Of a DNA stretch of 64,000 nt, positions 1 to 64,000 are shown one piece after another. The stretch lies in the sequence record LC620505.1. The stretch is one strand, 5' to 3'. Positions within the stretch are counted from its first letter, which is position 1. The number at the start of each line of letters is the position of its first letter. Source of the DNA: Escherichia phage NiC89. The notes under the pieces were generated by a model that was given only the letters and a program-made list of their open reading frames with translations, made no database searches and had not been told where the DNA came from. The translations under genes and the position numbers were made by a program.

Positions 1-1923
1 ATGAGTTATATTCAAAGACTTACAACAGGTGAAGTAGAAATGAACGTTAACGGTTCATTTGAATCATCTGGTGTTACTGCTGGAAATAGAGGAGTTCACA
101 CAACGGGCGAAATTTCATCTGGGGCTGTGAATGCGCTTCGTATTTGGAATGCAGATTATGGAGCTATTTTTAGACGTTCAGAAGGTAGTCTTCATATTAT
201 TCCAACTGCTTACGGTGAAGGTAAACACGGCGATATAGGTCCACTTCGCCCGTTTAGTATGGCTTTAGATACCGGTAAAGTTACTATTCCAGATTTACAA
301 TCAAGTTACAATACGTTTGCTGCTAACGGTTATATTAAATTTGTTGGTCATGGAGCGGGTGCTGGCGGTTATGACATTCAATATGCTCAAGCGGCTCCTA
401 TTTTCCAGGAAATTGATGATGATGCTGTAAGCAAATATTATCCTATTGTTAAACAGAAGTTTCTAAACGGTAAATCCGTTTGGTCTTTAGGTACTGAAAT
501 TAATTCAGGTACATTCGTTATTCATCATCTGAAAGAAGATGGTTCACAAGGCCATACGTCTCGTTTTAATCAAGACGGTACTGTTAACTTCCCAGATAAC
601 GTTCAGGTCGGCGGCGGTGAAGCTACTATTGCTCGCAATGGTAATATCTGGTCTGATATCTGGAAAACGTTTACTTCTGCCGGTGATACTACAAATATTC
701 GCGATGCTATTGCGACTCGTGTTTCGAAAGAAGGCGACACGATGACCGGCAAGTTGATTATTAGAAGAGATTCTGACGCTATTAACTTAGCTGCGCCTTC
801 AGCAACTGATGCAAGTTACCTTCTTTCTACTGGCGGTGGAGAAAATCAATGGTATATTGGTAAAGGCGGCGCTGATAATACCGTATCATTCTACAACTAT
901 AAAACCAATGGGGCTGTGCAAATTAACTCTATTGGTGAAATCGCGCTGATTCCACAAGGTGCTGCAACATTTAACTTTAACCGCGATCGCCTTCATATAA
1001 ACGGTACACAATGGACCGCACACCAGGCCGGCGATTGGGGAAATCAATGGCGCCAGGAAGCTCCTATATTTGTGGATTTTGGTAGTGTCGGCAATGACTG
1101 CTATTATCCTATTATTAAAGGAAAATCTGTTATTACGAATGAAGGATACACATCTGGTGTTGATTTTGGTATGCGACGCATTACTAATAACTGGGCGCAA
1201 GGTATTATTCGTGTAGGTAACCAGGAAAATGGTTCTGATCCGCAAGCTGTCTTCGAATTCCACCATAATGGAAACATGTACGTTCCTGACATGGTTAATG
1301 CTGGAGTAAGATTATCGGCTGGCGGTGGTGACCCGGTGTGGACAGGCGCATGTGTTGTTATTGGTGATAATGATACTGGATTAGTTCATGGTGGTGATGG
1401 GCGAATTAACATGGTTGCAAATGGAGTGCATATTGCTTCATGGTCGTCCGCTTACTATCTCCATGAAGGTCTTTGGGATACCACCGGTGCTTTGTGGACT
1501 GAACAAGGAAGAGCTATTATTTCTTTTGGTCATTTAGTCCAACAAAGCGATGCCTATTCCACATTTGTCCGCGATGTTTATGTCCGTTCTGATATTCGTG
1601 TTAAAAAAGACCTTGTTAAATTTGAAAATGCTTCTGAGAAGCTTTCTAAAATTAACGGTTACACTTATATGCAGAAGCGAGGCCTAGATGAAGAAGGTAA
1701 TCAGAAATGGGAACCTAACGCCGGTTTGATAGCTCAAGAAGTTCAAGCTATTTTGCCTGAATTAGTTGAAGGTGACCCTGATGGCGAAGCTTTACTTCGT
1801 TTGAACTATAACGGTGTAATTGGTTTAAATACAGCTGCAATCAATGAGCATACTGCAGAAATTGCGGAACTTAAATCAGAAATTGAAGAACTTAAAGCAT
1901 TAGTTAAATCATTGTTAAAATAA
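1..1923 (+). CDS. 37: Long tail fiber distal subunit gp37, C-terminal part; gene continues upstream of the window
   Basis: 640-aa ORF running from window edge; C-terminal ~105 aa carry an intramolecular-chaperone type motif ([10 protein letters not shown] ... [11 protein letters not shown] ... coiled-coil tail); followed directly by gene 38. The ATG at position 1 is probably not the true start. Confidence 0.75.
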
Positions 1924-1926
1924 TAA

Positions 1927-1944
1927 GAGGGGCTTCGGCCCCTT
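1927..1944 (+). terminator. GC-rich hairpin with TTCG loop (gaggggc-ttcg-gcccctt) after gene 37 stop
   Basis: Perfect stem with UUCG tetraloop on the sense strand, 4 nt after the TAA; overlaps the gene 38 ribosome-binding region. Confidence 0.45.
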
Positions 1945-1954
1945 GGAGGTTTAT

Positions 1955-2731
1955 ATGGCAGTAACAGGACCGTGGGTAGGATCATCTGCAGTAGTTAATA
2001 CAGGACAAAATTGGATGGTTGGCGCGGCCCAACGATTAAGAATGGGTGCTCCATTTTGGATGAGTAATATGATAGGTCGATCTGTTGAAGTAATTCATAC
2101 ACTTGGAGCAGATCATAACTTCAATGGTCAATGGTTCCGAGATAGATGTTTTGAGGCAGGTAGTGCACCTATAGTGTTTAATATCACTGGAGATTTAGTA
2201 TCATATTCTAAAGATGTTCCTTTATTCTTCATGTATGGAGATACACCGAATGAATATGTTCAGTTGAATATACACGGCGTAACGATGTATGGACGTGGCG
2301 GTAATGGTGGTAGCAATAGTCCTGGTTCAGCTGGGGGCCATTGTATTCAAAATGATATTGGTGGGAGACTAAGAATTAATAATGGTGGAGCTATTGCTGG
2401 AGGTGGCGGCGGTGGCGGCGGCGGATATTATTCTCCTTTTTCACAAATGAGATTGACTTTTGGAGGTGGCGGCGGGCGTCCGTTTGGCGCACCGGGCGGA
2501 TCTATTGATATGCAATCAGGAGCAACTGCTGGTACTATTTCTGCGCCAGGCGCAGGGTCTGTGAACGGTATCTATAGCGGCGGTGGCGGCGGCGAAGTTG
2601 GCTCCGCAGGAGGTAGATGTAATATTCGTGGTCAAGGATCTGAATACGATGGCGGAGCTGCTGGTTATGCCGTCATAGGGTCTACACCGACATGGCAAAA
2701 CGTTGGAGCAATATATGGTCCAAGAGTATAA
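1955..2731 (+). CDS. 38: gp38 receptor-recognising adhesin, T2-type, with glycine-rich motifs
   Basis: ORF track 1943..2731 (262 aa, TTG start); ATG at 1955 preceded by GGAGG. Four poly-Gly blocks ([38 protein letters not shown]) separating variable segments, as in T2-type gp38. Position after gene 37. Confidence 0.8.
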
Positions 2732-2761
2732 TTTGAATAAATATCCTTAAAAGGAGGGTCT

Positions 2762-3418
2762 ATGGCAGCACCTAGAATATCATTTTCGCCCTCTGATATT
2801 CTATTTGGTGTTCTAGATCGCTTGTTCAAAGATAACGCTACCGGGAAAGTTCTTGCTTCCCGGGTAGCTGTCGTAATTCTTTTGTTTATGATGGCGATTG
2901 TTTGGTATAGGGGAGATAGTTTCTTTGAGTACTATAAGCAATCAAAGTATGAAACATACAGTGAAATTATTGAAAAGGAAAGAAATGCACGCTTTGAATC
3001 TGTCGCCCTGGAACAACTCCAGATAGTTCACATATCATCTGAGGCAGACTTTAGTGCGGTGTATTCTTTCCGCCCTAAAAACTTAAACTATTTTGTCGAT
3101 ATTATAGCATATGAAGGAAAATTACCTTCAACAATAAGTGAAAAATCACTTGGAGGATATCCTGTTGATAAAACTATGGATGAATATGCAGTTCATTTAA
3201 ATGGACGTCATTATTATTCTGATTCAAAATTTGCTTTTTTACCAACTAAAAAGCCTACTCCCGAAATAAATTACATGTACAGTTGTCCATATTTTAATTT
3301 GGATAATATCTATGCTGGAACAATAACCATGTACTGGTATAGAAATGATCATATAAGTAATGACCGCCTTGAATCAATATGTGCTCAGGCGGCCAGAATA
3401 TTAGGAAGGGCTAAATAA
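2762..3418 (+). CDS. t: Holin T
   Basis: 218 aa, same length as T4 holin; N-terminal TM segment then large periplasmic domain; AAAAGGAGGG RBS; position after gene 38. Confidence 0.85.
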   Translation: MAAPRISFSPSDILFGVLDRLFKDNATGKVLASRVAVVILLFMMAIVWYRGDSFFEYYKQSKYETYSEIIEKERNARFESVALEQLQIVHISSEADFSAVYSFRPKNLNYFVDIIAYEGKLPSTISEKSLGGYPVDKTMDEYAVHLNGRHYYSDSKFAFLPTKKPTPEINYMYSCPYFNLDNIYAGTITMYWYRNDHISNDRLESICAQAARILGRAK

Positions 3419-3691
3419 TTATTTGTTTGTATACATTTCTAAATATCTATATACACCCTCAAAACCCTCGTTGAATTCGTCGATGAGGGTTTTCTTATCT
3501 TCTTGAGTTAATTCAGAAACAATTTTACGGAATGAATTCTGATTTAATTTTCTACCTTCATGCATTACTCCAATCTCATTCAGAAATGCAATAAAATTAG
3601 CACGATTCTCAACAATATCTTCTCTGGAAAATTTAATCAAAATAGACGCAACAGTAATAATTTCACGAACTGTATCAATATTTTTATTCAT
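3419..3691 (-). CDS. asiA: Anti-sigma70 factor AsiA
   Basis: 90 aa; sequence MNKNIDTVREIITVASILIKFSRED... matches remembered T4 AsiA; position between t and motA. Confidence 0.85.
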   Translation of the reverse strand: MNKNIDTVREIITVASILIKFSREDIVENRANFIAFLNEIGVMHEGRKLNQNSFRKIVSELTQEDKKTLIDEFNEGFEGVYRYLEMYTNK

Positions 3692-3703
3692 TAACTATAC
3701 CAC

Positions 3704-3856
3704 TCAATTAGTTGACTTTGTTATAATATCATCAGACACTTGATTTGTAAACTGGTCTGTGTTATTTTCTTCAAAAATTTTTTCTACGAATTCCTTGAAC
3801 GACTTACGTTCCTGAGCTACATTATGCTCGATTACTTTTTCAAGATTATGACTCAT
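3704..3856 (-). CDS. Hypothetical 50-aa protein (not in supplied ORF track)
   Basis: Hand-translated ORF MSHNLEKVIEHNVAQERKSF...; its ATG overlaps the stop of the upstream gene (ATGA). Confidence 0.35.
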   Translation of the reverse strand: MSHNLEKVIEHNVAQERKSFKEFVEKIFEENNTDQFTNQVSDDIITKSTN

Positions 3857-4131
3857 TCGAAATAATCTTCAATTTCATAATCATGGACATAAATCATTAT
3901 AGTTTTTAATACATCATCAATACTTTTTCCTGGAGCTGGAATTACGTAAAAATATCCTGCTTTTGAGAGGTCTTTATAAGTTCCAATCAAGAAATCATTA
4001 TTCTCAAGATGTAGTTCTTCAACTAATTCATTAACAATTGAGTGGTATAAATTTGGTAGAAACTTATATAGCTTTTCTAGAATATCAATTTTGATTGTGT
4101 ATTGAACCACAGACTGAGAATCAATAATCAT
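3853..4131 (-). CDS. arn: Putative Arn (anti-restriction, McrBC inhibitor) homologue
   Basis: 92 aa, same length as T4 Arn; acidic; position between asiA and motA. Identity rests on size and synteny only. Confidence 0.45.
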   Translation of the reverse strand: MIIDSQSVVQYTIKIDILEKLYKFLPNLYHSIVNELVEELHLENNDFLIGTYKDLSKAGYFYVIPAPGKSIDDVLKTIMIYVHDYEIEDYFE

Positions 4132-4214
4132 AGACCTTCCCCTTATGTTTCTGTTTGCGATTAGATTCTTTAAACGCTTTCTTCTTATCCTTATGAACAG
4201 AAGCTTTATTAAAA

Positions 4215-4433
4215 TTATGTTTTGCGACTAAATTGTTCATAGTGCTGAATTACCTCTCTTAAACATTTGCATGTGAATGAAAACTTTTTAGCTACACCGC
4301 ATTCAAATATATGTTCTCTTAAATCACGTGTATCAGTATATCCCATCTCAACAATAAAATGCCTTATTAGATTTTTATCTTTATCATTGAGAGAATTAAA
4401 ATAATCAGATTTTGAATTAATTTCCCTGGCCAA
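4215..4433 (-). CDS. Hypothetical protein (arn-motA block)
   Basis: 72-aa ORF in operon-like array, overlapping neighbour ends. Confidence 0.5.
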   Translation of the reverse strand: MAREINSKSDYFNSLNDKDKNLIRHFIVEMGYTDTRDLREHIFECGVAKKFSFTCKCLREVIQHYEQFSRKT

Positions 4434-4713
4434 ATTGAATCACCTTCAGTTGACGTTTTAATTCTTTTATCATTTCTTCGTTCATCGCAATATAAAGATC
4501 GCGTAAAGCAGGTTTTAGCATTCCATTTACCGGAGAACTAAATGGGCATACATAATCTTTTCCTACAAGCTTTTTGGTAAATTCCATATCACAAAATTTA
4601 AATGCTGGCTCATTCGCATAAATTCCCCAATTAGTTGACATCATTTTATTGGCATATTCCAGTGCCTGAATTTGATTCATAATTCCATCGATTTGAAACT
4701 TTTTAATATTCAT
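4417..4713 (-). CDS. Hypothetical protein (arn-motA block)
   Basis: 98-aa ORF, tightly packed with neighbours. Confidence 0.5.
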   Translation of the reverse strand: MNIKKFQIDGIMNQIQALEYANKMMSTNWGIYANEPAFKFCDMEFTKKLVGKDYVCPFSSPVNGMLKPALRDLYIAMNEEMIKELKRQLKVIQFGQGN

Positions 4714-5174
4714 TAGTAAAGGTCCTCAGAGTAAAGTTCTTTTTCACTGCCACCACGTTCAATACGTACTTGTCCAGCGTAAGTTGCAATAATCATTGCT
4801 TCTTCACGTGTCCAATAATTACTGTATTGGTCAATAAACCCTTGGTCATCATCACAAACTTGTTGAGTAACTAATTGAGGTTTAACTACATCTAAAACTT
4901 CTGCCATATCTTTAGAATAATGACGAGCACCAGGAATAACAAGAGTTCGTCCATCTTTTAATTTAAAACGGTTGGCTGCACAGACAATTCGTCGTTGATA
5001 CTTTTGGTTTTCATCCCAATACGCAGTCTGCCAACATATTTCAGGAACTTCATCTAAAACATTTTGTTCTGTATATTCACCGCCGTAAGAAGCTAATTTA
5101 GCAGCCAGACTTTCCGGAGTCTCACGCAACAAAGCTTTATCTAACAGAGCTAAACGTTCTTTAAAAGTTTTCAT
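4713..5174 (-). CDS. Hypothetical protein (arn-motA block)
   Basis: 153-aa ORF; start/stop overlap with neighbours. Confidence 0.55.
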
Positions 5175-5500
5175 TTAAACCATCCTTTAATACGTTGCCA
5201 CAAAGTTTTCTGTTGAGCTTTGTTAACACCAATTGAGCGAATAACTGGTTGAGATTCCTGGAATTCTTTATAATCGGCAAGGTAAATTTCGTAAGCTGCA
5301 TCTGTAAAGGAACTTATCGCTGCCATGAAATTATTGCGAATACCTATTGGAGCATCTTTACTTTCACGAATAATCATGTATTTACCAGTCTTAATCTTTA
5401 CAATAGTTCCAAGATAAGCTCCATGGTACCAAATATCCCAACCCTCTTGAGTAGGTTCTGCACAACGACGAAGTTCATTGACAATTTCTAACTTGTTCAT
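5171..5500 (-). CDS. Hypothetical protein (arn-motA block)
   Basis: 109-aa ORF immediately downstream of motA. Confidence 0.55.
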
Positions 5501-5510
5501 TATTTATTCC

Positions 5511-6146
5511 TCACAGTTCAGATGCTACAGTGATTACAGCTTCAATGTTTTCTGCCGAGCGTTTAATGTCAAGATACACATTACCGTTTTTAGCGATTTT
5601 ACATGACATTCCGATATCAGTAAATTTCTGAATATGATGTTCCATCATTTTGTATCCAAAAATTCGCATATTTCCATTGTTGTTAATTTCAAAATTACGA
5701 ATTCCGTGAGTACGTTTTTCTAAAATAGCGAGATAGTTACTACGATAAGTTTCAACCTTTTTAAGAACAAATCCATTTTCATCTAAAAGTTTTAACATGA
5801 AGTCTTTATCTTCTTCCATATCAGAAGTAATCTCACGAGCTTTACGAGTTGCTCGTTTTTTCAGTAGTTCCGGAGCATTTTCCTGTGCGTATAAAGTTGC
5901 TGCGTTTGAAATAATATCCTGAGCTTCACCAGTAATGATTAATCCATCACCAGATTTCTCCACCAGGCCTTTTTTAATCAATACCCCAATATTACTATTA
6001 ACTACTGCGTTACCTAAATCTGGATGCACCTCACGAACTTCTGCAGCTGTAATGAAATCTTTCTTAGCAATAGTAATTAAAATCGCAGCAGTTTTTTCAT
6101 TCAGAACATCGTTAGAAGCTTTGATGATGTAAGTTACTTTAGACAT
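5511..6146 (-). CDS. motA: Middle-transcription activator MotA
   Basis: 211 aa, same length as T4 MotA; sequence MSKVTYIIKASNDVLNEKTAAIL... recognised; early promoter just upstream. Confidence 0.85.
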   Translation of the reverse strand: MSKVTYIIKASNDVLNEKTAAILITIAKKDFITAAEVREVHPDLGNAVVNSNIGVLIKKGLVEKSGDGLIITGEAQDIISNAATLYAQENAPELLKKRATRKAREITSDMEEDKDFMLKLLDENGFVLKKVETYRSNYLAILEKRTHGIRNFEINNNGNMRIFGYKMMEHHIQKFTDIGMSCKIAKNGNVYLDIKRSAENIEAVITVASEL

Positions 6147-6187
6147 TTTCTAATCTCCGTAATTCTGTATCAGTAGTTGATAGTTGT

Positions 6188-6217
6188 ATAGTACCACAGT
6201 ATGCTTTGGTTGTAAAC
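6188..6217 (-). promoter_or_regulatory. T4-type early promoter upstream of motA
   Basis: On - strand: GTTTAC (6212-6217), 18-bp spacer, TGGTACTAT -10 (6188-6196); conserved leader ending in GGAG before motA ATG. Confidence 0.6.
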
Positions 6218-6251
6218 CGTTTTGTGAAAAAAAAAAAATTAAAATAAAAAA

Positions 6252-6271
6252 GGGAGAGCCGAGGCTCTCCC
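6252..6271 (-). terminator. Hairpin (gggagagc-cgag-gctctccc) followed by U-run on - strand transcript
   Basis: 8-bp GC-rich stem, then rc of aaaataaaaaa gives a U-tract; lies 3' of gene 52 and a small ORF. Confidence 0.5.
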
Positions 6272-6276
6272 TAAAA

Positions 6277-6426
6277 TTACTGCATGACTGTGATAACTGT
6301 CATGATAACACGTTGAATTCCGAACGCAAGAAGACCTCCTGCTACGGCTGGAACAACACCTAAACCCGTCAGTAAAATGCTACCGGATACTAATGCAGCG
6401 CTTGTAATACCTATGAATGGACTCAT
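6277..6426 (-). CDS. Small hydrophobic protein, 49 aa (not in ORF track)
   Basis: MSPFIGITSALVSGSILLTGLGVVPAVAGGLLAFGIQRVIMTVITVMQ; ATG overlaps gene 52 stop (ATGA). Confidence 0.35.
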   Translation of the reverse strand: MSPFIGITSAALVSGSILLTGLGVVPAVAGGLLAFGIQRVIMTVITVMQ

Positions 6427-7751
6427 TTGATTTCCTCTAAATCTTTGGTGTATTCTGTAACTACATTAGTAGTTTTCCAATATTCGTTTTCTTCTTTTTT
6501 AGCTTTAGCTTCTTCAGCAAGTTTCTTTGCTTCGTCGGAAGTCATATGAAAAATATTCATTCCAACTAATTTATCAACATAAGAAGAATACATCTCAATT
6601 TTAGAAAGTTCTTCGGTCAGTTCTTTGCGAGTTTTACCCTGTACAACGATTTCACCTGAAATTACTTTCTTAATGAAATGTGCCTTGGCAAAGGCTAAAC
6701 GAAATGCTGATTCAGTTTCTTTGATTTTGTTATCAATTCGTTTTTGGACATAAGTTTTACGAACTTCAACAAAGTCTTTAATTAAATCAACTACGTTATC
6801 GTAAACTTGCAGCTTTCCTTTCTCATTAATGACTGTAATATTTTGGGAACGACGCTCAATCAACCCGAAGTCTTTCATGATTTTTGCATGGCGTTCTTCT
6901 TCGTTATCACTCAAAGCGTATTCTTTGCGGAATTTAACTTTAAAGCCAAAGCCATGCTCACCACAAGCATCATCCCACGTAATGAAGCCTTTATCTTCAA
7001 GTGGGTCTAAGATTTTACTCACATAAGTTTCACGATCATACTTATACGGAATCTCAGTGATATGCATTTGAGTTCGTGAAGTAAACTTATATGTTCCACG
7101 AATTTCATATTGTCCATCAATTTCAACGACTTCACCGCGAAATTCTGGGAATTCTACCTTCGGTTTAGTTACTTTCTTTCCTTGAAGAACTTGTAATACA
7201 GCTTTCTTGACAGAAGAAACACTATGAGGAAGAATGTAAGTTGCATAACCAGTTGCAATACCGGAAACACCATTAAGAAGAACAGTAGGAATAATAGGCA
7301 AATAGAAAGTAGGCGGAATGTGTTCTTTATCTTGATGTACCGGAGCATATTCAGTATCTTTATATACGTTATAGAAATTTTTACTTACACGAGCAAAAAT
7401 ATAACGACTTGCTGCTGCTTTTTGGACGGTACGAGAACCAAAGTTTCCTTGACCATCTAACAGAGGAAAGTTATTATTCCAAGTGTTAGCCATCAAAGCA
7501 CCTGCGTCTTGTGCAGAGTTTTCGCCATGGTGATATCCAAGGTCCGCTACACCACCTGCAATAGAAGCGAGTTTGTGAAACTTATCTTTATTTCCTCGTG
7601 CCAAATCAAGAGCTCGAGCAATAACAAATCGTTGAACTGGCTTAAATCCATCAATCATATTTGGAATAGCACGATTTTCAACCGTGTACATAGCATAAGC
7701 CAATGCTTCATTATCAATGATACTTTTTAAATCGCGATTATTCAGTTGCAT
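6423..7751 (-). CDS. 52: DNA topoisomerase II medium subunit gp52 (GyrA-like)
   Basis: 442 aa, same length as T4 gp52; GyrA-type N-terminal motifs (AIPNMIDGFKPVQRFVI...). Confidence 0.9.
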   Translation of the reverse strand: MQLNNRDLKSIIDNEALAYAMYTVENRAIPNMIDGFKPVQRFVIARALDLARGNKDKFHKLASIAGGVADLGYHHGENSAQDAGALMANTWNNNFPLLDGQGNFGSRTVQKAAASRYIFARVSKNFYNVYKDTEYAPVHQDKEHIPPTFYLPIIPTVLLNGVSGIATGYATYILPHSVSSVKKAVLQVLQGKKVTKPKVEFPEFRGEVVEIDGQYEIRGTYKFTSRTQMHITEIPYKYDRETYVSKILDPLEDKGFITWDDACGEHGFGFKVKFRKEYALSDNEEERHAKIMKDFGLIERRSQNITVINEKGKLQVYDNVVDLIKDFVEVRKTYVQKRIDNKIKETESAFRLAFAKAHFIKKVISGEIVVQGKTRKELTEELSKIEMYSSYVDKLVGMNIFHMTSDEAKKLAEEAKAKKEENEYWKTTNVVTEYTKDLEEIK

Positions 7752-7755
7752 AAAT

Positions 7756-7896
7756 TTACCATACTAGTGAATGTAGTGCCATAATAACATCAGAAATGAA
7801 AAGCACGACTTGAATTAATCCGAACATTACTCCATAATATAGTGCTACTAATAAAGCAGCAAGGGCTAATGAATAGCCCAAGATTTTCTTAATCAT
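7756..7896 (-). CDS. Small membrane protein, 46 aa (52.1-like by position)
   Basis: Hand-translated MIKKILGYSLALAALLVALYYGVMFGLIQVVLF...; overlaps next ORF by ATGATTAA. Confidence 0.35.
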   Translation of the reverse strand: MIKKILGYSLALAALLVALYYGVMFGLIQVVLFISDVIMALHSLVW

Positions 7897-8041
7897 TTTT
7901 ATTTAATAGCCAAAACAATAATAAAATTGCTAATACGCCTTGAGCTGTTGCTTGTAAAAATACTGAAGTTTCTCCAGTTATTACTGTTCCGGCGAATAAA
8001 AAGGACCAGCAGAAAAAGGCTATACCATAAACAAATTTCAT
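7889..8041 (-). CDS. Small membrane protein, 50 aa (possible ac homologue by size and position)
   Basis: Hand-translated MKFVYGIAFFCWSFLFAGTVITGETSVFLQATAQGVLAILLLFWLLNKND. Confidence 0.35.
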   Translation of the reverse strand: MKFVYGIAFFCWSFLFAGTVITGETSVFLQATAQGVLAILLLFWLLNKND

Positions 8042-8051
8042 ATTTTCCTCA

Positions 8052-8129
8052 TTAGCGTCCGAAGACGCCTTTAGTTTTAAAATTATTACGATAGAACTGC
8101 ATCACATGTTCGTTATGGAAATTACTCAT
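8052..8129 (-). CDS. stp: Stp peptide (suppressor of three-prime phosphatase; PrrC anticodon-nuclease trigger)
   Basis: 25-aa [28 protein letters not shown] closely matches remembered T4 Stp; TAATG overlap with upstream gene; GCGTC-CGAA-GACGC hairpin in its 3' end. Confidence 0.6.
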
Positions 8130-8572
8130 TAATATGCCTGCAAAACGAATTTAAAGTTATCAGCCAACATACGGTTCATTTCTTCAAGTGTTTGATACTC
8201 AGAATGATGATTACGAGTAAACGCTAAAGCTAACTGACCTTTACCAAATCCCGTCGTCAGAGGTTTCATCTTAGAAGCAGGCAGATAAAATACTGTGTAT
8301 GCCATATTGTTATTTGCAATAGTACGCGCAAGCTGAGACCGGCGTTGACGAATATGACTTAGAACTGCGCTGAATCCTTGCTTAGAACGCTGATTACCAA
8401 CATAAAATCGTGCAGACACACATGAACCATCGAATTCACTTACTAAAAAGTAAAATCCAGGTTTAGACAAAATGTCTTTATGCGGAGTTCCCAAAAACCA
8501 CTCACCGCCCTTGATTGTACCAATAACAGTAGCGCCTGCATTATTCAGATCAGTAACAGTCATATATTTCAT
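8129..8572 (-). CDS. ndd: Ndd-like protein (nucleoid disruption), size and position only
   Basis: ORF track 163 aa; GAGGAA RBS favours internal Met giving 147 aa (T4 Ndd 151 aa); lies directly upstream of stp as in T4. Confidence 0.4.
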
Positions 8573-8632
8573 ATTAATTTCCTCTAAATTATTTTCTACT
8601 CCAAGGCCGCATGAATACACACGGCCATTAAA

Positions 8633-8848
8633 TTACTCGTCGCAGTCGACGCTCAATTCCCAGAATTCTTCTACGGTATAAGTTTCAGTATCATTTTCAA
8701 TACAGAAACGTTCATTACTATTATTTGCTAAAGTAGCATTAACTGTCGGTTTCTCGCTAGTGCTCTTAAGAGGTGAAATACGAATTAACTGATCACCGTT
8801 ATCTAAACAAAAAATTTCACCAACTTTTACATCTTTAAAACTTTTCAT
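8633..8848 (-). CDS. Hypothetical protein (ndd-denB block)
   Basis: 71-aa ORF. Confidence 0.45.
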   Translation of the reverse strand: MKSFKDVKVGEIFCLDNGDQLIRISPLKSTSEKPTVNATLANNSNERFCIENDTETYTVEEFWELSVDCDE

Positions 8849-8963
8849 AATTCACCTCAAGGAGTATAAAATCCGAATGCAGTTGTTGACCATCCCATCC
8901 AATATGGAAAATTTGCACCAATGTAAAACATAAGAATATAAAACCAAATGTTTAGTAAATTCA

Positions 8964-9182
8964 TTATTTTACACCATTCCAAATTGTTTCAACTACAGAT
9001 TTTAAACCGTTTTGATGAATATCCATTCCGACTACCGCCATCAAATAGATTCCAACTACAACTGAACCTAAGGCAAAAATCAGCATAAAAATGAATAAAG
9101 CCGGAAAAATATTATCGAAAAACCATTCAATAAATGTAAAAGCACTGCGTTTACGCTTCATATTTTCCTCACATAAATCCAA
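8964..9182 (-). CDS. Hypothetical membrane protein (ndd-denB block)
   Basis: 72-aa ORF with a long hydrophobic segment. Confidence 0.45.
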   Translation of the reverse strand: MDLCEENMKRKRSAFTFIEWFFDNIFPALFIFMLIFALGSVVVGIYLMAVVGMDIHQNGLKSVVETIWNGVK

Positions 9183-9282
9183 AGTAAACGTTTAATACAT
9201 CAATCATTAAAACGATTGGGAATATACTCAAAACTACTAGTATTATAACTACATTCCATATAGCTTTAACAATCTTTTTCAT
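9169..9282 (-). CDS. Small membrane peptide, 37 aa
   Basis: MKKIVKAIWNVVIILVVLSIFPIVLMIDVLNVYFGFM preceded by GGAGGAACAGAAA; the longer track ORF 9169..9417 runs through the promoter and is rejected. Confidence 0.4.
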   Translation of the reverse strand: MKKIVKAIWNVVIILVVLSIFPIVLMIDVLNVYFGFM

Positions 9283-9310
9283 TTTCTGTTCCTCCGTAGT
9301 TGATAGGGTA

Positions 9311-9340
9311 ATAGTACCACGGAAGAACAGTCTTGTAAAC
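9311..9340 (-). promoter_or_regulatory. T4-type early promoter
   Basis: GTTTAC (9335-9340), 18-bp spacer, TGGTACTAT (9311-9319); leader ACGGAGGAACAGAAAATG. Confidence 0.55.
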
Positions 9341-9525
9341 AACTTTTTTAAAAATATTCGTAATAAATGTGAATACCAACTACTACCGCTGAAACCTGCG
9401 CAACCCACCACGCGCAAGCAATAAGTACAGAATTCAAAATTTTCATAATAACCTCATTACAAAAGTAAATGTTAAACAAATTAATGGAATACTAATTAAC
9501 CAAACGAAACACCACCATAATGAAC

Positions 9526-9789
9526 TCATAGCTCAATCTCAGCGATTTTCATTTCATTACTATTAATAGCCGCTTTAAGACTATCTGAAAGAATTACATT
9601 CCAGTGGTCATTCATATGACCATTAACTAAGCGTGTAATTTCTTCAGGAGTTGAAAAATAAGGCTGATCAGACTCCCAATGCGATAATCCTAAGCGAGTA
9701 TAAATCATGCCTTCATCATCACTAGAATATTCAACTGACACAAACTCATCAGTTATTTTATGCTTAGCATAATAAAATTTAAATTTCAT
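9526..9789 (-). CDS. Hypothetical protein, 87 aa
   Basis: Track ORF MESKMKFKF...; true start taken at MKFKFYY after the conserved GGAGAGTAAAATG leader. Confidence 0.5.
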   Translation of the reverse strand: MKFKFYYAKHKITDEFVSVEYSSDDEGMIYTRLGLSHWESDQPYFSTPEEITRLVNGHMNDHWNVILSDSLKAAINSNEMKIAEIEL

Positions 9790-9823
9790 TTTACTCTCCA
9801 AATCCGTATCAGTTGATAGTTGT

Positions 9824-9853
9824 ATAGTACCACGGTCCTTGTGGTATGTAAAC
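9824..9853 (-). promoter_or_regulatory. T4-type early promoter
   Basis: GTTTAC (9848-9853), 18-bp spacer, TGGTACTAT; conserved downstream ACAACTATCAACTGATACGGATTTGGAG. Confidence 0.6.
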
Positions 9854-9870
9854 CGTTTTGTGAAAAATTT

Positions 9871-10428
9871 TTAAATGGAAAGATACCATCCGTTGTAGTT
9901 GCTTTTTCTTACAACCTTACGAAGGTCTTCTCTGCCACCGATGAACTTCGGAGTGTACTGGATGACACCTGGATGAATTTCTTTAGTGTTGAATATAATT
10001 ATACAGTCAGCGACTTGATGATTTAGAATGGGCCCTAAATTTATTCCAGAACCATATGGATACTCTCCGCTGCATCCCGTTGTTACCGAAATCCAACGCG
10101 AGTCAGTTTGATGTGTTTTGACTTCTACACGAAGCCCGCAATATTTTGGATGCGCTAAAACATCCCATGCATACGTGTACGGATCATCGACATTTTCTTG
10201 GCCTTTATTGACATATCCGCTTAGCCAATCTGCCACAAAAAACTCTGCGTACACAGCGATACGGCATCTTTCGATAACTTCTGCTTTATCCTGGTTCGGG
10301 TTTTGTTTTAAAGAGTATCTTGCTGTATCAGCAATTTTGACCTTCATTTCACTAGTCAAGTCACTGTTCGATAGGGTAAATGTCGGAATCTGAAATAGTC
10401 TCTGTAAACCCGGATTCGTTTTCTGCAT
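9871..10428 (-). CDS. denB: Endonuclease IV DenB (putative)
   Basis: 185 aa, same length as T4 DenB; position between ndd block and rIIB. Confidence 0.6.
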   Translation of the reverse strand: MQKTNPGLQRLFQIPTFTLSNSDLTSEMKVKIADTARYSLKQNPNQDKAEVIERCRIAVYAEFFVADWLSGYVNKGQENVDDPYTYAWDVLAHPKYCGLRVEVKTHQTDSRWISVTTGCSGEYPYGSGINLGPILNHQVADCIIIFNTKEIHPGVIQYTPKFIGGREDLRKVVRKSNYNGWYLSI

Positions 10429-10472
10429 TAAACTTTCCTTTTACGTCGGAATCATAATTTCTCTTAAAACAA

Positions 10473-10488
10473 AAGGGCCGAAGCCCTT
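10473..10488 (-). terminator. UUCG-loop hairpin (aagggc-cgaa-gccctt on + strand)
   Basis: GC stem with UUCG tetraloop on the - strand RNA, U-rich tail; immediately 3' of ORF 10492..10686. Confidence 0.5.
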
Positions 10489-10491
10489 ATT

Positions 10492-10686
10492 TTATTTGAA
10501 TTGTGCGATTCTTTTCTCTAGACACTCAGCATAAGATTTCATTGAGATGAACTGTGAAAGCAGCAGTTCTTGCTCAACTGCACTAACCGTTAGAAACTTT
10601 GTGCTTTCTAAAAATTTGCTCAGTGCATTAATTTTGAGCATTAATTGATCGTATTCTTCTTTTACTCGTGCTTGATAACCTAACAT
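10492..10686 (-). CDS. Hypothetical protein, 64 aa, predicted coiled coil
   Basis: ORF between rIIB and denB, flanked by hairpins. Confidence 0.5.
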   Translation of the reverse strand: MLGYQARVKEEYDQLMLKINALSKFLESTKFLTVSAVEQELLLSQFISMKSYAECLEKRIAQFK

Positions 10687-10701
10687 AAATTTCCTTTAGT
10701 C

Positions 10702-10717
10702 AAGGGCCGAAGCCCTT
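10702..10717 (-). terminator. UUCG-loop hairpin overlapping rIIB stop
   Basis: Same agggccgaagccctt core as at 10473. Confidence 0.45.
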
Positions 10718-11654
10718 ATTTAAATTGTTCAGTAACGTCTTCAACTACTTCGTATTGGCAGGTACGCATTTTAGCATCGTTGTAATCAATCGGAATTGAT
10801 ACTACATCACGTGGATGTACTTTAACTTTTACAACTCGGCTGGTTGAACTGCCAAAGTGACGAATATAAGATTTAGAACACACATGCAGACCACGAGAAC
10901 AAGTTTGTGTATCATCGTCATTCACACGAGTACGTGGCATTTTAACTACTTTACCAGGACTGTTATCAAAGGTGTTTGAGTGACAGTCAAAGTAGTTGTC
11001 ACGAACTACTTTCCAAGCATAGAAGTAACCATCTTCTGTAATTTCAATATCGTTTGCTACCAAGAAATCAAAGAGTCGAGATACCGCTTTCTGGCTTGGG
11101 TTTTCCAGCAGATTTTCCAAGAACGGAAAATAAAATTCAAAGTTTTCACCTTTTTCCATTGAATCGAGAATACGATCAACTAAACCAGACCGTAATTCGA
11201 TATTTTGATAGAACAAGCTTCCGCCTTCAATTCGAACATCGCCGGAAATATATTTTTCAACAGCGCGACGAACATTAATTTTTTGTGCCGCTTCTTCCAA
11301 CTTATCTGCTACAAGCAGATTAAGAATTTCCTGGAAGTTTGAATGAGTATTAGGAGTTGCGTTATAAGTTACACCGTCAACAGTAATTGAAATGAATTTT
11401 TTAGATGCATTCCAAATAATGTCAGATTTAGCAACTGGAGCAATAACTGCATCGCTATTAACTTTAATTGTAATATCACCGCTAATAGTAACTTTAGAGC
11501 GTTTAGCTTCTTCAGCATTTTTCAAAACACGACGAATTGTGTCAACCGATACACCTTGCCAATCAGCCAATTCCTGTTGGGTGTAATTACCGCTTGAATA
11601 CAATTTAACAATTTCAGCTTGTTCGTTTTTGGTCAGGCATTTAATATTGTACAT
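10716..11654 (-). CDS. rIIB: rIIB membrane-associated protein
   Basis: 312 aa, same length as T4 rIIB; adjacent to rIIA. Confidence 0.85.
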   Translation of the reverse strand: MYNIKCLTKNEQAEIVKLYSSGNYTQQELADWQGVSVDTIRRVLKNAEEAKRSKVTISGDITIKVNSDAVIAPVAKSDIIWNASKKFISITVDGVTYNATPNTHSNFQEILNLLVADKLEEAAQKINVRRAVEKYISGDVRIEGGSLFYQNIELRSGLVDRILDSMEKGENFEFYFPFLENLLENPSQKAVSRLFDFLVANDIEITEDGYFYAWKVVRDNYFDCHSNTFDNSPGKVVKMPRTRVNDDDTQTCSRGLHVCSKSYIRHFGSSTSRVVKVKVHPRDVVSIPIDYNDAKMRTCQYEVVEDVTEQFK

Positions 11655-11665
11655 AATTTTCCTTA

Positions 11666-13843
11666 TTAGGCCGCAAGGGCCTTCATAGTTTTAGCGATTT
11701 GGGAAACTTCATCATCACTCAAAGAGTTACGATAACCGATGAAGTCGGAAACAATACGGAATTTCTTGGTAAACTCGGCAACCATTTTATCACTATTTTT
11801 TGAAGCATTACGTGATAATTCATCAAAGAGATTAGTTACTGTCCAGATATCATGACCGATGGTATCTTTTCCACCATTGAAATACACACCGCGTAATGAA
11901 CTAACCATATTACCAAGTCGTGTATATTCTTCAGAAACTTCATCTGTACTGAAGTACTTCATCATAAAATCTAGTTCAGGATACTTGATAATTTTATCAA
12001 TATATCGTTGAGCTGAACTTGAATAACCTACATACTTATCATAATCTACATCATCAAAAGCATCTACATATAAATCACGCAAAGCTTCAAAAATACATTG
12101 GCACTGACCGAGTTCTTTTACCTTTTTCTGTAAAAGCGGACGAATAACATAAAATTCATTAATGCCAATAAGATTAGCCATACGAATCAAAATATTCATA
12201 GATGGATGACAAAGTGATGTAGTACCATCCATAGAGAAAATATCAGAACGATGCATATACGCTACATAACCAGTAATTTCATCTGCTTCTGACGTAAGTG
12301 TAAATAGTTCCTCTTTTTCCCATCGTCCATCTTTAATTTCAAATTTAAATGCTGTAGCAGCTTTAGGACGAGGAGCTTTACTTTTAACTACCTTTGGAAT
12401 ATAGCTTTTAACTAAAGCTTCAATTTCTGACAAATAATGAATGTTAACTTCATCACTTTCAAACATTGCCATAATATCAGGTAGTAAATCAATCTGCGAT
12501 TCTACTTCCGGATTAATAAACAGAAGACGCTCATTGTGATGAATATTTAAAGTGTTATTAAATTCACTATCATCTAACGCATGCGCTAATCCACGGACAA
12601 TATTAACACGATTTTTAATATTATCAATAACGATATTAATTTTTGTTGTATTAATACCAAACAGACGATAACTTGATGCAACGGCTGAAGTTTCATGGCT
12701 TTGCTTAATGCGTTTCAGTCGAGGGTCAAGATTTACTTCATACACAACTCCTGCATTGCATAACTTACTGTCAGGTTCAAACATGCTCTGCATCTTCTTA
12801 TATGACAGATTTTTAGTCGTGAATTTGACTGAATTACTAATCATATAATCTCGAGCAGAATACCCCATCTTCATCAATTCACGATATGTATGACGAGGAG
12901 ATGTAGATTCTTTAAATCGTTTTACATCTTCATTAAATGCTTTCTCACTGAGTTCTTTAACTCGTTCAATAATATTTTTACGAGTGCGATCATCTAATGA
13001 AAGAGCTTCGCGTGATGGAGCAATATCAAGTGAACCCATTGGAAACTTAATGTAATTCACTTCATTGCGAATGCTTAGCCAGTTACGCTCTCTAATAACG
13101 CCATCGATAGGATAAACAATACCGCCATAGATAGCATATAATCCACCACGATCAGGCCAGTATCTTTCTGGATTTACACCGTAATAGTCATCAAAATCCG
13201 GAAAATAATCAATTTCACGGTCAAGACCATTAATAATAGCTAAATCTTTGAACGGTCGCATGATATAAGAAACTTCATAAGCAAAGTTGCTAAAATCTTT
13301 TTCTTCAACTGGAACTACAATTTCAATACCAGTTTTATCATCTGGACCCATTTCTTTCACGAATGTAGGTTTAATTTGTGGACCATCGCCATCCATGTAA
13401 GCTACATAACCACGAATTTCACCTTTATGATACGAAGTAATACTAAATGTATCAGTATAACTAAACGGAGATTTAGAACCTAAACCAAATCCGCCAATGA
13501 AATCGTTAGATTCAGCCTTAGATGAACTGAAGTATGAATTATACAAACCAGGAGAATTATCATCACCCTGAATATCAAAATCACTCATACCCGGACCAAA
13601 ATCTCGGCAAACAAATCGTGGATCTAAACGTCCAGGAACTTGAATGATAAATTTTTCAGGATTTCCATTGAGAGCATGGGCATCAATCATGTTGGTAATC
13701 AATTCACGAACAACTGCGCGAATTTTGTTTGTATACAAATCAGATGACAGAATTTTAAATACTTTAGGAGATGCTGTGATGCTAAATGCTTTTGATTTAG
13801 AACCATTACCAAGAATTGTTTCTTTTTCAGTGGTGATAATCAT
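11666..13843 (-). CDS. rIIA: rIIA protein
   Basis: 725 aa, same length as T4 rIIA; N-terminal GHKL-ATPase-like motifs ([15 protein letters not shown]). Confidence 0.9.
11668..11682 (-). terminator. Short hairpin (aggcc-gcaag-ggcct) at rIIA stop
   Basis: 5-bp GC stem between rIIA and rIIB. Confidence 0.3.
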
Positions 13844-13907
13844 AATTTCCTCATTAATTCATATTACGCTTAATAACTTCAGCAACTTCTAGTAGTTCAT
13901 CTTTAGT

Positions 13908-14057
13908 TGCAGTGTCGGATTGAATTTTATCTCTAATATCCTTAAAGCGGTTTTAAACTCTTCGGCTTCTCCCATATCGAAAAAGCGTTGGATGATTCTA
14001 TATTCTCGATGAACTGCTTTATCAAAAAGTTCTAAATTTACTTTATATGATTTCATT
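13908..14057 (-). CDS. Small protein, 49 aa (rIIA.1-like by position; not in ORF track)
   Basis: Hand-translated MKSYKVNLELFDKAVHREYRIIQRFFDMGEAEEFKTALRILEIKFNPTLQLKMNY; between promoter at 14082 and rIIA. Confidence 0.35.
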
Positions 14058-14081
14058 TCAATATCCTCATTTGCCCAATTA

Positions 14082-14111
14082 ATTATACCACATCCTTGTG
14101 GTAAAGTAAAC
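14082..14111 (-). promoter_or_regulatory. T4-type early promoter
   Basis: GTTTAC (14106-14111), 18-bp spacer, TGGTATAAT. Confidence 0.6.
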
Positions 14112-15931
14112 TACTGGCTCATCCATTCTTTACGAAGGTCAGCGTTATCTCCCATGAGCATTTCAAAAAGCTCTTTCCAGTTCTCAGGAAGTTTAACAAC
14201 ATCATATACTGGGTTTTGAATCATCTCACGATATTCAGATTTTTCCAAAGAGCCAAGTCCCTTAATATAACGGATGCTATGTTTAGGTAGAGCATCTTTG
14301 GCACTCTCATATTCAGCGACTGTATAAAACCATTCTTGTTTTTTACCGACCTGAGCGATGATTACAGGAGTTTTGACGAAACGAATTCTTCCTTGTTCAA
14401 ACAGTTCTGGCCAATTACTAAAAAATCCGAGCAGAGAAGGATAAATGCTTCCTAAACCATCATGGTCAGCATCGGTCATAATAGCAATATTATGATAATT
14501 CAAGTTTTCAGCTTTTTCACCAAGAACTAATCCAGTGATTGCGCAAATATCAAATAGTTCTTTGTTTTTAAGCATATCTGCATATGACATACCCCAACTG
14601 TTGAGAACTTTACCACGCAATGGATAACCACCGTGAAGTTCTTTATCACGAACATCAATAAGATATCCGATAGCCGAATCACCCTCAGTCAAGAAAAGAG
14701 TAGTGTCAGCATCTTTACCGCAAAGATTCGCTTTGATATGTTTATGAACCTTAGCTTTAGAAGCCTTTTTAGCTGCTTTAGTTTCTGCTGCTTTTTCTGC
14801 TGCTAATTTACGTGCTAAAGCAGCTTCAATAATCGGCATTAAAATTGCTTCATTATTTAGAATAGCGCGTGAAATCTTTTTAGCATCAAGTTGAATATGA
14901 CTACGAATTTCACCAAAAGGAGAAGTAAGTCGTTCTTTAGTTTGAGAATCAAATCGCATGTTTTTCATATCACGGACAAACATAACGATAGTCAAACATT
15001 CTTTGACACGCGCTTTAGTTACATCAATTTTGAACTTACGTTTGATTTGTGGAATAAGGTCTTCACAAATATCATCCATAACACAGTCAATGTGATGGCC
15101 ACCATTCTTAGTGTGAATGTTATTCACATAAGTTAATTGACGAAAACCATCAGGTGAACGACCAACCGCAATAGAACAATTTTCTTGTTCTTGAACAATA
15201 GCATGTTCATCATACTGCCGTGCATATTTCTTAAAATTGCCCTGAACCTTTTTACCATTAAAAGTAAATTGAATATCAGGATAAACAACAGCAAGTGTCT
15301 GAAGACGATCTAGTGTAATGTCAAGATAAACTTGGGACAGCTCATTAGTTTCAAATGACATAAAATCAGGAATGAAAGTAACACGAGTTCCTTTCCATTT
15401 TCCTGGAATAGTTTCCCATGATTTATTTTCCATGCCATTTGAACAACGAACTACAATATTATTTTGACCATCGCCAGTTTCACCGACAAACATCACAGAA
15501 AAAATGTTAGTTAAACTAGAACCAACACCATTCATACCACCGGTGACACGTTCTTTATCATCACCAAAGTTACCACCTGCTTTTGGAATAGTCCACGCAG
15601 CAACAGGACCAGGAATTTCTTCACCAGTAGGTGTTTTAACCATCGCTTGTGGAATACCGCGACCGTTATCTTCAACTGTCACCTGATTATTTTTAATGGT
15701 AACATTAATTTTATTTGCGAACTTAAATTTAGTACGAATACCTTCATCGACTGAGTTATCGATAATTTCATCAATAAGCTTAACAAGACCAGGTACATAC
15801 TGAACACTTTCCCATTTACCAAACAGAAAGCGCTCATGCATTTCATTAGCAGAAGAGCCAATGTACATGCCACTACGCTTTTTGATATGTTCAATATCGC
15901 TCAGAATTTTAATTTCATTCTTAATCATCAC
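14111..15931 (-). CDS. 39: DNA topoisomerase II large subunit gp39 (GyrB-like), unsplit
   Basis: 606 aa; N-terminal GyrB ATPase motifs; C-terminal ~160 aa correspond to what is a separate gene 60 in T4, read here in one frame with no bypass. Confidence 0.9.
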   Translation of the reverse strand: MMIKNEIKILSDIEHIKKRSGMYIGSSANEMHERFLFGKWESVQYVPGLVKLIDEIIDNSVDEGIRTKFKFANKINVTIKNNQVTVEDNGRGIPQAMVKTPTGEEIPGPVAAWTIPKAGGNFGDDKERVTGGMNGVGSSLTNIFSVMFVGETGDGQNNIVVRCSNGMENKSWETIPGKWKGTRVTFIPDFMSFETNELSQVYLDITLDRLQTLAVVYPDIQFTFNGKKVQGNFKKYARQYDEHAIVQEQENCSIAVGRSPDGFRQLTYVNNIHTKNGGHHIDCVMDDICEDLIPQIKRKFKIDVTKARVKECLTIVMFVRDMKNMRFDSQTKERLTSPFGEIRSHIQLDAKKISRAILNNEAILMPIIEAALARKLAAEKAAETKAAKKASKAKVHKHIKANLCGKDADTTLFLTEGDSAIGYLIDVRDKELHGGYPLRGKVLNSWGMSYADMLKNKELFDICAITGLVLGEKAENLNYHNIAIMTDADHDGLGSIYPSLLGFFSNWPELFEQGRIRFVKTPVIIAQVGKKQEWFYTVAEYESAKDALPKHSIRYIKGLGSLEKSEYREMIQNPVYDVVKLPENWKELFEMLMGDNADLRKEWMSQ

Positions 15932-15956
15932 TTATCCTCGTTTGGTTTCGGGAATA

Positions 15957-15980
15957 TTATACTCCGGTAATCATAAAGCT
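15957..15980 (-). promoter_or_regulatory. Candidate middle promoter upstream of gene 39
   Basis: On - strand AGCTTTA (MotA-box-like, 6/7), 12-bp spacer, TATAAT. Confidence 0.35.
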
Positions 15981-15998
15981 AAAGGCCCGAAGGCCTTT
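15981..15998 (-). terminator. UUCG-loop hairpin (aaggcc-cgaa-ggcctt)
   Basis: Located at the stop of ORF 15998..16267. Confidence 0.45.
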
Positions 15999-16267
15999 TA
16001 TTTAAAACGAATAGTTGAATCCTTAAAGAACAGCCCAGAACATACTGTTCCTTCTACTTTCTGCCCGGTAGGTCCAATAGCACGAAATCCAGTATGTTGG
16101 AAATCATTTTCAGAGCAACCGAACCAGTTATATCCAGTGATTTCAATATTCGTAAAACCACTTGATGATAAAATTTTAGTTGCATTATCAGCATCAGTAC
16201 ATCCTACTAAAGATACTGCTAATACTAATGCTGCGATAGAACGATTAACATATTTCATAATTTTCAC
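15998..16267 (-). CDS. Putative lipoprotein, 89 aa
   Basis: Signal peptide with lipobox LVGC|T. Confidence 0.55.
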   Translation of the reverse strand: MKIMKYVNRSIAALVLAVSLVGCTDADNATKILSSSGFTNIEITGYNWFGCSENDFQHTGFRAIGPTGQKVEGTVCSGLFFKDSTIRFK

Positions 16268-16635
16268 TTAAATTTAATGGCTTGAAGGAGACTAATAATT
16301 CTCAAACGGCTTCTTTCATCTTTAACTGTAAAAGAAAGAGGGTCACCAGATTTCATAGTAATAGTGCATTCAAAATCAAAATCTTCTGTGACTTCTTCGA
16401 AGAAGTCAAATTCTTCATCATAAATTAGAACACTACTTTGCATACTATGAAGAGTTTTTCCATCATTTCCAGTTGCTGTACCAATCATCGTAACATTACG
16501 ACCTTTCATATCTTCAACGATAAATTCGCTTGTCGATATTACAACATTAATAGAACTATTTCTATGAATAGCAGAAAATAGAAATTTCTTTTCTTCGCCT
16601 TCGCGAATACGATACTTCTTACCAATTTTAAACAT
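16264..16635 (-). CDS. Hypothetical protein, 123 aa
   Basis: ORF with overlapping start/stop to neighbours. Confidence 0.55.
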   Translation of the reverse strand: MFKIGKKYRIREGEEKKFLFSAIHRNSSINVVISTSEFIVEDMKGRNVTMIGTATGNDGKTLHSMQSSVLIYDEEFDFFEEVTEDFDFECTITMKSGDPLSFTVKDERSRLRIISLLQAIKFK

Positions 16636-16637
16636 AA

Positions 16638-16814
16638 TTACCCTTTAAGTAAGTCGTAAAATCCACCATTCACATGCTTAGGAGCAGAAGGCCGACGAGT
16701 AGACAAACGATGACATTTAGGACAAACATCATTTTCTCGTTCAGAAATCTTTTTAATTTTTTCATATTCATGCCCGCAATCTTCGGATTGGCATTTATAA
16801 TCATACATTGGCAT
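16638..16814 (-). CDS. Zinc-ribbon small protein (FmdB-like CxxC...CxxC), 58 aa, not in ORF track
   Basis: Hand-translated MPMYDYKCQSEDCGHEYEKIKKISERENDVCPKCHRLSTRRP... Confidence 0.5.
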   Translation of the reverse strand: MPMYDYKCQSEDCGHEYEKIKKISERENDVCPKCHRLSTRRPSAPKHVNGGFYDLLKG

Positions 16815-16816
16815 AA

Positions 16817-17242
16817 TTATTCCTTAAAATGTGCTTTCAGCATCTGATACAAAGACCATGCCTGTTCATTATTTTCAATAGTAACTTTCATGACCGGGAA
16901 TTCTGTGAAATCTTCTATTTGTTCTTGCTCTTTCTCTTCCTGCTCTTGCTCTTCGGCTGCCTGGTATGGATTTTCCACTTCATCAAAGAACGCAGCTTCG
17001 CTCGTTGAAAGCCAGATAAAATCTTCATCCAAAATATCTTTACCAGAAGATAACGCCAATTTTCCACTAGATGTCACAATTTTAGTAGGACGACCAAGAT
17101 AGTCAATATCTGTAACTCTAAAAGGTTCCATACCAAGACGACGTGCATAAATTCCATTTTCAGTATGGTCCTTGATAAAATTTTCTTGAGCTTGTTTATT
17201 TTTAAATTGATACCATTTATTAACTTCAAATTTAGTAGCCAT
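16817..17242 (-). CDS. Hypothetical acidic protein, 141 aa
   Basis: ORF with [12 protein letters not shown] acidic linker. Confidence 0.55.
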
Positions 17243-17457
17243 TAATAAGTTTCCTTCCAGTAAGTTGTGCCATCTTCAGTAATTTCACGGAATACACCAT
17301 AAATCGGTTGTTTATCACCGACTTTCTCATACACATAAACCGAAGTCAAGTGAGTAAACTTAACGGTATGTTCCTTTTGAACCACTACCAAATCTGGATC
17401 AAATAATACATCTTCAAATTCGTCATTAGTGCAATTCTGAACAATTTTACGTTTCAT
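17242..17457 (-). CDS. Hypothetical protein, 71 aa
   Basis: ORF, ATGA-type overlap with neighbour. Confidence 0.5.
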
Positions 17458-17470
17458 TACAATTTCCTCA

Positions 17471-17740
17471 TTAATTGAACAGTGGAGCGATGCGTTTCAG
17501 AAGAATAGCAGCACCTTTAGCGAATTTTACATCATGAAAAACAGTTTCTTCTTCCGTTACAACACGAGCTTTAATGTTTTCACAATCCCAATTTTTGCGA
17601 ACAATCTTCAAAAGCTGCAGTAAATCTTTACATTCAGCAATATCGATAACACATCCACGAGAATCTTCCATTATCGCACGATAACCGTAAGCCATACCAT
17701 AATCGTTGAAAGATTGCTCGATGATAATTAAGTTTTCCAT
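17471..17740 (-). CDS. Hypothetical protein, 89 aa
   Basis: Track ORF begins MENKMENL; start taken at second Met after conserved leader. Confidence 0.5.
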   Translation of the reverse strand: MENLIIIEQSFNDYGMAYGYRAIMEDSRGCVIDIAECKDLLQLLKIVRKNWDCENIKARVVTEEETVFHDVKFAKGAAILLKRIAPLFN

Positions 17741-17764
17741 TTTATTCTCCAAGTTATTTTCTGT

Positions 17765-17807
17765 ATCAGTAGTTGATATTGATATAGTACCATAATCAAC
17801 TACTGAT
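17765..17807 (-). repeat. 13-bp perfect inverted repeat (ATCAGTAGTTGAT / ATCAACTACTGAT) flanking a TGGTACTAT -10-like core
   Basis: Seen directly; variant of the conserved early-promoter cassette but without a GTTTAC -35. Confidence 0.6.
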
Positions 17808-17837
17808 GTATATAGTTTTATGAAAAAATTTTAAACT

Positions 17838-18335
17838 TTATGCATAGCGAGCTTTGCTATAGTGTTTAATCCAACTTTCAGGAATGACTTTGTATGTTCC
17901 TAAAAATACCGCGTTGTACAGCTTAACACCGTCTTCTACCCACTGATCGGTAATGTATGCGCACATAGCACGAGTACGGTGTTTTTGAACAACCCCTTCC
18001 TCATCTTCAGTAAATTCGAATTCATAAGGAGCAACGAACTTAATAGCTTGACCGAGTTTCCACTTAAAGTCTACGCCTACATGCGAAGTATCAATCGTTT
18101 CAATTCCTTTAGCAGGAACAGCTTTCAAAAACGCAGATTCAAGAAATTTCGCACGAACATAGCCAAACTGAGGTTTAGACTTTCCATCTTTAGGAATGAT
18201 ACGCACTTTTACTTCAGAATCTTCATCTTTAACACCGTGTTTAAGCTGAATGCTTACAATTTCAACCAATTTTCCTGCTGCTTTAGAACGGGATTTATCA
18301 GATACACGAGCAATTTCACCAATATTAATAATCAT
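17838..18335 (-). CDS. Hypothetical protein, 165 aa; paralogue of 18412..18954
   Basis: Shares C-terminal motif CAYITDQWVEDGVKLYNAVFLG with neighbour (CGWVTDQWIEDGVELLNVVHAG). Confidence 0.55.
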   Translation of the reverse strand: MIINIGEIARVSDKSRSKAAGKLVEIVSIQLKHGVKDEDSEVKVRIIPKDGKSKPQFGYVRAKFLESAFLKAVPAKGIETIDTSHVGVDFKWKLGQAIKFVAPYEFEFTEDEEGVVQKHRTRAMCAYITDQWVEDGVKLYNAVFLGTYKVIPESWIKHYSKARYA

Positions 18336-18381
18336 AGTTATCTCTCACTTGTTAAAAAGATTTTATACTCCACGGGACCAG

Positions 18382-18409
18382 AGTATAACGGTCCCAAGAG
18401 TTTGTAAAC
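18382..18409 (-). promoter_or_regulatory. T4-type early promoter with embedded hairpin (gggacc...ggtccc)
   Basis: GTTTAC (18404-18409), ~16-bp spacer, TATACT; inverted repeat 18374-18395. Confidence 0.5.
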
Positions 18410-18411
18410 TA

Positions 18412-18954
18412 TTAATTTAAAATAGCTACCACCGCACTACGAGGTACTACACTAAAATCACCTGCATGAACAACGTTCAGAAGTTCAACACCATCTTCAA
18501 TCCACTGGTCTGTTACCCAACCACAAACCGAAATAAATGGGGTCTTGATAGCTACCGCACGAGTTAAAAGGTCAGTAGGATCGCATTCTTGAAAAAGGAT
18601 GAGCTCTGCTTCAAAAACTATAGTTTTAATTACTTCATCATTATCTAAACGTTGTACTCGAATCACGTAAGCTTTATTCTTATCATACCAGTTACTTTTT
18701 GAAAAGCTTTTAACCACAAACTCGCCTTCACCAAAAACATCAGTCAATGCTTTATAACCCAAATTTAGTTCAGTAGTTTTAATTTCAGTTTCAACTAGTT
18801 TGTAGATTTTGCCAATTTCGATGGTCCGAGCAGTCATAAATGTTTCCTTAATTTCTAATGGTTTAACGAGGGTGCCGTACATGCTTGCTATATCCATATC
18901 GAACGGTTTATCTACAGGATTCGGTGTGTATTCAGGATTATAATTAAATTTCAT
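18412..18954 (-). CDS. Hypothetical protein, 180 aa; paralogue of 17838..18335
   Basis: See paralogue motif. Confidence 0.55.
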   Translation of the reverse strand: MKFNYNPEYTPNPVDKPFDMDIASMYGTLVKPLEIKETFMTARTIEIGKIYKLVETEIKTTELNLGYKALTDVFGEGEFVVKSFSKSNWYDKNKAYVIRVQRLDNDEVIKTIVFEAELILFQECDPTDLLTRAVAIKTPFISVCGWVTDQWIEDGVELLNVVHAGDFSVVPRSAVVAILN

Positions 18955-18956
18955 AA

Positions 18957-19469
18957 TTATCTCATTTCAATAAAATCTACAAGTTCAGCATGGGATTTAC
19001 GGAACATTACTTGGTGCCCGCCAATGATAACTTCATCTTCAGGAACTTCATAAATCGCAATGTACATTCCACGATCTTTTAAGTCTTCACGCTCTTCTCG
19101 GGTGAACCATCTCATCATATCATATTCACTAGCGAAAGCAAAATGATATAATGCAATAAGCCACAATGGAATATAATTTTCAAATTGTGAATAATCTTTA
19201 TTCCATTTAGTTTTAATAGCATCATTAGCATTTTCAACTAATAACTTATCATCATGTGGAATAGGAATACTTTCATGGCTTTCATAATTATCGCTATGAT
19301 GGTGAAATGACGATGAATTAATACCGCAAAATTTTAGCCAAGTTCGAGTTTTCATAGAATCAAATCCACGATAAGGAGTTGATTGAACGCATAACTCTTG
19401 CCTAATTTTCACTATACCACTATCATCATTTAATGCGCTAAACGATGATTCAACACGATAAATTTTCAT
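18957..19469 (-). CDS. Hypothetical protein, 170 aa
   Basis: ORF downstream of early promoter at 19497. Confidence 0.55.
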   Translation of the reverse strand: MKIYRVESSFSALNDDSGIVKIRQELCVQSTPYRGFDSMKTRTWLKFCGINSSSFHHHSDNYESHESIPIPHDDKLLVENANDAIKTKWNKDYSQFENYIPLWLIALYHFAFASEYDMMRWFTREEREDLKDRGMYIAIYEVPEDEVIIGGHQVMFRKSHAELVDFIEMR

Positions 19470-19496
19470 TTTATTATCCTCAGTAGCTATGGTGTT

Positions 19497-19526
19497 ATAA
19501 TACCATAACTAACCGAGGAAGTAAAC
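19497..19526 (-). promoter_or_regulatory. T4-type early promoter
   Basis: GTTTAC (19521-19526), 18-bp spacer, TGGTATTAT. Confidence 0.55.
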
Positions 19527-19532
19527 AACTTT

Positions 19533-20216
19533 TTATCGTTTTGTTGGAAGAGATAGAGGATCACACTCTTCCTCTGACGGAGCATCTTCAAGACCCATAG
19601 CATATCGCAAAGCATACTTCATCATCAGGATGTCTTTCGCACAGTCATGAATAGAATCATGTGCAACGAATCCATCTAAAGTTCCCTTTGGAAGAGGACA
19701 AGTGGTCATATCACGAACGAGCAGAAGTGCTTCAATTCTGGTACGAATATCACGCTGATTCCAGAATTTACATGGTTCTAACTTAAATGTGTCAAGTTCA
19801 TTCTCGGAAACGCCGTTAAGACGCTGAATATCGCGAATGAGATCGACTAAAATTGGAAAATCAAACGACATTCCACGGCACCAGCCTTGAGATTTCCAAG
19901 GATCGATATTATGTGCATTGATGTAATCATTGAATTTTGCAATACCATCAATGGTGCTTACATCTTCATCGGATGGTGCAATATTTTTTCTAGCTTCAGG
20001 CGATTGATTTTTCCACCATTCAATAGTGCTTTTAGTAAAAAGACGGTGTCCTTTTTGGCTTTTTAAGTCAAATTTAATTTTAATGCCACGTGAAACTAGT
20101 TCATCGAATGTTTCAACAACTTCTGGGTTAGGGTCAAAAGCAATTACAGCCAAATCAATAACAGCTGCTTTTTCACCACTTCCCATCGTTTCAAAATCTA
20201 TAATAAAATCAAACAT
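19533..20216 (-). CDS. dexA: Exonuclease A (DexA), DEDD-type 3'-5' exonuclease
   Basis: 227 aa, same length as T4 DexA; N-terminal IIDFETMG (Exo I motif). Confidence 0.7.
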   Translation of the reverse strand: MFDFIIDFETMGSGEKAAVIDLAVIAFDPNPEVVETFDELVSRGIKIKFDLKSQKGHRLFTKSTIEWWKNQSPEARKNIAPSDEDVSTIDGIAKFNDYINAHNIDPWKSQGWCRGMSFDFPILVDLIRDIQRLNGVSENELDTFKLEPCKFWNQRDIRTRIEALLLVRDMTTCPLPKGTLDGFVAHDSIHDCAKDILMMKYALRYAMGLEDAPSEEECDPLSLPTKR

Positions 20217-20491
20217 TAAACTTTCCTCGCTAAATCGCGAATTTGACCTACAGTATAATCTTGGATATAAACTTTATTAATAGGCTCATCAATAAATTTT
20301 GCCATAGATTCAATATCTTTTTGTATCTCTTCAAGACTGTATACTATCTTTAAAGCTTTTTCGCGAATAGTAATATTTTCAGGACTAGAATTTTTCTCAA
20401 TGACAGCTTTAACATTTGTCATAAGAGATTTAAACTGATGCAAACTTAATTCAATCATTAATAACCGCCTTATAAAGATGGCTAATTTCAC
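20216..20491 (-). CDS. Hypothetical protein, 91 aa; paralogue of 20451..20711
   Basis: Shared pattern LEEIQKDIESMAKF...YIQDYTVGQIRDL vs LEEIERDLIALEFF...TISDYVLGEISHL. Confidence 0.45.
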   Translation of the reverse strand: MKLAIFIRRLLMIELSLHQFKSLMTNVKAVIEKNSSPENITIREKALKIVYSLEEIQKDIESMAKFIDEPINKVYIQDYTVGQIRDLARKV

Positions 20492-20711
20492 CTAAAACAT
20501 AATCACTGATTGTGACAGTTTTCACTTCACCACAAAAGAATTCTAACGCAATCAAATCTCGTTCAATTTCTTCCAATTGAAGCATTAACTTGCCTGATTC
20601 AATTTTCACGTTTTTGCGATTTTTACTATAAGCTATTTCATAAATTTCGCTTACTTTATCTTGAAGCAGATAAAACTGGTCTTTAGTTATTTCCACGAAT
20701 AGCTTCCTCAA
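20451..20711 (-). CDS. Hypothetical protein, 86 aa; paralogue of 20216..20491
   Basis: See above; the two ORFs overlap by 41 nt. Confidence 0.45.
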   Translation of the reverse strand: MRKLFVEITKDQFYLLQDKVSEIYEIAYSKNRKNVKIESGKLMLQLEEIERDLIALEFFCGEVKTVTISDYVLGEISHLYKAVIND

Positions 20712-20943
20712 ATTTAATTAGTAATTTACAGACACTTTCATCTAGTGTAATTACCGTATCTGTATTACTATGATATGATTGTTTTTCAATTCGTTTAATT
20801 GCTAATATAGTATCACTTATAAGATAAAGCTTATGAAGGAGCTCAGCTCCTGTTACCATAACATCGAGATTATCTTGCTTATTAGTATGCTTCCTTATAC
20901 CATCTATTAGACGATTTAAATATTTTGAATTGATGTTAATCAT
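20683..20943 (-). CDS. Hypothetical protein, 86 aa
   Basis: ORF immediately downstream of dda. Confidence 0.45.
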   Translation of the reverse strand: MININSKYLNRLIDGIRKHTNKQDNLDVMVTGAELLHKLYLISDTILAIKRIEKQSYHSNTDTVITLDESVCKLLIKFEEAIRGNN

Positions 20944-20949
20944 ATAGCC

Positions 20950-22269
20950 TCACACATAAAACACATCATAACGACCACGTGTTACACCAACATAAAGAAG
21001 TTGTTGAGCTAATTCAGCATCTGCATAATGAATACAAGGCGTATAAATGAAAGCACGGTCTACAGACATACCCTGAGCTTTATGGAATGTTGATGCAGGA
21101 AGTGCTTTCACTTTACTGAACTGTGATTTAGCATCCCAAAAATCACTCCACGGAGCTTTTCCGCCTTTGTTCCAATTTTTATAAGTTTCTGCCGTTTTAC
21201 CTAAAAATAGGTTAAACTTATATAGCTCTTCATCAGATGAAATTATTTTAATCTTTTCACGATAATATTCATCATCGCCGTAAGTTTCTACTGTTAAATC
21301 CCAATGACGAATTAGATATTCTCCAGGAACACCACGAGCTTTAACAAATGTTGATGTATACTCTGCTTCTATAATACGAACTAATTGTCCGTTATTAAAA
21401 ATAATTTCTGACACAGGCTTTCCATCAATTTTATATGTTTTAATTAATGGTTCCTGCATTACAATAATTTCACCGACAATAAAATCTTTATCAGTTTCAA
21501 AAATCTTTTTACGAATAATATTGTTTAACTTATCAACAGATTTATTCGTAAATGCCATTACGCGATTTTCAAACAAATCATCTAGCGATTTGACGATTGA
21601 AAAATAATTTACCATAAAATCGCGTAAAGCGGTATCACCAGTAAATCCACGTACTCCATGCCCGTCAACAACTTTATCATAAATCCACTTACCGTTACGA
21701 ACATCAGTAGCTACATCAATAATAGGAGCATTACTGCGTTTAACTTCAGTAAGTTCACACTGATAAAAATCTTTGTGTGTAAAGAATGGACTGATATAAG
21801 CAGTATTTTCTCCTGGGTCAACAGGTCTAATTTGCTTATTATCGCCTATTCCAATTATAGTACACCAAGGTGGAATAGTTGAAAGCAGAATTTTAAATAG
21901 CTTTCTATCATACATTGACACTTCGTCGCAGATTAATACCCTGCATTTAGCTAAATCTGGTACTTCCTTCTGTTCAAAAAGAACGTTTTCTTCATACGTA
22001 ACTGGGTTAATTTTAAGAATACTGTGAATAGTACTCGCTTCTTTCCCCGACAGTTTTGAAAGAATCTTTTTAGCTGCATGTGTAGGAGCTGCCAAAATGA
22101 TACCAGTTTCGCCCGTAGATATTAAAGCTTCAATGATGAACTTAGTAAGAGTAGTCTTACCAGTACCAGCAGGTCCATTAATAGTTACATGATGTTTCTT
22201 TTCTTTAATAGCCCTCATAACGATGTTAAAGGCATTTTTCTGGCCTTCTGTCAAATCATCAAATGTCAT
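20950..22269 (-). CDS. dda: Dda DNA helicase (SF1)
   Basis: 439 aa, same length as T4 Dda; Walker A GPAGTGKT; sequence MTFDDLTEGQKNAFNIV... recognised. Confidence 0.9.
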   Translation of the reverse strand: MTFDDLTEGQKNAFNIVMRAIKEKKHHVTINGPAGTGKTTLTKFIIEALISTGETGIILAAPTHAAKKILSKLSGKEASTIHSILKINPVTYEENVLFEQKEVPDLAKCRVLICDEVSMYDRKLFKILLSTIPPWCTIIGIGDNKQIRPVDPGENTAYISPFFTHKDFYQCELTEVKRSNAPIIDVATDVRNGKWIYDKVVDGHGVRGFTGDTALRDFMVNYFSIVKSLDDLFENRVMAFTNKSVDKLNNIIRKKIFETDKDFIVGEIIVMQEPLIKTYKIDGKPVSEIIFNNGQLVRIIEAEYTSTFVKARGVPGEYLIRHWDLTVETYGDDEYYREKIKIISSDEELYKFNLFLGKTAETYKNWNKGGKAPWSDFWDAKSQFSKVKALPASTFHKAQGMSVDRAFIYTPCIHYADAELAQQLLYVGVTRGRYDVFYV

Positions 22270-22577
22270 CGTAAATTCCCTGCAATTGGTATACTAACAA
22301 TACGCCCAGTATCTAAAATTCGCCGATATAATCTTTGTGTGTCTACATCAGGCTTAACGTGTTTAACTTCTATTTTATTAAACCAAAACTTGCGTGGAGT
22401 TTCAACTAATCTTGGAATTCCCATACCTAAAGCTAGTCGATACTGCTCTTTAAGAGTGGTAAATACTTTGTCAGCAATATTCCATTCAAAAAATACAGCA
22501 GGACGATGTTCATCAAGCGGAACTGGCGCCGTAAATCCGTCTTTGTCTCGGTAAACTATCGCATATACATAAACCAT
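22266..22577 (-). CDS. Hypothetical protein, 103 aa (dda.1-like by position)
   Basis: ORF with stop/start overlap to dda. Confidence 0.5.
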   Translation of the reverse strand: MVYVYAIVYRDKDGFTAPVPLDEHRPAVFFEWNIADKVFTTLKEQYRLALGMGIPRLVETPRKFWFNKIEVKHVKPDVDTQRLYRRILDTGRIVSIPIAGNLR

Positions 22578-22578
22578 A

Positions 22579-23334
22579 TTATCCTCGGATAAGTTTAAAA
22601 ATTGAACAATTTAGCGGGTATCCTCTTTTCAGTTTAAGTTTATCAATAAAAGACAAGTTTTGATACCGCTCTACACCTTGAATAATTTTATCACACATAT
22701 CATATTGCATTTCTGCTTCTGATAACTTTTTCACAATTTTCCAATCCGAACCTTTAAGAAGAACGTTCAGTTTAACAACTTCAGCGCCTTCTGCTATGCG
22801 AGAACCATCAATACGAGCTTTAAGTGCTATAATCGTTAGCTTAATGTCAGAGGTCTGTTTTGATTTAGAAAGCTGAGAAATGTGTTCAATTCGATTTTCA
22901 CGTTTTTTCTGTATAGCTTTAATTTGATTATAAGTCTTTTTGATTTTAGCCCATTTCTTTTCATCTAAATTTAGTTTATGAACTTTTTTCGCAGATGAAC
23001 GGCCAATTCGCAAAGCAAATAAATCACGCTTTTCAATCAACTCTTCTAAAGTATAATCAGAACGAAATGTATTATACTTTTTCTTTACTGCAATAACGTT
23101 CCCTTTAATGTATCCAATGTTATTATCAAAACGTTCTAATGATAATTTCTCTCCTTCAATACGATTATCAAAAGGTTCTCCTGAATAGGCACAAACTTTT
23201 TGATCTAAAATGTTCTTAATGTAATTGAAGTCTAAGTTAAAATCTTTAGAACGTCTTTTTGCAGATGCCTGAGTGTGCTCTAAACGACGTTTAATTTTAC
23301 GAATTTGATTATTAGACATATTATGCAGTTTCAT
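22579..23334 (-). CDS. Hypothetical basic protein, 251 aa, with degenerate HNH-like segment; possibly Srd by position
   Basis: CAYSGEPF...LSLERFDNNIGYIKGNVIAVKKKYN resembles a His-Me finger lacking the catalytic His; lies between dda.1 and modA, where T4 has srd. Confidence 0.35.
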   Translation of the reverse strand: MKLHNMSNNQIRKIKRRLEHTQASAKRRSKDFNLDFNYIKNILDQKVCAYSGEPFDNRIEGEKLSLERFDNNIGYIKGNVIAVKKKYNTFRSDYTLEELIEKRDLFALRIGRSSAKKVHKLNLDEKKWAKIKKTYNQIKAIQKKRENRIEHISQLSKSKQTSDIKLTIIALKARIDGSRIAEGAEVVKLNVLLKGSDWKIVKKLSEAEMQYDMCDKIIQGVERYQNLSFIDKLKLKRGYPLNCSIFKLIRG

Positions 23335-23369
23335 ATTTTTCTCACATCTTACGGACGGTTGACTACTAT

Positions 23370-23399
23370 ACTATAACATTTTTACCTTAGCTTGTAAAC
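23370..23399 (-). promoter_or_regulatory. T4-type early promoter
   Basis: GTTTAC (23394-23399), 18-bp spacer, TATAGT. Confidence 0.5.
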
Positions 23400-23414
23400 A
23401 ACTTTATGTAAAAA

Positions 23415-23439
23415 TGCTTTAAAACTTTCGTGGTATAAT
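23415..23439 (+). promoter_or_regulatory. Middle-promoter-like motif on + strand (MotA box TGCTTTA, 12 bp, TGGTATAAT)
   Basis: Direct read: aaTGCTTTAaaactttcgtggTATAAT, oriented antisense to modA/modB. Confidence 0.3.
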
Positions 23440-23456
23440 GAATCTAAGTCCTTCCA

Positions 23457-24059
23457 TTATAGATTAAATCCTTCAAAATCAAGAGTATAGATAGTGTATG
23501 TTGAATACTTTTTATACTCATATCTATCTGCAATTCTAAATACACTTCCAGCTGGTATCATTACTTCTTGTTCATCTGAAACTAATTCCATATTACGATA
23601 ACGATGACTATCCGGAAACTTAAAGTTTGGATTGTATTCTTTACAGCGTAGAGCTTTTATGGCATACTCCTGGAAATTGAATACCATAGGAGCTTTGAAT
23701 TCAAAAATAACCTGTGTGTTATACTCTAAACCGGAAGCAAAATGTAGAGCTATATTTTTATCATATGAAGCTGATACTACTTTATCAAATGTAATAATAT
23801 CAATTCCTTGATTTAACACCTGCTTAGTCTCAACTGGAACACCTCTCCAAAGAGGTTTATCGTTTGGAACCAAACGAGATTTGATTATTTCATTTAACCA
23901 AGTATGGTCATCTGGCTTATTAGTAATACAATGAATTAAAAGTTCAATTTCAGATAAATTAAACCCTTCAGAAAGTAATTCTTCACGAATAGAAGCACGC
24001 ACCGATGCATCCATTGATTTTATTTTAAAATCTTTTAGTTGCATTACTGAGTATTTCAT
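23457..24059 (-). CDS. modA: ADP-ribosyltransferase ModA
   Basis: 200 aa, same length as T4 ModA; R (LWRG), S-x-S (SAS) and E-x-E (EQEV) ART motifs. Confidence 0.7.
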   Translation of the reverse strand: MKYSVMQLKDFKIKSMDASVRASIREELLSEGFNLSEIELLIHCITNKPDDHTWLNEIIKSRLVPNDKPLWRGVPVETKQVLNQGIDIITFDKVVSASYDKNIALHFASGLEYNTQVIFEFKAPMVFNFQEYAIKALRCKEYNPNFKFPDSHRYRNMELVSDEQEVMIPAGSVFRIADRYEYKKYSTYTIYTLDFEGFNL

Positions 24060-24550
24060 TCAACTACCTCAATATCATAAACTTTAAATGTTCCAAATGA
24101 ATCGTGTAATTTTTCTTTTGAAATAGAAGTTATTTTGTACTTTCCAATTGGAATCATCCATTCTTGTTCATGCACAATCATCATTAAGTTATCAGTACGC
24201 TCTGAATCTAATCCATCAGTATCTTCATATGTATACTTAAACTCAGTATTAGGAGAAGAAAGTATAATATCGCTGATATGGTCAGAGTAATTAAAAGCTT
24301 TATCAGTTTTTAAACGAAGTATTGTTTCAGTGAAATATTCAGCATAAGAAAAAGAACACGCTGTATGCAAACTAGTAGTAAATGAATCTACCCTGTTCGT
24401 TGAAAACACTTCTCCAACTTGTAAATCTTTAATGAGTTCTTTTGTTGATTTTGATATACCACGATATAATTGATAAGGCGATTTAGTTAAATGCTTTTTA
24501 ATGATTTTATTCAACTGTCTGTGAAGAGCTTCATTCTTTTTAGCTTCCAT
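24056..24550 (-). CDS. modB: ADP-ribosyltransferase ModB, catalytic part; full gene needs a -1 shift from upstream frame starting at 24681
   Basis: 164-aa ORF with LYRG, TTS, HEQEW ART motifs; a 56-codon ORF from ATG 24681 is one frame off and joins at an A8 run, giving ~208 aa. Confidence 0.6.
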   Translation of the reverse strand: MEAKKNEALHRQLNKIIKKHLTKSPYQLYRGISKSTKELIKDLQVGEVFSTNRVDSFTTSLHTACSFSYAEYFTETILRLKTDKAFNYSDHISDIILSSPNTEFKYTYEDTDGLDSERTDNLMMIVHEQEWMIPIGKYKITSISKEKLHDSFGTFKVYDIEVVE

Positions 24551-24597
24551 ACATTGCCAAAGAACAGACTGCTCAAAGTCAGTAAATTTTTCACAAA

Positions 24598-24606
24598 CTT
24601 TTTTTT
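24598..24606 (-). other. A AAA AAG slippery heptamer within A8 run at the modB frame junction
   Basis: mRNA reads TAT AAA AAA AAG TTT in the upstream frame; a -1 shift continues into the ART domain frame. Confidence 0.5.
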
Positions 24607-24707
24607 ATACATATCATATTGAAAATCAACGCTTTCAGCTTTTATAGATAACTGTTCAACATCTGCAAGATTAATAATCATGATAGCCTCCGTATACTTC
24701 AGAAGCT

Positions 24708-24737
24708 ATCATATCATCGTTAGAAAGGAAAGTAAAC
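24708..24737 (-). promoter_or_regulatory. T4-type early promoter upstream of modB
   Basis: GTTTAC (24732-24737), 18-bp spacer, TATGAT. Confidence 0.45.
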
Positions 24738-24748
24738 AACTTTTTGAA

Positions 24749-24931
24749 TTATTTTGCCCAGGGAGCCCAAGGCGGAGGGTCAAGATGGTATGAAGCTAGT
24801 TCTTCTAGAAGAGCATCTGGGGCTTCAATTCCATAATTCTGTAATACTATACGGTACTCTTTCTTATAATCACTAGAATCATTCTGGATATTCGTAGAAT
24901 GATTATCTTCTAACATCTCAAATAAATCCAT
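24749..24931 (-). CDS. Hypothetical protein, 60 aa
   Basis: ORF. Confidence 0.45.
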   Translation of the reverse strand: MDLFEMLEDNHSTNIQNDSSDYKKEYRIVLQNYGIEAPDALLEELASYHLDPPPWAPWAK

Positions 24932-24932
24932 A

Positions 24933-25409
24933 CTAATTCCTAGCGATAAAAACCAAATTGACGATTAGCTTCAATAATCTTTCTTTCTTCTTCGGACATT
25001 CTCCAACGTAGTCCAACATCAAAAGAGCCCAGACCATCTTAACAAATGCATTTATATCTTTAATATCTTCAATAATGAATGTTTTACTTTTAGAAGATTG
25101 ACTCGCTAATTTAACTTTATCGTCTTCAAACATGTCAAAAAGACCATATTCATGAGCTCTTTTATAGCCTTTAATAGTTAAAGCTTCGGAAGAAGAAAAC
25201 GGTGAATCAGTATTCTGCAAAATATCTTCAGTATGCTTTATAATTAGAATAACATTTTCTGGATATTTTCTTTCTTTTATATCTTTAATTAAAAAATCCG
25301 GATTTTCTGCTAAAGGAATAATTAATGAGCATTTTTTATCAAGTGTATTTACTGATTTACCTTCTTTAGACATAAATTCTATTGAATAATGTTTTGCTAC
25401 TTCAATCAT
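24933..25409 (-). CDS. Hypothetical protein, 158 aa (mrh-like by size and position)
   Basis: ORF; T4 has mrh in this interval. Confidence 0.45.
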
Positions 25410-25566
25410 GTGATTTCCTCTTGCCTACTAATGGACCGTCAGGAATTTTGTTTTCCTGGATATACTTCTCATTTTCTTCCATCATTTTACTGCCAATTTT
25501 AAGAAGCAAATCCAAGGCTTCATTTGCTTTAGCCTTTGCCTCTTCTAACGTCATATCTTTGGTCAT
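25402..25566 (-). CDS. Hypothetical protein, 54 aa (not in ORF track)
   Basis: Hand-translated [42 protein letters not shown]...; ATGA overlaps on both sides. Confidence 0.35.
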
Positions 25567-25766
25567 GATTTATCACCATAGATGTCTCTCATCAATTTAA
25601 GCGCTGAACGTTCTAATTTCTTTTCTTTCTCAGCACTAATCATTGATTTCATCCATTCTTCTGATTCGTTCTGCATTTCTTTATTTGCCTGTTCAATCCA
25701 ACCATCGTCAATATACATTGAGTTTGGTCTATTGAACCATTCAAGAATCTTCTTGAGAGCTTTCAT
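25563..25766 (-). CDS. Hypothetical protein, 67 aa
   Basis: ORF. Confidence 0.45.
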
Positions 25767-26238
25767 TTATTTTACCTAAAACGATAGTATGGACACCGTC
25801 AAATTCATGAATTTTTAGCAAATTAGGATTTAAATTATTCCATAAAGAGGTAATAAAATATGATAGCGCACTTTCGTCCGTAATTATAAATTTATTTCCC
25901 TTATCAATTTTCCAGTCATATATTGAATCATATGAATAGAAGGATAACGGTTTATTATTATAGTATGCTTCAGCAACATCAATATAGTTAGATTTAGTAA
26001 ATGCTTGAATTGCCATAAATGGAGAATTTTGTACAGTTTCAATAATTCCGATCTTTTTAAGTTTTATTTCAACATCTTCTGGAACTGGCATTGAAATAAA
26101 ATCTTCTACTAGATACATGTCATTGTCATATCTTTTATCAATCATTACTGCTACGGTAATTGGAACATCCTTGACAAACGCCATACTAATACTATTGATA
26201 GACATTTCAAACAAAATTGCTTCCATAATTTTCCTCAA
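25741..26238 (-). CDS. Hypothetical protein, 165 aa
   Basis: ORF. Confidence 0.5.
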
Positions 26239-26576
26239 TCACAAGATGTAGATGAACAACTAGAATCACAAGAACTTCCACATGAATCACCTGCCCATAC
26301 GTGAACAGGAACATTTGTATCATATGAATCAGAACTAGACTGTGTATTCTGTGTGTTAGATGATGCAGTAGGTGTTGACCAGCGCCAAGGATTTTTATAA
26401 TATTCTTGGGCTTCTTCATAAGTCATAGTAACTGCTTCTACTGTTCCATCTCCCATATAAACATATTCAACTACAGTTAAAGGAAGATAGTCATTTGAAA
26501 TAGGAACTACACCTTCTCCCGGAGTTGTAGAGAAAAAATCTGTAAAGAAATTTTTAAACCAATTAAAGATAAACAT
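26235..26576 (-). CDS. Hypothetical protein, 113 aa, Cys/Ser-rich C-terminus
   Basis: ORF ending ...[18 protein letters not shown]. Confidence 0.5.
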
Positions 26577-26782
26577 TACAAAAAGCCTCTTTTGAATTCG
26601 ACCTGCTTCTCACCATAATCATATCGAATCTCTGCATTAAACTCAACAGAACCATCTGCGTACATCATAAATGAATGCACAACAACTTCTGTAGACCATG
26701 GTTGTAGTTCATATTTCTTCATTACATGCCGTGAAATGATAATATCTAAATCTTCATTTGGTTTAATCCAACGATTTAACAT
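26576..26782 (-). CDS. Hypothetical protein, 68 aa
   Basis: ORF downstream of early promoter 26809. Confidence 0.5.
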   Translation of the reverse strand: MLNRWIKPNEDLDIIISRHVMKKYELQPWSTEVVVHSFMMYADGSVEFNAEIRYDYGEKQVEFKRGFL

Positions 26783-26808
26783 AGTGCTCTCCTCTATAAG
26801 ATAATTTT

Positions 26809-26837
26809 ATTATACCATACTCATTTTGGAAAGTAAA
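26809..26837 (-). promoter_or_regulatory. T4-type early promoter
   Basis: GTTTAC (26832-26837), 17-bp spacer, TGGTATAAT. Confidence 0.55.
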
Positions 26838-26852
26838 CTGTAAAAACGAAAA

Positions 26853-26874
26853 AAGGAATCCCGAAGGATTCCTT
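26853..26874 (-). terminator. UUCG-loop hairpin (aaggaatcc-cgaa-ggattcctt) after soc
   Basis: 9-bp stem, 6 nt after soc stop. Confidence 0.5.
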
Positions 26875-26879
26875 AAATT

Positions 26880-27137
26880 TTAACCACCAATACCTGGAGT
26901 TGGCGTAACAGTCCAAAGACCTTCATTTGCAGTAATCCAATCAGCACGCTGATTTTCTTCATATACTGTTGAATATGCTGCTTTTTCTGAAGGAAATGTC
27001 TGATAATGAGCCCCAGAAATTTTGTGAACATCAGAATAAAGAGGGAAAGCTACAGAAATTTCTTTACCCTGAATTGTACCACCGTCAACTGCTTGGTCAA
27101 ATGTTTTAATATTAACATAACCGCGAGTACTAGCCAT
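26880..27137 (-). CDS. soc: Small outer capsid protein Soc
   Basis: 85 aa; sequence MASTRGYVNIKTF...ISVAFPLYSDVHKISGAHYQTFPSEKAAYSTVYEENQ matches remembered T4 Soc; late promoter upstream. Confidence 0.85.
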   Translation of the reverse strand: MASTRGYVNIKTFDQAVDGGTIQGKEISVAFPLYSDVHKISGAHYQTFPSEKAAYSTVYEENQRADWITANEGLWTVTPTPGIGG

Positions 27138-27153
27138 GTAATTCTCCTTTTAT

Positions 27154-27363
27154 TTAAATTACATGATTATTTATAATAAATTCTCGCGGAACGTTAAAAT
27201 ATCCGATTTTAGTTAATATAACAACATCACCGTTAATAATTACCGGAGAATAATCTTCTGGAGCATTAAATTTCCAATGGGCTCTAATATTATATCCATC
27301 AGAACCAAATGCTCGAGTAGCCGGTCTCCCGGCTTTTTGCCACGCATAGAAATCAAATTTCAT
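27154..27363 (-). CDS. Hypothetical protein, 69 aa (soc.1-like by position)
   Basis: ORF. Confidence 0.45.
   Translation of the reverse strand: MKFDFYAWQKAGRPATRAFGSDGYNIRAHWKFNAPEDYSPVIINGDVVILTKIGYFNVPREFIINNHVI
27168..27175 (-). promoter_or_regulatory. Late promoter TATAAATA upstream of soc
   Basis: Exact TATAAATA on - strand ~31 nt before soc ATG. Confidence 0.5.
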
Positions 27364-27554
27364 TTTGAATGCTCTATAATTAATTTTAAAGCTTCTTCAC
27401 TGACAAAAATTTCGTCAGGACCTTCTATAACTTCAACCATACGAAGTTGATTAGTTAAGAGCTCACATACGAGCTCCTTGTTATAATCTTTAAATAGCTG
27501 GTCAATACGTTTCTTATGGGCTTTCTTAAGCTGACGCTTATTTAAACGAGCCAT
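27360..27554 (-). CDS. Hypothetical protein, 64 aa (soc.2-like by position)
   Basis: ORF. Confidence 0.45.
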   Translation of the reverse strand: MARLNKRQLKKAHKKRIDQLFKDYNKELVCELLTNQLRMVEVIEGPDEIFVSEEALKLIIEHSK

Positions 27555-28072
27555 TAATAACCTCGGTCTTGACGAGCGAAGTTTTCAGCATTTTTCAGGT
27601 AATAAAGTTTAAAGATTTCTTCAGCTGACATTCCAAGAGCAATAAATTTATTCATGAAAAAATGAAATTGGTCAATAAGTTCAAATTTAATTTCAAGCTG
27701 ATCTTCGGGAGATAAATCTTGAATTTTCTTGGATTGCATTTCAGAATAACGTTTCTTCCAAGGTTTCCATACAGCAGAAGCTTCTTTTTCGCCATTACTC
27801 ATACCACCAAGAGAAGTATATAACTCGCGGGTTTCATCTGCGATATAATCGTCTTGGTTTCGCAACCAAGCAAGAACTTCTCCTGCAGTTTCAAGTGAAT
27901 CAGGATGACGATTTGTTTCTGGTTTATCATTAGCCAAACGAATCTGTAAATGCCGCTGCATATTAAGCATAACCTGCAGTGGGTCAATATTGTGCATAAT
28001 ATTCTCAGCATATGCACGATTTGCTTTATCAACACCTTCGATCAAATGAGCACATTCATTAAAGTAAGCCAT
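27554..28072 (-). CDS. 56: dCTP pyrophosphatase gp56 (MazG-like)
   Basis: Track ORF 203 aa; start taken at MAYFNE (172 aa; T4 gp56 171 aa) with AGGA RBS. Confidence 0.7.
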   Translation of the reverse strand: MAYFNECAHLIEGVDKANRAYAENIMHNIDPLQVMLNMQRHLQIRLANDKPETNRHPDSLETAGEVLAWLRNQDDYIADETRELYTSLGGMSNGEKEASAVWKPWKKRYSEMQSKKIQDLSPEDQLEIKFELIDQFHFFMNKFIALGMSAEEIFKLYYLKNAENFARQDRGY

Positions 28073-28096
28073 TATTTTTCCTTTCAATTCATGGGT

Positions 28097-28121
28097 TAGT
28101 AGATTAATTATACAATAAATA
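28097..28121 (-). promoter_or_regulatory. Middle promoter upstream of gene 56
   Basis: On - strand TTGCTTTA (MotA box), 11-bp spacer, TATAAT. Confidence 0.45.
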
Positions 28122-28143
28122 TATAAAGCAATAAGGAGGACAT

Positions 28144-28344
28144 ATGGTACAAAAATTAATGGCACTTGTTAATGCCATAAAAGGTAATAAAAAACGTATA
28201 GCTTTTACTATTTCTGCTATGGTAGGAATTTTACTCTGGAACTTTATTCTATCACCTATTGCAATTGCACATGGTATTAATATTCCAGTAGTTACTCTTG
28301 ATACATTTGTAGATTTAGCATTTGCTTTAGTTGGGTTAATTTAA
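28144..28344 (+). CDS. Candidate small membrane protein, 66 aa, convergent with gene 61
   Basis: TAAGGAGG then ATG; two hydrophobic segments; occupies the 56-61 interval where T4 carries 69/dam. Could be a chance ORF in AT-rich DNA. Confidence 0.3.
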   Translation: MVQKLMALVNAIKGNKKRIAFTISAMVGILLWNFILSPIAIAHGINIPVVTLDTFVDLAFALVGLI

Positions 28345-29369
28345 ATCTTAGCATATTTAGATAACCGCATTTTAGCCATCAACCCCTGGGCAATATTATT
28401 TTTCATATATTCCATAATTTGTTCAGGGGTTGCACCTTCCTTTCTAATCATATCATTAACATCTTTTGATTTCCAGGGAGATTTATCCCAAAACATAACC
28501 CTTTCTCCTGCATCAACTAATTTAGTCATTCGCTTGATAGTGTCAGGGTGACGAGGTTCATTATCTAAGACCCACACTCGTCTATCTTTAAATGGAACAA
28601 CTTCTAGGTCTAATTGACCACCCGTAATAGCTATACCATTTTCAATAAAAAGTGAATCTATAGGTCCTTCTAGAACATATACATCGCCATCTTTAACTCG
28701 TTCAACACCGTAAATTTTTGTTGCCTCAGGATAAGCTTTAATGGTGATATATTTTTGAGGAGCATCTTTCTTTAATGCACGTCCTTGAAAAGACTCAGCC
28801 TTTCCGTTAGCATTATAAATTGGAATAACAAGACGAGGCTCAGGTATTTCCTTTTTATATGTTCCCGGTACTATGCTATTAACCAATTTAGGCCATTCGG
28901 TTGTAAACCAAAGATATTTCCATTTATCCTTTGGAATACAACGAGCTTTTACATATTTTATAATTGGATGGTCTTCCGCCAGTTTATCTAATCTAACACA
29001 TGACGGAAGAGATTTAATTATTTTCTTCTCAGGTTGTTTAGGAAGTTCTTTAGGTTTTTCTACTGGACGACTTTTACCTTTTTCTTTTCTTATTTCAAAG
29101 ATATACTCACGATATAAATCAGGTTCAAACTCCTTTAAATATATTCCTATTGGTGCATGATAGTTACAGTTATAACAGTGAATATTTCCTTCATTATTAT
29201 CACCATAATACCATCCACGAGCTTTATTCTGGTCGGTTTTTGAATCTCCACAAACAGGGCATCTAAACCGCAATTTAAAAGTTGAACTATTATTTACTTG
29301 TGTGAATTTAGGTAAATGAGCTAATGCACGGTATGCAAACTCATTATCAATCCAAGGTATTGATGACAT
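28341..29369 (-). CDS. 61: DNA primase gp61
   Basis: 342 aa, same length as T4 gp61; N-terminal zinc ribbon CPVCGDS...CYNC. Confidence 0.9.
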   Translation of the reverse strand: MSSIPWIDNEFAYRALAHLPKFTQVNNSSTFKLRFRCPVCGDSKTDQNKARGWYYGDNNEGNIHCYNCNYHAPIGIYLKEFEPDLYREYIFEIRKEKGKSRPVEKPKELPKQPEKKIIKSLPSCVRLDKLAEDHPIIKYVKARCIPKDKWKYLWFTTEWPKLVNSIVPGTYKKEIPEPRLVIPIYNANGKAESFQGRALKKDAPQKYITIKAYPEATKIYGVERVKDGDVYVLEGPIDSLFIENGIAITGGQLDLEVVPFKDRRVWVLDNEPRHPDTIKRMTKLVDAGERVMFWDKSPWKSKDVNDMIRKEGATPEQIMEYMKNNIAQGLMAKMRLSKYAKI

Positions 29370-29371
29370 TT

Positions 29372-29536
29372 TTACTCTTCTTTTTCTTTAGATTCCTCTT
29401 TTTTCTTTTTAGGAATCTGTTCAGGACCTTTATTTACTACAGCGCCTGATGTTGTTCCAGTAGAGATATTTTCAGGACTACCACCTGAATCTCCAGCAAC
29501 CATATCTTCTTTGATAAATTCTTTATATGTTTTCAT
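29372..29536 (-). CDS. Hypothetical protein, 54 aa, Lys/Glu-rich tail (not in ORF track)
   Basis: Hand-translated MKTYKEFIKEDMVAGDSGGSPENISTGTTSGAVVNKGPEQIPKKKKEESKEKEE. Confidence 0.4.
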   Translation of the reverse strand: MKTYKEFIKEDMVAGDSGGSPENISTGTTSGAVVNKGPEQIPKKKKEESKEKEE

Positions 29537-29580
29537 ATTAACCTCTATTCATAAAAGCATTAAAAATTTGGTCATCAATC
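29535..29580 (-). repeat. Direct repeat copy A (~46 bp) spanning the 3' end of the 118-aa gene
   Basis: 43/46 identical to 29891-29936. Confidence 0.7.
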
Positions 29581-29894
29581 GATGGAATAGCAACTTTTTC
29601 TGCATCATTTAGCAAATCATTAATTTCATCAGATAGCATAACACATGTATCTTTATTTCCTGTAATTGTTACTGCGCAATTACGAACATTTTCTTTATTA
29701 AATTTTAGGTTAATATTTTCGTAATGAAAATCCTTTAATGCTGAATATATTTTTAAAATAAAATTGTCTTTTACTACAATAAACCCAACCTCACTATTAA
29801 AACGTGGCTCATGGAAACTGTAATAAACCTTTTCATCTATAAAATCGTATGAAATTTTTTCCATTTTTAAATATGAAAATTCAGAACTATACAT
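29538..29894 (-). CDS. Hypothetical protein, 118 aa; single-domain paralogue of the 213-aa neighbour
   Basis: Shares FIVVKDN core and identical C-terminal SIDDQIFNAFMN(R/K)G with 29896..30537. Confidence 0.6.
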   Translation of the reverse strand: MYSSEFSYLKMEKISYDFIDEKVYYSFHEPRFNSEVGFIVVKDNFILKIYSALKDFHYENINLKFNKENVRNCAVTITGNKDTCVMLSDEINDLLNDAEKVAIPSIDDQIFNAFMNRG

Positions 29895-29936
29895 ATTAAC
29901 CTTTATTCATAAAAGCATTAAAAATTTGATCGTCAA
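29891..29936 (-). repeat. Direct repeat copy B (~46 bp) spanning the 3' end of the 213-aa gene
   Basis: 43/46 identical to 29535-29580. Confidence 0.7.
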
Positions 29937-30537
29937 TAGAAACTTTTACTTTAGGCTGTTCTTCAAACGGTAATTCATATCCACATATTACAATTTTGTG
30001 ATCGATACCAAAATACACAGAAGCAATATGATTAATATTATTTTCAGTGAAATCTAAATCAACATCAATATCTTTTTGACCACAGCCCAAAGGATAAATA
30101 ATGCGAGTAATTCGATTATCTTTAACAAATATTCCACCGACATACTCTGTGCTGCGTTTAAAGTCTACACGCCGACGAAATGAAAAATATTCAGGCTCTC
30201 TATGAGCTCGGCTCATAGGACACAACGAGTAACTAGAATAAGAGATGTCAAATCCTACGCCTTCAATATGAGCCAACGTGTCATGATTAAACCAATTATA
30301 ATCGTACGCCAAGTCCATTAGATTATAATATGTAAAAGGCACCGGATTAACATCATATGTTGTACCTTTAAAATCTGCCCAGGCAACGATTTCATTATCT
30401 TTAACAATTACAAAAATTGTGCCAATAAGATATCCACGGTTATTTTCATCAGGCGTTATATTATAACATTGTGCATCAGGAAATTTACCGTATTTAAACG
30501 GTGGATTTTTGTGCATATAATAAATCATATTATTCAC
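29896..30537 (-). CDS. Hypothetical protein, 213 aa, two tandem KDN-motif domains (61.2-like by position)
   Basis: Internal duplication: IFVIVKDNEIV and GGIFVKDNRITRIIY. Confidence 0.6.
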   Translation of the reverse strand: MNNMIYYMHKNPPFKYGKFPDAQCYNITPDENNRGYLIGTIFVIVKDNEIVAWADFKGTTYDVNPVPFTYYNLMDLAYDYNWFNHDTLAHIEGVGFDISYSSYSLCPMSRAHREPEYFSFRRRVDFKRSTEYVGGIFVKDNRITRIIYPLGCGQKDIDVDLDFTENNINHIASVYFGIDHKIVICGYELPFEEQPKVKVSIDDQIFNAFMNKG

Positions 30538-30823
30538 CTGTGATTTCGGTTACGATATTTTTGTTATTAAAGTTTTTATCGCAATACAGAACATAATTAT
30601 ACTGCATTACACCACCAGACTTAAGCTGTTTTTGTACTTCAGCTTTCATTTCAGGACGATCGCGCTCAACGATATTCATAATATCCGCTTCAATTTGAGT
30701 TTCAACTTCAGTCTGATCCGCAGTCATAGACCATTCACACAAATCTTTATCATAACCTGCCATAGCAGGCTGAGCAGCACAAGAAGCTAAAGCAAAAATT
30801 GTAGCAAAAATAAATTTTTTCAT
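30530..30823 (-). CDS. sp: Spackle (Sp) periplasmic protein, superinfection exclusion
   Basis: 97 aa, same length as T4 Sp; cleavable signal peptide; position between 61.x genes and dmd. Confidence 0.7.
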   Translation of the reverse strand: MKKFIFATIFALASCAAQPAMAGYDKDLCEWSMTADQTEVETQIEADIMNIVERDRPEMKAEVQKQLKSGGVMQYNYVLYCDKNFNNKNIVTEITGE

Positions 30824-30883
30824 GATAATCTCCTCAGTAGTTTATGTTTATATAGTATCTCAATTTCCAACAAAAGTAAATAG

Positions 30884-31141
30884 TTATTTTAAAACTTCTG
30901 CATAATCACATGTTACAAACTGTTTCTCTAACTTAACGATCTTACGAAAATATCTTTTGCATTGACGAATCTGCCTCTTCGTAGGACGTACAGCAAACTT
31001 AATAAATTCCACTCGACCAAATGGAGGACTTTCTTCTGCTGGAATATCTAGCACCAATTCCCATGTATCTGCAATAAGTGCTTTGAATTGCGTATTTTTC
31101 CTGACGTTATATGGAGTAGGTTTAAATAAAACAATATGCAT
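30884..31141 (-). CDS. Basic 85-aa protein (61.4 position; possibly the ToxN-inhibitor TifA)
   Basis: Highly basic; immediately downstream of dmd. The TifA assignment is from my recollection that tifA lies beside dmd, not from sequence recognition. Confidence 0.4.
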   Translation of the reverse strand: MHIVLFKPTPYNVRKNTQFKALIADTWELVLDIPAEESPPFGRVEFIKFAVRPTKRQIRQCKRYFRKIVKLEKQFVTCDYAEVLK

Positions 31142-31142
31142 A

Positions 31143-31325
31143 TTATCCTCGGCAATCTACTTCACATACTTTCTTGTCATCAATGAAAGCTTTAACTAAT
31201 GCTTTATTAACTTCAGCATATTGAGTAGTAGCCCATTGAACGTCATCTTTCATCATTGTGGTTTCTTTAGTAAACATGCTTTCATTCTTAAACCACCCCA
31301 TAAAAACTACCTTTACCAATTCCAT
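31143..31325 (-). CDS. dmd: Dmd, antitoxin against RnlA/LsoA
   Basis: 60 aa; sequence MELVKVVFMGWFKNESMFTKETT... consistent with T4 Dmd; adjacent to gene 41. Confidence 0.8.
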   Translation of the reverse strand: MELVKVVFMGWFKNESMFTKETTMMKDDVQWATTQYAEVNKALVKAFIDDKKVCEVDCRG

Positions 31326-31354
31326 AACAATCTCCTCATTTAACCAACAAGACT

Positions 31355-31384
31355 ACTATACCATAGTCTTGTCAGCTTGTAAAC
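31355..31384 (-). promoter_or_regulatory. T4-type early promoter upstream of dmd
   Basis: GTTTAC (31379-31384), 18-bp spacer, TGGTATAGT. Confidence 0.55.
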
Positions 31385-32811
31385 TAAAATTTTAATTCAT
31401 TTGCCAAAGCATCTAACTGAGCTCGAGCTGATTCGTTTCTTTGATAGCGATTCTGTTCAGCCTGAATCTGTTGTGAACCTGCTACTTCACTCACTTCGGT
31501 TGGAGTAGAATCTTGTTCAATTTCTACCCATTTTTGATTTCCTTTTTGAACACCCATCAAAAACTTATTCCACTTATTCTTATCACCATATCGTGATTTG
31601 ATTTGCTTAATGAGTTGTTGTTCAGCAGCTGCTAGCTCCTCGGTTTCAATGACCGCAAGCATAAAATCAGCTGTTGCTGGAAGACCGGCAGATTCTGCAA
31701 TATCGCTCATGTTAACATCGGAAGAGTCCCAAGCTTGTTTACCGACCTGTGCTGCAGTCCAAAGAACAGTTTCGGTTTCAACAGCAAGAGCACGTAATTC
31801 CTCTGCAATAGCTTTAACAGTTGTGTAACTATTTTCTGAATAAACTCTGATGCGGCAAGATTTACAAATACCTAGATAGTCGACAATAATGATTGTTGGA
31901 ACAAAATTCTTTTTGAGCTTCAATTCATTCAAGAGAGACCTGAATGTATTAGCGTCTGCTCCACCAGTAGGGTACTGTTTAACGATTAAACGACCGAGAG
32001 TAGATTTCTCACGCCATTTTTCCATTTTTCCTTTATACTCGGCATAAGAAATATGTCCATCATCAATGTCATCAAGAGAAACATCGAGCATGTTAGCATC
32101 AATACGTTTAGCACAGACTTCTTCTGCCATTTCCATGGAGATATAAAGAACGTTATGACCAAGCTGCAAATAATCTGCTGCTAATGAACAAAGTCCTAAT
32201 GATTTACCAACGTTAACGCCAGCCATTAAAACGTTCAGTGTTCCAGTCTCAGCTCCGCCTTTAGTAATTTTATTTAGAATTTTGAGTCTAAATGGAACTT
32301 TACGAGCTTTATTCATATAAGATAGCCAACGTGCTTCATAGTCATCCATCCAATCATGGCCAACGTAGCTATCAAATGAAATTGATAATGCCTGGCGCAT
32401 GATGTCAGGAATAGCACCAACATCCGGCATTTTCTTATTTCGTTTTTCCGGAGGAAGCTCAGCATTAGTTTGAATTTCGATTATTTTAGACGTAGCATTA
32501 AACATCGCCCTTTGCTGAACATATTTTTCTGTTTCTTTTACTAACCAGCTGTGGTCTTCTGGAGAATCAGTCAGTTTTGAAATAAGTGTTTTTACACCAG
32601 AATATTCTGTTTCAGTAAATGAACTATTTTCTAATGCAACATTTAACGCATTAATAGATGGAACGCTATGATACTCGTTGACATGAGATTTAATTAATTT
32701 GAATGTATTTTTAGCTGGACCACTTTCAAAATATTCTGAATCCATATATGGCCAAACTTTTGAAAAATAAGCTTGATCAAATATGAGATGAGAAAGAATA
32801 ATTTCTACCAC
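31384..32811 (-). CDS. 41: Replicative DNA helicase gp41 (DnaB-like)
   Basis: 475 aa, same length as T4 gp41; Walker A GVNVGKS. Confidence 0.9.
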   Translation of the reverse strand: MVEIILSHLIFDQAYFSKVWPYMDSEYFESGPAKNTFKLIKSHVNEYHSVPSINALNVALENSSFTETEYSGVKTLISKLTDSPEDHSWLVKETEKYVQQRAMFNATSKIIEIQTNAELPPEKRNKKMPDVGAIPDIMRQALSISFDSYVGHDWMDDYEARWLSYMNKARKVPFRLKILNKITKGGAETGTLNVLMAGVNVGKSLGLCSLAADYLQLGHNVLYISMEMAEEVCAKRIDANMLDVSLDDIDDGHISYAEYKGKMEKWREKSTLGRLIVKQYPTGGADANTFRSLLNELKLKKNFVPTIIIVDYLGICKSCRIRVYSENSYTTVKAIAEELRALAVETETVLWTAAQVGKQAWDSSDVNMSDIAESAGLPATADFMLAVIETEELAAAEQQLIKQIKSRYGDKNKWNKFLMGVQKGNQKWVEIEQDSTPTEVSEVAGSQQIQAEQNRYQRNESARAQLDALANELKF

Positions 32812-32820
32812 ACTTACTCC

Positions 32821-33183
32821 TTAAAAGAATTTAAATTTTTTCTTTGACCTTTTATTAAATGCATCTTGTAGTTGCATTGTAATACATTTTTCTACATGAG
32901 GAGCTAACTCAGCTTTTCTTTCTTGGTCAAGAACAGCAAAGTCCATTACAACCTTTCCATCAACCCAATCCAGTTTAGTTACATACACTATATGTGTAGA
33001 ACCATCTTCTAGTTTAATGACAATCTCCTGGATAACATTTTCCATGGCAGATTTAATTATCTTAAGAGATTCATTAAAAAGACGTTCTTTTCTTTCTTCT
33101 TCCCCCTCCGAAGAGGGGGATTCATCGATAATTTCTAGATCTAAATCTAAATCATCTTTATTCATTAAATTCTTCCATATCAC
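32821..33183 (-). CDS. 40: gp40 (head vertex assembly protein), by size and position
   Basis: 120-aa ORF between 41 and uvsX. Confidence 0.5.
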   Translation of the reverse strand: MIWKNLMNKDDLDLDLEIIDESPSSEGEEERKERLFNESLKIIKSAMENVIQEIVIKLEDGSTHIVYVTKLDWVDGKVVMDFAVLDQERKAELAPHVEKCITMQLQDAFNKRSKKKFKFF

Positions 33184-34339
33184 TTAACTGCTCGAGGTCA
33201 GTTTCTAAATCAGCAGCTGATTTACTTTTACTTTCTGGGGATTTAAATTTTTCAACCTTTGAGTTAATCAATTCATCAACTTCAGCTTCAACAATTTCAT
33301 TACTATCAATAGCACCTAACTGATAAGCACGCTTAATAGCATCTCGGAATGGTTGATGCTTAAATAAAGGACCCCAGAATGTAGTGCAGTTGGTATCTTT
33401 TGCACGCCAAGATTTTTCTTCGCGAATCATCTCGCCGGTTTCTTCGTCAAGAAATTCACGAGCATACCAGCCATTTTTAGGTTTTACTACAAATCCTAAT
33501 TCTAGAGCCATATCTAACAATCCAGAATAAGGATCGATACCACCGTCAAATTTAACATCAATAAAGAATTTACTTTTTTCTTTAACGGTACGAGATTTTT
33601 CTACATTTAGAACAAATTGATACCCCTGAAGATCAGAACCATCTTTAATCTGACGTTTACCGATAATGAATACAGTATCAGCCGAATACATTACGCCTGT
33701 ACCACCTGTCATCACGGTTTTACTAAACATTTCAATTGTTTCAATTGTATGGTTAACCGCAACACATGGAATGTTTTTAATACTAAAATAAGGAGTAACA
33801 ATACGGAATAATGACTTCAGTGATTTAGCACGAGTCATATCTGCCACAGATTTTTCATTCAAGGCATCTTCAGTTTCTTTCTTAGAAGCCATATTACCGA
33901 TTGAGTCGATGAATACAATAACTTTTTCACCGCGTTCAATAGCTTCAAGCTGGTTCACCATATCAATTTTCAGCTGTTCAACTGACTGAATCGGCGTATG
34001 AATTACTCGTTCCGGGTCAACTCCCATGGATCGCAAATAAGCTGGAGTAATACCAAATTCGCTATCATAGAATAGACAAACCGCGTCAGGATATTTGTTC
34101 AAATATGCCGCAACCATAGTCAAAGACATATTTGATTTAAAGTGTTTAGAAGGCCCTGCGAAAATAGTTAAACCAGACTGCATACCGCCATCAATCGCAC
34201 CAGAAATAGCAATATTAAGCATTGGGATTTTTGTACGGATTACATCCTTTTCATTAAAGAATTTAGATGTAGTCAGTTCAGCAGTCATTTTAGAAGTGGA
34301 AGCTTTAATCAAACGGGATTTTAAATCTGCAATAGACAT
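33158..34339 (-). CDS. uvsX: UvsX recombinase (RecA-like)
   Basis: 393 aa; RecA-fold P-loop region; acidic C-terminus. Confidence 0.9.
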   Translation of the reverse strand: MSIADLKSRLIKASTSKMTAELTTSKFFNEKDVIRTKIPMLNIAISGAIDGGMQSGLTIFAGPSKHFKSNMSLTMVAAYLNKYPDAVCLFYDSEFGITPAYLRSMGVDPERVIHTPIQSVEQLKIDMVNQLEAIERGEKVIVFIDSIGNMASKKETEDALNEKSVADMTRAKSLKSLFRIVTPYFSIKNIPCVAVNHTIETIEMFSKTVMTGGTGVMYSADTVFIIGKRQIKDGSDLQGYQFVLNVEKSRTVKEKSKFFIDVKFDGGIDPYSGLLDMALELGFVVKPKNGWYAREFLDEETGEMIREEKSWRAKDTNCTTFWGPLFKHQPFRDAIKRAYQLGAIDSNEIVEAEVDELINSKVEKFKSPESKSKSAADLETDLEQLSDMEEFNE

Positions 34340-34352
34340 TCATTTTTTCCAT

Positions 34353-34377
34353 AGGCATCATTATATTTTCCTCACTG
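34353..34377 (-). promoter_or_regulatory. Candidate middle promoter upstream of uvsX
   Basis: On - strand TGCCTAA (MotA-box-like, 5/7), 11-bp spacer, TATAAT. Weak match. Confidence 0.3.
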
Positions 34378-34416
34378 GTTAAAGATAGAGTAATTATAAC
34401 ACAATAAATTTAGGCA

Positions 34417-35265
34417 TTAATCAACTGCTATTGGATGAATAGCATTAAACTTATGAAATGCTTCTGATTTTTCTTTACGTGAAACACACATGCGAAGAAC
34501 CTTTAATGGCTCGTCTTCTTCACCCAACGATTTTCGTTTTTCAATATTAGAAGTTTTCCAACGAGCTTGCTCTGGAAACTCTCTATTGATTTGCTCAAGC
34601 GCTCTATTATGTTTAGAATTACTACGAATTGAACTGCACCCGCCAGGAGCTTGTGCTTTTCCAGATACAACCAGATATTTGAACAAGGCCAAATGCGGAT
34701 AACCTTGATTAATTAAATTGAGAAATGCATACATATCTTCGCACAAATCAATTTTTCCATACCCAATTTGTTCTGTCGTAAGTTTTCCAAGGTCATACCA
34801 TGTATTCGTGAATCCGTATGAATTTTCACGATAATTACCCCAAGATGAAGTAATTTTAAAAATTGGTAGACGAGCATGACCATGATAATACCCACAATCC
34901 ATGGCATCCTCAACATATTGAATCAATTCATAGAACTGTTCACGAGTCAATTGATTGACTTTATCTACGCAACGACGATCATCTCTTTTTCGCATTGAAC
35001 TCATACGAATAGTAGTATCATCGTCAATCATCCAGATTCGTTGACCTGCATACATATCAGTAATTGCTTTACGAGTACCGGCAATTCCGTTTACATCATC
35101 AGGAATAGTTATAATTTTAGCTCTAGACCCATAGGCATCATAATAAGCTTTTTCTTCATGTTCACGCACTACAATATGAGGTTCATAATCAGTCGGAAAC
35201 ATATCAAGGGCAGAAACTGCCCCGACACGCTGATAACTTGGAATTACGAATTGAATCATTTCCAC
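34417..35265 (-). CDS. GT-A (DxD) glycosyltransferase in the beta-gt slot; candidate beta-glucosyl-HMC-alpha-glucosyltransferase
   Basis: 282 aa with IWMIDDDTTI motif; lies between uvsX and gene 42 where T4 has the 351-aa beta-gt. Confidence 0.5.
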   Translation of the reverse strand: MEMIQFVIPSYQRVGAVSALDMFPTDYEPHIVVREHEEKAYYDAYGSRAKIITIPDDVNGIAGTRKAITDMYAGQRIWMIDDDTTIRMSSMRKRDDRRCVDKVNQLTREQFYELIQYVEDAMDCGYYHGHARLPIFKITSSWGNYRENSYGFTNTWYDLGKLTTEQIGYGKIDLCEDMYAFLNLINQGYPHLALFKYLVVSGKAQAPGGCSSIRSNSKHNRALEQINREFPEQARWKTSNIEKRKSLGEEDEPLKVLRMCVSRKEKSEAFHKFNAIHPIAVD

Positions 35266-35996
35266 TCACCTTTATAGTCTTTTTTCACAATATGAGTTTC
35301 GCCAGTATTCCACCAATGATCAACCAAGTAAAAATGACGAGAATATACATGAAGACTTCCGACATTCCATATAATAGAACCTGCTTTATACTGACGAGTT
35401 GAATCGCCGGCATTCAAATCAGATACTAATTTATCTAATACGTATTTTTGCCATGCATAATCATTACGGAATCCGAAGACCACGTCATTTGAGCGCATGC
35501 TTACTACTGCATTAACTTTCTTATCACGAATCAGGTACTGTACTGTATTAGTACACATGAAATCTGACATACCATCTTTATTGTAGTCAAATTGCATGGA
35601 TGGACGAGTATAAATCATGATACCGCGTCGAGAATCAGGATTTTGACCAAGTTCAGCTAAACACATATCATACTGGGCATAGTTATCTTCTGACCAAATA
35701 GCCCAACCATAATTCGAGTTAATTTCACCTTTAGAAGATGCTACCTGCTGCCAAATCTTTGGTGTTTCGCCTGGAATATCTTTAACAAACAAGCTCTTAG
35801 ATTTATACCATTCAAGTTCACGCTGAATGTATTCATCATTAAGAGCGCCAAAAATAAACGGTTCATCTGCTACAAATGATGCGCCAATAATTTCAATAGT
35901 TTTAACACCAGTTTTATCGACTACGAAATCTTTTTCTTTTAATGCAAGCCCCAAATGAAGACGGATTTCTTCAACTGTCATAGAGTCACTAATCAT
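35256..35996 (-). CDS. 42: dCMP hydroxymethylase gp42
   Basis: 246 aa, same length as T4 gp42; thymidylate-synthase-like fold motifs. Confidence 0.9.
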   Translation of the reverse strand: MISDSMTVEEIRLHLGLALKEKDFVVDKTGVKTIEIIGASFVADEPFIFGALNDEYIQRELEWYKSKSLFVKDIPGETPKIWQQVASSKGEINSNYGWAIWSEDNYAQYDMCLAELGQNPDSRRGIMIYTRPSMQFDYNKDGMSDFMCTNTVQYLIRDKKVNAVVSMRSNDVVFGFRNDYAWQKYVLDKLVSDLNAGDSTRQYKAGSIIWNVGSLHVYSRHFYLVDHWWNTGETHIVKKDYKGEWK

Positions 35997-36003
35997 TTAA
36001 ACC

Positions 36004-36153
36004 TCAATTGATACATTCATATTTAACTTGTAACAGTAATAAACTCCAACCTATAATAAGTGGCGGAATCATAAGAGGAACTGTTACGCTATAGTATATA
36101 CTTATTATAATCATCAAGATTAAAAGCAATACTGCTAAAATTTTGCTTTTCAT
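36004..36153 (-). CDS. Small membrane protein, 49 aa (not in ORF track)
   Basis: Hand-translated MKSKILAVLLLILMIIISIYYSVTVPLMIPPLIIGWSLLLLQVKYECIN. Confidence 0.3.
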   Translation of the reverse strand: MKSKILAVLLLILMIIISIYYSVTVPLMIPPLIIGWSLLLLQVKYECIN

Positions 36154-36401
36154 TCCTTCTCTCTGATGATAATTACTTGATTTTGCTGTACAGATTTTTT
36201 AGTTTCACCTGCAATTGACCAAATAAAAGTAATAAACCAACCAATGATTGACCAGTTAAACAGTAAAGATGTGAAAAAGATTCCTACTGTCGATTTTGAC
36301 CCACGCATCAAGGCGATGAACCATGGAAGCATGTATATAATAATAGCCAACACGCCTGAAACTAAAACCATAAAAATTGAACCTGCTACTAAAGTTTCCA
36401 T
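36150..36401 (-). CDS. imm: Immunity protein Imm
   Basis: 83 aa, same length as T4 Imm; two TM segments; position between 42 and 43. Confidence 0.7.
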   Translation of the reverse strand: METLVAGSIFMVLVSGVLAIIIYMLPWFIALMRGSKSTVGIFFTSLLFNWSIIGWFITFIWSIAGETKKSVQQNQVIIIREKE

Positions 36402-36408
36402 GTTTTCC

Positions 36409-36789
36409 TCACTTAGTCAAATTTTTTACACATGAATTATAAGAATTCACTACATACTCCATCGGAGCATTTTTACCGGTACGCCATTGGTAATTATTAG
36501 CCCAATTAGCCCAAATTTCGGCGCAGTAGTTTTCAACTTTTTCTTCGCGTGTAATTACATCAGAATTACGATATGCTTGAGCAGATTCATCTGGGCGAAT
36601 AGCTTCGTCAAAATTTGCCTGCATTTGTTCTACTGTTTGCTTTGGAGCTTCTTTATAACACTTGACATTAGGATTATAAAATTTGCTTGAACAGTTTACA
36701 ATTTTTCCTACATCAGACTGATTTACTACCGGTCCTTGAGCTACACAACCAGTAAGACCTAATGCAATAACCAAAATAACGATTTTCAT
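36409..36789 (-). CDS. Putative lipoprotein, 126 aa
   Basis: Signal peptide with lipobox LTGC|V. Confidence 0.55.
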   Translation of the reverse strand: MKIVILVIALGLTGCVAQGPVVNQSDVGKIVNCSSKFYNPNVKCYKEAPKQTVEQMQANFDEAIRPDESAQAYRNSDVITREEKVENYCAEIWANWANNYQWRTGKNAPMEYVVNSYNSCVKNLTK

Positions 36790-36799
36790 AATAATTTCC

Positions 36800-37036
36800 T
36801 CAAATGCAAGTAGTAATTACTCCAGTAGTGCTTATGCAGATATTACCCATTTGCACACCTAAAGACCCATTTGTATTCACATGAAGATTATCATCAATTT
36901 TAACTGATATTTTACCATTAGTGTGAATAACGGTGCTAGATTCAATCACAGGTTGAGTATCATTTTCAACACTAACAAACGGAACTGCTGCTAATGCAAC
37001 TAAACAAACTGCTAAGCATCCCATAACAATTTTCAT
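36800..37036 (-). CDS. Secreted/membrane small protein, 78 aa
   Basis: Track ORF begins MENKMK; start taken at MKIVMG after conserved leader; N-terminal signal-like segment. Confidence 0.5.
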   Translation of the reverse strand: MKIVMGCLAVCLVALAAVPFVSVENDTQPVIESSTVIHTNGKISVKIDDNLHVNTNGSLGVQMGNICISTTGVITTCI

Positions 37037-37070
37037 TTTATTCTCCAAATCCGTATTAGTTGATAGTTGT

Positions 37071-37100
37071 ATAGTACCATGGAAGAACAGAGATGTAAAC
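37071..37100 (-). promoter_or_regulatory. T4-type early promoter
   Basis: GTTTAC (37095-37100), 18-bp spacer, TGGTACTAT; conserved leader. Confidence 0.6.
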
Positions 37101-37186
37101 AGTTTTGTGAAATTTTTTTAGGGAATTCTAAAGGTCCAGAATCATCTGTTTTTCATAAGTATAGATTTATATTACTTGTATGAAAA

Positions 37187-37204
37187 AGGGACCCGGAGGT
37201 CCCT
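37187..37204 (-). terminator. Hairpin (agggacc-cgga-ggtccct) after gene 43
   Basis: 7-bp stem with UCCG loop 13 nt after the gene 43 stop. Confidence 0.5.
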
Positions 37205-37216
37205 AAATTTATTCTA

Positions 37217-39913
37217 TCAGCCAAACAGGAAGTCTAACGAAGCTTTTTCTTCATAATCCATACCAGCCGATTCACACATACCCGCAAGCGGTTTAACAAA
37301 CGATTTTTGGAACAAAGTTGAGTAGTCAATCCAAGACAGTACGTCAGAACGAATTTCTTTTGGAAGTTCTGTGCCCGACGGCCAAGCAATGCACTTATCA
37401 CCAAATGGATTTCCTTCACGCAATGGAAGAACCATTACTTTATTTCCATCCAAAATTGGAGCTACACCTAAACCGCTAACAGCTCGACGATAAGTTAGCA
37501 CACCACGAATATGGAACGGACATTTAAATCCTGGCCAACCTTTATCATCATATTTCGCTATATCGTTCGCAGTTTTTACTTCAGCAATAACTTTATAGTC
37601 AAGTTGACGATATTCTTTCTCAAAGTTCTTATAATATTCTTGAACAGACTCTTCGCCTTCTTGAAGAATACGACGGATACTTTCTTCAAGAGCTTCTTGG
37701 ACCGCTTTAGGCGTTGAACTTTGCTGAGTTTCCATACCCATGATTTTTAGATGTGGTTCAGCAAAACGCTTATCTTCCATATCATATACGTTCAGAGCAT
37801 AACGCTTTTTCGCTTTCCAAAATCCACCAACGCCCTTTGAACCAAGCGGAGGGCAAGAAATAGCTTCACGGTCCATATGCATCAGATGCTCGCGGTTATT
37901 CATATAATCACATAACTCACGATATGCAACATCAATCATAGGTTCCATCTTTTTCTTACCGAACTGATTCATGAATTCAACTAAATCGTTCTGCTCTTTG
38001 AATCGGTCAAGACCAACTTTTTCAATAACTTTATCTACACAAACATATACCGAATCAGTATCACCTGCTGCAATGAAATCTTCGCCATTAGTTCCACATA
38101 CTTTATTCAGATACTCATTAATTTTACGAGCAATCCACTGAATACCAACTTGGCCGAAAATTGTGATAGCAGTAGCATTTCGCAAATCATAGTAACGGAA
38201 ATGAATATTACCAAGAGCACCATAAAGACTGTTAATAAGAATTTTACGGTTCAGCTGATTTGTGTTAGCAAGTGTAGCTGCTTTTTCACATTCTTCGATC
38301 AGACTATTAAGAACAGATTCAGTGTAATTCGATAATTCATTTAAGAAATCATCGCTGAACTTAACATATCGTTCAACTTCAGGTTTAGTTGAACAAGACC
38401 CTGCGCCTTTCATAATAATCTTTTTAATAGCTTCGGCATTCATTTCTTCAGCGAACATTTTCTTTTTCCAATCTTTACGCTGGAAAAATACTTTAGCAAT
38501 TTCCTTTGGAATGATACCTTCTTGGTGCTTATCATACATCCATCCATTCGGAGAACAAGAATATTCATCACTCGGTTTAGGAGCTGTTCCTGCGATATAT
38601 TCATGAATTGGATGAACTTTAAACTGGCCACGAATAGTTTCAGGACTAATGTTAACCTGACGAATAATGCTAGGATACAGAGACGTCAAGTCAAAACTCA
38701 TAATATATTGACGAGCAATTGGTTTAGGTTCAAACACAAATGCACCCGGAAAACTCTGTTTAACGTGTGAACCTTGTTGAGGAATAACCTTATGTTCACC
38801 TTTCAATGAGTTAAAAATAATAGCATCCCAGGTTTTAATAGGACTCATTACACCAGAAAAAGGCATTTTAGCGTAATAAGACATACTTAAAACTAGATCG
38901 ATAAACCCGCGAATTTTATCAATTGCTTGAACTGATTCTACGTCAATGATGTTATAACTAATGTATCGTTGATGATTAGTCTCACGAAGTTTATTAATAG
39001 GACCGTCGTATGGTAATTTACCTTTTTTGGTTTCATGCTGAGCAACTGATTCCAAAGAGAATGACGGCAAATTAGTAAATGCGAATTTCTTATACAAATC
39101 TAAATAATCAAGAATAGATACGCCATCAATAGAATAAATTTCTTTGCTACCGTACATATTTTGAATTAGTTTAGATTTTACTCGACCGATTGGAGAGAAG
39201 CGTTTCATACTGCGTTCACCAAGAACCATTTTAACGCGATTCATGATATACGGAACGTCAAATCCCTCAATATTCCAACCAGTAAAAATAGCAGGTCGTT
39301 TCTGTTCCCAGAGATTGATATATTCCATGAGCATATCACGCTCATTATCGAATGGCATATAAATTACTCGGTCAAGAATTTCTTGAGGAACTTCATCACC
39401 ACCTTCACAGTCAAGCTTAGCAGCTAACTTTACATCCCATTTTGATACTGAACCGTACATTGAATTCAAAAGGTCGAAAACATAAAAACGATCATCAATT
39501 GAATCGTAATGAGTGATAGCATCAATTTCATATTCAGCTTTCATTGGGTCAGGAAATTTATCACCAGTAACCTCAATGTCACAGTTAGCTACACGAACAA
39601 ATTTTCGGTCATAAACAATTTCTGAACCGTATGTATCACTGATATAAGCGAGTTTAAAATCGTTCATACCGAGAGCTTCGAGACCGATGTCTTCCATTCG
39701 TTTCATCCAATCTCGAGCATCTTTCATTGATGGAAATTTTTGAGGAGCGCAGTTTTTACCATAGATGTCTTTGTACTTTGACTCTTCCTTACAATGCCTA
39801 AACATAGTTGGAAGATATTCTACTTCACGAGTACGTTCCTTTCCGTTTTCATCAATATAACGTTCAACAATGTTATTTCCGACTGTTTCAATAGAGATAT
39901 AAAATTCTTTCAT
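37217..39913 (-). CDS. 43: DNA polymerase gp43 (family B)
   Basis: 898 aa, same length as T4 gp43; exonuclease and polymerase motifs (YGDTDS). Confidence 0.95.
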   Translation of the reverse strand: MKEFYISIETVGNNIVERYIDENGKERTREVEYLPTMFRHCKEESKYKDIYGKNCAPQKFPSMKDARDWMKRMEDIGLEALGMNDFKLAYISDTYGSEIVYDRKFVRVANCDIEVTGDKFPDPMKAEYEIDAITHYDSIDDRFYVFDLLNSMYGSVSKWDVKLAAKLDCEGGDEVPQEILDRVIYMPFDNERDMLMEYINLWEQKRPAIFTGWNIEGFDVPYIMNRVKMVLGERSMKRFSPIGRVKSKLIQNMYGSKEIYSIDGVSILDYLDLYKKFAFTNLPSFSLESVAQHETKKGKLPYDGPINKLRETNHQRYISYNIIDVESVQAIDKIRGFIDLVLSMSYYAKMPFSGVMSPIKTWDAIIFNSLKGEHKVIPQQGSHVKQSFPGAFVFEPKPIARQYIMSFDLTSLYPSIIRQVNISPETIRGQFKVHPIHEYIAGTAPKPSDEYSCSPNGWMYDKHQEGIIPKEIAKVFFQRKDWKKKMFAEEMNAEAIKKIIMKGAGSCSTKPEVERYVKFSDDFLNELSNYTESVLNSLIEECEKAATLANTNQLNRKILINSLYGALGNIHFRYYDLRNATAITIFGQVGIQWIARKINEYLNKVCGTNGEDFIAAGDTDSVYVCVDKVIEKVGLDRFKEQNDLVEFMNQFGKKKMEPMIDVAYRELCDYMNNREHLMHMDREAISCPPLGSKGVGGFWKAKKRYALNVYDMEDKRFAEPHLKIMGMETQQSSTPKAVQEALEESIRRILQEGEESVQEYYKNFEKEYRQLDYKVIAEVKTANDIAKYDDKGWPGFKCPFHIRGVLTYRRAVSGLGVAPILDGNKVMVLPLREGNPFGDKCIAWPSGTELPKEIRSDVLSWIDYSTLFQKSFVKPLAGMCESAGMDYEEKASLDFLFG

Positions 39914-39971
39914 AGATATTCCTTAGTTTATAGCCCGAGTTATTAGGCTCTTGATATATTATACTCCAAAT

Positions 39972-39989
39972 AAGGGGCCGAAGCCCCTT
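39972..39989 (-). terminator. UUCG-loop hairpin (aaggggc-cgaa-gcccctt)
   Basis: 7-bp stem between gene 43 upstream region and ORF 39992. Confidence 0.45.
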
Positions 39990-39991
39990 GC

Positions 39992-40213
39992 TTAAATTAG
40001 CGCTATTTGTCGAGTGAAAATTGTCAATCCATCTACATTAATTGACTTAACGACTGCAGTAAAATGTTTTTGTTCTGGGTGAACTAGTTTTTGAAATTCT
40101 ACTTGAAATTTTAGTTGGAGGTTTTCTGGTAAATCAAAAAGTGTTTCTGTCGCAGAAAGATTATATTTTTCTTTAAGAGACGCCATGTATTCTTGCGGAG
40201 TTATAGCAGTCAT
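39992..40213 (-). CDS. Hypothetical protein, ~73 aa
   Basis: Track ORF 87 aa overlaps regA; internal Met start assumed. Confidence 0.4.
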   Translation of the reverse strand: MTAITPQEYMASLKEKYNLSATETLFDLPENLQLKFQVEFQKLVHPEQKHFTAVVKSINVDGLTIFTRQIALI

Positions 40214-40214
40214 A

Positions 40215-40583
40215 TTAATTACCAATCGTATATTTAGGAACGAGTTTCCATTCATGTTTTTGTTTAAAAGAAATAACTCGGAAGTTATTAGTTAAATCTT
40301 TCATAAAAGTTCTTTGACCAGGAACGATTTCAATCAGTCCCCAATCTTCTAATAGCCATGCAATCGAATCACGACGAACTTCATCTTCTTCTGTCATTTC
40401 AACTTGGCGACCATCCATACGAAGCATTTCTTTAAAATGAACGATATAGTATAGTCCTTTTTTCTGAAGAATATGACAGGACTGATACAGAACTTTATCT
40501 TTATTATTAGCAATTCCCATACGAGTCAAAGTTTCTTTTACTTTCAGAAAATCTTCAGGTTTTTTAAGAGTAATTTCAATCAT
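40215..40583 (-). CDS. regA: Translational repressor RegA
   Basis: 122 aa, same length as T4 RegA; position between 43 and 62. Confidence 0.75.
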   Translation of the reverse strand: MIEITLKKPEDFLKVKETLTRMGIANNKDKVLYQSCHILQKKGLYYIVHFKEMLRMDGRQVEMTEEDEVRRDSIAWLLEDWGLIEIVPGQRTFMKDLTNNFRVISFKQKHEWKLVPKYTIGN

Positions 40584-40584
40584 T

Positions 40585-41148
40585 TTACCATTCCAATGCT
40601 AGTTTTTTGAGTTGTTTCTGTTCTTTTACGTTCTTAGTCACTTCTTTCAAAAAATCATCCGTGACTAAACCTTTTAGTTCTTTTAGTACTAAAGGTAGTT
40701 TTCCATTTTTAGTAAGAATTGATTTATAGTTAATTGCATCATTTGTATTAACTTGATACCGCTTAGCAAGTAACTTAATAATCAATACTTCGGTGGAATC
40801 TTCAACTAGTTTTGCCCATTTACCATATCTTTTACCACGAGGAACTGCAGCCATTAGATAATTAAAATGGGCTTCATCACTTAAGCCTGATCCAATTAAA
40901 TTCATAGCATATACAGCTGGCATGCACTCTGGAAATTGTGATAATGCATTTTCAACCATGAATTTTGAATAATCTTTTTGAGCAATAGAGCATTTAGTTT
41001 TATTATTAATAGCTCCAATTATTTCAAAAAATTCATTTTCAGCTTTTTCTTTAAAAGAATCAGCAGCGGATTGGACAGCTGTCCAATCTTTTGAATACCA
41101 AGCAACTTGATGCTCGTTTAATTGAATATCATCTTCAAATAAGCTCAT
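40585..41148 (-). CDS. 62: Clamp loader small subunit gp62
   Basis: Track ORF 194 aa; Met-8 start gives 187 aa as in T4. Confidence 0.8.
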
Positions 41149-41149
41149 A

Positions 41150-42109
41150 TCACTTCCACTGCATTTCACATGCTAATTGAATGAAAAGATAAGCTAGATG
41201 CAATTCAGTATTAGCTGCAATACCATGATACTGATTATTTTCGCCGACAATTTCGTACATACGAATAATACTCTGTGGAGTTACACGTGAATAGATTTCT
41301 TCGGCAAGTTTACCCACGAACCACGAATAATCGGCTGCATATTTTGGTGCTAAAGCTCTGAGTTGTTTAACATCTTTATTTTTGAGAGACTCAAGAACAT
41401 CATCAATAGCACCACGATCGTTAGTAACCAGTGATAAAATACCAGCATCCAAAACACCTTTAGATGAATAACTATCGAGCTCGCCAATAGTTTTACGAAA
41501 ATCAGGAAAATTCTTTTTAACCAAAGCTGCTACAACTTTCATATCAGCTATAGCAATTCCTTCATGTTTACAGATTTCAGTCAATCGACGAATCATCTGC
41601 TTCATCATTTCAATTTTATCTTCATCGGTCGGTTGACCGAATGTGATAACTCGACAGCGTGACTGAAGTGGTTTAATAATACCATCAATATTGTTAGCAG
41701 TAATAATAATACTACAGTTTGAACTATAAGCTTCCATAAAGGAACGAAGATGTCGCTGAGACTCTGCTAATCCTGAACGGTCAAATTCATCAATAACGAT
41801 TACTTTTTGACGACCGTCAAATGAAGCTGCGCTAGCAAAATTAGTCAAAGGACCGCGAACGAAATCAATTTTACAATCTGATCCATTCACAAACATCATA
41901 TCAGCATTTACATCATGGCACAATGCTTTTGCTACAGTTGTTTTACCTGTTCCCGGAGAAGGAGAATGAAGAATAATATGTGGAATCTTACCTTTACTTG
42001 TAATAGATTTAAAGGTTTCTTTATCAAAGGCGGGAAGAATACATTCATCGATAGTAGATGGACGATATTTCTGTTCAAGAATGTGTTCTTTTTCATTTAC
42101 GGTAATCAT
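41150..42109 (-). CDS. 44: Clamp loader ATPase gp44 (AAA+)
   Basis: Track ORF 324 aa; Met-6 start gives 319 aa; Walker [13 protein letters not shown] motif. Confidence 0.9.
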
Positions 42110-42143
42110 AATTTCCTCATTCAAGTTTTAGTGTAAATTATAA

Positions 42144-42157
42144 AGGGCCGAAGCCCT
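42144..42157 (-). terminator. UUCG-loop hairpin (agggc-cgaa-gccct) after gene 45
   Basis: Directly 3' of gene 45 stop. Confidence 0.45.
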
Positions 42158-42160
42158 CTA

Positions 42161-42847
42161 TTAAAAATCGTGGGTAGAATCAGCTTCAAGAGCTACTACA
42201 TAATTCGCGTGTTCACCTTCAAATTTAGCAGCACCTTGTTTACCTTTTGCCCAGAGCAGAAGTTTATAATTTCCTGGTTGCATTTTCATATTTGCCATAT
42301 TGATAATGAAATTAAATGTATTTTCACCATCATAATCACCAAGAGTCAAAGAATATTTAACACGGGTCAGAGCAGAATCTTCTACTTTATTAAAACCGTT
42401 AATTACGATTTTACCTTCTTTTACCGTGATAGCAATTGTATCAATCTGCAGACCACGAGATACACGCAACAGCTGTTGAAGGTCTTCAGCTTTAATTTCA
42501 GTAACAACAGATGCTACTGGGAATGGAATTGGTTTATTAGGAGCAACTACTGTACTCGGATCGGCTGCTGGCCAAAAAATTGTTGAACGGGCATCAGCAA
42601 TTTTAATATTTCCATCTTCTGACTGGGAAATTTCTGCATCATCATTAACTAAAGACAGAATACCGAGAAAACCATTCAAATCGTAAATTGCTACATCAAA
42701 ATCAATAACATCAGAAATATTTGCTTCCGCATAAGTTGTACCATTAACTGCGCGAGTCATAATAAATTGACCGGATTTAAGCATAATGCCAGAGTTAATA
42801 GTAGCGAAATTTTTAAGCAGAGCAGTAGTATCTTTAGACAGTTTCAT
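42161..42847 (-). CDS. 45: Sliding clamp gp45
   Basis: 228 aa, same length as T4 gp45. Confidence 0.9.
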   Translation of the reverse strand: MKLSKDTTALLKNFATINSGIMLKSGQFIMTRAVNGTTYAEANISDVIDFDVAIYDLNGFLGILSLVNDDAEISQSEDGNIKIADARSTIFWPAADPSTVVAPNKPIPFPVASVVTEIKAEDLQQLLRVSRGLQIDTIAITVKEGKIVINGFNKVEDSALTRVKYSLTLGDYDGENTFNFIINMANMKMQPGNYKLLLWAKGKQGAAKFEGEHANYVVALEADSTHDF

Positions 42848-42902
42848 ATAATTTCCTTCAATTCAAATGAGATTTAATTTTATAACTAATTTAATAAAGC
42901 AA

Positions 42903-43292
42903 TTAACGATTAAAATCAGCCGCAATTGTTTCCGCAACAATTTGAGCAGCAACAATTAGACGTTCATCTGCATTACCACAATAATCATCTTCAAGGCGTT
43001 CACCGCATGAAGTCATAATAAACTTAGCACCAGCATTTAGAGATTCTGTCGTATGTTTGCGCATTAGTTCAATCCATTTATCACTCACTTCACGATCGAT
43101 AGCTTCATAATACGCATGACGGGCAGGTGCAGATTTAATTTTGTTCTGAATAACTTCCATTGCGTTATCAGAAAGAGACAAAACCCATGCGCGACGAATT
43201 TTATTTTGGTTTTGTGGATTTGATTCAGAACGCACGTGTTTTGGCTGAATATCTTTTACATCAACAGTATAATTCACAGTAATTTTAGTCAT
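42903..43292 (-). CDS. rpbA: RNA polymerase-binding protein RpbA (by size and position)
   Basis: 129 aa, same as T4 RpbA; upstream of gene 45. Confidence 0.6.
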
Positions 43293-43301
43293 AATACACC
43301 T

Positions 43302-43490
43302 TTAGTCATAATAATCAGTAACAGTCCAAGCTTCATTTCTATTGGACATTATTTTTGTATATTCTGCTTTAAATGCATTCCTAAGCATAGATTCAGTAAC
43401 TATATGCTCTTCATTAGAAAAATTATTTCTCAGAATATATCGTTTTATTTCAGGAATAGTTAATAGATGCTGTCCAGTTGAATATTCCAT
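43302..43490 (-). CDS. Hypothetical protein, 62 aa
   Basis: ORF downstream of middle promoter. Confidence 0.45.
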   Translation of the reverse strand: MEYSTGQHLLTIPEIKRYILRNNFSNEEHIVTESMLRNAFKAEYTKIMSNRNEAWTVTDYYD

Positions 43491-43507
43491 GTTTTTCCTC
43501 CATAGAG

Positions 43508-43532
43508 ATTATACTCTAATAAATTAAAGCAT
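43508..43532 (-). promoter_or_regulatory. Middle promoter upstream of the 45.2-rpbA-45 unit
   Basis: On - strand ATGCTTTA (MotA box), 11-bp spacer, TATAAT. Confidence 0.45.
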
Positions 43533-43545
43533 AATCTCTTATAAA

Positions 43546-45228
43546 TTAAACCATTATAGTAAATCGACCAACTTTCTTCATTTGAAGATGCTGACCGTAT
43601 GCTTGCGGGTCATGGTCTCTATGTGAAATAACAAAAACATTAGTATTTTTTAAACTATCTAAAATAGTTGAAATAGCTTTTACACCTTCAACGTCGGTCG
43701 CTGAATCAAAAACTTCATCAAGAATTAGTGTGTTTATTTTAACACCTGAAACTTTTTCAGCAATATCACGCCAAGTAAATAAAAGAGCAATATCAATTCG
43801 TGCTTTTTCACCTTGACTGAATGAAGCATAACTAAAATCTTCACGACCACGTGATTTAATTGTCTCATTAAATTCTTCATCTAATGTAAACACATAATCC
43901 GCTTCCATTATTTTAAGATAATGGTTAATCCGCTTATTAAATAATGGAATGTACTTTTTAATAATAGCACCTTTAATACCAGAATCTTTGAGCATATCAG
44001 TCAAAATTCCTCGGTGGTATTTTTCCATTACTAAATTAGTTTTTGTCTTAACAATTTTATCAAGTTCTTCTTGAAGCAGTGCTATTTCATCAGCATGGTC
44101 AATAAACTCAGAAGATGCTTTTTCTATAGCCGCTTTAACCTTTTTAGCTTTATCTACCGTCGTGATTAGAGATTGCTTTTTATTGCGAATATCATTTGCC
44201 AACGACTGCTGGGTTTTAATATTATCTCGGTATTCATCAACAAGAACTTTTAAATTATCACGATGTGTTGAAAGCTGTTCAAACGAATGCGTGCATTCAG
44301 AAACTTTATCTTTAATTTTAGAAACAACTTTATCACCGGAACTTAATTGTGACAAACAGGTTGGACATAATCCACCTTCGTGATACATATTAATGACTTT
44401 ATTATACGAGTCAATTTTTGATTTAATTAAAACTGCTTCTTGACCGATTTTATTAAATGCATCAGTCGGGTCTTCATCTAAAACAATATTAACTAATCTT
44501 TCATTAGCTTCTTCTATTTCCGATTTTAGCGTTCTAGCTTCTTTTGCCAAATCATCATACATATTTTGAAGACGGGTAAGGTTGTCACCTGTTAATTTTT
44601 TCTGGCGTTCAACGTTATCATTATATATTTTAATTTGTTGGATAATACTATCTTTTTTAACATCAAGCACTTGGTTTTGTGAATTTAATTCACGTATTAG
44701 TGCTTTATTAAGCTTATCCATTTCAGCTAATGTTCCTACCTCAAGCAGGTCTTCCACAAGCTTTCTTCGCGCAGGGGTCGACAAACCCATGAAAGGGGTA
44801 TACCCTGCTGTACCAAGGACAACAATCTGCTTAAAACTGGCATATGACATTCCGATAAGCTGTTCAAATTCTGCTTGGAAATCTTTACTGCTGGCAGATT
44901 CATTAAGACGTGTACCGTTAACGGTGATTTCGAAAACGTTTGGTTTTTGTCCTCTTTTGATATAGTACTTTTTCTCATCATATTCCATCCACAGTTCAAC
45001 TAAAAGTTCTTTCTTATTTGTGCTGTTTATTAATTGACCTTTCTTTACATCACGAAATGGCTTGCCAAAAAGCCCAAATGTGATGGCTTCTAACATAGTA
45101 GACTTACCACCGCCATTTCGTCCAGTAATAAGAGTTTTTTGAACCTTATCTAATTGAATGTCAATAGGATTTCCACCTACTGACATTATATTTTGATACC
45201 TAACTCGGTTTAGTTTAAAATTTTTCAC
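43546..45228 (-). CDS. 46: Recombination nuclease subunit gp46 (Rad50/SbcC-like)
   Basis: 560 aa, same length as T4 gp46; Walker A GRNGGGKST, coiled-coil with CPTC hook, signature/D-loop at C-terminus. Confidence 0.9.
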   Translation of the reverse strand: MKNFKLNRVRYQNIMSVGGNPIDIQLDKVQKTLITGRNGGGKSTMLEAITFGLFGKPFRDVKKGQLINSTNKKELLVELWMEYDEKKYYIKRGQKPNVFEITVNGTRLNESASSKDFQAEFEQLIGMSYASFKQIVVLGTAGYTPFMGLSTPARRKLVEDLLEVGTLAEMDKLNKALIRELNSQNQVLDVKKDSIIQQIKIYNDNVERQKKLTGDNLTRLQNMYDDLAKEARTLKSEIEEANERLVNIVLDEDPTDAFNKIGQEAVLIKSKIDSYNKVINMYHEGGLCPTCLSQLSSGDKVVSKIKDKVSECTHSFEQLSTHRDNLKVLVDEYRDNIKTQQSLANDIRNKKQSLITTVDKAKKVKAAIEKASSEFIDHADEIALLQEELDKIVKTKTNLVMEKYHRGILTDMLKDSGIKGAIIKKYIPLFNKRINHYLKIMEADYVFTLDEEFNETIKSRGREDFSYASFSQGEKARIDIALLFTWRDIAEKVSGVKINTLILDEVFDSATDVEGVKAISTILDSLKNTNVFVISHRDHDPQAYGQHLQMKKVGRFTIMV

Positions 45229-45488
45229 AAAAGATTCCTTTTAATGTATCTTTTAGACCATTCTATCATATCATCATAATCTAAAAAGTATTCATCAAAT
45301 TCAACCATGCAAACAACACCTTGTGCTGTTTTTGATGTAATATAAATTATTCCAACATATCTGGAATCTTCTTCAGTATAATCAATATTTGCTATGAATT
45401 CATCATTAATGTCAAATGTCGAAAACTTCACAGTATGCATCCTTAATACAAGATACAGCCATATCTCGTAATGATTTAGGTGTGTCAT
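45225..45488 (-). CDS. Hypothetical protein (46.1-like)
   Basis: 87-aa ORF. Confidence 0.4.
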   Translation of the reverse strand: MTHLNHYEIWLYLVLRMHTVKFSTFDINDEFIANIDYTEEDSRYVGIIYITSKTAQGVVCMVEFDEYFLDYDDMIEWSKRYIKRNLL

Positions 45489-45675
45489 TATCTAAAATGT
45501 TGAAGTTAAAAGATACAGCCCAGTCAGTGCAGACCGTGACCTTTTTAATACAATTATCTTCAACCTCTAGCGGTTCAAACCAATATTCAATAATTTCTTT
45601 ATGCCCAATATCATCTTTTACTTCGCATTCAAAATGCTGACTCATCATAACATTTTTAAATTCATCAAAAGTCAT
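45412..45675 (-). CDS. Hypothetical protein (46.2-like)
   Basis: 87-aa ORF overlapping neighbour. Confidence 0.4.
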   Translation of the reverse strand: MTFDEFKNVMMSQHFECEVKDDIGHKEIIEYWFEPLEVEDNCIKKVTVCTDWAVSFNFNILDNDTPKSLRDMAVSCIKDAYCEVFDI

Positions 45676-46691
45676 TGTGTTGCCTCTACATATAACTGAT
45701 TTGCATATTGAATAAGTGCTTCACGGTCAGAATCAGTGATGTCTGGAATTGCATTAATGTATTCTTCCATCAACGTCTGAAGCGATTGAACTTCAACTTC
45801 TTCACTATCATCTGACCCGACAGAGTTATCAATCTTTGACACAACTCGTAATGAATGCACAACTTTTTCTAGTTCAGATTCGAACTTCGTCAGATTTTTG
45901 TCTACTTCAGTTACTATAACACGTACTGATAGATTTGTAAAATCTTTATAGTCAATTTTTCCTTTAAATGGATAATGAATTCTACGATGCCAGGTAGTGT
46001 TGTTTGGAATAAATTCCATTCGTTCTGTTTCTGTATCAAACATCCAGAACCCACGAGGGTCATTCTCGTCACCTGCAGTTAGTGTCCATGGTGTCCCAAT
46101 ATACTTGACGTTTGCAGCCTCAGAAATAGTATGGAAGTGACCAGACCACACTTCTTTATAAGTCTTAAGGAAATCAGGTTCAAGACCATGAGATTTCATT
46201 CCTTTATAAAAATAAAATCCGTTCAGTTCCCAGTGACCAACACAAAAAGAAGCAGATGAAGTTTTGATATGCTCAAGAATTTCACCAGTATTTTCTTCAC
46301 ACATCCAAGGAATTAAATCAATCAAACATCCATCAAAATCTACTGTAGTAGGCTTATCATACACTTTAACATTAGGATATTTAGCCAAAAGCTCAGTAGA
46401 GGCATTTGGAGTTAAAGTATTTTTAAAGTGCATATCATGGTTTCCTACAACAGTATGTAGGGTAATACCAGCATCATCAAGCATTTGAACTATTTCACGA
46501 GCAAACTCCATAGTTTTATGCGTGATTGCTTTTCGCACATCAAAAATATCGCCGTATTGAATCCAGGTAGTAATTCCATTTTTCTTAGAATATTCTATTG
46601 CTTGTTTAATTCCATCCAACTGAATGGATTGAACCCACTCATCATCGGCTTTAACGCCTAAATGCCAATCACCTAAATTTAAAATTTTCAT
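45672..46691 (-). CDS. 47: Recombination nuclease subunit gp47 (Mre11/SbcD-like)
   Basis: 339 aa, same length as T4 gp47; phosphoesterase motifs (LGDWH, GNHD). Confidence 0.9.
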   Translation of the reverse strand: MKILNLGDWHLGVKADDEWVQSIQLDGIKQAIEYSKKNGITTWIQYGDIFDVRKAITHKTMEFAREIVQMLDDAGITLHTVVGNHDMHFKNTLTPNASTELLAKYPNVKVYDKPTTVDFDGCLIDLIPWMCEENTGEILEHIKTSSASFCVGHWELNGFYFYKGMKSHGLEPDFLKTYKEVWSGHFHTISEAANVKYIGTPWTLTAGDENDPRGFWMFDTETERMEFIPNNTTWHRRIHYPFKGKIDYKDFTNLSVRVIVTEVDKNLTKFESELEKVVHSLRVVSKIDNSVGSDDSEEVEVQSLQTLMEEYINAIPDITDSDREALIQYANQLYVEATQ

Positions 46692-46812
46692 ATATCAAGA
46701 ACCGTCATTGAAATGCAAAACAAAATTATTGAAATAAACCCATCTGGTGTGCTAAAGAACCCAATCCAACATGCTCTAGTGAATAGATAAAATGCAAGAA
46801 AAAGTATCACAT

Positions 46813-46849
46813 ATCCAAGAAATATCATTATATCAAACTCCGTATAAAG
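46813..46849 (-). promoter_or_regulatory. Candidate middle promoter upstream of gene 47
   Basis: On - strand AGCTTTA, 12-bp spacer, TATAAT. Coordinates approximate. Confidence 0.35.
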
Positions 46850-46851
46850 CT

Positions 46852-46869
46852 AAAGGGCCGAAGCCCTTT
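46852..46869 (-). terminator. UUCG-loop hairpin (aaagggc-cgaa-gcccttt) at alpha-gt stop
   Basis: 7-bp stem. Confidence 0.45.
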
Positions 46870-48070
46870 ATTTTGTAATAATGTCAAACTGTTCTTTAAA
46901 GCAGAAGCTTGAATCTTGGTGCTGATACAAAAATTCATAAGCTTTTTCGCGTTCACGGTCATAAAGAGCTCGGTCAGATGACAGTTCTTTAATACGTTCA
47001 AATGTTGATTCCATGTCATTTTCATCAAACCAAACGATACCGCTATCATGAGAAATTAATGGAGTGTTATCAACACGGAATTTTAAATTTTCGCCAGTAG
47101 ATTTCCAAAATACCGGAATTGTTCCACATGCACCAAGCTCGAGATGAGTATATTCTAAAGAACGTTGTAGATATTTTTTATCCAACTTACTCAACTGATA
47201 ACCAAAACCGGATTTACTCATACGTTCAAGCATTTCGCTATTTACATAACGGTCAAGAATTTGCGTTGGCAAATTAGGAGCAATTTTAATTTGGTCTACT
47301 TGATGAAGACGATAATACTCGTATGGAATTCCTTTTTCTTTAATAGGAATGAACGCTGGAGAACGTTCCAGACCTTCCATAATAGTACTTAGTCCTGCAG
47401 GTTTAAGATGTTTTTCATGAAAATCAAACATCTGATAAAAACCTTTCCATGTAGTCGTGCGACCAATCCAACGGTTGATATTCATGTTAATTTCAGAAAC
47501 ATCTTTCCAGTAGGTTGACCGAACCTTCGCAATATCCATAGGAGGCTGAAAGTTATATACTGTCGGTGCTTCTTCAATATCATCAAACAGAGAAACAGTT
47601 TCTGGATACCATTCTTTCATCAGAACTTTATTAAAATCACCATTATCAGAATGGCTAAAAATAACATCAGCTCGACGAACAGTTTCTTCTAATCCCAAAT
47701 TTCGACGCAAAGAAAGAGAAGAATGGTCATGTTGATAAACTACAACACGAACAGAAGGTTTAATGTTATCAATAATTTTTTTATAGTTATTAATAGAGTC
47801 TTCTTCAACCGAAGTAGCAGGAACTGAATTGATAATTAGAATATCACAATCATTTACCAGCTTAAGTGTTTTATCGTATTCTTTTGCCAATAAAACCGGA
47901 ATTGAAAATGATTTATAATCATGCGCACAATTACGAGTAAATGATTTATCTTTAGCATAAACCAAAGTTACTTCATGACCATTTTTAATAAACCAATCAC
48001 GTTGCTCAAGAGAAAATTTAGTTACACCACAACCTTCAAGACCTCGAGCCATAAAAATACATACTTTCAT
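46868..48070 (-). CDS. a-gt: DNA alpha-glucosyltransferase
   Basis: 400 aa, same length as T4 alpha-gt; position after gene 47. Confidence 0.8.
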   Translation of the reverse strand: MKVCIFMARGLEGCGVTKFSLEQRDWFIKNGHEVTLVYAKDKSFTRNCAHDYKSFSIPVLLAKEYDKTLKLVNDCDILIINSVPATSVEEDSINNYKKIIDNIKPSVRVVVYQHDHSSLSLRRNLGLEETVRRADVIFSHSDNGDFNKVLMKEWYPETVSLFDDIEEAPTVYNFQPPMDIAKVRSTYWKDVSEINMNINRWIGRTTTWKGFYQMFDFHEKHLKPAGLSTIMEGLERSPAFIPIKEKGIPYEYYRLHQVDQIKIAPNLPTQILDRYVNSEMLERMSKSGFGYQLSKLDKKYLQRSLEYTHLELGACGTIPVFWKSTGENLKFRVDNTPLISHDSGIVWFDENDMESTFERIKELSSDRALYDREREKAYEFLYQHQDSSFCFKEQFDIITK

Positions 48071-48094
48071 TTAATATCCTCTTTGTTTTGGTTT

Positions 48095-48119
48095 ATTTTA
48101 CCAAAAATTTATAAAGCAA
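48095..48119 (-). promoter_or_regulatory. Middle promoter upstream of alpha-gt
   Basis: On - strand TTGCTTTA, 11-bp spacer, TAAAAT. Confidence 0.4.
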
Positions 48120-48121
48120 TA

Positions 48122-48139
48122 TAGGAGCCGAAGCTCCTA
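48122..48139 (-). terminator. UUCG-loop hairpin (taggagc-cgaa-gctccta)
   Basis: 7-bp stem. Confidence 0.45.
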
Positions 48140-48313
48140 TCCGCATAATACGCCATACAGAGGCTCGTTAGAACTTTTAAATTTTATGCGCTTATATGTT
48201 ATAGTTCCTTCTGCTTTAGCTTTATCATGAGACGCTTTAAAGAGTCTCATCATTTCCTCTTTAGAGGAACGAATTTTATTATAATCTATTTCAGAAGTCT
48301 GGGTGTTCATCTT

Positions 48314-48520
48314 TCATAGTTGCCACCATTTTTTGACTTGATAAGAATCAACCCACACTTTCATATTAGGGTCTGCTCTTACAATAGGAGGATTAACTTC
48401 TTTAATTGAACTATCATGGTATTCTTTTTCAGAAATTTTCACACAAAGATGACCATTCAAAGATTCAGTAAATCCTGCATTAATTTTAAGACGCTTGAAT
48501 TTTACGTGTGTAAGCATCAA
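48314..48520 (-). CDS. Hypothetical protein, 68 aa
   Basis: ORF. Confidence 0.4.
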   Translation of the reverse strand: MMLTHVKFKRLKINAGFTESLNGHLCVKISEKEYHDSSIKEVNPPIVRADPNMKVWVDSYQVKKWWQL

Positions 48521-48803
48521 TCATATCCTCAATCTGCGATCTAGTAGTCTTCCAAAGAATACTAATGAGTTCATCGTTATATGGCTGTTTTAGAATATCC
48601 CGACTTTTCTTGATAGCATATTCGTATTGAGCAAAATTATTATTTTCAGCTGCAATCTGAGCGTGCTTATAAAGACGATTCAGTTCGCGTTTGTTTTTAG
48701 ACAATAACTTATTTGCTTTTCTTTCTGCTTCAAGACGGTTCTTTTCTTCAATAGAAGAAATAAGCTTTTCCACTTCATCATTAATTTCGGGTTTATCAGT
48801 CAT
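48486..48803 (-). CDS. Hypothetical protein, 105 aa
   Basis: ORF. Confidence 0.45.
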   Translation of the reverse strand: MTDKPEINDEVEKLISSIEEKNRLEAERKANKLLSKNKRELNRLYKHAQIAAENNNFAQYEYAIKKSRDILKQPYNDELISILWKTTRSQIEDMIDAYTRKIQAS

Positions 48804-48804
48804 A

Positions 48805-49023
48805 TTATTTCTCTAATATAAAATAAAAATCATCATCTGTTAAATGATACCGATAGTTTAATTCTACACCATTAGATTTAAAAGCGGTATCATACGGATT
48901 TTCTGGATCAATATCAATGTCAAGAGCTAAAACTTCCCTGAGATACATTTTAAGTAAATAGGGAATAGCTTCAACTTCAGGTATTTCTTCCAAGAATCCG
49001 GAGAGGTTAATCGTTAGCCTCAT
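48805..49023 (-). CDS. Hypothetical protein, 72 aa
   Basis: ORF. Confidence 0.45.
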
Positions 49024-49564
49024 ATAAAAAATCCAAACTAGGAGAATCGTCTACAACACTTTTCTTTTCAGCCCCCGGTGTTCTATAGGTTGATTCTTCG
49101 TAATGCGTCATTTTATCATAGATGTCTTGAATAAAAGTTTCATCTACTAACGCAACCATATCGTCGTCACGGCTGTCATAGACATTGTGAACGAAATAAC
49201 TATATTTCTTTGCAACTTCCTTACGTTCTTTTTTAATACGCTGGACGAATGCATTAAAACAAGCTTGAGTTATATATGCATGTGGGTTTTTATATTTCGT
49301 TTCATCAAAATTGTGAAGCCCCTTAATAGAAGCTTCTATACCATCTGCAATCATTTCTTGTTTCCAAGACTGGGTGTATCCTGAAAAGTTGAAACGTTTA
49401 GATAAGCCTTCTGCAATAAGCATAATGGCTAATCCGATAGTATCATTCTGACGAACTACTTTATTTGGGTCTTTATTATTTGCTAATTCTGTTTTCCAAT
49501 CAATAATAGCTTGTAAAAGCTCTTTATTGTTTACGTAATTATATTTAGGCTTAGTTTCTGACAT
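49007..49564 (-). CDS. 55: Late sigma factor gp55
   Basis: Track ORF 187 aa; Met-3 start gives 185 aa as in T4. Confidence 0.8.
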
Positions 49565-49642
49565 TTTCACCTCTTAGCTCAATTCATAGATCTATTATAT
49601 CATAATATTTGAAGATCTATCTTAAAGCATAGAGGATATCAG

Positions 49643-49912
49643 TTATCTAAGTAAACAGTATGCTTGGAACACTTTCTCCATCATCTTTTTAAATTCATGA
49701 ATATCTATATAATGACTAGTTAGATCAGCATGATATAAAAAGTCTAAAAACTTTTCATGTGTACTAGCATATTCGCTTTCATTTAATTCAGAAACATGGC
49801 TTTCCCAATATCCAACACCAGTCTTATTTGGGAAAAATGAAATTTTCATGTATTGATCAACATAGAAAATGCCATAATTTTCAATAGTAATAGAAATATT
49901 AATAAATTTCAT
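49643..49912 (-). CDS. Hypothetical protein, 89 aa
   Basis: ORF. Confidence 0.45.
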   Translation of the reverse strand: MKFINISITIENYGIFYVDQYMKISFFPNKTGVGYWESHVSELNESEYASTHEKFLDFLYHADLTSHYIDIHEFKKMMEKVFQAYCLLR

Positions 49913-50124
49913 ACATTCATCAGCTTAGCCGCTCCAAGAGCTGCATCTAGTGAATCAAATTGGTCAACATATTCAATCAATTCGCCATAATTGGCATATA
50001 ACCACCATTGGCTAAATTCATACTCAAGGATGAATCCGTTTCCTTCAATTTGAGTTAAACCAATGCCATTTGTATTTACTTCATATCCAGCAAGACGTAA
50101 ATCGTTAATAAGAGCTTCGTTCAT
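49909..50124 (-). CDS. Hypothetical protein, 71 aa
   Basis: ORF. Confidence 0.45.
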   Translation of the reverse strand: MNEALINDLRLAGYEVNTNGIGLTQIEGNGFILEYEFSQWWLYANYGELIEYVDQFDSLDAALGAAKLMNV

Positions 50125-50126
50125 AA

Positions 50127-50453
50127 TTATACCTTAGTAATTTTCAGGTCTGCAAATTTTTTCTTGCGTTGATTTTTCATGCGACGAATAGTTTTATCGG
50201 AAATTTCATGCTTTTGATAAGCTTTAGATTCTACACCAAAAGCTTTAACATCAAATTCTGACAAGATATATTGAACCAATAATTCACGGACAGTATTGCG
50301 TCCAATCTTCTGATCATTCTGTTTCATCGTTTGATGAAGCTCTTTTTCCCATTTATCCAAAATTTGAGGAGTTACAATATCGCCTTTTTCTAGCAAAGAA
50401 ACTACTTTATCATATGCGTAAGAATTGATGGCGTTTTTAATTTGAATAGTCAT
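50127..50453 (-). CDS. Hypothetical protein, 108 aa
   Basis: ORF. Confidence 0.5.
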   Translation of the reverse strand: MTIQIKNAINSYAYDKVVSLLEKGDIVTPQILDKWEKELHQTMKQNDQKIGRNTVRELLVQYILSEFDVKAFGVESKAYQKHEISDKTIRRMKNQRKKKFADLKITKV

Positions 50454-50491
50454 ACATTATCCTCAATTGCATTAAAATTTTATTATCCAAA

Positions 50492-50507
50492 AAGGGCCGA
50501 AGCCCTT
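50492..50507 (-). terminator. UUCG-loop hairpin (aagggc-cgaa-gccctt)
   Basis: Same core as 10473, 10702, 42144, 46852. Confidence 0.45.
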
Positions 50508-50706
50508 AGCTAAACTTTTTGGCACCCTTCCAGCCTTCGTACATCATTGCGGCTGATATTAATATTGCTCCTGAGCAACTTGAATATTTGTGATTCCAAA
50601 ACCAGTTTAGAAAAACTTCGTCATCAATACCTTGTGCTATCATATTTTCAAAGAACTGACGACGAGCTTCGGCAATTCGCTGCGATAATTTAGATTCAGG
50701 ATTCAT
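50506..50706 (-). CDS. Hypothetical protein, 66 aa
   Basis: ORF. Confidence 0.45.
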   Translation of the reverse strand: MNPESKLSQRIAEARRQFFENMIAQGIDDEVFLNWFWNHKYSSCSGAILISAAMMYEGWKGAKKFS

Positions 50707-50845
50707 TTAAATTTCCCAATTACCATTTTCATCAATAAATTTAATCCAGTCATTTACTGACCACTTAGTTGTATCGCCTTTTGGAGTAACATTTAAAGTG
50801 TATAACCCCTGCTTAAAAAGCATTCGTTTGATATTCATATTTTCC

Positions 50846-51184
50846 TCAGCTATAACGATAACACTCGTTTGATTTACGTTTAGCAACTCGTTGAGAAGTA
50901 TTATAATCAAAATCATCGTCAATGTAAACTGATTTTTTCAACTTTCTTACTTCACCACGTAATTGGCGATTTAGCTCATCTTTAACTTCTGAATCAATAC
51001 CTTTCATTCTACGCCATTTATCTGAGCGAAAAATGTTTTCAACCATATCTTTATGACTTACACCATCAGGAGCTTTACGCTTTCCGAAATAGTCATAATC
51101 ACGCACTTTTAAGTCTTTACGACGATACGTTTTACCCATGGAGTTTAATTTCCTTAGCAACTGAACTAAATACAGCACGATCAC
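50846..51184 (-). CDS. Hypothetical basic protein, 112 aa
   Basis: ORF. Confidence 0.45.
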   Translation of the reverse strand: MIVLYLVQLLRKLNSMGKTYRRKDLKVRDYDYFGKRKAPDGVSHKDMVENIFRSDKWRRMKGIDSEVKDELNRQLRGEVRKLKKSVYIDDDFDYNTSQRVAKRKSNECYRYS

Positions 51185-51311
51185 AAATCAAACGTTTGTT
51201 CCATTTAAGCAAAGTATAATGAACATCTAAATCATCGACTGCTGTAACAATAACGATATGTCCGTTAACACGATAGTACTGGTCAATTTTAATCTCTTTA
51301 TCAATCATATC
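51141..51311 (-). CDS. Hypothetical protein, 56 aa (not in ORF track)
   Basis: Hand-translated MIDKEIKIDQYYRVNGHIVIVTAVDDLDVHYTLLKWNKRLI... Confidence 0.35.
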
Positions 51312-51338
51312 AATTCCTCAAAGGTAATTCATATGTTA

Positions 51339-51369
51339 ATAATACCACGGTTTGAACTTGTTGTAAACA
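51339..51369 (-). promoter_or_regulatory. T4-type early promoter
   Basis: GTTTAC (51364-51369), ~19-bp spacer, TGGTATTAT. Confidence 0.5.
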
Positions 51370-51449
51370 ACTTTGTGAAAAATATTTTAGGGAATGATAA
51401 GAAAGGAACGATAGCTTAGAATGGTAATATACAGAATGTAAGAAAGAAA

Positions 51450-51462
51450 GGCCCAGAGGGCC
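51450..51462 (-). terminator. Hairpin (ggccc-aga-gggcc)
   Basis: 5-bp GC stem just 3' of the nrdH-like stop. Confidence 0.35.
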
Positions 51463-51466
51463 CGTC

Positions 51467-51790
51467 TTAGTCTTCTATGATATCTCTATCATATCCAAGT
51501 GAAATGAGAGTTTCTTTGAATTGTTTAATGTTCTTTTGTCTAGAATCATTAATGAAAATGACAGGATACCGAATATTAAGAGATGTGAATCCGGCGCGTT
51601 TGGCAAGAGATACAATCAATGGGCGATCGTACTCAATCTTACCATTATTAGTAAGAACTTTATAGAAAGTAAAAGGAGCATTGAGCTCCTTTAGAAGTTT
51701 TGTAACTGATTGACATCCAGGACAACGACCTACTTCATCTGGAATTCCATAGACTTCAATCTTATTCTTTAAGTTCAAGTTTTGTTCCAC
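51467..51790 (-). CDS. nrdH: Glutaredoxin-like protein (NrdH-like), start uncertain
   Basis: Domain KIEVYGIPDEVGRCPGCQ...; no in-frame ATG near the domain start; in-frame GTG at 51788-51790 and TTG at 51776-51778; the only ATG (51919) adds a 50-aa hydrophobic extension overlapping the upstream ORF. Confidence 0.5.
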   Translation of the reverse strand: MEQNLNLKNKIEVYGIPDEVGRCPGCQSVTKLLKELNAPFTFYKVLTNNGKIEYDRPLIVSLAKRAGFTSLNIRYPVIFINDSRQKNIKQFKETLISLGYDRDIIED

Positions 51791-52073
51791 GAGAAATAAT
51801 TCCTTGGTAAGCCCAATAAGGAGGATTAACAGAATCCTCACCAGAGTTTTCTTCAGGAAAATAAACCTGGATAACGAAGCCGGATTCATCAAAGGTGAAA
51901 TAAGTAGTAGGCAGTTCACCTAACAAATCGGCACGAGCGTTGATTTCTTCGAGGTCTTGTTCACGTCCAGCCCAGAAGCTTGGGTTCAGACTACATTCAT
52001 AGAAATAATAGTCATTACCGAACATATCAAAACCATTCCAACTCTCTACTACATACCGCTCAAAACTAATCAT
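51762..52073 (-). CDS. Hypothetical protein, 103 aa
   Basis: ORF whose stop overlaps the glutaredoxin-like frame. Confidence 0.45.
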   Translation of the reverse strand: MISFERYVVESWNGFDMFGNDYYFYECSLNPSFWAGREQDLEEINARADLLGELPTTYFTFDESGFVIQVYFPEENSGEDSVNPPYWAYQGIISRGTKLELKE

Positions 52074-52075
52074 AA

Positions 52076-52291
52076 TTAAGCCTTTTTATCAAGAACAGCA
52101 TTCAGCTTGTTAGTAATTTTATCCAGACGCTCATTGAACTCACTAGAAGATAAGCCCTTTTCTGGAGAAATTAAACTAATAACGAAAAATACAACAATAA
52201 AAGGAATAAGGAAAATAGCTCCAACTGCCATAAACAAAAAGAACGTTACAGTTGTAAGAAAATCAGCTAAACCTTTACGAAATTTATACAT
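52076..52291 (-). CDS. Small membrane protein, 71 aa
   Basis: One TM segment; ORF. Confidence 0.45.
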   Translation of the reverse strand: MYKFRKGLADFLTTVTFFLFMAVGAIFLIPFIVVFFVISLISPEKGLSSSEFNERLDKITNKLNAVLDKKA

Positions 52292-52405
52292 ATTTACCCT
52301 TAATTAATTAACCAAGCATTGATAAGCACTAAACTATATTGCGAATAAAATTCTGGACCAAAATGAAAAATCATATCATTTATAGTATCCATAATGTAAT
52401 TCAAT

Positions 52406-52876
52406 TTAATCATGTGTCCACACCCCATCGGTATTTGACCAAAGTCGCTGATTATCTGATCCTCGCCACAGCTTTTTGGTCGGAAGATTTTTCTCATACT
52501 TCCCATCAATAATAACATCAACATATTTAAGCATTTCTAGTTGTTTAATATCTTCAAACTTATATCCTGTCCACAACCAAATGCTTTTATTGGGATAAAG
52601 ATTTTTAATAGTTTGAACCACAGAGTGAATCACGTCTCTGTTATCAGGATAAAGAGGGTCACCCCCGGTTATAGTTAATCCTTCTATATAATCATTATTC
52701 AAACATTCAATCAATTGTTCTAGTGTTTCACCAGTGAATGGAATACCATTTCTAGCATTCCATGTTGATTTATTATAACACCCTTCGCATTTATGCAAAC
52801 AACCTGTAACGAAAAGAACGACCCTGCATCCAGGGCCATTCACAAAATCGCAAGGATAAAATCTATCATAATTCAT
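52406..52876 (-). CDS. nrdG: Anaerobic ribonucleotide reductase activating protein NrdG (radical SAM)
   Basis: 156 aa; CxxxCxxC cluster (CLHKCEGC). Confidence 0.85.
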   Translation of the reverse strand: MNYDRFYPCDFVNGPGCRVVLFVTGCLHKCEGCYNKSTWNARNGIPFTGETLEQLIECLNNDYIEGLTITGGDPLYPDNRDVIHSVVQTIKNLYPNKSIWLWTGYKFEDIKQLEMLKYVDVIIDGKYEKNLPTKKLWRGSDNQRLWSNTDGVWTHD

Positions 52877-54690
52877 TGATGCTTAACCCTATGCATGATT
52901 TCTTTATTTTTACCGAGATTAAATCCGCGTTCGTTCGGATTTCCCAAATAACCGCATGTTCTTCTTATGGTATTCATCTTTTTGGGATCAGTTTCTCCAC
53001 AAATAGAACAAACAAATCCGTTTTCAGTAGGAGTCATTTCATGGGTACTTCCACATGTAAAACATTTATCTACTGGCATGTTAACACCAAAATAATCTAA
53101 ATGTTGTGCAGCATAATCCCATACAGCCTCAAGACCTTTTAAGTTATTTTTCATATCAGGAAGTTCAACATAAGAAATATGACCACCTGTCGCAATGAAA
53201 TGATATGGCGCTTCACGAGAAATCTTTTCAAACGGAGTAATATTTTCTTCTACTGAAACATGGAAACTATTAGTGTACCAACCTTTATCGGTAACATCCT
53301 TTACACTTCCATATTTTTCGGTATCAAGTTTACAGAAGCGATAACAAAGGTTTTCAGCAGGAGTAGAATACAAACTAAAAGCAAACCCAGTTCTTTCAGT
53401 CCACTGTTTAAGACGAGCATTCATTTTAGTTAAAATTTCCTGTCCAATATCACGACCGACAAGAATATTCAATTCGTGAATACCAATGTATCCTAGAGAC
53501 ACTGAACTTCTGCCATTTTTAAATAACTCAATTATATCGTCATCAGGTTTAAGACGAACCCCGAATGCACCTTCTTGGTAAAGAATAGGAGCAACAGTCG
53601 CTTTAACTCCTTTTAAGGAACTAATTCTACACATCAAAGCTTCAAAACATAAATCCATTCGTTCATTGAACAATTCGATAAATTTCTGTTCATTGAACTG
53701 TGTTCCAATATAAGAATCTAATGCGATACGAGGAAGATTCAGTGTTACAACACCAAGATTATTACGACCGTCAAGAATTTCATTACCGGTTGAATCTTTC
53801 CACACGCTCAAGAAACTACGACAACCCATTGGAGAAACAGGAATAGATGAGCCAGTGATAGCTTTATTGTTCTTAGCTGAAATAATATCAGGATACATTC
53901 TTTTGCTTGCGCACTCTAGAGCAAGCTGTTTAATATCATAGTTCGGGTCGTCTTTATAAAGATTAACACCTTCTTCAACGAACATAACAAGCTTAGGGAA
54001 AATAGGAGTTATCCCATCACGACCAAGACCTTTAATACGATTTTTCAGAATTGCTTTCTGAATCATTCGTTCAGTCCAGTCAGTTCCTGTACCAAATGTA
54101 ATTGTTACAAAAGGTGTTTGTCCGTTTGAACTAAAGAGAGTATTTACTTCATATTCATAAGCTTGGAATGCATCGTATACATCTTTTTCTGTTTTAGATT
54201 GAGCATAATTTAACGCATCAGCGATTTGCCATTTTTCTGCATCCTCAATATGTTTTGCATAGGTGCGTTTAACATAAGGAGAAAGTACTTTATCTACATT
54301 AGCAAAAGTCGTTCCGCCATATTGGTGAGAAGCAACCTGTGCAGTAATTTGTGCCATAATTGCAGTAGCAACACCGATTGATTTAGGAGTTTCAATCTGT
54401 GCATTACCTAGCTTAAATCCGTTCTCAAGCATTCCTTTTAAATCTACTAAACAACAATTAGTAAATGGAAGAGCAGGGGAATAATCAATATCGTGGAAAT
54501 GAATAATTCCGCTTTCATGCGCTTTCATAATAAAAGACGGGACCATATTTTTGGCAATGTGCTTAGACACAATACCAGCCATAAGGTCCCGTTGAGTTGG
54601 AAAAACACGAGAATCTTTATTAGCATTCTCGTTTAAAAGGTCTTTATTAGTTTTATGAATCAATCCTTCAATTTCTTTTTCAATTGTCAT
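52873..54690 (-). CDS. nrdD: Anaerobic ribonucleoside-triphosphate reductase NrdD, uninterrupted
   Basis: 605 aa; C-terminal glycyl-radical motif RRTCGYLG and Zn-ribbon cysteines; a single continuous ORF. Confidence 0.95.
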   Translation of the reverse strand: MTIEKEIEGLIHKTNKDLLNENANKDSRVFPTQRDLMAGIVSKHIAKNMVPSFIMKAHESGIIHFHDIDYSPALPFTNCCLVDLKGMLENGFKLGNAQIETPKSIGVATAIMAQITAQVASHQYGGTTFANVDKVLSPYVKRTYAKHIEDAEKWQIADALNYAQSKTEKDVYDAFQAYEYEVNTLFSSNGQTPFVTITFGTGTDWTERMIQKAILKNRIKGLGRDGITPIFPKLVMFVEEGVNLYKDDPNYDIKQLALECASKRMYPDIISAKNNKAITGSSIPVSPMGCRSFLSVWKDSTGNEILDGRNNLGVVTLNLPRIALDSYIGTQFNEQKFIELFNERMDLCFEALMCRISSLKGVKATVAPILYQEGAFGVRLKPDDDIIELFKNGRSSVSLGYIGIHELNILVGRDIGQEILTKMNARLKQWTERTGFAFSLYSTPAENLCYRFCKLDTEKYGSVKDVTDKGWYTNSFHVSVEENITPFEKISREAPYHFIATGGHISYVELPDMKNNLKGLEAVWDYAAQHLDYFGVNMPVDKCFTCGSTHEMTPTENGFVCSICGETDPKKMNTIRRTCGYLGNPNERGFNLGKNKEIMHRVKHQ

Positions 54691-55160
54691 TTTAAACTCT
54701 TTCTAAGCTGCTTCTTAAATGAAGCTATTAATTGTGTTTTGGTGTCAGATTCATTATATTCAAATCCTCTTTGAAGCATCTCGGCCATCATTTCCTCTTT
54801 TCCTAAACGAGAAAATTCCTTTGATTTATCTCCAACAAAGTTAGGGTGAATATTATTTTGAGTGTAATCAGATTTTAAATAAGTAAGTAAATTTTCTAAC
54901 CATTCAAGATAATCAACACCTTGCCCCTTTAAACCAGAACGATTAAATTTATGTTTCATTTGACCTTCTGCGGCATTGCAGAGATTACAAAGCAATCCAC
55001 GCACCTTTCCTGCTTTTGGTCCATTTAATTCATGGTCATGGTCAAGGTGATTAGCTTGAACATCAGGATTTAGTTCTCGTTGGCAAATTAAGCATTTACC
55101 ATTTTGTGCATCATAAAATTTCTGTTTTTCTTCTTTATATAATTTGCCAGTCAATAACAT
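54687..55160 (-). CDS. 49: Endonuclease VII (gp49), Holliday junction resolvase
   Basis: 157 aa, same length as T4 EndoVII; N-terminal sequence and Cys/His zinc site recognised. Confidence 0.8.
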   Translation of the reverse strand: MLLTGKLYKEEKQKFYDAQNGKCLICQRELNPDVQANHLDHDHELNGPKAGKVRGLLCNLCNAAEGQMKHKFNRSGLKGQGVDYLEWLENLLTYLKSDYTQNNIHPNFVGDKSKEFSRLGKEEMMAEMLQRGFEYNESDTKTQLIASFKKQLRKSLK

Positions 55161-55201
55161 AATAAACCCTTACCTTAAATAGATAAGGGTATTTATTATT
55201 T

Positions 55202-55378
55202 TCAAGTATTGTAAAAGGCTCGATGCAATCGCTTATACTGCCGAATCATCTTTTTAGTAGGACGAGAATAAGTTCCTACACAAGTGGTCATATTAGGGTC
55301 GGTAGGACTTCCTTTAATAAAAAGTTTCCAAACCTTACCGCCATTTAACTTTTCAGTATAAATCAATTCAGTTTTCAT
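55202..55378 (-). CDS. Hypothetical protein, 58 aa (not in ORF track)
   Basis: Hand-translated MKTELIYTEKLNGGKVWKLFIKGSPTDPNMTTCVGTYSRP... Confidence 0.35.
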   Translation of the reverse strand: MKTELIYTEKLNGGKVWKLFIKGSPTDPNMTTCVGTYSRPTKKMIRQYKRLHRAFYNT

Positions 55379-55842
55379 TAAAACGCTCGGTCAGAAAAAG
55401 ATTTTTGAGTTTCAAGCCATTCAATATATTCTGCGGCAGCTTGCATCAGGTTACCTTCATAGCCATCGTTATTTTCTTGTGCAGCTAATTTAGCTAATGC
55501 GTATGAAATACGTTCACCTTGAAAATCAGCTTTAGGCTTCTGAACAACTTGATTAGTTCGCTCTACAACTTCTTCAATTTCGCCATTTTCAACGGATTCA
55601 GTATTCCATAAGCACCAATACGTAATTGGCTTATCATAGATATTAATAATCTTTCCGTCGGAAAGTTCAATTTCAATAATTCCAGTATCAGGCTCTATAT
55701 CATCTTCACATTCTTTTGCAAGTTCACGAACTTTAAAGACAGTACCTGCGCTAAGTTCCGGCCAGTAATTACACAGCCCTGTATCAGCACGATTAATTCT
55801 AAACCACTTATCTACTGTAATCATGTCCCATCTCCATATCAA
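55378..55842 (-). CDS. Hypothetical protein, 154 aa (Pin-like by position only)
   Basis: ORF between gene 49 and nrdC. Confidence 0.45.
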   Translation of the reverse strand: MIWRWDMITVDKWFRINRADTGLCNYWPELSAGTVFKVRELAKECEDDIEPDTGIIEIELSDGKIINIYDKPITYWCLWNTESVENGEIEEVVERTNQVVQKPKADFQGERISYALAKLAAQENNDGYEGNLMQAAAEYIEWLETQKSFSDRAF

Positions 55843-55947
55843 TTAAGTCATTTATCGTTGGTTCATTATATACTGTTTCTTCATCAGTGTAAACCGGTTC
55901 TTCCGGCTCTGGCTCTACAGTTTCCCATCTAGCCGCCCACCAAGGTT

Positions 55948-56268
55948 TTATAGCGTAATCCATTCTCGTACTGTCTGAGTTACTACACGTTCATGGGGCT
56001 CTACTAGTTCAACAGTCGGAACTGCATAATACCAGTCAGAATGATAAGAACCTGACCGAGATTCATTTACAGCCACATGTACATTATGTTTTGGACTAAA
56101 GTAAACACACTGACGATATTGACATTTACCATCTTGCACCCAGTCTTCTATTTCGACAGGTTTAAGATAATCGGAAAAATCGAAATCATAGTTTTCCGAA
56201 AATGCATCATGGTCTTCAATGATTTCGCTCAGAACTGCATCAACATCTAATTTATTTTCAATAGTCAT
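55948..56268 (-). CDS. Hypothetical protein, 106 aa
   Basis: ORF. Confidence 0.45.
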   Translation of the reverse strand: MTIENKLDVDAVLSEIIEDHDAFSENYDFDFSDYLKPVEIEDWVQDGKCQYRQCVYFSPKHNVHVAVNESRSGSYHSDWYYAVPTVELVEPHERVVTQTVREWITL

Positions 56269-56451
56269 TTTTCACCAATTAATTTCGCAATTTATTAAGT
56301 TCTTCATCATCAATCCAGGATTCTAGTCCTGATGGCAGGTCACATTCAATTTCCCAAAGAAGTTCTTCAATTTTCTGAAGACGATCTAGTTCTTCGGCTG
56401 GAATAGTAACCATTGACGGAGCTCGTGATACATTAATATCGTAAATCATAT

Positions 56452-56667
56452 TTACCCCAATTTAGCCATGCAATCGCCGTATTTCCACTTAGAAATAGAC
56501 TTTTCGCCATTAGAATAATAAACTTCGAGTTTAGCACGATTATTTTTAATTTGAATAACCTTTGCTGTCATCAAAGTTCCATACCCATAATAAACTGCAA
56601 CCTCATCACCTACATATACCGCGCTTCCGCGGTAGTCATGGATATAATCAGTCCCTTCGAGCATCAT
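56452..56667 (-). CDS. Hypothetical protein, 71 aa
   Basis: ORF immediately downstream of nrdC. Confidence 0.45.
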   Translation of the reverse strand: MMLEGTDYIHDYRGSAVYVGDEVAVYYGYGTLMTAKVIQIKNNRAKLEVYYSNGEKSISKWKYGDCMAKLG

Positions 56668-56927
56668 TTAAAGTATTCCCGCAATTGGTCAAATCCACCA
56701 ATATGACTTCCATCAGGAGCAAATACCTGAGGCATTGTCAAGCCGATTTGAGTATCACGACCTAGTTTAGTCAGAAGCTCAGCAATTTTCTCATCATCAA
56801 AAACACCTTTTTCCGGCATAATGTTGATAAATTCAAACGGCTGTTTCTTCACGGTCAAAAGACGTTTTGCATTATCGCAATACACACATTTATGAATGTT
56901 GCTATCATAACCATATACTTTAAACAT
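56664..56927 (-). CDS. nrdC: Thioredoxin/glutaredoxin NrdC
   Basis: 87 aa, same length as T4 NrdC; CVYC active site. Confidence 0.75.
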   Translation of the reverse strand: MFKVYGYDSNIHKCVYCDNAKRLLTVKKQPFEFINIMPEKGVFDDEKIAELLTKLGRDTQIGLTMPQVFAPDGSHIGGFDQLREYFK

Positions 56928-56971
56928 ATTATTCCTTAATTCCTAGTACTTGTTTAAAAGTCTCGTCGTAA

Positions 56972-57172
56972 TCAAGACTTTGGCCCCGTTTGTTCTTTAT
57001 GTTTGTATATAATATCACTTACTTCTGATAGCATATTTTTGTATGAACGAGTTACAGCAGATTTAAGCACGCTGTATCTATCAGGAAATTTACCATGTTC
57101 ATTATAATAAGCTATTGCTAATTCACGGACTGCCTTTTCAGCAGCCTCCATATATTCTTTACGCTTGGTCAT
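56972..57172 (-). CDS. Hypothetical protein, 66 aa
   Basis: ORF. Confidence 0.45.
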
Positions 57173-57174
57173 TT

Positions 57175-57564
57175 TTAATCCAAAATATTATTAGGCATTG
57201 GTTGAACACTCACAAGTTCTTTAAAGAACTCAGTAGAGTCAGGCAATTTAACCATTTCCGGAGCATGCTTACTGAATTTATGTTTACATTGACGGCATTT
57301 ATATTCAAGCTCTGGTTTACGCCAGTTAATCAACTGAACTTGTTCAGTACCGCATTCAGGGCAATTAGGAACGTTTTTAGAAGCTCTTTCACGTCGTTCA
57401 ACCATAGCCATAATAGCATCCCATGCTGGAGGTTTAAAATCTAAATCGTCGCAGCCGTGAATCTTTCCACGCATTTCCATATCATCTTCCTCACCAGCCA
57501 TAATAATTTTAATTAAACTGGAATTACTTGAAGCTGCAATGTCTTCTAATAAACGCTTTTTCAT
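57175..57564 (-). CDS. Hypothetical zinc-finger protein, 129 aa
   Basis: CPECG...CRQCKHKF pair. Confidence 0.5.
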
Positions 57565-58490
57565 TTCAATACCTCAATAGCATTACGTAAACCATTTGCT
57601 TTGGCGGTTAAAGCCTTAAGAACTTTAGTATGCTCTTCAATTTGTTTTTCAACTTCAGTCAAACGGGCATTGAGATATTCACGTTCTTCACCCAGATTAT
57701 CAACCTTTTCTACTTTAGGCTCTTTTACAACTGTCTTATATGTATTAGGGTTCTTCAGTTTAATTAGAATGCGTGAACTGTATAACATTGAACCATTATC
57801 TTCGGTTTCGTCATACATTTCCACTACGTCCATAATTTTTAACATCATGCGGAGTTTATAAGACAACGAACGAATAGTTTTGTTGTGCTTATTAATTTCT
57901 TTAGCTGTCATGGTGCCGAGATTACGTGAGTAATAATAAGGAACCTGGATATTAATTAATACTGATGAACCACCTGGCTTGTGTGTTACTTCATCAGCAA
58001 TAACCCAGTCCTTAACATGAACTGTATTTGTACGATCATCGCCCGCGGTAAACAGTTTGCGAGCATGCTTAAAAAGCATATTCACTTGGGTATTGAATTG
58101 ACAAGCAAATTTATCAGCAAATTTAGTTTCAGGAATGGTAGATAACCAATCAGCCAAATGGGTCTTTTTAACATCGTTAACAATAGTAAATTGAACCAAA
58201 TCGGTTATAGATGTCTCAGATTTAATGAAGCTCGGCTTCATAAAGTTTTTAATGTTATCACGAGCTATAGTAGAAGATAACATACGAGAACGTTTAAACC
58301 ATTCAAGCAAATTGCCTAACGAATGAGAATAAGCGTTTTGAGTATCTTTACAGATATGATTTTCCTGGCCAACATATTGAAGGAAATCACGAAGAATATT
58401 ATTGATTACTGCTCTGTGTCCGATCTGATAATTACGGTGTTTAGTAATAAGACTGTCAAAATAATCAATATAATGTTTACGAGTTTTCAT
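57561..58490 (-). CDS. Coiled-coil protein, 309 aa; member 1 of tandem paralogue family
   Basis: N-terminus MKTRKHYIDYF; C-terminal ~45-aa coiled coil. Confidence 0.6.
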   Translation of the reverse strand: MKTRKHYIDYFDSLITKHRNYQIGHRAVINNILRDFLQYVGQENHICKDTQNAYSHSLGNLLEWFKRSRMLSSTIARDNIKNFMKPSFIKSETSITDLVQFTIVNDVKKTHLADWLSTIPETKFADKFACQFNTQVNMLFKHARKLFTAGDDRTNTVHVKDWVIADEVTHKPGGSSVLINIQVPYYYSRNLGTMTAKEINKHNKTIRSLSYKLRMMLKIMDVVEMYDETEDNGSMLYSSRILIKLKNPNTYKTVVKEPKVEKVDNLGEEREYLNARLTEVEKQIEEHTKVLKALTAKANGLRNAIEVLK

Positions 58491-58541
58491 GTTCTTCTCA
58501 CTTGTTAATGATTTATACTCCGAGCCATCCTTGGCTTTAAA

Positions 58542-59543
58542 TTACTTAATTAACTGTAAAGCTTGTTCAAGACGATCCAAGCGATTAACAGATTCTTCCC
58601 AAATCTTTTTAGCCTTCTCATATTCTTTCTGCGCTTTATTAGAAATTTCTAGAACTTCTTTATAAGCTTTTTCTAGTGCAACAACTTCTGGACGAATTTC
58701 TACCGGTTCAAGTGAATCGTCAAGATTATCCATTAGTTCCTCAAGGGTAGTTTCTTCTTTAGGAGTATTCGCAATTTCTTCGCATTTTTGTTGGTAAATT
58801 TCTTTATCAGTTAGTGAATAAGCACATTTCACTTCACGAAGACTAATTACAATTTTATATCCTTCCCAACCACCAATATTTTTGAAAGGATATGTATGAA
58901 TACTTTTTACAGTTTCCATACAATCCAAAGCCGTCTCTAATTGATGAGTTATAGTGCTAGCAATTGAGAAAAATTTATTAATATTCTTTTGGTTAGCTTC
59001 TGGTGTAAAAAATTCATAATTCACAAAAATAGCTACTTTATTTTTATCAAGCTCATATTCTTTTACGATAATCATATCAGAAGCCAAAGGATGAATTTGA
59101 CGATAATCGCCATAACATAATTTAGAAGCTGATTTTAGAATTTGTCCTTTAAAAAGTCTGAAATTACTAATCCAACGACGAGTAAAAATATTCTTAGGGT
59201 CTTCTTTGATATTAAGATGATAAGAATTAACATCACCGAACCAATTGTATCCTATTACACCTTTAGTTCGTTTAATTTCTTTCCCAAAATTACCAAGAAT
59301 ATCCCGATTAACTAAATATGAAAGAAGACGAGACCCTTTAAAGATTATCTTAATATCATCTTTATCTACACGGCTAGAAATTTCACGAACTTCATGAATA
59401 AATTTACTGGAAGAAACAATACTTGCATCAATACCGCTGAGCCATTGATTGATAATAGAAAGAACAGCGTTCTGACTAGACATGGGTTTAACTTTATCAT
59501 CAATAACCCTATTGAATGATTTGATATATTCGTTACGAGTCAT
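58542..59543 (-). CDS. Coiled-coil protein, ~333 aa; member 2 of tandem paralogue family
   Basis: Track ORF runs through promoter; start taken at MTRNEYIKSF after GAGGAG; C-terminal coiled coil. Confidence 0.6.
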   Translation of the reverse strand: MTRNEYIKSFNRVIDDKVKPMSSQNAVLSIINQWLSGIDASIVSSSKFIHEVREISSRVDKDDIKIIFKGSRLLSYLVNRDILGNFGKEIKRTKGVIGYNWFGDVNSYHLNIKEDPKNIFTRRWISNFRLFKGQILKSASKLCYGDYRQIHPLASDMIIVKEYELDKNKVAIFVNYEFFTPEANQKNINKFFSIASTITHQLETALDCMETVKSIHTYPFKNIGGWEGYKIVISLREVKCAYSLTDKEIYQQKCEEIANTPKEETTLEELMDNLDDSLEPVEIRPEVVALEKAYKEVLEISNKAQKEYEKAKKIWEESVNRLDRLEQALQLIK

Positions 59544-59571
59544 ATTAATCTCCTCAGTAGAAAGTAAGAAC

Positions 59572-59601
59572 ATTATACCACATCCTTGTGGCAAAGTAAA
59601 C
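59572..59601 (-). promoter_or_regulatory. T4-type early promoter
   Basis: GTTTAC (59596-59601), 18-bp spacer, TGGTATAAT; near-identical to the cassette at 14082. Confidence 0.6.
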
Positions 59602-60620
59602 TAGTTCAGTGCATTTAATGCATTGTTCAGTTTAGAACGTTGCTTTGTCAGATTTTGAACCCTTGACTGAGCTTGTTCTAACGCCTTTTCAGCTTCTAGC
59701 ACTTCATTGGTCGCTTTAACGAGTTCATCATCTACTGTCTTAAGAGACTTCTCAATCGCATCCGCGTGCCATTTTTCAACAGGTTTAAGACTCGGATTTT
59801 CAGTAGGAAGAAAATTCACTTTATTAAATTTCCATGCATCTTTATTACCTGAGCTATACATCCAAAATTTAGGATCGTTTGATGAGCAATTAGATAAATT
59901 TAAGTTATCTTGCACTTCCTGCTTTTTCTCTTGCGGGACTTCATCCTTTCTCAAAAAATCGTATTTAAATGAAACGATCATATCAAGTTCATACGTTGTT
60001 GTATGTTCCCAATTTCGCTCAAAATGAGGTAAAATCTTAGATTGAACAGCGGCAACAACATCCATATACTTAAATGCTTCTGTCAACTGTGATTTAAGGC
60101 ATTCACAAATTGAAAGAGAATTTTTTGTATTAGGTTTAAAGCTAATTCGTGCAGTTCTATTATTTTCTTTTAATGGTCTTACTTCCATCTGAAGAGTATA
60201 ACCATCAAATTTCAGGTTCTTTAAGTTAATGTCAGAACCTTTTAATCGACTAGCTGTCGACAAAATTTGCTTTAATTGTTTACGGAATAGAGCAATAAAT
60301 CTCCATTCAAGACGGTAATGATTTGGATTAAAAAATCCTGTTGATAAATCAACCTTACTCTGACCAACGCCTTGAACAAATAGAGGATTTTTATAATCAA
60401 TAGTTTTACAGAAATCGGTGAGCTGTTCACGAGCAGTCATTTGCGTAATATATCCAGCTTTATCAAAATGTCGCAACCATTCACTGCTATTCATATACTT
60501 AAAGTGAATGGAACTATTAACTCTATCAGGGTCTAAATTATTTTGGCACAAAAATGTCATAACATTACGGGTATAGCTGGCATTACGAACCATATCTTCA
60601 ATTTGAGAACGAGTTTTCAT
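59601..60620 (-). CDS. Coiled-coil protein, 339 aa; member 3 of tandem paralogue family
   Basis: N-terminus MKTRSQIEDMV; C-terminal coiled coil. Confidence 0.6.
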   Translation of the reverse strand: MKTRSQIEDMVRNASYTRNVMTFLCQNNLDPDRVNSSIHFKYMNSSEWLRHFDKAGYITQMTAREQLTDFCKTIDYKNPLFVQGVGQSKVDLSTGFFNPNHYRLEWRFIALFRKQLKQILSTASRLKGSDINLKNLKFDGYTLQMEVRPLKENNRTARISFKPNTKNSLSICECLKSQLTEAFKYMDVVAAVQSKILPHFERNWEHTTTYELDMIVSFKYDFLRKDEVPQEKKQEVQDNLNLSNCSSNDPKFWMYSSGNKDAWKFNKVNFLPTENPSLKPVEKWHADAIEKSLKTVDDELVKATNEVLEAEKALEQAQSRVQNLTKQRSKLNNALNALN

Positions 60621-60628
60621 GGTATTCC

Positions 60629-61516
60629 TTAAGATTTAAGTAAATCAACAATTTTAATTAACTTTTCACGCTCAGATTTAGCTTTACTACTCAATCCAGA
60701 TAGTCTAAAGATTTCATCGTCATATTGTTGAATAGAAATATTCAGCTCTTCAATTTGCTTATTAAAATAATCAATTTGCTCAGAATGTTTTTCGTTACTA
60801 CGAACTGGTACAGGTTTTGTAGGCAATTTAGTTGAACTGGATTCATCCGGGCGATAAATTAAAATACAACTTGAACCAATTGGACATTTTGCACCAGATG
60901 AATATTCTAATGTTCCAGATTCTTTTAAAACTTCAAAAGCTAAACAGAGATGATGACCCATATTGACATAATCAGTAGAGCGAGCTCTGATGTAATAATC
61001 ATCTCCACGAGTACTAAATTTAAAGCATTTAAGGTCTTCTGTATTATTGGTCTTAAAAATCATTTGTTTATCTAGACCTTTAGCTAATCGAGCGCCTAAT
61101 GCTAATAATCGTCGTTGATTTTCCCACAAATCTGCAATCATTTGGTCAAATGATAATTTTGGCATTAGTCGACCATAAAGGTCATATCCTTTATTATAAT
61201 TACGAAGAATTTCACTCGCATTAATACGAGACAATGCTCCAATTTTATTAAGGGCTTTCATGATGCGATTAGATAAACTCATTCCAGATCCGTTTGTTCG
61301 CTGTAAATGTTTTTCTAATCCAAATCCAATATCAACTTTAAATTTATCTAAAATTTCAGCATGAACATCTCTGTCAATAACATTCAAATCCAAAGTTGGG
61401 TTAAATCTATGAAAAAATTTATCTGGCTCTCCACGACGAAGTACAGTCCATTCATTCAATTTTTTATTAACTAAAGATTTAATTACTGTATTGACATTAT
61501 TAATTACTACTGACAT
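60629..61516 (-). CDS. Coiled-coil protein, ~295 aa; member 4 of tandem paralogue family
   Basis: Start at MSVVINN after GAGGAAAAT; C-terminal coiled coil. Confidence 0.55.
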   Translation of the reverse strand: MSVVINNVNTVIKSLVNKKLNEWTVLRRGEPDKFFHRFNPTLDLNVIDRDVHAEILDKFKVDIGFGLEKHLQRTNGSGMSLSNRIMKALNKIGALSRINASEILRNYNKGYDLYGRLMPKLSFDQMIADLWENQRRLLALGARLAKGLDKQMIFKTNNTEDLKCFKFSTRGDDYYIRARSTDYVNMGHHLCLAFEVLKESGTLEYSSGAKCPIGSSCILIYRPDESSSTKLPTKPVPVRSNEKHSEQIDYFNKQIEELNISIQQYDDEIFRLSGLSSKAKSEREKLIKIVDLLKS

Positions 61517-61523
61517 ATTTTCC

Positions 61524-61931
61524 TCACTCAATTTCAATTTTACTAAATACACAGAATATGATGGAAAAGACTATATAAGCACCGCATACAGATTGAACTA
61601 ATACCATTCCAAAGAACCAAACGATATTATCAAACAATGTCTGTTTTACGTCGAAAGGACGTAAACTTACAGTAATATTATCACCTTTTTCTATTGAAGA
61701 ATACATCTCTGGGGAAATATATTCACTAAATCTATAACCGTCTTTGAGTTCATATACGGCAATAAACGATAAACTAGACCCCTTTCCTTGAGTTCCTGTA
61801 AGGGTATTAACTACAGTAACATCATAATCTTTATAATGCATATAATCATTAATAGCATAATAACCATATGCAACTACTATACATAAACAACATATCAATA
61901 AATTCAATCTTTTAATTATCAACTGTTTCAT
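61524..61931 (-). CDS. Membrane protein, 135 aa (N- and C-terminal TM segments)
   Basis: Hydrophobic segments at both ends. Confidence 0.55.
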   Translation of the reverse strand: MKQLIIKRLNLLICCLCIVVAYGYYAINDYMHYKDYDVTVVNTLTGTQGKGSSLSFIAVYELKDGYRFSEYISPEMYSSIEKGDNITVSLRPFDVKQTLFDNIVWFFGMVLVQSVCGAYIVFSIIFCVFSKIEIE

Positions 61932-61986
61932 AATAATCTCAATTAAAAGGGCTTAGAACCATTATACCATCCTTGGTATAAAGCGG

Positions 61987-62514
61987 TTATGCGAGTACCG
62001 TCTTTAACCGTTCTTCAAACTTCCGAAGAGTATTTTGGCGTTCAGCTCTTTGCTTTTTGTAAGTTTCAATACGCTCTGAAATGAGAGTGTATCGTTCATT
62101 TACTGATTCTTTCATAAAATCAGGAATTTCACGAGAAGCTTTAATCTCATCAAATTTATCAATAACAGCTTGCTCTTCAGCAATTAAGTTATCATACATT
62201 AAAATATCTTTCTTGATGAACTCAATATCTTCTTGAGTTACACGAGATAATTTAGATGCTTTATCCTTTTTGTACTGTTCGTTAGTATCACGAGACCAGT
62301 GTAATGTACGATTTTTATTCGTATTTTTGTAAATTTCTACAATACCAATTTCATCAATAATAACGATCCAATTCCAACGGGATTTGTAAATTTGTCCTCC
62401 ATCAACAGTGATTTCACCTCCGATTGAGATGTCATTAAAGAACTTGCTTTGTGCTTCAGATTTAAATTTACCATCGTTGTAATTTACCAGGTTGAAAATA
62501 TCTTTAGCATTCAT
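61987..62514 (-). CDS. Hypothetical coiled-coil protein, ~175 aa
   Basis: Track ORF runs through promoter; start at MNAKDIF after conserved ACGGAGGAACACAAA leader. Confidence 0.55.
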   Translation of the reverse strand: MNAKDIFNLVNYNDGKFKSEAQSKFFNDISIGGEITVDGGQIYKSRWNWIVIIDEIGIVEIYKNTNKNRTLHWSRDTNEQYKKDKASKLSRVTQEDIEFIKKDILMYDNLIAEEQAVIDKFDEIKASREIPDFMKESVNERYTLISERIETYKKQRAERQNTLRKFEERLKTVLA

Positions 62515-62542
62515 TTTGTGTTCCTCCGTAGTTGATAGTTGT

Positions 62543-62572
62543 ATAGTACCACAGAGGAACAGTCTTGTAAAC
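62543..62572 (-). promoter_or_regulatory. T4-type early promoter
   Basis: GTTTAC (62567-62572), 18-bp spacer, TGGTACTAT; nearly identical to the cassette at 9311. Confidence 0.6.
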
Positions 62573-62574
62573 AA

Positions 62575-62889
62575 CTAAAAGAAACTTCTTTCACAATTTT
62601 TTCCACTAAACCATGCGCTGACCGCTTTCTTAGTCTCAGGAGCAGTGTTATCCATAAACCATTCAAAGGCAGCCTTTTTATGATTCTGGAGGGCTTCTCG
62701 GGCTTTAATCTGCTCACGGTCTATTAACACTAACATATGAGCCTTTCTTGTCACCAAGGGCTTCTTATGATTCTTGGAGTATTCCCAGTCATTTGTCCAA
62801 CGCATTGTCGTTGCGAACTGATGAACCGCGTCTTTAATTTTAGTTTCATAAATTTCACGAGCCTTTGAGTATAACATCACTACCTCCAT
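62575..62889 (-). CDS. Hypothetical protein, 104 aa
   Basis: ORF. Confidence 0.5.
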   Translation of the reverse strand: MEVVMLYSKAREIYETKIKDAVHQFATTMRWTNDWEYSKNHKKPLVTRKAHMLVLIDREQIKAREALQNHKKAAFEWFMDNTAPETKKAVSAWFSGKNCERSFF

Positions 62890-62978
62890 TCACCAGTTTA
62901 ATTCTAGTCATCTTTTTGATGGCAGTCCATATAATCTATTTCTGAACTGCCTTTTTGTCATAGAAGTCCTCTTATGAA

Positions 62979-63947
62979 TTATTTCAGAAGAGTAACCTCA
63001 GCGATTTCTTCCCAACCGTTTTTGTCGGTCATAATAAAGTCAGCAAGATAAAGAGCAGTACGCAGTGAAACATTGCGTAAACGATTAACATTGACTTTCA
63101 TCCATGATAATGCTTTATAAGTTTCTTCATCAGAAAGACCGCGCTTTTGCATCATGTCAGTTGAAAGAATAACATCTTCAACCCTGACCATAATTTCTTC
63201 ATTAGTGTGAACACCCAAATCTAAATAAACTGAGCGGGACACTAATGCTTGTAAATGTGGAGCAAGTTTAGTACCACGGTCTAATTCGCGGTCAATGTCA
63301 ACGTTTGTGATAAAAACAATCGTTCCTTTAAATTCAAACTCACGCTCAATGCCTTTTTCTTCTAAGTAAGAAGATGCAGTGCTCCAGCAGACTTTACGGG
63401 TCTCTCCAGTGTCCAGAGCGGCTTTTAGAAGATTAAGAATATCCATATCAGAGAAAACATCCACATCATCAATCAAAAGGACAGAATTCTCTTCACGATT
63501 ATTCCAAAGCTGCTCATAAAGACCGATACCGGAGATTTTACCGTTAATGCTTTTATATTCAATGTATCCAATATCATTTGCTTTATTTAAAGCTTTATCT
63601 AAAGAATACGTTTTACCAATACCTGCTGCACCAGAGATAATTAATGAACGAATGTTTCCGTTAATAATACCATTCGTCATCATTCCCATAACATTAAATC
63701 TTTTATTAATGCGGGTTTTCATATCTTCATACGATTCTTTAACTTCTTCAACTTTTACACCATCATATGAAATGTCTGATTTGTAAACCCAAACACCGCG
63801 ACGTTTACCGTCAATTTCAACAAAAACTTTACCATCTCCTTGTGCATCTACCGGAGCATTATCTGGGAACCATTCGCCTAAGAGCTCAAAAGTTCCAGAG
63901 ATTTCTTTACCGAAGTAGATACCCTTATTGATAGTTACAGTTTTCAT
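62979..63947 (-). CDS. P-loop NTPase, ~322 aa
   Basis: Walker A SGAAGIGKT, Walker B VLLIDDVD; start at MKTVTI after conserved GGAGAATAAA leader. Confidence 0.6.
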   Translation of the reverse strand: MKTVTINKGIYFGKEISGTFELLGEWFPDNAPVDAQGDGKVFVEIDGKRRGVWVYKSDISYDGVKVEEVKESYEDMKTRINKRFNVMGMMTNGIINGNIRSLIISGAAGIGKTYSLDKALNKANDIGYIEYKSINGKISGIGLYEQLWNNREENSVLLIDDVDVFSDMDILNLLKAALDTGETRKVCWSTASSYLEEKGIEREFEFKGTIVFITNVDIDRELDRGTKLAPHLQALVSRSVYLDLGVHTNEEIMVRVEDVILSTDMMQKRGLSDEETYKALSWMKVNVNRLRNVSLRTALYLADFIMTDKNGWEEIAEVTLLK

Positions 63948-63984
63948 TTTATTCTCCAAATCTGTATCAGTAGTTGATAGTTGT

Positions 63985-64000
63985 ATAGTACCATAAAGCT
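63985..64000 (-). promoter_or_regulatory. Early promoter cassette, -10 half only (truncated by window end)
   Basis: TGGTACTATACAACTATCAACTACTGATACAGATTTGGAG present; -35 lies beyond the window. Confidence 0.45.

Follow-up and report, generated by a model that had tools for sequence, protein, structure and literature searches.

What lies between genes 56 and 61 of a T4-like phage when the interval is too short to hold dam? In T4 the gene for Dam, a GATC N6-adenine methyltransferase, is found at this junction, whereas in Escherichia phage NiC89 (LC620505.1) it is absent and the two genes are separated by 268 bp (28073-28340). An earlier note on this DNA read the interval, which it put at about 270 bp, as the site of a loss. 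According to that note dam and gene 69 had disappeared, a small convergent membrane ORF had come to occupy their place, and the DNA modification state and the restriction systems that the phage can evade would have changed with them. We analyzed the 64,000-nucleotide stretch around the interval (hereafter the window) together with the corresponding junctions of related phages. The window is a segment of a Tequatrovirus (T4-like) genome and aligns with vB_EcoM_G4507 (NC_054919; positions 157,136-168,828, then 1-52,575) at ~97% identity. The features discussed below are listed in Table 1.

Table 1. Positions in the window of features at the gene 56-gene 61 junction and of genes and sites related to them
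Feature	Position	Strand	Evidence or remark
T holin	2762-3418		PF11031, E = 5e-117
AsiA	3419-3691	-	PF09010
MotA	5511-6146	-	PF09114 and PF09158
WATAAATA site of soc	27168-27175	-	18-30 nt 5' of ATG
Gene 56 (dCTPase/dUTPase)	27554-28072	-	ORF listing; gene 56/dCTP pyrophosphatase in matching records; weak Pfam dUTPase_2 match
MotA-dependent middle promoter of gene 56 (T4 P(M)16.53, oriA primer promoter)	28107-28132	-	sequence and alignment with X01416
-10 element TATAAT of this promoter	28107-28112	-	5' of gene 56
MotA box ATTGCTT of this promoter	28126-28132	-	13-nt spacer to the -10 element
Predicted core of a gp55-type late promoter, AATAAATA	28114-28121	+	A(-13) variant of TATAAATA; start predicted near 28127
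Shine-Dalgarno sequence TAAGGAGG of the 66-aa ORF	28132-28139	+	read from the sequence; 4 nt 5' of ATG
dam.1 orthologue, 66-codon ORF	28144-28344	+	convergent with gene 61; phrog_2024 match
Hairpin and T-run	28159-28178	-	inside the 5' end of the ORF; terminator-like scan match
Gene 61 (DNA primase)	28341-29369	-	ORF listing; primase in matching records; weak Pfam DNAG_N match
Stable hairpin	28380-28432	+	36-88 nt past the stop of the ORF, within the 3' end of gene 61
gp55	49007-49570	-	phrog_234, late sigma transcription factor, E = 2.9e-69
WATAAATA site of gene 49	55190-55197	-	18-30 nt 5' of ATG

All that had been described in the sequence of the window itself was found as described. The spacing agrees with the coordinates, and the opposite strand carries a 66-aa ORF with a Shine-Dalgarno sequence, two hydrophobic segments and a stop codon (TAA, 28342-44) that shares 2 nt with that of gene 61 (28341-43), the two genes overlapping by 4 nt in all. 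The arrangement as a whole was also found elsewhere. In T6 the promoter region is 98% identical to that of the window and the gene order (soc, two small ORFs, 56, dam.1, 61) is shared. AR1 and RB69 likewise have gene 56, a small ORF and gene 61 without dam, although the pair of small soc.1/soc.2-type ORFs found between soc and 56 in T6 and in the window is missing from them. Matches to the interval were found in 506 records, and in 334 of these the window's junction is covered over at least 80% of its length. The junction is an ordinary, already catalogued T6-type arrangement rather than an unusual one, and its description as a notable loss was overstated. Nearby genes on the - strand include AdfA/gp61.2 (PF23813), spackle and dmd, and the neighborhood of the ORF is rich in host-interaction functions.

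The convergent ORF did not take the place of dam. T4 itself carries it, at 4739-4939 of the T4 locus that we used for comparison (L002), with 63 of 66 residues identical (95%); the three substitutions are conservative, and the two copies do not differ in any essential way. The T4 copy lies in the 309-bp gap between dam and gene 61, for which NC_000866 and AF158101 give no annotation; this copy has AAAGGAGG upstream and overlaps the gene 61 stop as in the window. The ORF is named dam.1 in T4T (HM137666, T4Tp032) and Dam.1 in T6 (MH550421), and RB69ORF029w in RB69. The RB69 copy has 55% amino acid identity to the window ORF and shares its position, orientation, Shine-Dalgarno sequence and upstream NATAAATA. 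T4, T4T, T2 and G8 have the ORF and dam side by side, which refutes the claim that dam was replaced by a new ORF. The statement that the T4 interval holds gene 69 and dam stands for dam alone, since "gene 69" is an obsolete frame of 1984 that has become genes 56 and segF and is found between dam and soc rather than between 56 and 61; what accompanies dam in T4 is the 66-aa ORF.

The ORF is also conserved across the Tevenvirinae. Positional orthologues, on the + strand, convergent with gene 61 and upstream of 56, occur in at least four Tevenvirinae genera (in T4, RB69, VR20, M719, JS09 and Boboto), and the position beside gene 61 is shared by three metagenomic contigs (L020-L022). The window ORF matches phrog_2024 (PHROG 2024, function unknown) over its full length (E = 1.4e-31). 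An HMM scan of 1.8 billion representative proteins returned only 15 relatives, all of them small (57-70 aa), and the two metagenomic relatives that could be placed are convergent with a gene for a ~340-aa primase and lie near spackle and DnaB-type helicase genes. Eight columns are invariant in the 15-sequence alignment (M1, K13, W32, N33, P38, G44, V56 and L65); P48 and G64 are nearly so, and an acidic residue follows L52 (L52-D53 in the window). The window protein has the family signature, W-N-[FYL]-x3-P ... G-x2-[LIV]-P ... [LI]-[DE] after a basic N-terminus, which further relatives (P0083-P0092) also show. The alignment of the members of 65-66 aa contains one single-codon indel only, and all homologues have a GGAGG or GGAG element upstream of the ATG.

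Could such conservation arise without expression of the ORF? Constraints on the - strand, from a 3' untranslated region or terminator of gene 61, the leader of dam or 56, or an element of oriA, could preserve the same DNA. In keeping with this possibility, a - strand hairpin followed by a T-run lies within the 5' end of the ORF and may terminate or attenuate transcription after gene 61, early and middle transcripts that read through must cross the ORF region, and the T6 record has an altered start codon. However, the hairpin and T-run, although present in T4, are not conserved outside Tequatrovirus, being missing from RB69, VR20 and Boboto, and an Rfam scan of 27000-29500 gave matches at chance level only (E > 0.6). 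The length of the ORF, its start, its Shine-Dalgarno sequence and its stop are kept down to ~27% identity. Substitutions are concentrated at sites that are synonymous in the frame of the ORF, as counted by the Nei-Gojobori method in three independent within-genus pairs. Synonymous and nonsynonymous changes numbered 12 and 2 between RB69 and JS09 (dN/dS 0.05, Fisher p = 1.5e-6), 10 and 5 between the window and G8 (dN/dS 0.135, p = 3e-4), and 21 and 13 between VR20 and TH15 (dN/dS 0.16, p = 1.8e-6). Over the comparisons of the ORF as a whole, dN/dS ranged from 0.05 to 0.45. This conservation is not borrowed from the gene on the opposite strand, because the overlap with gene 61 is so short. We consider it very unlikely that the ORF is unexpressed and, judged by these comparisons, it is a real protein-coding gene under purifying selection.

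The T6 record has ATT in place of the ATG start codon and a few records have frameshifted or truncated copies, and dam.1 may therefore be dispensable. Our search of the literature on dam.1 and RB69ORF029w, and on transcription starts and unannotated ORFs of T4, found no report of a transcript, ribosome footprint or peptide of this ORF for any phage.

The absence of dam is plain at the junction and in the window as a whole. With T4 Dam as the query, the best tblastn match in the window was at chance level (E = 0.68), compared with 5e-176 for the T4 locus as a control. No homologue of T4 Dam, in which SAM-binding motif I and DPPY motif IV would be expected, was thus found in the interval or the window, and the few [DNS]PP[YFW] motifs in the window are within AdfA and small non-methyltransferase proteins. 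The earlier statement on the lack of methyltransferase ORFs in the window was borne out. Two candidates were considered and rejected: an NPPY motif at 51827 belongs to a protein of 103 aa with no Pfam match, and the match to the DPPY region of Dam at 52405-52488, which is the one with E = 0.68 and might have been the remnant of a methyltransferase gene, contains stops and falls in no sizeable open frame. dam is very probably absent from the whole genome of this phage, because G4507, the nearest complete genome, has neither an annotated methyltransferase (NC_054919) nor a tblastn match to T4 Dam beyond a best E of 1.6.

The distribution of dam among related phages argues against a loss. Dam with at least 90% identity to that of T4 was found in 182 phage records and the Tequatrovirus-type 66-aa ORF, at 80% identity or more, in ~502, counts that are approximate because some phages are entered in both RefSeq and GenBank and a few records are partial; about one third of the Tequatrovirus-type records carry dam and about two thirds (~64%) do not. 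The compact dam-less junction is found in T6, AR1, RB69 (Mosigvirus), VR20 and M719 (Gaprivervirus or similar), JS09 and Klebsiella phage Boboto (Jiaodavirus). Homologues of Dam in other T4-like genera are at other map positions. In the enzymology of the 1960s a DNA methylase was reportedly induced by T2 and T4 and not by T6.

Comparison of these junctions separates a constant unit from a varying one. The constant unit is the ORF, tail-to-tail with gene 61, and the varying part is the space from the 5' end of the ORF to gene 56. This slot is empty in the window, T6, AR1, RB69, VR20 and Boboto. It holds dam in T4 and G8, an HNH endonuclease gene in WL-3, and three small ORFs in the distant metagenomic T4-like contig L020. 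Of the T2, T6 and RB phages that had been suggested for comparison, T6 and RB69 are dam-less, and in T2 a 181-aa ORF and dam lie beside the 66-aa ORF. dam looks like an accessory cassette that was inserted in this variable slot. A gain of dam at the junction within part of Tequatrovirus is more likely than a loss in this phage, as far as sequence comparison can tell, because the outgroup genera have the compact form. A search of the interval for repeats returned short chance matches only, with no direct repeats at the endpoints of a clean deletion of dam. Simple excision does not describe how the T6-type allele differs from the T4-type one, since the differences lie between the ATAAATA core and the Shine-Dalgarno sequence.

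Thus, the direction implied by "loss of Dam" was probably wrong. That dam (and "69") was lost here and replaced by a novel convergent membrane ORF, with an unusual change in modification or anti-restriction, is consistent with the presence of dam at the T4 junction and its absence from the window and from the nearest complete genome, yet the dam-less junction is the majority state and that of the outgroup genera and classical T6, nothing has been replaced where the ORF adjoins dam, and gene 69 belongs to the other side of 56. We regard such a replacement as extremely improbable. The absence of dam also matters little, as it is a common state among T4-like coliphages, T6 included, and the DNA is still hypermodified: the window carries the gene 42 hydroxymethylase region, an alpha-glucosyltransferase and a T2/T6-type beta-glucosyl-HMC-alpha-glucosyltransferase, as identified by homology with G4507.

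Two promoters appear to share the short interval. The first, the MotA-box middle promoter of gene 56, had been noted before and was confirmed both in the sequence and by alignment. MotA-dependent promoters have the box (a/t)(a/t)TGCTT(t/c)A near -30 and a sigma-70 -10 element without a -35 element, and the window has ATTGCTTTA, a spacer and TATAAT in this arrangement. In architecture the region aligns base for base with a promoter of T4 that X01416, a record of 1984, annotates as "mot-box of promoter P(M) 16.53" with its -10 element. The same architecture is found in VR20, in Boboto and in RB69, where it is listed as Pm:16038 (Nolan et al. 2006, supplement). Both MotA and AsiA are encoded within the window.

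The second promoter is predicted on the + strand. According to Geiduschek and Kassavetis (2010, PMC2988020), every early and middle transcript of T4 is counterclockwise, and only late transcription uses both directions. In the window the counterclockwise direction is that of the - strand and the dam.1 ORF is on the + strand; in G4507 the ORF is the sole + strand CDS of the first ~75 kb, the early/middle block. A scan found no sigma-70-like promoter on the + strand upstream of the ORF. The ORF does have, 22 nt before its ATG, the sequence AATAAATA, which matches at 7 of 8 positions the late promoter core TATAAATA, a motif that occupies -13 to -6 in promoters lacking a -35 element. The A(-13) variant that it represents occurs at 9 of 50 listed T4 late sites, and how strong such variants are in vivo, compared with each other, is not known (Geiduschek and Kassavetis 2010, PMC2988020). 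gp55 is encoded within the window.

Motifs of this kind are strongly depleted in the region. WATAAATA occurs at 5 sites in the 64-kb window (both strands), compared with 25.2 +/- 4.7 in shuffled sequences. Three of the four sites other than that of dam.1 each precede a start codon by 18-30 nt, namely that of holin t, of soc or of gene 49, and all three of these genes are transcribed late in T4. On the + strand of the first 75 kb of G4507 there are 5 ATAAATA sites where ~27 are expected, one of them that of dam.1. The soc gene and gene 49 are close parallels, as T4 late genes that lie in early regions as small units with the motif and a strong Shine-Dalgarno sequence. They differ from dam.1 in being on the - strand like their neighbors and in that late expression of dam.1 is predicted.

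The motif has been conserved together with the ORF. NATAAATA is found 12-22 nt upstream of the ATG in T4, T2, T6, RB69, JS09, VR20, M719, TH15, Boboto and L020, while the bases around it have diverged between lineages. The first position of the promoter core is A, G or C in all homologues except the most distant, L021 and L022, in which it is T and the core is a perfect TATAAATA. The position of NATAAATA is fixed relative to the ORF and not relative to the gene 56 promoter: in the window it falls inside the spacer of the MotA promoter, in VR20 it overlaps the MotA box, in RB69 it is found beyond that box, and in T4 the distance is ~0.9 kb. With no dam cassette to keep the two promoters apart, the window differs from T4 in having the late-promoter core within the spacer of the promoter of gene 56. 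Nolan et al. (2006) found late promoters of RB69 only 5' to orthologues of T4 late genes, and their HMM scan called none 5' of RB69ORF029w. dam.1 is most likely a gp55-dependent late gene, as predicted from sequence, because the conserved NATAAATA precedes the ORF in every lineage and the motif is strongly depleted elsewhere.

We propose that the 268-bp interval, a compact, dam-less T6-type allele of the variable slot, holds two overlapping, back-to-back promoters. The predicted late core is on the + strand, between the MotA box and the -10 element of the middle promoter, and the late transcript would most likely start near 28127, with a 17-nt leader that carries TAAGGAGG, and would be translated into the 66-aa product. 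In T4, T2 and about one third of Tequatrovirus records, the dam cassette separates these two promoters.

The 3' end of such a transcript bears on another possibility, in which the late RNA from NATAAATA acts as antisense to gene 61 and lowers the amount of primase mRNA late in infection, with the peptide secondary. The convergent, stop-overlapping arrangement is kept in most lineages, and a scan of the + strand from the ORF stop into the body of gene 61 gave no canonical terminator, as would suit an antisense role. However, it is the protein sequence that is under purifying selection, and in VR20 and Boboto the ORF is separated from gene 61 by a gap that in Boboto contains a GC-rich, terminator-like hairpin. 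Moreover, the window has a stable hairpin shortly beyond the ORF stop (28380-28432; single-sequence fold, MFE -23.3 kcal/mol, z = -3.78). We speculate that this hairpin is a candidate 3' end or stabilizer of the late transcript. RB69 and L020 have hairpins at a similar position downstream of the ORF; a conserved RNA hairpin 3' of the ORF was considered and set aside, as the alignment had no covariation in register. A principally antisense role is unlikely, and a late transcript with a coding function remains our preferred reading.

The product of dam.1 is most likely a small inner-membrane protein, to judge from its sequence. Kyte-Doolittle averages over 19-residue windows exceed 1.6 at residues 23-41 (2.02) and 47-66 (1.86), and an AF2 model made with the family alignment has helices at residues 2-12, 16-42 and 52-63 (pLDDT 77). 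The N-terminal 18 residues include five K/R and no acidic residue, and by the positive-inside rule the N-terminus would be cytoplasmic. The transmembrane helix would span approximately residues 19-41, with the invariant W-N...P, and would be followed by a conserved G-x-x-x-P...L-[D/E] loop and then by a short C-terminal helix, acidic and hydrophobic, that would lie in the membrane or at its surface. The topology is uncertain because the second hydrophobic segment contains two Asp residues and a single transmembrane segment, at 21-41, is predicted for the RB69 homologue (RB69ORF029w; Nolan et al. 2006, supplement). Conservation is highest where the transmembrane helix ends and in the loop (W-N-x4-P, G-x3-P-x3-L-[D/E]), a pattern that suggests that the protein makes a specific contact and is not simply an anchor. 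Scans of the protein against Pfam and NCBIfam gave no match, and a search of BFVD structures returned members of its own family and noise only.

A small membrane protein that is probably made late could be a holin, a pinholin or a membrane toxin. Its size, hydrophobic segments and probable timing resemble those of class II holins, and one UniProt entry (from vB_EcoM_OE5505) and its BFVD model are named "Holin". However, that name appears to be automatic, and neither the domain scans nor the structural search points to a holin. The charged, hydrophilic C-terminal tail of holins is missing; the last 25 residues (42-66) have no K/R and two Asp, and end in ...LVGLI. The ORF is not part of a lysis cassette, being flanked by the dCTPase and primase genes, and the window already encodes the T holin. 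We find a holin or toxin function very improbable. As a weak guess, the small inner-membrane protein that we favor might have an accessory late function at the cell envelope, for example in lysis timing or in defense against superinfection or abortive infection.

Based on these results, we consider it quite probable that the junction is a T6-type allele with back-to-back middle and late promoters, that dam.1 is a late gene for an inner-membrane protein, and that dam is an accessory cassette. The earlier interpretation is partly supported, in its description of the interval and in the absence of dam. That the ORF exists as a hypothetical gene (dam.1, RB69ORF029w, PHROG 2024) is already known. 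What we add is comparative evidence that dam.1, left out of the T4 reference annotation, is a conserved and probably late gene for a membrane protein. Being absent from the T4 reference records, dam.1 is invisible to analyses that use NC_000866 or AF158101 as their gene catalogue. A bolder view, which we hold to be possible but rather doubtful, is that dam.1 is an overlooked, near-universal late gene of the Tevenvirinae with a role in the envelope (lysis timing or inhibition, superinfection exclusion or anti-Abi), or as antisense to gene 61, or both. If so, its omission from the reference annotation of T4 would be the reason why dam.1 has not been studied.

The space between gene 56 and the 5' end of dam.1, the small ORF convergent with gene 61, is an accessory-gene hotspot. 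It holds dam in T4 and is empty in the window, and its contents in three other T4-like sequences are listed in the table. Between soc and gene 56, T4 carries the homing endonuclease segF, whereas the window has two small ORFs in a 'soc.1/soc.2' arrangement of the T2/T6 type; both segF and this pair are missing from AR1 and RB69. Between 61.1 and 61.2, a 118-aa ORF is paralogous to the C-terminal half of AdfA/gp61.2; the two are 37% identical over 106 aa (E = 4e-11) and have a C-terminal SIDDQIFNAFMN[KR]G in common. AR1 and vB_EcoM_G4507, the nearest complete genome, also carry this paralogue, but T4 does not.

Features of the window and contents of the dam.1-gene 56 slot in related phages (positions with an L number are coordinates on that sequence)
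Feature	Position	Strand	Context or content
WATAAATA	2736-2743	+	
WATAAATA	5501-5508	-	
WATAAATA	27168-27175	-	soc
WATAAATA	28114-28121	+	dam.1
WATAAATA	55190-55197	-	gene 49
Two small ORFs	27154-27554	-	between soc and gene 56; 69 aa (PF24197, DUF7422) and 64 aa
8-bp hairpin, then TAATTTTTGT	28159-28178	-	within codons 6-12 of + strand dam.1 ORF
Stable hairpin	28380-28432	+	gene 61 3' end, 36-88 nt past dam.1 stop
118-aa ORF	29538-29894	-	between 61.1 and 61.2
AdfA/gp61.2	29896-30537		PF23813, Anti-DarT factor A
WL-3 slot	L016 1-330		HNH endonuclease
T2 slot	L024 1203-1748		181-aa hypothetical protein and dam
Distant T4-like metagenomic contig slot	L020 2192-2966		three small ORFs

The late-promoter motif WATAAATA is depleted about five-fold in the window (5 sites, compared to 25.2 +/- 4.7 in shuffles). 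Four of these are 18-30 nt 5' of a start codon, that of holin t, soc, gene 49 (endonuclease VII) or dam.1. The remaining site adjoins the start codon of a 109-aa ORF that lies 3' of motA, and its role there is not obvious.

One hairpin lies inside dam.1 and another beyond its stop. The first, on the - strand in the 5' end of the ORF, may terminate or attenuate transcription between gene 61 and the promoter of gene 56; T4 has a counterpart, whereas RB69, VR20 and Boboto do not. The second, on the + strand, is stable (-23.3 kcal/mol, z = -3.8). RB69 and the metagenomic contig have hairpins at a similar position, with no compensatory changes in register, and in Boboto a GC-rich hairpin (L012 1663-1680) occupies the 18-nt gap between dam.1 and gene 61.

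In the T6 record (MH550421), ATT (L023 1601-1603) replaces the ATG start codon of dam.1, and the gene is therefore annotated from the second Met (61 aa). Possible explanations for the ATT are a weak start codon, a mutation of the laboratory strain and a sequencing error. Although dam.1 is annotated in the T4T and T6 records, the T4 ORF (17738-17938; L002 4739-4939) has no annotation in either T4 reference record, NC_000866 or AF158101. Thus, dam.1 would be overlooked in analyses whose gene lists are drawn from the T4 reference records.

Follow-up and report, generated by a model that had tools for sequence, protein, structure and literature searches.

An old pair of adfA and a single-domain paralogue, joined by a recurrent coding junction, in a variable slot of a T4-like phage genome

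Introduction

Two neighbouring genes of Escherichia phage NiC89 end in nearly identical DNA, and in each case the shared sequence runs on into the start of the gene that follows. This raises the question of what the direct repeat represents, how old the two genes are in relation to each other, and what the repeat has to do with differences in gene content between related phages. An earlier note on the stretch of DNA analysed here (64,000 nucleotides, referred to as the window) had proposed a recent duplication by unequal recombination. We therefore examined the two genes, the proteins that they encode, and the arrangement of the locus in related genomes.

Results

The locus is a variable slot between sp and 61.1

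Many Tequatrovirus (T4-like) phages match this part of the genome at 96-98% identity, vB_EcoM_SA21RB being the best match. All genes of the locus lie on the minus strand and run from the helicase gene 41 (31384-32811) through dmd (31143-31325), 61.4 (DUF7279; 30884-31141), and sp (spackle; 30530..30823; Pfam T4_Spackle, E 3.5e-45) to the two genes in question, which are followed by gene 61.1 (29372..29536, minus strand; 54 aa), assigned through phrog_1823 (E 2.4e-33) and its annotation in relatives, and by the primase gene 61 (28341-29369). The larger of the two genes (29896..30528, minus strand; 210 aa) is located directly downstream of sp, which, according to the ORF map and annotated relatives, is the position of adfA in the 41-dmd-61.4-sp-61.2-61.1-61 block. 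The second one (29538..29894, minus strand; 118 aa) follows immediately. The same ORF map and annotations bear out the earlier placement of the locus in the sp/61.4/dmd counter-defence neighbourhood.

The sp stop codon lies 1 nt ahead of the adfA ATG, and the slot genes are separated from each other by 1 nt as well. Since no terminator-like stem-loops were found in 29300-31500 and the gaps are this short, the slot genes appear to be co-transcribed and translationally coupled. The locus is a variable slot of a Tequatrovirus, bounded upstream by sp and downstream by 61.1, which in the window holds adfA and, directly downstream of it, an old single-domain paralogue.

The larger gene matches adfA over its full length

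The larger protein matches Pfam family PF23813 ('Anti-DarT factor A') with an E-value of 7.4e-139 and 460.5 bits (cut-off 27) across profile positions 1-211, i.e., over the full length, and near-identical phages label the gene 'anti-DarT factor A' or 'gp61.2'. On the basis of the profile match and this annotation, we assign it to the known adfA (T4 gene 61.2) as a full-length member of the AdfA family. The 213-aa ORF described previously began at GTG 30537. A start at ATG 30528, yielding 210 aa (MIYYMHKN...), is most likely: the Pfam match and all database homologues begin there, AGGTGA is found 5 nt upstream, and a start at GTG 30537 would overlap the end of sp.

AdfA has been described as a small protein that blocks the DNA ADP-ribosyltransferase toxin DarT1 via interaction (LeRoux et al. 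2022 as summarised in PMC11257639). RB69 AdfA did not associate with DarT1 in a two-hybrid assay, whereas its R164H variant associates strongly and neutralises the toxin (PMC11257639). The equivalent of this site in the window is the codon at 30028..30030 (minus strand), which encodes His167; in the numbering of the 210-aa protein, this residue aligns with R168 of the 216-aa RB69-type ORF, which is R164 when counted from the MHKN start. Judged by this alignment, AdfA of the window carries the His allele that PMC11257639 links to DarT1 neutralisation, and natural variants at the position include H, R, and N. DarT1 binding or phage rescue on DarTG1 cells has been published only for RB69 AdfA(R164H) and for ectopically expressed T4 AdfA, while at native levels T4 AdfA fails to neutralise the tested DarT1 when adfN is missing from T4. 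Alleles of this kind, in the authors' view, may target other DarT homologues (PMC11257639).

The short gene encodes a relative of the C-terminal part of AdfA

The 118-aa protein shares 37% identity with residues 114-213 of the 213-aa ORF (BLASTP, E 4e-11). It also matches the Pfam AdfA profile with 34.9 bits (cut-off 27), at positions 113-211 only, which cover the C-terminal domain and the tail. Furthermore, it matches phrog_4122 with an E-value of 4.7e-72, and the RB51 record already annotates the gene (RB32ORF033c) as 'similar to gp61.2'. Going by these matches, the short protein corresponds to the C-terminal domain of AdfA together with the same tail. In place of the two-domain architecture of about 210 aa that is typical of the AdfA family, AlphaFold2 (AF2) predicts one beta5-alpha-beta-alpha domain.

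The residue of the short protein that aligns with AdfA His167 is Asn72 (codon 29679..29681, minus strand), so that the window's short protein does not have His at the equivalent of residue 164. In relatives, this position is occupied by His (P0005/L018) or Asp (P0024/P0027/P0029). Additional information comes from T2, which carries only the short gene, without full-length adfA, and which was described as naturally without an adfA homologue (PMC11257639). T2 lacking adfN is DarTG1-sensitive (PMC11257639 section 6), and, because the short gene is all that T2 has in this slot, the short protein probably does not neutralise the published DarT1 at native levels. Its target would most likely be a DarT variant or another toxin that differs from the target of AdfA.

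Three copies of a predicted domain

The motif VKDN occurs twice in AdfA and once in the short protein. In AdfA, it is located at residues 42-45 of the N-terminal domain (30394..30405, minus strand), in a predicted beta3-beta4 hairpin, and at residues 135-138 of the C-terminal domain (30115..30126, minus strand), in a predicted beta3'-beta4' hairpin; the latter copy is invariant across AdfA and the short paralogues (alignment A1). The duplication is visible at the DNA level as a 22-nt repeat (30110-30131 and 30389-30410). An internal duplication of AdfA was not significant by plain sequence comparison of the N-terminal and C-terminal halves (BLASTP E 0.47; Smith-Waterman shuffle p = 0.18), and the support for it comes from profile comparison (HHalign P 4e-4, probability 35%, 48 columns) and predicted structure. 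By sequence, the homology between the two halves is marginal.

Stronger support comes from the AF2 models (pLDDT 73 for AdfA; 84 for the short protein, with a core above 90), in which AdfA consists of two predicted beta5-alpha domains with a flexible linker and, at the C-terminus, a tail helix. The order of five strands and one helix is the same in both halves of AdfA and in the short protein, with VKDN at the hairpin of the third and fourth strands in all 3 cases, and a further strand is predicted after the helix in the N-terminal half of AdfA and in the short protein. The helix that bears residue 167 is opened by a conserved F-T-x-x-N...A..Y stretch. For both proteins, the core is predicted with confidence, whereas the linker has a pLDDT below 50 and the tail helix one of about 52-58, values that for the tail may come from shallow alignments instead of true flexibility. 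The earlier proposal of three copies of one domain type agrees with these folds and, with the N/C sequence homology being marginal, is likely but not proven. A profile search of the PDB yielded no solved structure below E 0.3, and Foldseek against BFVD returned Tevenvirinae relatives only; an informative fold neighbour did not emerge.

The repeat encodes a peptide tail and the junction to the next gene

The direct repeat comprises 49 nt (29534-29582 and 29892-29940), 45 of which are identical (92%), with a period of 358 bp. In shuffles of the 1.6-kb region (n = 60), the best 49-mer match did not exceed 32 positions. This is essentially the same feature that had been reported as 43 of 46 matches at 29535-29580 and 29891-29936, and the common C-terminus noted along with it is present, as both ORFs end in SIDDQIFNAFMN(R/K)G. 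Copy 1 (29534..29582, minus strand) contains the final 14 codons of the short gene (SIDDQIFNAFMNRG), its stop codon TAA (29538-29540), a Shine-Dalgarno (SD) sequence AGAGG (29542-29546), and the ATG of 61.1 (29534-29536). Correspondingly, copy 2 (29892..29940, minus strand) contains the last 14 codons of adfA (SIDDQIFNAFMNKG), TAA (29896-29898), the SD sequence AAAGG (29900-29904), and the ATG of the short gene (29892-29894). The repeat is therefore the coding sequence of an invariant peptide tail plus the Shine-Dalgarno/stop/start junction to the next gene. Within the junction, AAT AGA/AAA GGT TAA T ATG, the final codons of the tail double as the SD sequence (AGAGG or AAAGG), which is followed by stop and start, and the junction takes the same form in four genera, ahead of differing downstream genes.

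In these genera, namely, Tequatrovirus, Mosigvirus, Dhakavirus, and Gaprivervirus, all relatives found carry the 14-residue tail in invariant form, as judged from alignments A1 and A2, the divergent proteins P0024, P0027, and P0029, and a family of 145-aa proteins. At the DNA level, synonymous differences exist between genera (CAA/CAG, ATT/ATA, GCT/GCA/GCC, AGA/CGA), which shows that the bases of the tail are not rigidly constrained. Even within the window, 3 of the 12 codons that specify the same residue in both tails and allow synonymous changes already differ. At residues common to both genes, the third position is identical in 9 of 12 cases in the tail as compared to 12 of 30 in the body. 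While these figures give a weak hint at homogenisation of the tails, codon bias may explain much of the DNA identity. The similarity of the repeat copies can mainly be attributed to the 14-residue peptide being invariant family-wide and to its last codons being the ribosome-binding site of the next gene. Rather than the scar of a recent duplication, the 49-nt repeat would then be a selectively frozen element for coding and translational coupling.

No further tail-like peptide was found in any frame of the window. A role of the tail in binding the sliding clamp was considered as well and found to be unsupported: gp43 ends in SLDFLFG, the AdfA tail has only S-[IL]-D and a terminal Gly in common with the ends of the window's gp43 and gp55, and its hydrophobic spacing differs from that of both C-termini.

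Tail-bearing relatives in other genera

An exhaustive HMMER/profile search of 1.84 billion representative proteins recovered only 10 relatives, all of them from this phage group, and revealed no cellular ancestor. They include diverged single-domain proteins of 119-125 aa (P0024, P0027, P0029) that have kept the tail. In total, proteins of three architectures (about 210 aa, 116-125 aa, and 145 aa) bear the tail. The 145-aa protein (phrog_8539) is encoded directly downstream of sp in Dhakavirus and Gaprivervirus and has the same tail as AdfA and the short protein. After removal of the tails, it still aligned with the profile of AdfA-C and the short proteins (P 0.002, 94 columns), with His at the critical position, and Foldseek returned it as a neighbour of the model of the short protein (E 5e-4). 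In both genera, a short paralogue of 116-122 aa frequently comes directly after the 145-aa gene in a tandem pair.

Most of the diverged relatives score below the Pfam AdfA threshold, and NCBIfam has no model for these proteins. Scans for the tail with degenerate DNA patterns identified 16 loci in IMG/VR and 11 loci in metagenome contigs, all of which belong to the three known architectures; a fourth tail-bearing family was not found in these collections.

The gene pair is old

On the earlier reading of the locus, the two genes arose recently by tandem duplication through unequal recombination; the 49-nt repeat would be the fresh scar left behind, and copy number would still be changing. The repeat is indeed direct, 92% identical, and located at the equivalent end of both genes, and the gene content of the locus differs among phages. 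However, a recent duplicate would show high nucleotide identity over whole copies, and adfA and the short gene share 90% of bases in the last 14 codons but only 43% of bases and 33% of residues outside the tail. Moreover, synonymous differences have already accumulated within the tails themselves (the 3 of 12 codons described above), the short gene is intact in about 290 phage records at at least 90% identity, and no record has more than one copy of either gene. Diverged equivalents are found beside a tail-bearing gene in other genera: Dhakavirus and Gaprivervirus have a tandem pair of tail-bearing genes in the same position, consisting of the 145-aa gene and a short paralogue, which argues that the tandem pair is ancient. 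Together with dN/dS values of 0.03-0.33 for both genes, indicative of purifying selection, the body divergence and the tandem pairs in other genera contradict the earlier claim of a recent duplication and refute it as the origin of the pair; we consider this reading highly improbable.

On another reading, the short gene is a decaying remnant of an adfA copy without a function of its own. It is only half as long as adfA, T4 and many other phages lack it, and as the only gene of the slot in T2 it leaves this phage unprotected from DarTG1 once adfN is deleted. Decay is nevertheless hard to reconcile with an ORF that is intact in those 290 or so records, with the dN/dS values given above, and with a confident predicted fold (pLDDT 84, core above 90). 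In addition, diverged orthologues (33-47% identity) keep both domain and tail, and translational coupling is present on both sides of the gene. The chances that the short gene is a mere remnant therefore seem very slim.

Slot content and the K/R codon

All four arrangements of the slot occur in Tequatrovirus. Both genes are present in about 157 records, with counts of arrangements being approximate since the collection includes RefSeq/GenBank duplicates. T4 and T6 have adfA only; NBG2, RB14, and T2 have the short gene only; and Nami and NIC06P2 have neither gene. Tandem amplification, i.e., more than one copy of either gene, was not found in any genome of the collections. The suggestion that copy number varies at this locus thus stands with regard to gene content, which differs between related phages in all four ways, but not with regard to multiple copies.

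A single codon near the end of the tail proved informative. Where adfA precedes the short gene, it ends in NKG (7/7 sequenced loci), and genes that precede 61.1 end in NRG (6/6 adfA loci and 12/12 short-gene loci), an association that is drawn from related, non-independent genomes. RB68, UFV05, and CAM-21, which were assigned by protein cluster, also fit NKG before the short gene. The rule is valid for both the 210-aa and the 208-aa (T4-type) alleles of adfA, and in genomes with the 210-aa allele (L031 and L032 compared to the window type), neighbouring Asp codons switch along with K/R. For two 210-aa AdfA proteins ending in NRG (P0006 and P0017), a position directly before 61.1 was predicted before look-up and confirmed in both cases. 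The 145-aa gene follows the same rule, with MKRD before a short gene and MNRG before a 73-aa gene. The K/R codon goes with the downstream gene, not with the gene that it terminates.

Since the K/R codon tracks the downstream gene, the 358-bp module of the short gene would come and go with breakpoints inside the tail. In line with this, what sets L029 (T4-type adfA plus the short gene) apart from T4 is the short-gene module: the indel is one 358-bp period with breakpoints inside the repeat, as characteristic of a repeat-flanked cassette. Furthermore, the arrangements with the short gene only or with neither gene retain, right behind the stop codon of sp, the sequence TTAGAGGTTA(A/G)TATG, which matches the final 14 nt of the repeat. 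Breakpoints inside the tail are to be expected from homologous recombination, be it between direct repeats or between co-infecting phages. Unequal recombination, as invoked earlier, is accordingly the best account of the variation between phages, while the body divergence speaks against the recent duplication that had been tied to it.

A different reading holds that the repeat is a by-product of the conservation of tail and ribosome-binding site and plays no part in the variation, with the variants resulting from exchange of whole segments via the flanking homology of sp and 61.1/61. At the protein level, all relatives share an invariant tail, and T4-type codon bias favours the codons used. 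Moreover, the junction similarity in the short-only and empty arrangements extends over only about 15 nt, and the allele of T4, an adfA-only phage, is strongly unlike the window allele in its N-terminal third, suggesting allele replacement by exchange. Flanking exchange is, however, disfavoured by a K/R codon that goes with the downstream gene whichever of the two adfA alleles is present, and by the accompanying switch of Asp codons in L031 and L032, which places breakpoints inside the tail; the same K/R pattern is also seen in the Dhakavirus/Gaprivervirus lineage. Weighing these points, we regard the by-product reading as unlikely.

Discussion

The explanation that we consider probable combines these observations: adfA and a single-domain paralogue form an old pair, the repeat is a frozen coding and coupling element as well as a recombination joint, and the proteins are tail-bearing inhibitors. 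Being present twice in direct orientation, the repeat would act as a joint for homologous recombination, at which the 358-bp short-gene cassette could be deleted or inserted while the expression of 61.1 is left undisturbed. Each protein would be a stoichiometric protein inhibitor, with the variable beta-sheet/helix domain setting target specificity. The constant C-terminal helix, carried on a flexible linker, might contact something conserved, in the toxin or elsewhere, as suggested by the invariance of the tail across architectures.

A further-reaching version of this idea is put forward tentatively and is at present rather doubtful. It would make the DDQIFNAFM(N/K)R(G/D) tail a portable, tethered docking or inhibitory peptide of a Tevenvirinae-restricted family of toxin inhibitors (about 210, 116-125, and 145 aa), in which the beta-sheet domains pick the DarT or toxin variant and the tail doubles as a recombination joint bearing the ribosome-binding site. 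If true, phages could move inhibitor cassettes into and out of a single expression slot.

To our knowledge, AdfA, whose structure and binding mode are undescribed, belongs to a small set of proteins known to inhibit a DNA ADP-ribosylating toxin. adfA itself was already known; what is added here are its relatives with a single domain, the tail common to the family, and the cassette junction with its rule. The AdfA family has single-domain members, including the short gene of T2 that was overlooked by PMC11257639. The published specificity residue sits in the domain that the short proteins retain, and the invariant tethered tail offers a direct handle on the mechanism. In natural phages, the slot is filled in at least 4 ways via what would be a coding-sequence recombination joint. 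This might help to predict which counter-defences a therapeutic T4-like phage carries or what its host range is. The result extends a known theme without altering it and will be of modest interest, mainly to specialists in phage counter-defence.

Compared to the AdfA proteins described so far (T4 gp61.2 and its RB69 homologue; PF23813), the 210-aa gene of the window is alike in its full length, its position after sp, and its His allele. The short gene matches the C-terminal half of AdfA above threshold, but it has no N-terminal domain, and its residue at the critical position is Asn. Two other phage counter-defences against DarTG are known, neither of which is related to AdfA in sequence. AdfN (gp30.3) is a NADAR ADP-ribosylglycohydrolase that removes the DNA modification, and AdfB, from phage ICP1, is, like AdfA, a small protein that apparently acts through interaction with the toxin (PMC11257639, PMC11481870). 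In T4 and T2, resistance to the tested DarTG1 rests on AdfN, not on AdfA (PMC11257639).

With respect to the junction, the closest parallel is provided by the promoter-early stem-loop (PeSL) cassettes, which, according to PMC2839356 and PMC4122927, mediate modular shuffling in T4-type phages. As portrayed there, small accessory genes in hyperplastic regions are bordered by short conserved sequences that act as recombination joints for gain, loss, and exchange, much as we propose for the slot. The joint described here differs from them in being coding sequence (the tail with SD, stop, and start) instead of an intergenic promoter-terminator element: the 1-nt gaps and the lack of any terminator-like site in 29300-31500 do not match the intergenic early promoter and stem-loop terminator by which PeSLs are defined. 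A second parallel, and a precedent for adaptive change in copy number, is the counter-defence gene tifA, for which segmental amplification in experimentally evolved T4 has been reported (bioRxiv 10.1101/2022.04.14.488369). In both cases, an anti-toxin-antitoxin gene of a T4-type genome would change in copy number through recombination; the tifA copies, as reported there, are recent, identical, and obtained under laboratory selection, whereas the copies at the adfA locus are old and diverged and vary between natural phages by presence or absence only.

Natural variation at the DarT1-deciding residue of AdfA

The residue that decides the binding of RB69 AdfA to DarT1, the toxin of DarTG1, was found to be naturally polymorphic, as seen in the window and in related phage loci (L018, L023, L027, L020, L021, and L026). 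In the window, the codon of the equivalent residue (30028-30030) encodes His, which is shared with T4-type AdfA alleles; Asn occupies this position in some 210-aa AdfA alleles, and either Arg or His is present in Mosigvirus alleles. For the short, single-domain paralogues of AdfA, the aligned residue is N, H, or D.

Gene content and duplication in the 41-61 block

Within the block extending from gene 41 to gene 61, some Tequatrovirus contigs (L031 and L032, 894-1148) encode an extra 84-aa protein between 61.4 and sp, for which no Pfam match was obtained. Since this gene is absent from the window, it represents a further presence/absence difference within the same block. Between gene 41 and dmd, where the window has no gene, Dhakavirus- and Gaprivervirus-type phages harbor another additional gene, about 105-109 aa in length (L007, 5319-5648; L033, 836-1153; L034, 744-1061). 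Furthermore, gene 61.4 (DUF7279; window 30884-31141) has a 73-aa paralogue, which is located downstream of the AdfA-type genes in Dhakavirus-like phages (L007, 3722-3943; BLASTP E 3e-13). Thus, a second small family is duplicated around the same slot between sp and 61.1.

In RB69-type phages, adfA is normally followed by a 65-aa gene. This gene is nearly completely deleted just downstream of adfA in a Mosigvirus-type metagenome contig (L021), and the stop/start site at which the deletion junction falls contains the microhomology AAATG. A separate 54-aa 61.1 gene is absent in Mosigvirus, where the 61.1 sequence instead makes up the C-terminal portion of a larger protein of 155 aa (phage AV113, L006, 585-1052). 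Consistent with this, 61.1 of the window matches phrog_2086 at positions 109-154 of the 156-position profile.

Between genes 56 and 61, the window contains a conserved hydrophobic 66-aa ORF, RB32ORF030w (28144-28344, + strand), which lies on the opposite strand and is annotated as a holin family protein in one related record. The 3' ends of this ORF and of gene 61 overlap by 4 nt.

The 118-aa adfA paralogue is also present in Escherichia phage T2 (PV958097.1, 964-1320), immediately downstream of sp. T2 has been described as naturally lacking an adfA homologue and as being sensitive to DarTG1 without adfN, a separate anti-DarT gene (PMC11257639).

Follow-up and report, generated by a model that had tools for sequence, protein, structure and literature searches.

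The segment between the helicase gene 41 and the primase gene 61 of Escherichia phage NiC89 is, with a probability of about 0.93, the conserved anti-toxin/exclusion segment of Tequatrovirus, the T4-like phages. It was analyzed within a window of 64,000 nucleotides (the whole stretch under study, record LC620505.1). Three adjacent minus-strand ORFs, sp, an 85-aa ORF and dmd, lie where a sequence-only reading of the window had placed them. That reading named a 97-aa signal-peptide protein Spackle and a 60-aa protein the Dmd antitoxin, and saw a highly basic 85-aa protein in the slot of the ToxN inhibitor gene tifA; all three assignments are borne out by the comparisons below. The three genes and the concept of an anti-TA island have already been published for T4, and the locus is an ordinary one. 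The features, in order from gene 41 to gene 61, are:

31384-32811: gene 41 (helicase), flank of the locus
31355..31384, minus strand: early sigma-70 promoter upstream of dmd, (G)TTTACA, 17 nt, TGgTATAGT
31143-31325, minus strand: dmd (61.5), 60 aa (Pfam Dmd, T4 identity, PDB)
30884-31141, minus strand: tifA (61.4), 85 aa (T4 identity, Pfam DUF7279, phrog_2375)
30852..30881, minus strand: promoter-like site between tifA and sp, within their 60-nt spacer, (A)TTTACT, 17 nt, TACTAT, read from the sequence
30530-30823, minus strand: sp (61.3), Spackle, 97 aa (Pfam T4_Spackle, PDB, T4 identity)
29896-30528, minus strand: adfA (61.2), anti-DarT factor A, 210 aa (Pfam AdfA)
29892..29940, no strand: direct repeat copy 2, adfA 3' end and TAATATG junction
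29538-29894, minus strand: orf118, 118 aa, paralogue of the AdfA C-terminal half (BLASTP, Pfam AdfA, phrog_4122)
29534..29582, no strand: direct repeat copy 1, orf118 3' end and TAATATG junction
29372-29536, minus strand: 61.1, 54 aa (phrog_1823; collinear with T4 61.1)
28341-29369: gene 61 (primase), other flank of the locus

Along dmd, tifA, sp, adfA, orf118 and 61.1 the intergenic gaps measure 1, 60, 1, 1 and 1 nt, and the G+C content of the region is 32%. At least 80% of the locus is covered by 502 phage records, and synteny is identical in T4, Ec_O157kw and NR1. The locus is present as a single copy, without segmental amplification. No known structured RNA was found in or near it when the whole window was compared with Rfam at gathering thresholds, and NCBIfam gave 0 matches for all six small proteins. 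The exact TifA, Dmd and Spackle alleles are each common in other phages, and the alleles seen here recur unchanged in dozens of sequenced phages. The DNA itself shows which genes are present, which of their residues are conserved, how the genes are spaced and that the promoter is conserved, whereas all biochemical activities are carried over from experiments on T4.

The first gene after helicase gene 41, lying behind the early promoter in the same layout as in T4, is dmd. Its product matches Pfam Dmd (PF17587) over profile positions 1-60 of 60 with 153.5 bits (cut-off 27; 1.8e-45), and the PDB chain 5hy3_B at 9.6e-37. It is identical to T4 Dmd at 59 of 60 residues, and its sole change, I22T, defines an exact allele that is found in 99 phage records. 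T4 Dmd is an antitoxin mimic that directly inhibits the HEPN RNase toxins RnlA and LsoA, and by extension from T4 the protein encoded here probably does the same. It would bind these endoribonucleases in the groove that lies between their NRD and HEPN domains and stand in for the labile host antitoxins RnlB and LsoB, so that phage mRNAs would survive.

Directly behind dmd follows tifA, whose start codon lies 1 nt past the dmd stop (TAATATG). The homology comparison with TifA that the sequence-only reading had proposed gave near-identity rather than a lack of similarity: the 85-aa protein agrees with T4 gp61.4 at 84 of 85 residues, the sole change being I83V. It also matches Pfam DUF7279 (72.7 bits, cut-off 24.5) and phrog_2375 (2.4e-38), and a PDB sequence search with it gave no match even at E <= 1. 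The protein is indeed basic, with a pI of 9.83 and a net charge of +8, most of which falls in residues 46-70 (+5 to +7 there). P53, T54, K55, R56 and R59 are invariant across the window, T4 and RB69, and residue 41 is F, the weaker T4-type allele. At the nucleotide level tifA differs from T4 at 12 positions, ten of them third codon positions; of the 12 codons affected, 11 encode an unchanged amino acid. Against phage NR1 the changed codons are 10 synonymous and 2 non-synonymous. On this pattern of codon changes we regard tifA as a gene under purifying selection, and a real one rather than a chance ORF. Among the matches listed, it is annotated as a "hypothetical protein" in nearly all T4-like genomes, which gives the assignment some value for annotation.

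T4 gene 61.4 has been renamed tifA, and its product inhibits the type III toxin ToxN (PMC9391042; eLife 2022, NAR 2023). It has been reported that a Pro-Thr helix cap and a basic helix (K55, R56, R59) are needed both for RNA binding and for ToxN neutralization. Residue 41 lies at the predicted ToxN interface, where S or H makes a strong inhibitor and F a weak one. Binding of ToxN and rescue from its toxicity have been shown for TifA of T4, T2, T6 and RB69. The near-identity to T4 supports identifying the 85-aa protein as TifA, and thus as a probable ToxN inhibitor. It would bind RNA through the capped basic helix and ToxN through the loop around residue 41, and ToxN would be sequestered in a ribonucleoprotein complex, with 16S rRNA as a notable partner, leaving phage transcripts uncut.

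The third gene of the trio, sp, encodes a protein that matches Pfam T4_Spackle (PF25676) over its full length (153 bits, cut-off 27; 3.5e-45) as well as the PDB entries 6x6o_A (2.1e-60) and 7cn6. It is identical to T4 Spackle at 92 of 97 residues, with the changes K53E, I91V, A92T, V94I and V95T. The signal peptide MKKFIFATIFALASCAAQPAMA, which ends before a G, comprises residues 1-22 and is identical to that of T4. The mature protein, residues 23-97, aligns with the solved 75-residue chain of 7cn6, which starts at residue 23. The disulfide cysteines C29 and C81 and the gp5-contact residues S32, M33, T34, A35, Q37 and N76 are all invariant relative to T4, and the five substitutions fall outside these named contact residues; the T4 Spackle structures (PDB 6X6O/6XC0/6XC1/7CN6/7CN7) come from Shi et al. 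(Commun Biol 2020). In T4, Spackle works in the periplasm, where it inhibits the tail lysozyme gp5 and mediates superinfection exclusion. By analogy with the T4 experiments, the protein encoded here probably inhibits the gp5 lysozyme too: it would be exported, lose its 22-residue signal peptide, form the C29-C81 disulfide and bind gp5, the tail lysozyme of incoming T-even phages, at the enzyme's basic patch, and superinfection would be blocked.

Downstream of sp lies adfA, whose product matches Pfam AdfA (PF23813) over its full length (460 bits, 7.4e-139); a PDB sequence search with it gave no match even at E <= 1. The protein is 83% identical to that of RB69 and 78% to that of T4, and its N-terminal ~75 residues are RB69-like, not T4-like. 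Alignment with both makes its His167 the equivalent of RB69 position 164. According to work of the LeRoux laboratory that Johannesman et al. (Nat Commun 2025) summarize, an R164H allele of AdfA enables binding and neutralization of DarT1. With this active His allele, the AdfA encoded here would act as a DarT1 binder beside dmd and tifA. Resistance to DarTG1 does not require adfA in T4, so membership in the island is no guarantee of a plating phenotype. The genes next to the trio had been described as duplicated KDN-domain genes. They are adfA and a half-size paralogue, orf118, related through the C-terminal half of AdfA; an internal duplication within AdfA itself is not supported (N-half versus C-half BLASTP, E = 0.34, not significant).

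The site at 31355-31384 is the top sigma-70 match of a 2.5-kb scan (10/12), and it is unique among the scanned sites in carrying an extended -10 TG. It lies in the 58-nt spacer between gene 41 and dmd, which differs from T4 by one base, downstream of the -10 hexamer. As a class, promoter-like sites are not enriched (15 observed versus 11.4 +/- 3.7 expected from shuffles), and the case for the dmd promoter therefore rests on the quality, position and conservation of this site. In T4, dmd-61.4 is a two-gene locus, and an early promoter upstream of dmd drives both genes (PMC9391042); gene order, the 1-nt dmd/tifA junction and the early promoter hexamers are all the same here. Host RNA polymerase would fire this promoter right after infection, producing dmd and tifA as one transcript.

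It had been claimed that this promoter drives all three genes. The promoter appears to be real, but it is documented for dmd-tifA only. Between tifA and sp lie a 60-nt spacer and a promoter-like site of sp's own, and in RB69 imm.1 and imm are inserted at this junction; hence the documented reach of the upstream promoter ends with tifA. The spacer site scores 8/12, below what the sigma-70 scan reported, and is one base off T4, which reads GTTTACT; the eLife paper mentions a T4 promoter downstream of tifA (PMC9391042). We infer that the site is a second promoter. A scan of 29200-31700 found no terminator to mark where the dmd-tifA transcript ends, and so read-through from the dmd promoter into sp may occur. 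The second promoter-like site, possibly together with read-through, would serve the expression of sp, adfA, orf118 and 61.1, which follow one another through 1-nt TAATATG junctions; it appears that sp stands first in a translationally coupled string of its own (sp-adfA-orf118-61.1). No T4 late promoter (TATAAATA) was found in the locus. Its sole full MotA-box match lies within the coding region for the sp signal peptide, and no convincing -10 element was seen on reading the sequence downstream of that match.

In a region of such low G+C content, one might ask whether AT-richness alone could have produced the ORFs or the promoter by chance, and the lack of overall enrichment of promoter-like hexamer pairs could be taken to favor this. 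Such an origin has a vanishingly small probability and is excluded by the homology and substitution-pattern results: the HMM matches are full-length, with E-values of 1e-20 to 1e-45, structures have been solved for two of the three proteins, and substitutions fall overwhelmingly at third codon positions. The single base change in the promoter spacer relative to T4 lies outside both hexamers, which argues in the same way for a real promoter. A different doubt concerns the 85-aa protein, which could be a TifA orthologue by sequence and yet have a physiological role other than blocking E. coli ToxN, either tuned to another ToxN-like toxin or acting as a general RNA-binding early protein. The T4-type F41 TifA does not overcome plasmid-borne toxIN, against which T4 needs gene amplification or F41S/H; TifA homologues are toxin-specific, with a possible "tuning" to individual ToxNs; and RNA is bound even without ToxN. 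Against this, T4 overcomes chromosomal toxIN with its native single copy of tifA (PMC9391042), ToxN from four enterobacterial species is neutralized by TifA of T2, T4 and T6, and I83V falls in a C-terminal extension that RB69 TifA lacks entirely. Hence, a role other than blocking E. coli ToxN seems quite improbable.

A third question is whether the segment forms a unit at all. The clustering of dmd, tifA and adfA between genes 41 and 61 has led the authors who characterized tifA to propose the region as a candidate "anti-TA island" (Srikant, Guegler & Laub, eLife 2022). Adjacency could instead reflect inherited synteny of dispensable early genes, with no integrated island and with sp unrelated to the anti-toxin genes. 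Several observations point this way: Spackle acts in the periplasm on other phages and not on a host toxin, the tifA-sp spacer carries its own promoter-like site, in RB69 imm.1 and imm separate tifA from sp and unrelated small ORFs occupy the orf118 slot, and T2 is without adfA altogether. Nevertheless, three independently characterized anti-TA genes within 1.5 kb, an order dmd-tifA...sp-adfA that is retained from Tequatrovirus to Mosigvirus, and the island proposal itself all weigh against mere synteny, which we consider somewhat unlikely. What we retain is the conserved anti-toxin/exclusion segment, in a looser form than had been suggested from sequence alone. The placement of sp in a joint exclusion/anti-toxin cluster is right in that it is an exclusion gene and adjacent, but it is not an anti-toxin, it acts phage against phage and it is separable from dmd-tifA, as the RB69 insertion at the junction indicates; to speak of "one locus, one promoter" is therefore to make the cluster more of a unit than it is. 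The further claim that this is the main counter-defense locus of the window is reasonable by density, with adfA adding support, but the locus is not exclusive, since arn and DNA glucosyltransferase genes lie elsewhere in the window.

Comparison with T4 and RB69 helps place these alleles. The T4 TifA residues F41, P53, T54, K55, R56 and R59 are the same here, and in both phages adfA lies two genes downstream of tifA. RB69, a Mosigvirus, has the same relative order and the same flanks, 41 and 61. Its TifA is only 57% identical, with a basic helix that is identical over residues 48-60; it is 15 residues shorter at the C-terminus and has H41, a stronger inhibitor allele. RB69 AdfA has the inactive R164, in contrast to the His found here. 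The combination of F41 TifA, T22 Dmd and a His-type AdfA suggests that the phage would resist rnlAB/lsoAB and chromosomal toxIN, and F41 TifA suggests that high-copy toxIN would restrict it.

What is mildly new at the locus is only the repeat-flanked half-paralogue of AdfA, orf118. It matches the C-terminal half of AdfA by BLASTP (3e-11, 37% identity over 106 aa) and Pfam AdfA at profile positions 113-211 of 211 only (34.9 bits, cut-off 27; 1.3e-8), and both proteins end in a common tail, SIDDQIFNAFMN[KR]G. Without the full ~210-aa architecture, it is a half-length paralogue rather than an AdfA orthologue, and it has N72 at the position of AdfA H167. Of 472 matching phage records, 298 carry orf118 at full length; T4 lacks it and has a 358-bp gap there. 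The direct repeats (49 nt, 92% identical) lie 358 nt apart; T4 retains one copy, of the orf118 type, and recombination between the two would account for the absence of the gene. The gene may encode an additional anti-toxin of the island, such as a binder of a DarT2-type DarT or of another TA toxin, although we think this unlikely. If so, recombination between the 49-nt repeats would have removed the gene from T4, the model phage used to define the island, which would explain why it was never studied. Srikant et al. remarked that the region holds other attractive anti-toxin candidates, and orf118 is an inexpensive one to take up. RB69 does not have a split homologue of orf118 in its place: the two small ORFs found there do not align with it. 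Beyond orf118, 61.1 closes the coupled string of small genes ahead of primase gene 61. The DarT-contact position, AdfA position 164, is polymorphic, with H, R or N.

The window is a genome segment of a T4-like (Tequatrovirus) phage; the 1,051 bases around the locus are 99.6% identical to phage NBEco003, and 502 phage records contain at least 80% of them. The sequence-only reading had placed three adjacent minus-strand ORFs here with coordinates that prove exact, and the annotated T4 order (41, dmd, 61.4, sp, 61.2, 61.1, 61) matches that of the window. The locus observation is confirmed, and its interpretation is supported with minor corrections.

31384-32811: gene 41, replicative helicase, flanking the locus
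31143-31325, minus strand: dmd, 60 aa
30884-31141, minus strand: tifA, the 85-aa ORF
30530-30823, minus strand: sp, 97 aa
29896-30528, minus strand: adfA (T4 61.2), Pfam AdfA 7.4e-139; compared with 3003-3641 in the RB69 segment (L004) and 1859-2491 in a further phage sequence (L005)
29538-29894, minus strand: orf118, 118 aa, between adfA and 61.1
29534-29582 and 29892-29940: 49-nt direct repeats bracketing orf118, 92% identical, spacing 358 nt
28341-29369: gene 61, primase, flanking the locus on the other side

This ~2-kb stretch holds three published anti-toxin genes and one exclusion gene. The 60-aa protein is Dmd, as had been proposed, with a full-length Pfam match (153.5 bits; cut-off 27), concordant PHROGs, and 59 of 60 residues identical to T4 Dmd (I22T is the single change), for which a structure is solved (5hy3_B). 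The 85-aa protein is indeed highly basic (pI 9.83, net charge +8, mostly in residues 46-70) and, judged by homology, is TifA. It matches Pfam DUF7279 (72.7 bits; cut-off 24.5), PHROGs agree, and 84 of 85 residues are shared with T4 gp61.4, whose gene was renamed tifA and encodes a ToxN inhibitor (eLife 2022, PMC9391042); the sole difference, I83V, falls in a C-terminal extension missing from RB69 TifA, which is fully active. Such close similarity goes against the refuting outcome that the sequence-only reading had named, a lack of resemblance to TifA. By binding ToxN as well as RNA, TifA traps the toxin in a ribonucleoprotein complex, in particular on 16S rRNA; it requires a Pro-Thr cap (P53, T54) and basic K55, R56 and R59, and its potency is tuned by residue 41, weak with F and strong with S or H (Guegler et al., NAR 2023, PMC10853763). 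The window protein retains all five required residues and has F at position 41. Its gene differs from that of T4 at 12 nucleotides, with 11 of the 12 changed codons synonymous, and from that of phage NR1 by ten synonymous and two nonsynonymous changes; the ORFs are under purifying selection and so are no chance ORFs. Identical alleles occur in other sequenced phages (99 records for Dmd, 87 for TifA, 14 for Spackle). Among the matches listed, almost every T4-like record, RefSeq T4 included, annotates tifA as a hypothetical protein, and one T6 record wrongly gives it as "DNA primase/helicase". A 100% identical TifA also stands in a 142-kb "Pseudomonas phage" record, apparently a T4-like one that was mis-assigned or contaminated.

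The 97-aa protein, previously read as a signal-peptide protein matching Spackle, has a full-length Pfam match (153 bits; cut-off 27) with PHROGs concordant, and shares 92 of 97 residues with T4 Spackle (K53E plus four changes within residues 91-95; T4 structures 6x6o and 7cn6). The mature 75-residue chain in the PDB aligns with residues 23-97, which confirms a 22-residue signal peptide. Every named gp5-contact residue and both cysteines are kept. Spackle is no anti-toxin: it acts in the periplasm, where it inhibits the tail lysozyme gp5 of superinfecting T-even phages. The link between sp and dmd-tifA is loose, since RB69 has two superinfection-immunity genes, imm.1 and the second exclusion gene imm, inserted exactly between tifA and sp (L004 4012-4690), where the window has a 60-nt spacer (30824-30883); this makes the junction a plastic slot and groups sp with exclusion functions. 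Elsewhere in the window an imm.1-like gene (DUF5481, 36409-36789) adjoins an 83-aa ORF (36150-36401), apparently membrane-spanning, that lies in the place of imm.

Gene spacing falls into two units: dmd and tifA lie 1 nt apart, and beyond the 60-nt spacer sp, adfA, orf118 and 61.1 (a 54-aa protein gene) are linked through 1-nt TAATATG junctions. The proposal that one early promoter drives all three genes stands in part. In a 2.5-kb scan the best sigma-70 match (TTTACA, 17 nt, TATAGT; 31383..31355; 10/12) alone carries an extended -10 TG; the 58-nt spacer that holds it departs from T4 at a single position, which lies downstream of the -10 hexamer. Promoter-like sites are not enriched as a class in the region (15 found versus 11.4 +/- 3.7 expected), so the case rests on site quality, position, conservation and the published T4 promoter: in T4 an early promoter upstream of dmd drives a two-gene locus made up of dmd and 61.4, and a promoter downstream of tifA is also mentioned (PMC9391042). 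Single-promoter control is documented for dmd-tifA only; sp has its own promoter-like site in the tifA-sp spacer ((A)TTTACT, 17 nt, TACTAT; 30881..30852), where T4 reads GTTTACT. A scan of the region detected no terminator-like hairpin, so transcripts from the dmd promoter may run on into sp. No TATAAATA late promoters lie within the locus. The only full MotA-box match ([AT]3-TGCTT[TC]A) in 28300-31500 is at 30797 on the minus strand, within the part of sp that encodes the signal peptide; reading the sequence revealed no convincing -10 element downstream of it.

This stretch had also been called the main counter-defence locus in the window; three anti-toxin genes and sp within ~2 kb favor that description, but it is not the sole such content:

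3853-4131: Arn, a DNA mimic
34417-35265: TAGT-family glycosyltransferase (the same slot in Ec_O157kw is annotated beta-glucosyl-HMC-alpha-glucosyltransferase)
46868-48070: alpha-glucosyltransferase

The essentials were already known from T4, namely Dmd (attributed to Otsuka & Yonesaki 2012), TifA, Spackle, AdfA and the concept of an "anti-TA island" (Srikant et al. 2022). AdfA is an anti-DarT factor; the RB69 allele R164H binds and neutralizes DarT1, and T4 naturally has His there. The window protein carries H at this DarT1-specificity position (H167); RB69 has R at this site, and NR1 has N. It is a mosaic, its N-terminal ~75 residues aligning closer to RB69 than to T4, and against NR1 it has 13 nonsynonymous and 21 synonymous changed codons, the highest nonsynonymous share in the locus. 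An internal duplication within AdfA was not demonstrable (E = 0.34).

The remaining novelty is orf118, a hitherto unstudied AdfA half-paralogue. What had been read as duplicated KDN-domain genes are two different genes, adfA and a half-size paralogue. The match of the latter to the Pfam AdfA profile is confined to the C-terminal half (1.3e-8), and BLASTP aligns it with the adjoining AdfA (3e-11). Each bracketing repeat comprises the coding sequence for a common tail, SIDDQIFNAFMN[KR]G, and the TAATATG junction. T4 lacks orf118 through an exact 358-bp gap, and its single repeat copy, carried as the 61.2 tail, is of the orf118 type (…NRG; 100% identity across 42 nt), so its arrangement is best read as a deletion by repeat recombination; T4 looks like a derivative that lost the gene. 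Of 472 matching phage records, 298 carry the gene at full length; it is annotated as hypothetical only and differs from NR1 by nine synonymous and six nonsynonymous changed codons.

Follow-up and report, generated by a model that had tools for sequence, protein, structure and literature searches.

A probable T2/T6-type beta-glucosyl-HMC-alpha-glucosyltransferase gene in the uvsX-42 interval of Escherichia phage NiC89

Introduction

The phages T2 and T6 encode a beta-glucosyl-HMC-alpha-glucosyltransferase (ba-gt, ggt or g-gt; 'TAGT' in recent papers), EC 2.4.1.28. Winkler and Rueger reportedly cloned and sequenced the T2 and T6 genes in 1993. The acceptor of the T-even enzyme is a base that already bears glucose, not hydroxymethylcytosine (hmC) itself (PMC13216743). 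Its biochemistry goes back to the 1960s; PMC13216743 cites Lehman and Pratt 1960, Kornberg et al. 1961 and Kuno and Lehman 1962 as the original studies. The chemistry of alpha-glucosyl-hmC and gentiobiosyl-hmC has been summarised more recently (PMC6024577; bioRxiv 10.64898/2026.02.25.707755). When ba-gt was deleted from T6 the second glucose was lost, and the authors describe only alpha-glucosyl-hmC in the mutant (PMC11078745).

In T4 a different enzyme is found at this place. The T4 b-gt gene (PF09198) adjoins gene 42, in the same slot as the gene of phage NiC89 studied here, but it encodes a protein of 351 aa with a GT-B fold, whereas the NiC89 protein has 280 aa and a predicted GT-A fold; the T4 slot also holds the homing endonuclease gene segA, which the NiC89 slot lacks. 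According to the literature, both T4 b-gt and ba-gt use UDP-glucose as donor and transfer its sugar in beta linkage to phage DNA that contains hmC, but the acceptor is the hydroxyl of hmC for T4 b-gt and the 6-OH of an existing glucose for ba-gt. Most phage genomes containing enzymes of this kind pair either alpha-gt or beta-gt with a TAGT, and the combination of alpha-gt and beta-gt seen in T4 was found in 6 of 753 genomes (PMC13216743). In ten new Tequatrovirus phages, the TAGT gene occupies the syntenic place of T4 beta-gt (PMC13390438). In Tequatrovirus, the pairing of alpha-gt with TAGT is the common one, and T4 is the exception.

A third system, that of the Mosigvirus arabinosyl-transferases of the RB69 or Bas46-47 type, also builds first a mono- and then a disaccharide on a modified cytosine (PMC13390438). 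It uses another sugar and another base, 5-hydroxycytosine, and we set it apart by its description. The NiC89 sequence carries gene 42 and a-gt, not the arabinosyl pathway of Mosigvirus.

Results and Discussion

Location and start codon of the ggt gene

The window analysed in this work is a stretch of 64,000 nucleotides of Escherichia phage NiC89 (LC620505.1). It is an ordinary mosaic Tequatrovirus sequence; many records match it at 94-98% identity, but none is the same. In the ORF map, the ggt gene is located on the minus strand between gene 42 (35256-35996, minus) and uvsX (33158-34339, minus), which lies downstream and delimits the syntenic slot. The mechanical ORF counted from the first GTG extends from 35265 to 34417 (minus), encodes a protein of 282 aa that includes IWMIDDDTT. 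Within the start region (35257-35265, minus), an ATG (35259-35257) lies two codons inside the GTG at 35265. This ATG overlaps the stop codon TGA of gene 42 (35256-35258) as ATGA and is preceded by GGTGAG, which resembles a Shine-Dalgarno sequence. In addition, the genes of RB18, T2 and AR1 are annotated as 843-nt CDSs encoding 280 aa, and in T2 the ATGA overlap with gene 42 is annotated as we find it in the window. On these grounds the GTG start was rejected, and the ATG at 35259 is likely to be the true start. Because the frame of 843 nt annotated in RB18, T2 and AR1 is exactly this one, we take 34417-35259 (minus; 280 aa plus stop) as the gene and use the 280-aa numbering throughout. The first-pass annotation of this DNA had described a gene of 282 aa containing IWMIDDDTT between uvsX and gene 42; the slot and the motif were found as described, whereas the length has to be corrected to 280 aa from the ATG.

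The ORF is full length, without any frameshift or internal stop and without homopolymer runs of six or more nucleotides. The gene is probably coupled translationally to gene 42 through the ATGA overlap. A consensus scan of the interval 34250-36250 yielded 12 promoter-like sites against 9.7 expected, and thus gave no evidence for a dedicated ggt promoter. The single terminator-like hairpin detected in the same interval sits within coding sequence and was disregarded.

Identity of the encoded enzyme

The protein encoded by the window shares 278 of its 280 residues with the T2 enzyme, as given by two T2 records, the two differences being R11H and P251S, which are private to T2. The T6 protein differs from it by three substitutions (Y40N, D55G and R106H). 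A megablast search with the gene retrieved 474 phage records with at least 90% DNA identity over the full length, nearly all of them from Escherichia, Shigella or Yersinia Tequatrovirus phages, and many of these records annotate the product as beta-glucosyl-HMC-alpha-glucosyltransferase, ggt or beta-alpha-glucosyltransferase. The best DNA match, that of Shigella phage CM8, reaches 98.8%, so that NiC89 carries a new allele of a gene that is itself very common.

The profile searches point in the same direction. The protein matches PHROG 842 ('beta-glucosyl-HMC-alpha-glucosyltransferase') with E = 2e-89, and the only Pfam family reported is PF20691 (TET-associated glycosyltransferase, TAGT), with 38.9 bits against a gathering threshold of 27.5; residues 5-209 align to positions 2-205 of the 205 positions of this model (E = 1e-9). 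NCBIfam holds no model for ba-gt or a-gt. The window protein and 125 distant relatives have in common the TAGT motifs, i.e., an N-terminal IPSY-x-R, a DxD, an ED and a GG motif. The T-even clade nevertheless stands far from the core of the family, as indicated by the E-value of 1e-9 against the Pfam model and by its 17-30% identity to most of the representatives.

The gene also agrees with T2/T6 ba-gt in its length, in its slot between uvsX and gene 42, and in having a-gt, gene 42 and gene 56 as partners. The second glucosyltransferase of the T2/T6 type that had been predicted from the reading frame is thus borne out by the BLAST comparison with T2 and T6, and PHROG 842 and the TAGT assignment concur with it. 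We conclude, with a probability of roughly 0.93, that the gene is an intact ba-gt (ggt) gene of the T2/T6 type, whose product would add a second glucose onto alpha-glucosyl-hmC.

Predicted fold and conserved residues

A search of the PDB with the ggt sequence gave only chance matches (E >1); no TAGT structure has been solved, and the roles of the residues are therefore assigned by analogy. An AlphaFold2 model built from an alignment of nine sequences reached a mean pLDDT of 72 and a pTM of 0.75, i.e., moderate confidence, with poorly defined loops at residues 130-140 and 192-211 (pLDDT <50). The model is a single Rossmann-like alpha/beta domain that resembles solved GT-A enzymes, rather than the two domains of a GT-B fold, and its best viral structural match is annotated as the same enzyme. 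This is consistent with a published model of T6 TAGT, which was described as GT-A and placed beside GT2 (PMC13216743).

To assess conservation, 1.84 billion representative proteins were searched with a profile; this found 2165 relatives, 125 of which were aligned (17-64% identity to the window protein). Five residues are invariant among these 125 representatives (R11, D80, D175, G186 and G207), and eight more are conserved in at least 90% of them (I6, P7, R63, D79, D81, L180, G206 and R212). All of these invariant or nearly invariant residues are present in the window protein.

The DxD motif, D79-D80-D81 (35017-35025, minus), is placed at the end of the predicted strand 74-79, and its three aspartates are invariant in nine homologues down to 28-32% identity. 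By analogy with other GT-A enzymes, it presumably forms the site for a divalent metal and the diphosphate of UDP-glucose. The pair E174-D175 (34735-34740, minus), within the sequence CED, contains the invariant D175, which by analogy with GT2 enzymes may serve as the catalytic base in an inverting GT-A mechanism. The codon of the family-invariant R11 (CGT; 35227-35229, minus) is replaced by a histidine codon only in phage T2. The initial proposal of a DxD-type GT-A enzyme, made from the DDD sequence, is therefore in accordance with the predicted fold, with the conservation of D80 in all 125 representatives and of D79 and D81 in at least 90% of them, and with the position of DDD directly after strand 74-79.

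Partner genes and comparison with the T4 arrangement

The a-gt gene (46868-48070, minus) encodes a DNA alpha-glucosyltransferase that matches the Pfam AGT family with E = 1e-235 and the solved T4 AGT structure (1XV5) over all 400 residues with E = 2e-256. Gene 42 encodes the dCMP hydroxymethylase that makes the hmC precursor, and its product is 97% identical to T4 gp42. The presence of both genes had been noted in the first-pass annotation, and these matches corroborate it. The window also contains gene 56 (27557-28072, minus), encoding the dCTPase of the hmC pathway, a diverged allele with 68.6% identity to T4 gp56 over 171 aa in tblastn. Since a-gt, gene 42 and gene 56 are all found, hmC synthesis and the addition of the first alpha-glucose are encoded in the same window as ggt.

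In the pathway that we propose for NiC89, the products of gene 42 and gene 56 would channel the dCMP pool into hmdCMP, and hydroxymethylcytosine would enter the DNA at replication. The alpha-gt would then attach a first glucose to the hmC of the DNA by an alpha linkage, and ba-gt would extend it by a second glucose, taken from host UDP-glucose and joined in beta-1,6 linkage, to yield gentiobiosyl-hmC.

The a-gt gene, with tracts at nt 289-295 and 892-897, carries a run of seven A at the position of the A-run of T2 agt, and is in frame here. For T2 agt, the A-run (bases 288-296) has been reported to act as a 'contingency locus' through reversible frameshifting (bioRxiv 10.1101/2025.10.21.683753).

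We found no similarity to T4 b-gt, either by blastp against the ggt protein (best E = 2.2) or by tblastn against the whole 64-kb window (best E = 1.4). This absence of similarity, together with the presence of a-gt, gene 42 and gene 56 in the window, supports the T2/T6-type reading, and it agrees with the earlier view that the protein is unlike T4 beta-gt. In T4 the interval consists of segA and b-gt, whereas in T2, T6, RB18, AR1 and the window it consists of ggt alone. The suggestion that the gene replaces T4 beta-gt is thus right as far as synteny is concerned, but it should not be understood as a replacement, given that alpha-gt with TAGT is the commoner arrangement.

Other T4 genes are also missing from the window. 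A tblastn search across the 64 kb found none of segA, segF and dam. The interval 34340-34416 has no segA, which T4 carries at the equivalent position, and the interval 27100-29400 contains neither a dam methyltransferase gene between gene 56 and gene 61 nor segF, both of which are present in T4.

Expected extent of diglucosylation and the R11H allele of T2

Describing a phage as having T2/T6-style DNA covers two very different outcomes, since gentiobiosyl-hmC amounts to about 5% in T2 and about 72% in T6. In T2, alpha-glucosyl-hmC accounts for about 70% and gentiobiosyl-hmC for about 5% (PMC6024577; bioRxiv 10.64898/2026.02.25.707755). In Tequatrovirus phages with a-gt and TAGT, HPLC/MS detected 5-hmdC and its alpha-glucosyl and alpha-gentiobiosyl-methyl-dC forms, and no beta-glucosyl form; gentiobiosyl residues made up about 40% or about two-thirds of the modified cytosine species in all ten Durham phages with this gene pair (PMC13390438). 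One of the phages of that study, Solly (OY720021), has a ggt gene 98.5% identical in DNA to that of the window.

The T2 substitution R11H falls on the arginine that is invariant in the 125 TAGT representatives. The two T2 records with this substitution in our comparison are those of loci L004 and L008. A peptide of 36 aa containing H11 was found exactly in 8 of 683 phage records, seven of them T2 records and the other one SV76, the record of which has the length of one of the T2 records. R11 is present in the window, T6, RB18, AR1 and five IMG/VR relatives, and the five loci covered by the IMG/VR scan, a number too small for statistics on alleles, encode the same Q10, R11, DDD and P251 as the window. 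Because the residues invariant in the family are intact in the window protein, including the R11 that T2 has lost, we expect that NiC89 DNA contains substantial gentiobiosyl-hmC, as in T6 and the Durham phages, with some unglucosylated hmC and no beta-monoglucosyl-hmC.

The main alternative accepts the same enzyme, but supposes that it is as weak in NiC89 as in T2, so that the DNA would contain mostly alpha-monoglucosyl-hmC and a few percent of gentiobiosyl-hmC. The T2 protein, with its 5% of gentiobiosyl-hmC, is after all two residues away from that of the window, and the expression level or the allele of alpha-gt could matter as well. We consider this alternative unlikely, however, since one of the two residues is precisely the invariant R11, retained in the window and changed to histidine in the eight records mentioned above, and since gentiobiosyl-hmC makes up the shares given above in all ten Durham phages with the same gene pair. 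In this context, the T2 enzyme could be a hypomorph and the window enzyme fully active, a hypothesis that fits both the distribution of R11H and the levels found in the Durham phages. A bolder version, that the ba-gt allele largely sets the extent of diglucosylation, with R11H explaining the difference between T2 and T6 and the fully active window allele producing mostly gentiobiosyl-hmC, is tentative and in our opinion rather doubtful; the gentiobiosyl ratio may just as well depend on the expression level or on the allele of alpha-gt.

Lesions in the T6 reference records and the remaining alternatives

Two independent public genome records of T6 carry a ggt gene with a different lesion in each. 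In MH550421 (locus L003:3138-3980) codon 10 is changed from CAG to an amber TAG, and the CDS is annotated from M20; the equivalent position in the window is 35230-35232. In AP018814, whose sequence is that of NC_054907 (locus L007:4135-4974), one GAT of the DDD motif is lost in frame, leaving 279 aa; the window equivalent is 35017-35025. In the full-gene megablast, the DDD deletion was seen only in the AP018814/NC_054907 record among the top matches. A tblastn search with a 36-aa peptide of this 'DD' allele gave no match, probably owing to the masking of RKRDDRR as low-complexity sequence. These changes are either stock mutations or sequencing errors. As each record has its own lesion, the sequences may not represent the stock whose DNA chemistry is usually quoted, and laboratories that employ T2 and T6 as standards of defined DNA modification could profit from this remark on the reference alleles. 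The window gene has neither the amber codon nor the loss of an Asp from DDD.

Given that both T6 records are lesioned in ggt, loss of the gene would seem to be tolerated in laboratory stocks, and one might ask whether the NiC89 ORF is itself an inactive remnant, in which case alpha-glucosyl-hmC and unglucosylated hmC would be the only forms made. This is very improbable for an ORF that is full length, retains the conserved residues, has no long homopolymer and shares Q10, R11, DDD and P251 with the five IMG/VR relatives.

Finally, GT-A/GT2-like enzymes act mostly on acceptors other than DNA, and about 288 of 753 phage genomes carry TAGT homologues but neither alpha-gt nor beta-gt (PMC13216743), so that acceptors are diverse in the wider family. 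The idea that the NiC89 protein glycosylates a non-DNA target (the host envelope, some protein or a small molecule), its place in a DNA-modification locus being incidental, nevertheless hardly deserves consideration in view of its near-identity to the T2/T6 enzyme, whose DNA role was demonstrated genetically in T6 (PMC11078745) and biochemically in the 1960s by Kornberg et al. and by Kuno and Lehman, as cited in PMC13216743.

Meaning of the ggt annotation

The T2/T6-type ggt gene of NiC89 is a standard member of a described family in its usual genomic context, and the whole of this finding is already published, as the enzyme, its fold of the GT-A type, its syntenic relation to T4 beta-gt and the HPLC/MS of relatives each appear in published work. 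For the window, the gene is of little consequence beyond its correct annotation. The value of this annotation is that ggt leads one to expect alpha-glucosyl-hmC plus gentiobiosyl-hmC, and not the mixture of alpha- and beta-monoglucosyl forms of T4.

According to the literature, the distinction affects the sensitivity of phage DNA to several defences, and the effects on restriction and CRISPR-Cas suggested in the first-pass annotation likewise rest on published work. The Brig1 glycosylase does not degrade T6 DNA, which contains mostly gentiobiosyl-hmC, while T6 without ba-gt is more susceptible (PMC11078745). BapA is unable to take the glucose off gentiobiosyl-hmC (bioRxiv 10.64898/2026.02.25.707755). 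Enzymes of the GmrSD type still cut gentiobiosyl-hmC DNA (PMC13216743; PMC13390438). The annotation is thus of use for predicting the host range of phage therapy candidates, but it belongs to the textbook biology of the T-even phages.

Other features of the window

The modB gene (24056-24684, minus), encoding an ADP-ribosyltransferase, is seemingly frameshifted at a run of eight A near 24599-24606. AR1 ModB aligns here in two different frames, one through its residues 1-27 and the other through 26-207, which meet at this run; the run may be prone to slippage or may reflect a sequencing error.

Two extra segments distinguish the window from AR1. One, of about 350 bp, lies between soc and gene 56 (27154-27554, minus) and carries two small ORFs (69 and 64 aa). 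The other, of about 220 bp, separates regA from gene 43 (39995-40213, minus) and contains a small ORF of about 73 aa (MTAITPQEYMASLKEKYNLS...), which is followed, upstream of gene 43, by a GGGGCTTCGGCCCC hairpin.

The nrdD gene of T4 (sunY) carries a group I intron. In the window, nrdD (52873-54690, minus) is one uninterrupted ORF of 605 aa.
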